Shown here in pieces: positions 1 to 27,668 of a stretch of 27,668 bases of DNA. The notes beneath the pieces are model-generated. The model did not search any database. It had not been told where the DNA came from and was given only the letters and a program-made list of their open reading frames with translations. This DNA comes from a virus: the UHGV virus genome UHGV-0347332; one strand, 5' to 3'. A program made the position numbers and the translations under genes. How positions within the stretch are numbered: the first letter of the stretch is position 1; each line of letters starts with the position of its first letter.

Positions 1-3000
1 CAGGCATATCAATAACGCCACTGTAAATCAGCGTATTATCCAGCGCGGTACGGTTATAAATTTCAGCACCGTTTTTCCGCACTATCAGACGGCATGAGGA
101 GTAAATATCAGTATGCTCTCTCTCATGCTTAGCGCCACTGAATGCCACAGCCGGAATAACAATTTGCCGGTCAAACGGCTGATCGTCATAAACCCTGACG
201 GTAATGGTCCCTGATGGCCACCGCTCCGGTGCCCGGGAGTCACGGGGGAAAGCTTTGCCCACTGTTTTAACGAGATCGCCTTCAATCTGGTTCGCGGACA
301 GTTTTCCCAGAACCCGGCAGTTCTCGTTAATCGTGACGTTGTTGAGCGTCCCGGAGTTCGCATTCACGTTACCGCTGATATCGGCATTTTTCGCCGTCAG
401 CCGCCCGTCCGGTGTCAGGGAAAATGCCGGAGGATTACCGCCGCTGGTAATGGTGGGAGCCGTCAGATATTTCAGGAACACTTCATTCATAAATATCTGA
501 TCGCCCTGACCAACAAACATCGGCTTTGTGTTGCCATTCGCAGGATTAATCATCGCAATCCTGTCTGCCGCCAGCAGCACCTGACTCTGCATTCCTGCTG
601 GCGTATTCTCAATACCGGCACCGATACCCGCAATATAAAGGCGTCCGTCCTGCATCTGCTGCAGTTTCACGGCCCACATGCTGTTCAGGTTATTATTTGT
701 ATCAACCTGAACTTTCTGTATCTGCTGGATTGCCGCACTCTGATTTTCCAGTTTTTTATTGACGGTCTGCGTGATTTCATTGCTGACATTCGTAATGGAC
801 GTCCTGATTTCAGCCAGGTCCGGCGCAAGCTGACCGTTATCAATCTGCGTCCACAGCTCCTGGGCCAGATGTGTTTTCCCGATTTCTCCTTTGAAAAAAT
901 CCAGGTAACCTTCCGCATCATCGCTCGCCCGACCGACAGCCTCCACGAATGCCGATTTGCCAACAGTATTCACACTGCGGATATAAAAATAATAATCATG
1001 GCCCGGTTTGATATTGATACTGGCAGCTATCCAGTACAGCGCCGAGCCAAGATAGCGGGCTGCGGTTTCAACCTGCCTGATATCCGCAATCCGCTTTTCC
1101 GAGAACCAGAACTCAAACTGTACCGTCGGGTCATAAACGGCAAGATGTGGCGTTGCGGTTATCTGAAAATAGCCCGGCGTCAGCTCAATCCGCGACGGTG
1201 CTGCCGGTGCGGCAATCCGGAAGGTGGTGGTGGCAGGTTCACCCTGCTGGCCATAGCTGTTTATCGCCCGCACCGTCAGGGTGTATTCCCCGAGCGGCAG
1301 GCCGCTGAAACGGTGCTCCGTGTCTGCGGTGATGGCGGTGGTCACCAGTCTGGCATCCGTTCCCTTACCACTGGTCAGGCGCAGACTGAAGCGCACACCC
1401 TTCACCACCCGCGGCGTGTCCCATTTCGCCTGCGCCAGATACTGGCCGTCAGCTGCGCTCACCTCCACCGTCAGGTGCTGCACTGCCGGTGGGATGACGC
1501 TGTTCAGGGAACCTGACTGCGGCTCAAAGCGGGCACCGTTATCCACGATGGCTTCTTTTTCCGGTACGTGCTGCACCGCCGTGATGGCAAAGGTGCCGTC
1601 CGTGTTTTCCCGGATGGAGACACAGCGGAACAGGCGACGGCGCAGTGACGGCAGGGAGAGTCCCCACACCCCGTATGTCTCCACACCATCAGGCAGGGTA
1701 CTGACCTGTATCCGGTCCGGCGCGGGGTGTGCGGTGATGTCCACACTCACCGGCTTACCGCTGCCGTTAATCAGGTTCACCGCCGATGTACCTGTCTCCG
1801 GCAGGGTAACCTCACGGTCCAGCGTCAGGGTGCGGGTGGCAGCATCAATGGACAGGACACGTCCGCCGGTCAGGGTCCCGGCATAGTCATTATCACAGAT
1901 TTCAATAATGTCACCGGGTGTGTGCCGCAGCCCCTGAGACCCGAGCGTGAAATCCACCGTCTGCGTTTCCAGCAGTTCGGTCTTTATCACCCACAGTCCG
2001 GCACGGTGGGCCTGACCGCGGCTGGTACAGCCGAACGCGTCCATCTTCAGCAGGTTGCGTCCGTAGCGCAGTATGGCTTCCGGGTCTTCCACCAGTTCCG
2101 TGGAGGTCTGCCAGCCGTTCTGCGGGTCGGTGTAATTCACCTCCACCGCCGTGTGCCGGTCCTTCAGGGCACTGAAGCTGTAGCGGAATCCCACGCCGTT
2201 ATCATCCACCACCACATCGCTGTTGGTGTACGGCCACACCACATCCGACGGGCGGTCCTGAACGAACGTCAGCGTCTGACCGTTCCATACCGGCATACAG
2301 CGCATCGCAGAGCAGAAATCACTGAGAACGTCCCACGCCTTACGCTGTTGTGCCAGGTACGCATTAAAGGTCATCCGCGGCTCGGTCCCCCCGAAACCAT
2401 CCGGGACCGTCTGGTCGCAGTACTGCCCGATGGCATACAGCGCCCACTTGTCCACATCCGCCGCCCCCAGACGTTTTCCCATGCCGTAGCGCGGGTGAGT
2501 CAGCATGTCCCACAGACACCAGGCCGGGTTGTTGCTGTATGCCGGTTTCAGACTGCCGTCCCAGATACCACTATACGTGCGTTTTTCCGGGTCATAGTTT
2601 GACGGCACCTGGATGATGCGACCGCGGATATGGTAGTTCACCGTCATCTGCTGGCCGCCGAACTGCTCCGCATCCACCTGCAGCCCCACAATGGCCGTGT
2701 TCGGGTAGCACTGTTTCACATCGATGATTTCGGTGTATGACGACCACAGCGTCTTATTCTGCAGCTGGTCCGTGGTGCTGTCCGCCGTCTCCCTGACCAT
2801 CCGGATGTTAAAGGGCCGGGGAGGCAGATTATCCAGAATCACCGAGGCCAGGAACTGTGAGGTGGTCTTGCCGTTAATGGTGACGTCCTTTTCTGTCACC
2901 CAGTTACCGTTACGCTGTAACTGAATCAGCAGGCGGACGGATGCCGGGTTACGGTCACCCTTTGAGGTGGTCTCCACCAGTGACTGCACCCCGAAGGTAA

Positions 3001-3340
3001 CCCGCAGGCGGTCAATGTTCGCGGACGTAATGGTGCGCGTCACCGGTTTTGCCTTCGTCACTTCCACGCCCAGTCCGGTTTCAGCTCCGGAGGACTCAAA
3101 GCCTTCCGGTGGTGTCTGCTCCTGCTCCCCGGCGCGCCAGACCGCCGTCACACCGTGTATCACGGGATTGCCGTCCGTGTCCGTCAGTGGGGTTTTGTTC
3201 ACCAGAATACTCTGCAGTCCCTTCACCGGACCTTCTATCGGTCCCTCACCAATCGCATCAATCACGCTCATCATCTGCGTGGATTTGAGATTATCCTTCG
3301 CCTCACGAGGCGTGTGTGCCTTACCGCCACCTTTTCCCAT
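1..3340 (-). CDS. J: Tail tip / host-specificity protein J, partial (3' end lies beyond the left window edge)
   Basis: ATG at 3340 with GGGGAAGG Shine-Dalgarno; N-terminus [39 protein letters not shown] matches lambda J; same frame is still open at position 1 (…[24 protein letters not shown] resembles the lambda J C-terminal region). Absent from the ORF track only because no stop codon falls inside the window. Confidence 0.9.
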
Positions 3341-3446
3341 ACAGCCTTCCCCTGAATAAATTAACCGCCACTTGCCATTCCGTACAGAAGTCGGATATCC
3401 TTCGCCCGAAAAGCATGAAACACATTTCTGCCATGCTAAAGAGAAA

Positions 3447-3479
3447 CCCCGGTATCAGCAGATACCGGGGTTTTCTTTC
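3447..3479 (+). terminator. Intrinsic-terminator-like hairpin (10-bp stem CCCCGGTATC/GATACCGGGG, loop AGCA) followed by TTTTCTTTC
   Basis: Seen directly in sequence; U-tract is on the plus strand only. Confidence 0.45.
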
Positions 3480-3545
3480 ATGCCCACCGATAATCCTGTT
3501 GGTTAAAACCGGTAATGGCATAAAAATTCTGAATATCTTCACATT

Positions 3546-3573
3546 TTCACACACTGACTGTGGCGCTTATAAT
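3546..3573 (+). promoter_or_regulatory. Sigma70-like promoter: -35 TTCACA, 16-bp spacer, -10 TATAAT
   Basis: Consensus -10 hexamer with reasonable -35 and spacing, in AT-rich I-J intergenic insert. Confidence 0.35.
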
Positions 3574-3579
3574 TTCGCT

Positions 3580-3677
3580 GCGTTAGTGTTTTTTTGCCCG
3601 AGTAACAAAAACAACTCCTTAACATTGATCTTCATTTGTCTGTCCCCGCAGCTCCGCGATCACTGCGGGATTTTTTT
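3580..3677 (+). ncRNA. Candidate ~100-nt small RNA (promoter-to-terminator unit, antisense orientation to the tail operon)
   Basis: Promoter at 3546-3573 and intrinsic terminator at 3645-3677 bracket ~100 nt with no credible ORF. Inference only. Confidence 0.3.
3645..3677 (+). terminator. Rho-independent terminator (7-bp stem CCCGCAG/CTGCGGG followed by 7 T)
   Basis: Perfect GC-rich stem followed by TTTTTTT on the plus strand; the minus-strand orientation has no U-tract. Confidence 0.5.
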
Positions 3678-3682
3678 ATGTT

Positions 3683-4363
3683 TTATCCCTGTCGCCCGAT
3701 AACCACGACCGTTCCGCCCCCGCCTTCATCACGGGTGCTGATGTCCTGGGATATACGGCGGGAGCCAACCAGCATTTCCCCGTAAGGCACCGGCATCGGG
3801 TTCCCCTGGGCAATCATGTTATCCAGCGAGGAAAAGTACGTGTTCTGTCTGCCGTTATCCGTTGCGCGGTAATCCGGTGTTTTTGCCTTCGGGGCCAGCA
3901 TCTGGGCCACACCGCCCAGAATCATGCTGGCTCCAAGTGAAAACAGCATCGTGGTGGCAGAAAAACCACCGGCTGCCAGGGCTGAACCCCATAACGCCAT
4001 TGATGCCCCGGCAGTGAAGAAAGAGCCCACGATGGCTGCCGCCCCCAGCACAATCTGCAGTCCACCCTTTCCGGCCCCGGCCAGTCGCGGCACAATATGG
4101 ATGACCGTTCCCTCACCCAGCTGTTCGTGAAGACGGGCGTACACCGCCTCCGGTGCCGTGTCATAACCGGCAATACGTATCTGGTACCAGCCTTCGTTCA
4201 TCTGACGGCGAAAGCCCGGCACCTGTAACGACAGCGCCCGGATGGCTTCCGCTGCCGTGTTCACATACAGGCTGAGGCGGCGGCCAAATCGTTGTAAATC
4301 CCCGTGAAGGCAGATGCGTGCCAGTGGCGGTGACGCCAGACAGAATGCGTTCGTCGTTGCCAT
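3683..4363 (-). CDS. I: Tail tip assembly protein I
   Basis: N-terminus MATTNAFCLASPPLARICLHGDLQRFGRR and the rest of the 226-aa ORF are collinear with lambda I. Confidence 0.9.
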   Translation of the reverse strand: MATTNAFCLASPPLARICLHGDLQRFGRRLSLYVNTAAEAIRALSLQVPGFRRQMNEGWYQIRIAGYDTAPEAVYARLHEQLGEGTVIHIVPRLAGAGKGGLQIVLGAAAIVGSFFTAGASMALWGSALAAGGFSATTMLFSLGASMILGGVAQMLAPKAKTPDYRATDNGRQNTYFSSLDNMIAQGNPMPVPYGEMLVGSRRISQDISTRDEGGGGTVVVIGRQG

Positions 4364-4677
4364 TTTTCGGAATACCTCTCCCGTTTACTCAGTTGTTCAG
4401 GCAGATGGTGAAGCAGCTCACCGTTGCCGCAGTAAATGGCGGCATGGTTCGGTACCGAAGCACCAAAGCAGCACAGCAGAATATCGCCCGCCTGTGCAGA
4501 GGACAGGGGCACCCGGTAAAAGCCGGTGACCGCCATATTGTCCAGGTAAAGGTTCTGACCGTTGCGCCACCAGTCATCCTCGCGATGAAAATCCGGCATT
4601 TCAGTCCCCGCCAGATGATAAGCATCCCGGAACAGCGTGTAACAGTCCGTCGGCAATTTTGGCGGTTTCCTTTCCAT
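4261..4677 (-). pseudogene. K: Tail tip assembly protein K remnant: NlpC/P60-like C-terminal part only (TDCYTLFRDAYH…), N-terminal JAB/MPN domain absent
   Basis: ORF matches lambda K only from about TDCYTLF onward; the first 9 residues (MERKPPKLP) are antisense of an L 3' fragment; no Shine-Dalgarno upstream. Confidence 0.6.
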
Positions 4678-5377
4678 TAATAAACTTTCGCAGTAAATCC
4701 CGGTTTATGACACAGACTGAATCAGCGATTCTGGCGCATGCCCGGCGGTGTGCGCCTGCGGAGTCGTGCGGCTTCCGGATATCCGTGGTGGGGTTGTCGA
4801 ACTCATCCGCCACCGCAGGACCGTTATACCCGCATTCATCTCCCCGGTAATCCCACATACAGGTGTTCGCCAGCATGATGCGACCGGGAAACAGCGCCCC
4901 ATCCGTCTCGGTCGGTGTAGCCAGCACAAACGAGGCCGTCATGGCTGTCAGCTGCGACATCTGCTCCACCACCCAGCGGTCACTCAGCTCCTGCTCCGGG
5001 TCCGCCTCCGGATTGCCCGCAACGAAATTCACCGCATCCAGAAAACGGGCATACACCCGGCGGCGGACCACCGTGGCCCCCACCAGACTCTGCAGGTCTT
5101 CCGCCATCCCGGTGACCAGACCGAACAGATTGGACACCGTCAGCGACGGTCTGGCACTGCTGCCCTTCCCGCTCATCTCAAAACCGCTGCCGTCAATCGG
5201 GTATGCCTGATATTGCCGCCCCTGCCAGGTGACCGGCTCCCCTTTTTCATTCAGCTCATTACAGAAAAAATACCGCTCACCGCCCTGTACCGTCAGGTCG
5301 ATTTCCCAGAGTACCACCCGCGGTGACTGCTCTGACTTAACCGACTCGTTCAGACTTTCTTCGCGAATATCCTGCAT
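4601..5377 (-). CDS. L: Minor tail protein L, C-terminus altered (homology ends near 4778; ORF then reads antisense through the inverted K 5' fragment)
   Basis: MQDIREESLNE… and the CMWDYRGDECGY motif match lambda L through …DNPTTDI; the following 59 residues lack the expected Cys-rich tail. Confidence 0.7.
   Translation of the reverse strand: MQDIREESLNESVKSEQSPRVVLWEIDLTVQGGERYFFCNELNEKGEPVTWQGRQYQAYPIDGSGFEMSGKGSSARPSLTVSNLFGLVTGMAEDLQSLVGATVVRRRVYARFLDAVNFVAGNPEADPEQELSDRWVVEQMSQLTAMTASFVLATPTETDGALFPGRIMLANTCMWDYRGDECGYNGPAVADEFDNPTTDIRKPHDSAGAHRRACARIADSVCVINRDLLRKFINGKETAKIADGLLHAVPGCLSSGGD
4649..4777 (+). pseudogene. Inverted segment carrying the L 3' end (…VGNFGGFLSINKLSQ, stop at 4694-4696), a 10-nt spacer and the K 5' end (MTQTESAILAHARRCAPAESCGF, 4707-4775) on the opposite strand
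   Basis: Plus-strand translation gives the lambda L C-terminal motif and the lambda K N-terminus in their native order and spacing, but inverted relative to the flanking minus-strand L and K bodies. Confidence 0.6.
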
Positions 5378-5718
5378 CAGTTCACCACCTGCTCAATCGT
5401 ACAACTGAAATCACTGTGCCTGGCGTTATCTGTGACGCTCCACTCCCGGCACACCACCCTCACCGTCAGGTTATGTTTCGGCGGTCGCCACAAAAAGGCA
5501 CGGTAACCACCATGCCACGATAAAAATTCATCCAGCCAGCGCCGGGTTGGTTCATCCGTCACCCGGAACACCGCCTGAAACGTCTTCAGTCTGGCATTAA
5601 GTCCCGTCGGTCGGCGCTGTTCATAACCGTCACCAAACCGAACCCTCACCACCGACGGTTTCTCACTCACCTGCATCCCTTCACGCGGGACCAGATGCAG
5701 CGTTTTTATCTCAGCCAC
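5377..5718 (-). CDS. M: Minor tail protein M
   Basis: 113 aa with …VRFGDGYEQRRPTGLNARLKT… and …EQVVN end, matching lambda M; correct position between tape measure and L. Confidence 0.8.
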   Translation of the reverse strand: MAEIKTLHLVPREGMQVSEKPSVVRVRFGDGYEQRRPTGLNARLKTFQAVFRVTDEPTRRWLDEFLSWHGGYRAFLWRPPKHNLTVRVVCREWSVTDNARHSDFSCTIEQVVN

Positions 5719-8700
5719 TCAGCATTCCTCCGTCACGTCGCATGGACAGCATCACCGCCTGCACCCGCTGGTCAATCAGCTGCACAAGACTGCCTGCCGC
5801 CTCCGCCCCTATCTGTCCGTTAGCCCCGTCATTCTGAATGGCGATGTGGTAGACCGGGGAATACACCAGACCGGCACTGCCGTTCATACTGCCCACCGCG
5901 CGTACGCCCAGCGAGCCATCCGCCGCCCGGGTCAGGGGCATAATGGCTTCAGGTCCGGCTTCCCCCATCAGCCCGGCCCCTTTTGCAAACGCAAAGTACG
6001 TGGGCGTGTCCACAATGCTGTTGCTGTACGCACTCAGGTTTGCCGAGGTATACACGCCGCCTTTTGCATTGGCCACCGCACCGCCCAGCCAGTCACCAAT
6101 GCTGCCAATAAATCCTCCCGCACCGGACATACCGTTTGCCGCCGTCTTAATTCCGTTGACAATCGCAGCATTCATAAGAACTTTTGAGATTTCCTGCAGT
6201 ACGGATGAGGCCCAGTTGCGCCATTCCACTTTGTTTCCGTTCAGCATCTCCGTGATGTTATTCACCATCCCTGAGATACCCTCCGTCGCAAGCTGTGCTG
6301 CCTGTGAGGCGTAATCGGATGCATTGTCCACCCAGTTACTGAGCCCCTCCTGCAAGCCTTTCTGCCAGTCCGCACGCTGCGCATCCGATTCGGCATAAAA
6401 GGCTGCCTGGTCCTTAAGGCGTTCGCTCAGATACTGCGCGTTCTGTGCCCGTGCCTGTCTGTAAAAATCCTCACTGATATCCCCGGTCTGATACTGAGAC
6501 TGAAGGTCCGCATCCTTCTGGCGGAAGCTGTCACGGATCTGCTGCAACTCCCGCATGCGTTCCCTGGCTCGTTCTCCCTGCCCGTATCCCAGCAGTTCGG
6601 CTTCATTTGATGCACGCGCAGCCACATTATCATTCTTCAGGGTCTCTTCCCGGGATCGCAACTGTTCCCGGATTTTTTGCTGGTCAATCAGGGCCGCGTT
6701 ACGCAGCAGTTCCTGCTTCTGCATCTCCGTCAGGGTTTTCAGTTCGCCCTGCGCAGTCTGGTACTTCAGCTTCGCCAGCTCTGTATTCTGACCCGCCAGT
6801 GCCAGTTGCTCTTTCTGCTGCTTCAGTAGCCGGGAAAAACTGTCTTCCGCTTTTTCCGTCTCTGATTTTCCACCCCGGGATTTAGGTTTGTTCGCCTCGT
6901 TATTACGCCAGGCTTCCAGAGCATTACTGATATAACGCTGTCTCGCCTCCTGATACGAATCCCCCACAAAACCAAGGTCATCCGCCGCATACCCCAGCCG
7001 GGCACGCTCTTTTTCCTCCCCCTTCAGTCGGGACAGGGCCAGCTCACGTTCTGTTTTTGTCAGGGCGCTCTGCTGTTTATCATCCAGGGTGGCCTGCGGC
7101 AGCCGTAACGGTACATTCACCAGTCCCTGACGCTGCTGAAGCAGTTCATTCCCCAGCCCCAGCAGACGGTTGAATTCCGTATGCTGACCGTTCATAACCA
7201 GCATGGACTGGTACACCTTATTCTGCTCTGCCGCCTGCTGACGAATTAACGCCACACGACGGTCTTCCAGCCCGGCAAGCACATCCTGAATGGACTGCGC
7301 TTTTTCCTGCATCTGTGCCAGACGGGACTGCTCAACGGCAAGCTGCTCTGTTGCCTGAGAAAGCCCTTCCGTCACGGTCTTCACCGATGTCAGATGGTTT
7401 ATCATGAATCCGTCACCGGTTGTCCAGCCAGGGTTAGCCAGAACATACTGATATCCAGCGATTTTTTCCTGCAGGGATTTCACCCGGCTGGCCTGTTCAT
7501 CAATCAGCCGGTTCTGCTCTGCCAGCGCCGCCCGTGTTCGTCCTTCATTATCTGAGGCTTCAGGCAAAGACATTGACGGCGTTTTATGCGCGATTTCATC
7601 TATCGTCAGTGCATACTGGCGCGCTGACTCCCTGGCCTGCTCCTGATTCTGGTACAGCGTATACCATGCTGCTGCCCCCAGCATCACCAGTCCGGGTACG
7701 CCACCAACCAGTCCCAACGCACCAGTCATCAGACGTGAGCCCACCGCCGTTGTACTGTTCAGCTCATTCTGGGCTGCGGTTCTGGCAGCAATATTTCTGT
7801 TCAGGCGTTCCTGTGTGGCCGCCAGACGGGCTTCTGCAGCAATCTGCATCTCCGTCCCGCGGGCTGCCGCCACAGCCTGCTGTGCACGGTACACGGCTGC
7901 CCTTGCCCGCGCCGTGGCAATCTGCGTCCCCCTGAGCTGTGCTTCCGCCAGTGCCACTTCATTACGTGCTGCCGTCACAAGTCCTGCCGTGGCAGACACC
8001 GCTCCGGAGGCCATATTGCCAAAGTACCGGGCAACCCCGACGGCAACCAGCGCCCCCGCGGCTGTTGCCACATTATCAATATTACCGGCAACACCGTTCA
8101 GCACGCCGGAGAGCGTTTTCGTCGCTCCGCTGGCTTCATTCGCGCCACCCACCCAGGCCATAAAGGCGTTTTCCACCTTTGTGATCCCGTCAGAGACCGT
8201 TTCCGGCATGGCGGCATATTCATCACGCAATACCCCCAGCTGGCTGATTAACGCAGGAACGACTTTATCCGCCGTCAGTTTGCCGTCGTCCGCCATCGCC
8301 TTAAGGTCTTTACGGGCCACGCCCATACCCGCAGCCAGTGCACGTACGATCCGGTCTCCGCTTTCATTGACCGAATTAAATTCCTCACCGCGTAACACAC
8401 CCTGTGCCAGCGCCTGGCTGAACTGGGTGATCACCGAGCCCGCCTCTGCCGTACTGGCACCGGAGATTTTCAGCCCCGTGGAAATGGCCTCCGTCACCTT
8501 CAGCACATCATCAGCACTGTAACCATATTCACGCATTGAGGCTGCCGAGCGGGCAAACAGGGCCGCATTATCTGAAAATGCCGTGCCCGTCCGCTGGCTG
8601 ATATCCATCAGCACTTTCTGTGATGACGAAAATTCATCGGATGACTGCGACGCCTGTTTCAGTCGGGCATTCACGGAACTCCATTCATCGGCCAGAGAAA

Positions 8701-8953
8701 TCAGGTGTCCGGTGGCAAAGGCACCTGCAAATGCCCCCGCCGTTCCGGCAGCTGAAGCGCGGATTTCCGTCAACTGGCTGTTCAGCTCAGCCAGGGCGCG
8801 TCGCTGCACCCGGGCGACTGCGGCAGCCTGACGCCCGCCATTCTGCAGGGTCCGGTAATATTCACTGCCCATGCGGGAAGCCCGCTGGATCTCCGACTGG
8901 AATGACTGCGAATTTGCCGAAATTTTGATAATCAGTTCACGTAACGTCGCCAT
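5711..8953 (-). CDS. H: Tail tape measure protein
   Basis: 1080 aa, Ala/Gln-rich coiled-coil middle, Gly-rich C-terminus resembling lambda H; position after G/T. Confidence 0.9.
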   Translation of the reverse strand: MATLRELIIKISANSQSFQSEIQRASRMGSEYYRTLQNGGRQAAAVARVQRRALAELNSQLTEIRASAAGTAGAFAGAFATGHLISLADEWSSVNARLKQASQSSDEFSSSQKVLMDISQRTGTAFSDNAALFARSAASMREYGYSADDVLKVTEAISTGLKISGASTAEAGSVITQFSQALAQGVLRGEEFNSVNESGDRIVRALAAGMGVARKDLKAMADDGKLTADKVVPALISQLGVLRDEYAAMPETVSDGITKVENAFMAWVGGANEASGATKTLSGVLNGVAGNIDNVATAAGALVAVGVARYFGNMASGAVSATAGLVTAARNEVALAEAQLRGTQIATARARAAVYRAQQAVAAARGTEMQIAAEARLAATQERLNRNIAARTAAQNELNSTTAVGSRLMTGALGLVGGVPGLVMLGAAAWYTLYQNQEQARESARQYALTIDEIAHKTPSMSLPEASDNEGRTRAALAEQNRLIDEQASRVKSLQEKIAGYQYVLANPGWTTGDGFMINHLTSVKTVTEGLSQATEQLAVEQSRLAQMQEKAQSIQDVLAGLEDRRVALIRQQAAEQNKVYQSMLVMNGQHTEFNRLLGLGNELLQQRQGLVNVPLRLPQATLDDKQQSALTKTERELALSRLKGEEKERARLGYAADDLGFVGDSYQEARQRYISNALEAWRNNEANKPKSRGGKSETEKAEDSFSRLLKQQKEQLALAGQNTELAKLKYQTAQGELKTLTEMQKQELLRNAALIDQQKIREQLRSREETLKNDNVAARASNEAELLGYGQGERARERMRELQQIRDSFRQKDADLQSQYQTGDISEDFYRQARAQNAQYLSERLKDQAAFYAESDAQRADWQKGLQEGLSNWVDNASDYASQAAQLATEGISGMVNNITEMLNGNKVEWRNWASSVLQEISKVLMNAAIVNGIKTAANGMSGAGGFIGSIGDWLGGAVANAKGGVYTSANLSAYSNSIVDTPTYFAFAKGAGLMGEAGPEAIMPLTRAADGSLGVRAVGSMNGSAGLVYSPVYHIAIQNDGANGQIGAEAAGSLVQLIDQRVQAVMLSMRRDGGMLSG

Positions 8954-8971
8954 TCACCTTTCTCCGGGCGT

Positions 8972-8992
8972 AAAAAAACCGCCTCAGCGGTT
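8972..8992 (-). terminator. Terminator-like hairpin plus T-run between T and the tape measure gene
   Basis: ACCGC(TGAG)GCGGT hairpin followed by TTTTTTT on the minus strand. Confidence 0.3.
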
Positions 8993-9000
8993 CTCATCAT

Positions 9001-9680
9001 TCATGACTGTGCTGCGAAGCTCAGCGCGTCTTCCAGCGCCGCAAACGGATCCACCTCCGGCTTATCCTCATCCTCGCCCCAGCAGAGCATGGCGTCCTTC
9101 AGTGCAACATTCATCCCCTGTGCCCCAAAAACCGCTTTCACGATCTGTGCATTACGGATATCCCCGCGCTCATCACCCAGCGGGGATACCCTGTCGAACT
9201 CCATCCACATCATCGCCTCGCTCACACTCAGGCTGTGCCGCAGTTCGGATAAGGTGCGCCCCAGACGGAGCGCAAGTCGCATCAGAAAGCGAATTTCCGG
9301 GCGGGCTACTTTTTTCTGGCCGACTCTGCATCAGCGATCAGTTCCAGTGCCTGACGCAGCAACCGGGCATGTACCGGACCATAGACGGCCAGCACCTGCT
9401 CACGGTCGTCCGGAGCGAACACCCGCTGCAGATCCGTATCACACAGGACATCGCAGAACAGCGTCACATCCGCTTCTAGGTTACGGCGGGTTTTCGCCAC
9501 CACCGACAGGGTATCGTCATCCTCTCCATCACCATTGAGCACTTCCTGCCACAGATACCAGGCCTCTGCCGAAGGCTCCCGCAGCACCACGCTGACATTA
9601 CCCCATTCCGGCACCTTCACCGTTTTATGACGAAACCCTGACAGTCTGGCCAGCGCCAGCGTTTTCAGATCCTTTTTCAT
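9001..9680 (-). CDS. Tail assembly chaperone G-T fusion (product of -1 programmed ribosomal frameshift)
   Basis: The T-like ORF (9001-9282, MRLALRLGRTLSEL…) is in the -1 frame relative to G and is open across the junction; slippery heptamer sits just before the G stop. Confidence 0.65.
9306..9680 (-). CDS. Tail assembly chaperone (G-like), likely start MKKDLK… at 9680
   Basis: Internal ATG at 9680 has a Shine-Dalgarno and avoids overlap with V; ORF ends …ESARKK at the slippery site. Confidence 0.8.
   Translation of the reverse strand: MKKDLKTLALARLSGFRHKTVKVPEWGNVSVVLREPSAEAWYLWQEVLNGDGEDDDTLSVVAKTRRNLEADVTLFCDVLCDTDLQRVFAPDDREQVLAVYGPVHARLLRQALELIADAESARKK
9309..9315 (-). promoter_or_regulatory. 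Frameshift slippery heptamer A_AAA_AAG
   Basis: Minus strand reads GCC AGA AAA AAG TAG; -1 slip continues in the T frame (…KKVARPEIRFLMRLAL…). Confidence 0.65.
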
Positions 9681-9694
9681 GATGACCCATCCCC

Positions 9695-27668: not shown

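What the first reader, a model, noticed from the sequence alone, without database searches (positions are those of the whole stretch)
3341..3682. I-J intergenic insert with a promoter-terminator unit: candidate small RNA antisense to the tail operon
Lambda has I and J nearly adjacent; here ~340 bp of lower-GC sequence separate them. It contains a plus-strand terminator (3447-3479), a near-consensus sigma70 promoter (TTCACA, 16 bp, TATAAT at 3546-3573) and about 100 nt later a second plus-strand terminator (3645-3677) that ends 5 nt from the I stop codon. The bracketed ~100 nt have no credible ORF. This looks like a self-contained small-RNA gene transcribed opposite to the tail genes.
Basis: inference. 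Interest (0 to 1): 0.5.

Follow-up and report, generated by a model that had tools for sequence, protein, structure and literature searches.

The report
Known prophage small RNA PasB

Summary
I (3683-4363, minus) and J (start 3340, minus) are separated by 342 bp of low-GC DNA. It carries a strong hairpin with a T-tract (3447-3479), a TTCACA-16-TATAAT promoter (3546-3573) and a terminator (3645-3677) ending 5 nt before the I stop codon.

The unit is the pasB gene. The published PasB Northern probe is the exact reverse complement of window 3650-3672. Window 3521-3700 matches the E2348/69 pasB locus except at 3621, which is position 27 of the 83-nt RNA, the position where the published PasB-2 variant differs. 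PasB is Hfq-dependent and has 37 recorded RNA-RNA interactions on Hfq.

New details found here:
- Diverged alleles (73-80% identity) fill the I-J spacer of many Stx and lambdoid prophages: 5503 copies in 1808 of 5426 complete E. coli genomes.
- These alleles include EcOnc22/23/24 of EHEC Sakai.
- All alleles keep an A-R-N repeat run, an AUCUU core and the terminator. No reading frame is conserved.
- The promoter predicts a 98-nt transcript, against the 83 nt reported.
- The left part of the spacer (about 3341-3520) is a separate module with a two-way terminator.

Verdict: real and correctly read, but already known. Rfam has no model for it.

The parts
1..3340 (-). 5' 3340 nt of tail-tip gene J (host specificity). 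The gene runs off the window start.
   Evidence: Pfam FNIII-A_GpJ, E 3e-42. RefSeq annotates gpJ at the matching place in strain 4/1-1.
3341..3682 (.). I-J spacer, 342 bp, low GC. Built from two modules that recombine independently.
   Evidence: Lambda has a 60-bp spacer.
3341..3520 (.). Left module, unrelated to the left part of the commoner 240-bp spacer. At least 95% identical in 1446 E. coli genomes. Found next to different PasB alleles.
3447..3479 (.). Two-way intrinsic-terminator hairpin: 10-bp GC-rich stem, loop AGCA, T-rich tract on both strands.
   Evidence: Folds at -24.7 kcal/mol (plus strand) and -27.1 kcal/mol (minus strand), z = -5.4 and -7.2.
3526..3546 (+). Box TTCTGAAnnTCTTCACATTT, unchanged in all alleles, just upstream of the -35 box. 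It holds TCTGA-N6-TCACA (3528-3543), a 9-of-10 match to the CRP core. Function untested.
   Evidence: Invariant columns. It is the only match with at most 1 mismatch in the 27.7-kb window.
3546..3573 (+). Sigma-70 promoter of pasB: TTCACA, 16 nt, TATAAT.
   Evidence: 11 of 12. Identical in E2348/69. The -10 box is kept as TATAAT, GATAAT, AATAAT or TATCAT across alleles.
3580..3677 (+). PasB sRNA. The promoter predicts a primary transcript of 3580-3677 (98 nt). The published 83-nt RNA maps to 3595-3677.
   Evidence: Probe match. Alignment to NC_011601.1 1466343..1466261. Covariance model 103.9 bits.
3601..3615 (+). Five consecutive A-R-N triplets (AGU AAC AAA AAC AAC), a candidate binding motif for the distal face of Hfq.
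   Evidence: 0 of 2000 shuffles reach 5 repeats. Every allele keeps at least 3 at this place.
3613..3634 (+). Conserved single-stranded motifs AACUCC (3613-3618) and AUCUUCA (3628-3634), the candidate seed region. Base 3621 (A here, C in E2348/69) is position 27 of the 83-nt RNA.
   Evidence: Invariant columns. Unpaired in the predicted folds.
3645..3677 (+). Intrinsic terminator of pasB: 7-bp stem, 11-nt loop, A then U7. It works on the plus strand only.
   Evidence: The stem is the same in 12 alleles and the loop varies.
3683..4363 (-). Tail assembly gene I. RefSeq starts it at the position matching 4264.
   Evidence: Pfam Lambda_tail_I, E 2.3e-16..

Best explanation
Window 3546-3677 (plus strand) is the pasB gene, carried in the I-J spacer of a lambdoid prophage. 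Host sigma-70 RNA polymerase starts at about 3580 and stops at the intrinsic terminator (3' end about 3677). The product is 83-98 nt and is largely unstructured upstream of the terminator hairpin.

The RNA is made in the lysogen, independently of the late tail operon, and is stabilised by the RNA chaperone Hfq. It acts in trans by imperfect base pairing with host and accessory-genome mRNAs. The conserved single-stranded stretch (AACUCC ... AUCUUCAU, 3613-3636) is the likely pairing region. The 3' U7 tail and the A-R-N run are the likely Hfq contacts.

Shown by published experiments on the E2348/69 allele, which differs by one base: the transcript exists, it depends on Hfq, and it forms RNA-RNA chimeras on Hfq. 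Inferred here: the exact start site, the seed region, the mode of Hfq binding, and expression in this particular strain.

The left part of the spacer is a separate module. Its two-way terminator probably shields pasB and J from read-through transcription.
For: Identity:
- The PasB Northern probe AATCCCGCAGTGATCGCGGAGCT (PMC8550237 table S6) is the exact reverse complement of window 3650-3672. It occurs once, with 0 expected by chance.
- PasB is mapped to NC_011601.1 1466343..1466261 (minus strand), between the I and J homologues, 6 nt from the I stop.
- The window is identical to that locus from 3521 to 3700 except at 3621, which is position 27. That is the position where the published PasB-2 variant differs.

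Function (the comparison is described):
- pasB falls by log2 6.8 (activating medium) and 2.4 (non-activating medium) in the wild-type versus delta-hfq RNA-seq comparison.
- It has 37 RIL-seq interactions and a 7-nt U tract. My reading of unlabelled table columns is that it is the second RNA in 99-100% of chimeras.
- It is more abundant under non-activating conditions.

Family conservation:
- Alleles 73-80% identical keep the -10 box, GCGUUA, the A-R-N run, AAYUCC, AUCUU and the terminator.
- No ORF is conserved.
- The Sakai alleles are EcOnc22/23/24: Hfq-crosslinked, about 85 nt on Northern, destabilised in delta-hfq. 23 contiguous bases of their published probe match the RNA body at L016 775-797.

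Prevalence: 5503 places in 1808 of 5426 complete E. coli genomes.
Against: - Expression was not measured in the strain the window comes from, and the DNA upstream of 3521 differs from E2348/69.
- The published 5' end (3595) lies 15 nt downstream of the start predicted from the promoter (about 3580). Either the mapping from read coverage is approximate or the RNA is processed.
- No PasB target has been validated, and no shared target motif was reported for PasB (the target-motif supplementary file does not mention PasB).
- Only the terminator is a consensus structure, and it shows no covariation because the stem never varies.
- Rfam 15 has no matching family.
Confidence: 0.88

Rival explanations
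1. The RNA acts mainly in cis. It would pair with the complementary I-J spacer of the late tail transcript, or its transcription would collide with late transcription. Either would adjust J (host-range protein) output or silence leaky tail expression in the lysogen.
For: Every copy examined lies in the I-J spacer, facing I and ending 5-6 nt from its stop codon. The RNA is fully complementary to the late transcript by position.
Against: - It overlaps no coding sequence and no ribosome-binding site. The J start is 240 nt from the RNA's 5' end.
- A purely antisense RNA needs no conserved internal motifs, yet the A-R-N run and the AUCUU core are unchanged in alleles that otherwise differ by 25%.
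- RIL-seq finds many partners in trans.
- Predicted pairing with the J initiation region is no better than for shuffled RNA: -25.5 against -22.7 +/- 3.6 kcal/mol, with 205 of 1000 shuffles as good. The E2348/69 and Sp15 alleles score worse than their shuffles.
Confidence: 0.1
2. PasB is a sponge (anti-sRNA), like the prophage RNAs AgvB and AsxR. It would bind the distal face of Hfq and soak up a core sRNA rather than regulate mRNAs.
For: It has a conserved A-R-N run, the motif noted in AgvB and AsxR. It is prophage-borne. One RIL-seq partner is the region next to pasA.
Against: By my reading of the table columns, 30 of its 37 RIL-seq partners are coding or 5'UTR regions, and PasB is nearly always the second RNA in a chimera, which is the behaviour of a regulator sRNA. 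At 83-98 nt it is longer than the 51-60-nt anti-sRNAs. The covariance model and Rfam show no relation to AgvB or AsxR.
Confidence: 0.08
3. The left module (about 3341-3520) encodes a second plus-strand small RNA of about 75 nt. It would start from the weak promoter TTGCCA-18-TATCCT (3372-3401) and end at the 3447-3479 hairpin.
For: A promoter-like site scoring 9 of 12. Region 3405-3487 folds at -32.2 kcal/mol, z = -6.2. The module is kept at 95% identity or more in 1446 genomes.
Against: - The z-score comes almost entirely from the terminator hairpin.
- The promoter is weak.
- There is no sequence diversity, so conservation cannot be tested.
- No Hfq-crosslinking peak is listed for this place in Sakai Sp12, which carries the module.
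- The hairpin terminates just as well on the tail-operon strand. Lambda and the 240-bp spacers also carry a terminator-like hairpin on that strand upstream of J. This points to a terminator or insulator role.
Confidence: 0.08
4. The spacer encodes a small protein. Candidates are the 128-aa plus-strand ORF 3316-3702 and the 66-77-aa minus-strand ORF 3321-3554, which phage ASU11 annotates as a hypothetical protein.
For: The ORFs exist. One phage record annotates the minus-strand ORF.
Against: Both ORFs run through strong terminator hairpins. No frame is conserved across 11 alleles. The 77-aa minus-strand ORF has no Pfam match. RefSeq annotates nothing between I and J.
Confidence: 0.02

Closest known systems
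PasB (pathogenicity-associated sRNA B) of EPEC E2348/69: Pearl Mizrahi et al. 2021, PMC8550237; distribution in Zhu, Shabalina and Storz 2026, bioRxiv 10.64898/2026.05.13.724894
   Same: The locus is between I and J, on the strand opposite the tail genes. The promoter and terminator are identical. 82 of the 83 RNA positions are identical, and the Northern probe matches exactly.
   Different: One base differs (A3621 against C, position 27, consistent with variant PasB-2). The DNA upstream of 3521 is a different, longer module (342-bp spacer against 240 bp).
EcOnc22/23/24 of EHEC O157:H7 Sakai (prophages Sp15, Sp14, Sp11): Tree et al. 2014, PMC4104026
   Same: Position in the I-J spacer and strand. 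Shared GCRUUA 5' end, A-R-N run, AACUCC, AAUCUUCAU and an identical terminator stem. About 85 nt and Hfq-dependent. The model built from the alleles scores them at 89.8 bits.
   Different: About 73-75% identical to the window allele. The -10 box is AATAAT, there is no second TTCACA -35 box, and the RNA body is 8 nt shorter. Neither Pas paper that I read links these RNAs to PasB.
AgvB and AsxR anti-sRNAs, and HnrS, of lambdoid prophages in EHEC
   Same: Short Hfq-binding RNAs carried as extra genes in prophage late regions. They are expressed in the lysogen from their own promoter and terminator. A-R-N motifs were noted in AgvB and AsxR.
   Different: They sit elsewhere: downstream of the late promoter PR', or near the lysis and terminase genes. 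HnrS maps to L014 972-1037. They share no sequence with PasB. AgvB and AsxR sequester sRNAs, and HnrS represses hha.
STnc100 / PasD
   Same: Another prophage sRNA. A copy is present in this window at 23645-23834.
   Different: Unrelated sequence, about 190 nt, located in the Q/lysis region, and it has an Rfam model.

Membership tests
PasB sRNA | Sequence identity to the 83-nt PasB of E2348/69 (NC_011601.1 1466343..1466261, minus strand) | tested here: met
   82 of 83 positions identical. The only difference is at position 27 (window 3621).
PasB sRNA | Complementary to the published Northern probe AATCCCGCAGTGATCGCGGAGCT | tested here: met
   Exact match at 3650-3672 on the plus strand, one site, 0 expected by chance.
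PasB sRNA | Located between the I and J homologues (E2348C_1436 and 1437), facing I | tested here: met
   The 3' end lies 5-6 nt from the I stop in both genomes.
PasB sRNA | [quoted passage not shown] | tested here: met
   7-bp stem and U7.
PasB sRNA | Transcript detectable and dependent on Hfq | not testable with these tools
   Shown only for the E2348/69 allele and the Sakai alleles. The core promoter here is identical to E2348/69.
Rfam-curated sRNA family | Match to an Rfam 15 covariance model at its gathering score | tested here: not met
   No hit in 3341-3682 at gathering thresholds. The best sub-threshold hits are terminator look-alikes at 15-27 bits.
Class II Hfq-dependent sRNA (binds the proximal and distal faces of Hfq) | 3' U tract plus an internal run of A-R-N triplets | tested here: met
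   U7 tail and 5 A-R-N triplets at 3601-3615 (0 of 2000 shuffles). All alleles have at least 3.
Class II Hfq-dependent sRNA (binds the proximal and distal faces of Hfq) | Stability lost in Hfq distal-face mutants | not testable with these tools
   Needs Hfq Y25D, Q8A and R16A mutant strains.
cis-antisense regulatory RNA | Overlaps a coding region or translation-initiation region of the gene on the other strand | tested here: not met
   The RNA (3580-3677) lies wholly within the untranslated spacer. The I stop is at 3683 and the J start at 3340.
CRP-regulated promoter | TGTGA-N6-TCACA site centred at -41.5 or -61.5 from the start site | tested here: inconclusive
   TCTGA-N6-TCACA at 3528-3543 is unchanged in all alleles and is the only such site in the window. 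Its centre lies at about -44.5 from the predicted start at 3580, which is not a standard spacing.

The most novel reading that the evidence does not exclude
PasB and the EcOnc22-24 RNAs would form one large family of I-J-spacer sRNAs that does two jobs. In the lysogen it would act as a class II Hfq sRNA on host mRNAs, possibly controlled through the invariant CRP-like box. On induction it would pair with the complementary spacer of the late transcript to set J (host-range protein) output, together with the terminator on the tail-operon strand that lambda and both spacer types examined here (240 bp and 342 bp) keep upstream of J.
Probability: 0.08. Interest if true: 0.5.

Novelty: already known. 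Interest (0 to 1): 0.15.

Why it matters

Three practical points remain:
- The gene is missing from Rfam and from RefSeq annotation, although a copy sits in about a third of complete E. coli genomes, with up to 10 copies per genome.
- The EPEC (PasB) and EHEC (EcOnc22-24) names describe one family. The two Pas papers I read do not make this link.
- Its targets and physiological role are still unknown, and ST131-type strains such as H105 and 81009 carry this exact sequence.

The conserved A-R-N run and AUCUU core give concrete sites to mutate.

Tried and rejected
- **Rfam.** The scan at gathering thresholds and at permissive E-values found no family for the spacer, only terminator look-alikes.
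- **HnrS (EcOnc10-12).** I suspected it was the same RNA because it is a multicopy late-region sRNA with a CUUCU seed. It is not. It maps to a 66-nt promoter-terminator unit between a DNase gene and the lysis genes (L014 972-1037).
- **AgvB and AsxR.** They lie at a different site downstream of the late promoter PR'.
- **Structure beyond the terminator.** RNAalifold found none, and there is no covariation because the terminator stem never varies. The 5' hairpins predicted for single alleles are not conserved.
- **Coding potential.** No frame is conserved.
- **PasB pairing with the J initiation region.** Not better than shuffled controls.
- **PasB RIL-seq target list.** I could not retrieve it. 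The phrase-search trick on the supplementary table returned nothing.
- **Species scan.** An exact family pattern was run over one genome per species. By the covariance model, only E. albertii (2 loci) and 3 contigs filed under unrelated taxa are true hits. The other 7 loci are chance terminator-like matches.
- **Lambda.** Its 60-bp I-J spacer has no PasB-like sequence.

Full report
**1. What is in the sequence**

The window is the late region of a lambdoid prophage read on the strand opposite the tail genes.
- ORF 3683-4363 (minus) is tail assembly protein I (Pfam Lambda_tail_I, E 2.3e-16).
- The minus-strand ORF that starts at 3340 is the tail-tip protein J (FNIII-A_GpJ, E 3e-42).
- Between them lie 342 bp (3341-3682) in which GC falls to 0.39-0.47, against 0.55-0.65 in the flanks.
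- Lambda has 60 bp between I and J.

- The promoter TTCACA-16-TATAAT is at 3546-3573, matching 11 of 12 positions.
- The terminator has stem CCCGCAG 3645-3651 paired with CUGCGGG 3663-3669, then A and U7 to 3677. That is 5 nt before the I stop codon.
- The upstream hairpin has stem 3447-3456 paired with 3461-3470 and a T-rich tail to 3479. It folds at -24.7 kcal/mol, z = -5.4.
It can therefore terminate in both directions.

**2. Identity: the unit is pasB**

No Rfam family matches the spacer. The literature does.

Pearl Mizrahi et al. (Sci Adv 2021, PMC8550237) named five prophage sRNAs of EPEC E2348/69 that they found by RIL-seq and confirmed by Northern blot. Their table S6 gives PasB as NC_011601.1, minus strand, 1466343..1466261, 83 nt, in prophage PP6 between E2348C_1436 and E2348C_1437. 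The probe is AATCCCGCAGTGATCGCGGAGCT.
- The reverse complement of that probe occurs once in the window, at 3650-3672 on the plus strand, with 0 expected by chance.
- In E2348/69 those two genes are the I and J homologues, 240 bp apart. PasB ends 6 nt from the I stop.
- The window and E2348/69 are identical from 3521 to 3700, apart from A3621 (C in E2348/69).
- With the published 5' end placed at 3595, base 3621 is position 27. Zhu, Shabalina and Storz (bioRxiv 2026) report that variant PasB-2 differs from PasB at position 27. They also report that the E2348/69 sequence is not the commonest variant.

The window therefore carries pasB, apparently the PasB-2 allele.

**3. What is known about how it works**

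In E2348/69, pasB falls by log2 6.8 (activating medium) and 2.4 (non-activating medium) in the wild-type versus delta-hfq RNA-seq comparison (table S2; the comparison is described). I take the direction to be delta-hfq over wild type, because other Hfq-dependent sRNAs in the same table also go down.

Other published points:
- The Northern blot confirmed the size and the dependence on Hfq. PasB is more abundant under non-activating conditions.
- It has a 7-nt U tract and 37 RIL-seq interactions.
- My reading of unlabelled table columns is that 30 of the 37 partners are coding or 5'UTR regions, and that PasB is the second RNA in 99-100% of its chimeras.
- No PasB target has been validated, and no shared target motif was reported for it.

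The best-supported mechanism is therefore an Hfq-dependent sRNA that pairs with other RNAs in trans. It is made from its own sigma-70 promoter in the lysogen.

(a) *A much larger family.*
- A sensitive search with 3530-3682 finds 5503 places in 1808 of 5426 complete E. coli genomes, up to 10 per genome. Identities run down to about 73%.
- It also hits 147 phage records, mostly Stx-converting phages.
- Every copy I fetched lies in the I-J spacer in the same orientation. In Stx2a_WGPS2 a transposase gene replaces J on that side.
- Alignments A2, A4 and A5 show at least five allele types.
- Across all of them these elements are unchanged or nearly so: the box TTCTGAAnnTCTTCACATTT, a -10 hexamer, the 5' GCRUUA, a U run, a run of A-R-N triplets, AAYUCC, the core AUCUU, and the terminator CCCGCAG...CUGCGGGAU6-8. 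The sequence between these elements and the terminator loop vary freely.

(b) *The EHEC alleles were already seen in 2014.*
- Tree et al. (PMC4104026) list EcOnc22/23/24 in Sakai prophages Sp15, Sp14 and Sp11. They are Hfq-crosslinked, about 85 nt on Northern, and destabilised in delta-hfq.
- Their coordinates fall in the three I-J spacers.
- The probe is GGGAGAGAACGATGAAGATTAACTGATGAGTTA. It contains 23 contiguous bases that are exactly complementary to the RNA body at L016 775-797, and to the same place in the other two copies.
- The covariance model built from the alleles scores the three copies at 89.8 bits each.
- The listed Hfq-crosslinking peaks fit the RNA body once a shift of 128 bp between the two versions of the Sakai record is allowed. 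I estimated that shift from HnrS/EcOnc10 and from the original chromosome length, which I recalled rather than checked.
- Table S6 of the 2021 paper notes no EHEC homologue for PasB. The 2026 preprint describes only a few nucleotide differences among PasB variants. Linking the two names is a small new point.

(c) *Anatomy of the RNA.*
- The only consensus structure is the terminator. Its stem never varies, so covariation says nothing for or against it.
- The body is predicted to be mostly single-stranded.
- The window allele has five consecutive A-R-N triplets at 3601-3615 (0 of 2000 shuffles). Every allele keeps at least three at the same place, although the letters differ.
- Together with the U7 tail, this is the sequence signature of an sRNA that uses both the proximal and distal faces of Hfq. 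That is an inference, not a test.
- The conserved AACUCC and AUCUUCA motifs lie in the stretch just upstream of the terminator, where Zhu et al. propose the seed.

(d) *The 5' end.* With TATAAT at 3568-3573, the start should be near 3580, giving 98 nt. The published 83 nt came from read coverage and approximate band size. For the Sp15 allele the promoter predicts 91 nt, against about 85 nt on Northern. The 5' end is therefore uncertain by about 15 nt.

(e) *The spacer is a mosaic.*
- The left part (about 3341-3520) has no counterpart in the 240-bp spacers.
- It is at least 95% identical in 1446 genomes.
- It sits next to the window's PasB allele in Sakai Sp12. It sits next to the PhiR5_1-type allele, 79-80% identical, in strains NMBU-W10C18, SCU-484 and SY033.
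- The 240-bp spacers instead carry the hairpin CAGGCACCC...GGGTGCCTG. On the tail-operon strand it is followed by UUGUUUU. Lambda's 60-bp spacer has a similar hairpin on that strand.
- A terminator-like hairpin upstream of J on the tail-operon strand is thus common to all three spacer types. The pasB unit sits between it and the I stop codon.

(f) *A CRP-like box.* TCTGA-N6-TCACA at 3528-3543 is the only site in the window within one mismatch of the CRP core. Its half-sites are unchanged in all alleles. Its centre is about 44.5 bp upstream of the predicted start, which is not a standard spacing. This is a lead only.

**5. Rivals**

- *cis-antisense role.* The fixed position makes it attractive. 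However, the RNA overlaps no coding or initiation region, and conserved internal motifs are not needed for antisense pairing. Predicted pairing with the J initiation region is no better than for shuffled sequences.
- *Sponge role.* This fits the A-R-N run but not the partner profile.
- *A second sRNA in the left module.* It rests on a weak promoter and a hairpin that works on both strands.
- *Small-protein readings.* They fail because no frame is conserved.

**6. Verdict**

The feature is the already described sRNA PasB, so novelty is 'already known' and interest is low.

The residual value lies in three things: the link between PasB and EcOnc22-24, the family's size and missing annotation, and concrete motifs for experiments.

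In the one-genome-per-species collection, only E. albertii and a few contigs filed under unrelated taxa carry it. This fits the reported restriction to Escherichia and Shigella.

Noticed in passing
window 4649-4781: Compared with the otherwise 99.8-99.98% identical prophage of E. coli 4/1-1, a 456-bp stretch at the junction of K (C40 peptidase) and L is replaced by about 120 bp that is an inverted copy of part of it. K is cut to 138 aa (NlpC/P60 domain only) and the L frame runs on to 258 aa. This is either a tail-defective prophage or an assembly artefact.
   Followed up: partly
window 23645-23834 (minus strand); 24534-24607 and 24711-24783 (minus strand): A full-length STnc100 sRNA (RF02076, 132 bits) and two tRNA genes lie in the late-regulatory region. 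STnc100 is reported to be related to PasD.
   Followed up: no
window 3447-3479; L003 and L016 spacers; lambda L037 746-805: Lambda (60 bp), the common 240-bp type and this 342-bp type all carry a terminator-like hairpin on the tail-operon strand just upstream of J, although the sequences are unrelated. Its role in an operon read by antiterminated polymerase is unexplained.
   Followed up: partly
window 3526-3546: The box TTCTGAAnnTCTTCACATTT is unchanged in all alleles. It contains a 9-of-10 CRP core and a copy of ATCTTCA, the same heptamer as the conserved core of the RNA (3628-3634).
   Followed up: partly
L028 (Streptomyces flavalbus contig), L024 (Parendozoicomonas haliclonae, 460-bp contig), L029 (Clostridiales MAG): Full-length PasB-family matches of 80-107 bits sit on short contigs filed under unrelated taxa. 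These look like E. coli prophage contamination in those assemblies.
   Followed up: partly
L014 972-1037 (NC_002695.2 2234371-2234436): A 66-nt promoter-terminator unit matches the published description of HnrS/EcOnc10. Coordinates in the 2014 EcOnc table appear to be shifted by about 128 bp relative to the current Sakai record.
   Followed up: partly
window 3316-3702 (plus strand) and 3321-3554 (minus strand): Two long open frames span the spacer. Phage ASU11 annotates the minus-strand one as a hypothetical protein. Neither frame is conserved in other alleles.
   Followed up: yes

What the first reader, a model, noticed from the sequence alone, without database searches (positions are those of the whole stretch)
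4649..4780. Inverted ~130-bp segment at the L/K junction; K has lost its N-terminal JAB/MPN domain
The minus-strand L ORF matches lambda L only through …DNPTTDI (about 4778). The next ~130 bp carry, on the plus strand, the L C-terminal motif (…VGNFGGFLSINKLSQ, stop), a 10-nt spacer and the first 23 codons of K (MTQTESAILAHARRCAPAESCGF), in native order but inverted. The minus-strand K ORF resumes only at TDCYTLF (NlpC/P60 part). About 70 K codons and about 17 L codons appear to be missing. The breakpoint sits in a GATATC palindrome. L and K are tail tip assembly proteins, so this prophage probably cannot build a functional tail.
Basis: partly seen in the sequence, partly recalled or inferred. 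Interest (0 to 1): 0.6.

Follow-up and report, generated by a model that had tools for sequence, protein, structure and literature searches.

The report
Scrambled L/K tail genes in prophage
In this one copy of an otherwise intact lambda-like E. coli prophage, a 124-base piece spanning the end of tail gene L and the start of tail gene K has been flipped and about 333 neighbouring bases lost, which wrecks both genes; it is a one-off mutation or a sequencing chimera, not a new biological system.

Summary
Compared with 99.9%-identical intact relatives, window 4652-4775 is an inverted copy of the native L-end/spacer/K-start (L codons 218-232 and stop, a 10-nt spacer, K codons 1-23). Deletions flank it: 284 nt of K (codons 24-118, the whole JAB/MPN catalytic part) and 49 nt of L (codon 201 position 3 to codon 217, including Cys205/208/212). 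The net loss is 336 bp.

The left junction shares 3 nt (GTC). The right junction is blunt, or CTT plus a terminal mismatch, and lies just outside the native palindrome CGGATATCCG.

No inverted repeats flank the block, and sequence is lost, so this is not a programmed switch or a natural JAB-less K. The arrangement is absent from 5,426 complete E. coli genomes, 50,697 phage records, IMG/VR, GTDB representatives, JGI metagenomes and a 15-billion-protein collection. The surrounding 22 kb differs from one E. coli prophage by a single SNP, so the lesion is private and very recent.

The best reading is a deletion-inversion-deletion made by two polymerase strand switches. Whether that happened in vivo or in vitro cannot be decided without reads. 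A second private inverted block at the window's right end (27145-27549, in Q) raises suspicion of a shared cause. Interest is low.

The parts
3683..4264 (-). Tail tip assembly gene I, intact. Its ATG overlaps the K stop (ATGA), as in the relatives.
   Evidence: Pfam Lambda_tail_I. The annotation of L001/L003 places I at the equivalent position. 100% colinear identity.
4261..4651 (-). 3' remnant of K: residues 119-247 plus stop. Only the NlpC/P60 domain remains, and the catalytic-Cys motif TDCYTLF is retained.
   Evidence: Window 4243-4651 equals L001 561-969 at 100%. The remnant tail is identical to intact K from residue 119. Pfam finds NLPC_P60 only.
4649..4651 (.). Left junction: 3-nt microhomology GTC, shared by the K remnant (L001 967-969) and the inverted block (reverse complement of L001 1378-1380).
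   Evidence: Overlapping BLAST pieces and base-by-base comparison.
4652..4775 (+). Inverted block of 124 nt (127 with the shared GTC). It now lies on the + strand and holds L codons 218-232 plus stop (4649-4696), the native 10-nt L-K spacer (4697-4706) and K codons 1-23 (4707-4775).
   Evidence: Reverse-strand match to L001 1380-1254, 100% within the block, E=2e-65. Translation.
4775..4776 (.). Right junction: blunt join of K codon 23 (inverted) to L codon 201. An alternative reading is 3 nt of homology (CTT, 4772-4774) followed by a terminal mismatch (C at 4775 against A in intact L).
   Evidence: alignment of the window against both candidate sources. The only mismatch in the colinear L piece is at 4775.
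4776..4785 (.). Native 10-nt perfect palindrome CGGATATCCG of gene L (codons 198-201), directly abutting the right junction.
   Evidence: Present at L001 1430-1439 in the intact relative (I7). It is therefore not created by the rearrangement.
4776..5377 (-). Colinear part of L: codons 1-201 (native protein sequence through residue 202). It retains Cys173 and Cys182 but lacks Cys205, Cys208 and Cys212.
   Evidence: Window 4772-5396 equals L001 1426-2050. Residue comparison and Cys positions.
4601..5377 (-). Chimeric ORF of 258 aa: L residues 1-202 fused to 56 aa of nonsense read from the antisense of the inverted block and out-of-frame K.
   Evidence: ORF list. Pfam Phage_tail_L profile 3-185 of 206 only. 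The exact protein is absent from the 15-billion-protein collection and from the gene-position index.
4261..4677 (-). Chimeric ORF of 138 aa: a fortuitous ATG inside the inverted L tail (MERKPPKLP) fused to K residues 119-247. It overlaps the end of the L-fusion ORF in another frame.
   Evidence: ORF list. Pfam NLPC_P60 only. Not in the protein collection.

Best explanation
This is a private, very recent deletion-inversion-deletion lesion in the tail-tip operon (M-L-K-I-J) of an otherwise intact lambda-like E. coli prophage.

Proposed mechanism (inferred):
1. A DNA polymerase copying the operon left its template next to the palindrome CGGATATCCG in L.
2. It resumed on the complementary strand 176 nt further on.
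3. It copied 124-127 nt back towards its point of departure, stopping 49 nt short of it.
4. It switched back to the original strand 284 nt beyond the copied block, through a 3-nt GTC match.

Result (shown): a flipped L-end/spacer/K-start block and a net loss of 336 bp.

Consequences (inferred from domain content):
- L becomes a 258-aa fusion lacking residues 203-232, including two of its four [4Fe-4S] cysteine ligands.
- K is reduced to an NlpC/P60-only fragment, without its own ribosome-binding site or JAB/MPN metalloprotease domain.
- Translation of I, whose start overlaps the K stop, is probably lowered.

The prophage should therefore make heads but no functional tail tips, unless another prophage supplies L and K.
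For: - Three-piece alignment to intact relatives with exact breakpoints.
- All three segments derive from within 460 bp of one locus, and the block is 100% identical to the relative.
- Domain losses shown by Pfam and residue comparison.
- gpL cluster ligands are Cys173/182/205/212, and gpL residues 154-232 form the iron-binding domain (PMC10721106).
- K is a JAB plus NlpC/P60 protein predicted to process I (PMC1779556).
- Private: 0 of 5,426 complete E. coli genomes and none of 265 matching phage records. Neither junction is in IMG/VR, GTDB representatives or JGI metagenomes, with a positive control. The chimeric proteins and the antisense tail are not in the protein collections.
- Recent: window 318-22693 differs from the TUM9975 prophage only by this lesion and one SNP.
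- No flanking inverted repeats.
- The geometry (jump ahead onto the other strand, copy back to within tens of nt of the departure point, jump again) recurs in the second private inverted block at 27145-27549: a 494-nt jump, 405 nt copied back, a 89-nt gap.
- Long-distance template switching and MMBIR-type complex events are documented for E. coli (PMC1428787, PMC2621351).
Against: - Microhomology is weak: 3 nt at one junction, and 0 nt (or 3 nt plus a terminal mismatch) at the other. The second event has 1 nt and 0 nt. This distribution does not differ from random blunt joining.
- No reads are available, so the junctions may not exist in the organism's DNA.
- Two such rare events within 27.7 kb are unlikely as independent in vivo mutations.
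- Loss of tail function is inferred, not measured.
- Other L/K copies are common in E. coli (median 3 matching places per genome, up to 28), and prophages can complement each other (PMC2669165).
Confidence: 0.5

Rival explanations
1. In vitro or assembly chimera. The junctions were made outside the cell, for example by phi29 strand displacement during whole-genome amplification, or came from a chimeric long read in a thinly covered contig. The organism would then carry intact L and K.
For: - MDA chimeras are typically 'inverted sequences with intervening deletions' between nearby segments (85% of 475 junctions; PMC1855051). That is the form seen here.
- The window holds two such inverted blocks, both absent from every collection searched.
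- The second block lies only 119 nt from the window's end and joins sequence that is 100% identical to a different lambdoid prophage found in the same kind of strains.
- Apart from these lesions, the sequence is essentially identical to known prophages.
Against: - Among MDA chimeras joining segments less than 10 kb apart, 93.5% show at least 2 bp of complementarity. Three of the four junctions here have 0-1 nt.
- Each event needs two successive switches that restore the original orientation.
- At ordinary coverage an assembler follows the majority, non-chimeric reads.
- No repeat of k-mer length exists at any junction, so a de Bruijn graph mis-join is excluded.
Confidence: 0.33
2. Breakage and rejoining in vivo. 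Double-strand breaks on either side of the L/K boundary were resected, by about 49 and 284 nt. The 124-bp middle fragment was then re-ligated in the opposite orientation, by alternative end joining or by gyrase/topoisomerase-mediated illegitimate recombination.
For: - Blunt or near-blunt junctions (0-3 nt) fit homology-independent joining better than primed switching.
- Sequence is lost on both sides of the flipped piece.
Against: - E. coli has no Ku/LigD end-joining pathway (own knowledge).
- A free 124-bp fragment would have to survive RecBCD.
- The second event involves a duplication of Q sequence from a different allele, not a simple flip. Breakage and rejoining at one locus does not explain that.
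Confidence: 0.13
3. A natural variant or a programmed invertible element. Either this is a K homologue that normally lacks JAB, or it is a phase-variable switch that turns tail-tip genes off.
For: - NlpC/P60-only versions of K exist in some prophages (PMC1779556).
- A palindrome abuts one junction.
Against: - The first 23 K codons and the last 15 L codons lie inverted next door, and 333 nt are missing, so the change is irreversible.
- No inverted repeats flank the block.
- No recombinase gene lies in the late operon of the annotated twin prophage.
- No other genome or phage shows the arrangement in either form.
- The palindrome is native L sequence.
Confidence: 0.02

Closest known systems
Lambda tail-tip module L-K-I-J (gpL Fe-S hub protein; gpK JAB + NlpC/P60 assembly protein)
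   Same: Same gene order and the same Pfam families (Phage_tail_L, Prok-JAB + NLPC_P60, Lambda_tail_I). The 10-nt L-K spacer and the K/I overlap match the relatives. The L cysteines sit at the lambda positions 173, 182, 205, 208 and 212 in the intact relative.
   Different: In the window, L ends at residue 202 followed by nonsense, and K lacks residues 1-118. The boundary piece is on the wrong strand.
Deletion-inversion-deletion and other complex rearrangements attributed to fork stalling/template switching or MMBIR (PMC2621351; E. coli template switching, PMC1428787)
   Same: A short inverted segment copied from nearby sequence, small deletions on both sides, no long repeats, and junctions with little homology.
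   Different: Microhomology is at the low end (3 and 0 nt). The scale is very small (124 nt inverted). Nothing shows that replication stress was involved.
MDA (phi29) chimeras: inverted sequence with intervening deletion (PMC1855051)
   Same: Inverted joins between segments a few hundred nt apart on one molecule, with several per long molecule.
   Different: They usually show at least 2 bp of priming complementarity at such distances. They are individual-molecule artefacts and should not reach a consensus.
NlpC/P60-only TAPK versions in integrated prophages (Iyer, Burroughs & Aravind 2006, PMC1779556)
   Same: The end product is a K protein with only the papain-like peptidase domain next to I. 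Those authors already suspected such versions of being degenerate.
   Different: Here the route of degeneration is visible and recent: the missing N-terminus partly survives, inverted, 30 nt upstream.
Site-specific invertible segments of phage tail-fibre genes (Gin/Cin/Pin/Hin systems)
   Same: A short DNA block in a phage tail gene region found in flipped orientation.
   Different: No flanking inverted recombination sites, no invertase gene nearby, sequence is lost, and the genes affected are assembly genes rather than fibre tips.

Membership tests
Lambda-like tail-tip assembly module (L, K, I) | L homologue with a Phage_tail_L domain including the C-terminal Cys ligands of the [4Fe-4S] cluster | tested here: not met
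   The domain is present but truncated (profile 3-185 of 206). Cys205 and Cys212 are missing (ligands per PMC10721106). The gene is a member by descent but is a broken copy.
Lambda-like tail-tip assembly module (L, K, I) | K homologue with JAB/MPN plus NlpC/P60 domains | tested here: not met
   Only NLPC_P60 is found in the window ORF. The intact relative has Prok-JAB 3-105 plus NLPC_P60 111-224.
Lambda-like tail-tip assembly module (L, K, I) | Gene order M-L-K-I-J on one strand, with I overlapping the K stop | tested here: met
   Colinear with annotated relatives except for the inverted block.
Programmed site-specific invertible segment | Inverted repeats (recombination sites) at both borders of the invertible block | tested here: not met
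   The repeat finder on 4400-5000 reports no inverted repeat pair bracketing 4652-4775. The junctions share 3 and 0 nt.
Programmed site-specific invertible segment | Conservative reaction: no sequence lost, and both orientations found among relatives | tested here: not met
   333 nt plus one copy of GTC are missing. The flipped orientation is seen in no other genome or phage.
Programmed site-specific invertible segment | Invertase/recombinase gene adjacent | tested here: not met
   The annotation of the near-identical prophage in TUM9975 lists only structural, lysis and regulatory genes across the region equivalent to the window.
Replicative template-switch rearrangement (FoSTeS/MMBIR type) | Inserted inverted segment templated from nearby sequence of the same locus | tested here: met
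   The block equals L001 1254-1380, natively 49 nt and 284 nt from the two flanks.
Replicative template-switch rearrangement (FoSTeS/MMBIR type) | Microhomology (typically 2 nt or more) at each junction | tested here: inconclusive
   GTC (3 nt) at the left junction. The right junction has 0 nt, or CTT plus a terminal mismatch. This is compatible with chance.
Replicative template-switch rearrangement (FoSTeS/MMBIR type) | Arises in vivo during replication or repair | not testable with these tools
   Needs raw reads, PCR on unamplified DNA, or the strain.
MDA / library chimera | Junctions supported only by a minority of reads or by amplified DNA | not testable with these tools
   No read data and no provenance for the window.

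The most novel reading that the evidence does not exclude
Both private inverted blocks, at L/K and at Q (the latter joining two different lambdoid prophage alleles), would be genuine in vivo scars of one episode of aberrant prophage replication, for example co-induction or abortive escape replication. In that episode the leading strand repeatedly switched to the lagging-strand template and between co-resident prophages. This would be natural evidence that copy-choice template switching both inactivates prophages and creates lambdoid mosaics without homologous or site-specific recombination.
Probability: 0.12. Interest if true: 0.5.

Novelty: new member of a known kind. Interest (0 to 1): 0.17.

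Why it matters
If real, it is a clean and freshly made example of how a prophage is disabled: a single complex event removes two essential tail-tip functions while everything else stays intact. It would also be one of few bacterial examples of a small deletion-inversion-deletion of the kind usually discussed for human structural variants. For annotation, the two ORFs here should be flagged as pseudogene fragments of L and K. They should not be called a 'C40 family peptidase' and a long 'minor tail protein L'. If it is an artefact, the value is as a warning that this contig contains chimeric joins. In neither case does it reveal a new system.

Tried and rejected
- **Natural JAB-less K.** Rejected because relatives at 99.9% identity have a 247-aa K, and the missing N-terminus lies inverted beside the remnant.
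- **Programmed invertible switch.** Rejected: no flanking inverted repeats, sequence is lost and no invertase gene is nearby.
- **Cleavage at the EcoRV site GATATC.** The junction is 5 nt from the GAT|ATC cut position, and the other three breakpoints share no motif.
- **De Bruijn graph mis-join through an inverted repeat.** The longest inverted repeats in the intact locus are 8-16 nt and imperfect, and none spans a junction pair.
- **Homeology-guided switch at the right junction.** 8 of 14 bases match between the K codon 20-27 antisense and L codons 198-202. Either polarity requires extension from a mismatched 3' end, so this is suggestive at best.
- **Search for the same lesion elsewhere.** I searched by junction strings in three public collections, by the exact chimeric proteins, and by the 56-aa antisense tail. 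The only hits were antisense ORF calls on intact loci.
- **The 1.49-kb difference from TUM9975 at 22807-22820 as a third private lesion.** It is a common mosaic variant, present in 839 genomes.
- **Tam et al. 2013 (PMC4061613) on gpL cysteine mutants.** The paper is not held.

Full report
**What is in the sequence**

The minus strand of window 3683-5718 carries the lambda-type tail-tip genes M, L, K and I (ORFs; Pfam Phage_tail_L, NLPC_P60 and Lambda_tail_I). I fetched an intact relative, phage vB_EcoS-705R7 (L001, 99.9% identical). Its annotation gives L 232 aa, a 10-nt spacer, K 247 aa, and I overlapping the K stop. BLASTN of window 4241-5400 against it gives three pieces:
- window 4243-4651 equals L001 561-969, 100%, colinear;
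- window 4649-4781 equals L001 1380-1248 on the opposite strand, 133 nt, E=2e-65;
- window 4772-5396 equals L001 1426-2050, colinear.

Base-by-base comparison places the left junction in a shared GTC (4649-4651) and the right junction between 4775 and 4776.

The inverted block is therefore 4652-4775. On the + strand it reads:
- L codons 218-232 and the stop (4649-4696);
- the native 10-nt spacer (4697-4706);
- K codons 1-23 (4707-4775).

Two stretches of the relative are missing. One is L001 970-1253 (284 nt, K codons 24-118). The other is L001 1381-1429 (49 nt, L codon 201 position 3 to codon 217). The net loss is 336 bp.

**Consequences for the proteins**

*L.* L is native through residue 202 and then runs into 56 residues of antisense or out-of-frame sequence (258-aa ORF 4601-5377). 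It keeps Cys173 and Cys182 but loses Cys205, Cys208 and Cys212. In the lambda virion structure the [4Fe-4S] cluster of gpL is held by Cys173, 182, 205 and 212, and residues 154-232 form the iron-binding domain that completes the hub with gpJ (PMC10721106).

*K.* K is reduced to residues 119-247 behind a fortuitous ATG (138-aa ORF 4261-4677). Pfam finds only NLPC_P60, whereas intact K has Prok-JAB 3-105 and NLPC_P60 111-224. The JAMM motif (HSHPGG...SEAD) is in the deleted part. K's own start and ribosome-binding region now point the wrong way. The remnant's ATG lies inside the L-fusion reading frame, so expression is doubtful, and so is the coupled start of I (inference).

*Expected phenotype.* gpK is not a virion component. 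It is predicted to process the ubiquitin-like gpI (PMC1779556). From classical lambda genetics (own knowledge: Katsura and Kuhl's tail pathway), L and K are both required for the tail initiator. The prophage should therefore be tail-defective unless complemented. Complementation is conceivable: E. coli genomes hold a median of three L/K-like places, and defective prophages can help one another (PMC2669165).

**Is it a natural form or a switch?**

It is neither.
- None of 5,426 complete E. coli genomes has a place covering 80% or more of window 4500-4950. An identical arrangement would cover 100%.
- The best of 265 matching phage records cover 89% of the query, in two pieces that skip the inverted block.
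- Neither junction string occurs in IMG/VR, in one genome per GTDB species, or in JGI metagenomes. A native K string used as a positive control does occur.
- The two chimeric proteins are not among 15 billion proteins or 153 billion gene positions.
- A search with the 56-aa novel tail returned only antisense ORF calls on intact loci, none with a junction.
- No inverted repeats flank the block, sequence has been lost, and the annotated twin prophage has no recombinase gene in this region.
- Iyer et al. noted NlpC/P60-only K versions in prophages and suspected degeneration. Here the degeneration is caught in the act.

**Age and context**

The window is a lambdoid prophage late region, running from J through Q. 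Positions 318-22693 are identical to the prophage of E. coli TUM9975 except for this lesion and one SNP at 21517. All large structural ORFs are full length: tape measure 1080 aa, portal 753 aa, capsid 645 aa and terminase 553 aa. The lesion is therefore very recent and sits in an otherwise intact morphogenesis operon.

**A second event**

The right end of the window holds another private inverted block. Window 27145-27549 is 100% identical, in reversed orientation relative to its surroundings, to the Q 3' end, the intergenic region and the first 49 nt of tRNA-Ile of a different lambdoid prophage (L005, strain 4/0). It is followed by 119 nt (27550-27668) of that prophage's Q in the colinear orientation. 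These two pieces lie 89 nt apart natively. The junctions share 1 and 0 nt. No complete E. coli genome or IMG/VR contig has either join.

The geometry matches the L/K event. Read along the minus strand, the sequence leaves its template, restarts further ahead on the other strand, runs back towards its departure point and stops short of it, then jumps again.

| Event | Jump ahead | Copied back | Gap left short of departure |
|---|---|---|---|
| L/K | 176 nt | 124 nt | 49 nt |
| Q | 494 nt | 405 nt | 89 nt |

**Mechanism**

The anatomy is what two successive strand switches of a polymerase produce. These would go from the leading to the lagging-strand template ahead of a stalled, uncoupled fork, and then back. 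Such long-distance switching and MMBIR-type complex events are documented, including in E. coli (PMC1428787, PMC2621351).

The same form arises in vitro with phi29 polymerase. In that study, 85% of MDA chimeras were inverted joins with an intervening deletion between nearby segments (PMC1855051).

Several points weigh against a clean template-switch reading. Microhomology across the four junctions is 3, 0 (or 3 plus a terminal mismatch), 1 and 0 nt, which is no more than chance. The same study reports that 93.5% of chimeras joining nearby segments show at least 2 bp of complementarity.

Several points weigh against an artefact. A consensus assembly should follow the majority reads. In addition, no repeat of k-mer length exists at any junction, so a graph mis-join is excluded.

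Breakage and rejoining with a flipped 124-bp fragment fits the blunt junctions. It is hard to reconcile with E. coli lacking classical end joining (own knowledge). It also does not explain the duplicated, allele-mixed structure of the Q event.

Two such rare events in 27.7 kb point to a shared cause. That cause could be a burst of aberrant replication or a chimera-prone preparation. I cannot choose between them without reads. I put about 0.5 on in vivo template switching, 0.33 on an artefact and 0.13 on breakage and rejoining.

**Verdict**

The feature is a one-off structural lesion, or a chimera, in two well-known genes. It is not a new element. The kind of lesion is known and this instance is new. 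Interest is low.

Noticed in passing
window 27145-27668: A second private inverted block. Window 27145-27549 equals the Q 3' end, intergenic region and first 49 nt of tRNA-Ile of a different lambdoid prophage (L005 3501-3905, 100%), flipped relative to the window's own truncated Q (26458-27141, minus strand). It is followed by 27550-27668, which equals L005 3411-3293 (100%). Junction microhomology is 1 nt and 0 nt. The arrangement is absent from 5,426 E. coli genomes and from IMG/VR. The antiterminator gene Q is disrupted too.
   Followed up: partly
window 22807-22820: Relative to the TUM9975 prophage, 1.49 kb (most of a SASA-family carbohydrate esterase gene) is absent, with a 14-nt overlap at the join. 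This is not private: 839 complete genomes are colinear with the window here and annotate a DUF1737 remnant. It is a common mosaic variant.
   Followed up: yes
window 318-22693: This stretch is identical to the prophage of E. coli TUM9975 (NZ_CP135664) apart from the L/K lesion and one SNP at 21517. By contrast, 17-317 (the J C-terminal region) carries 11 differences, and 22694-27149 is only about 99% identical to any complete genome. This is typical lambdoid mosaicism.
   Followed up: partly
L004 (lambda J02459) 1134-1876, i.e. record 14133-14875: In the deposited lambda sequence, the stretch from the MTQTES ATG to the K stop is 743 nt, against 744 nt in the intact homologue. The single-base gap falls near nt 134. 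The N-terminal 45 codons are therefore out of frame, and K is annotated as 199 aa from an internal Met.
   Followed up: partly
window 24531-24607 and 24708-24783: Two phage-borne tRNA genes on the minus strand: tRNA-Arg(TCT) and a CAT-anticodon tRNA. ARAGORN calls the second tRNA-Met, whereas RefSeq calls it tRNA-Ile in relatives. A partial second copy of the latter lies in the inverted block at 27501-27549.
   Followed up: no
window 3683-4363: The longest I-frame ORF (226 aa) starts 99 nt upstream of the annotated I start (4264) and runs inside the K remnant. Relatives annotate I as 193 aa starting at the ATGA overlap with K.
   Followed up: no
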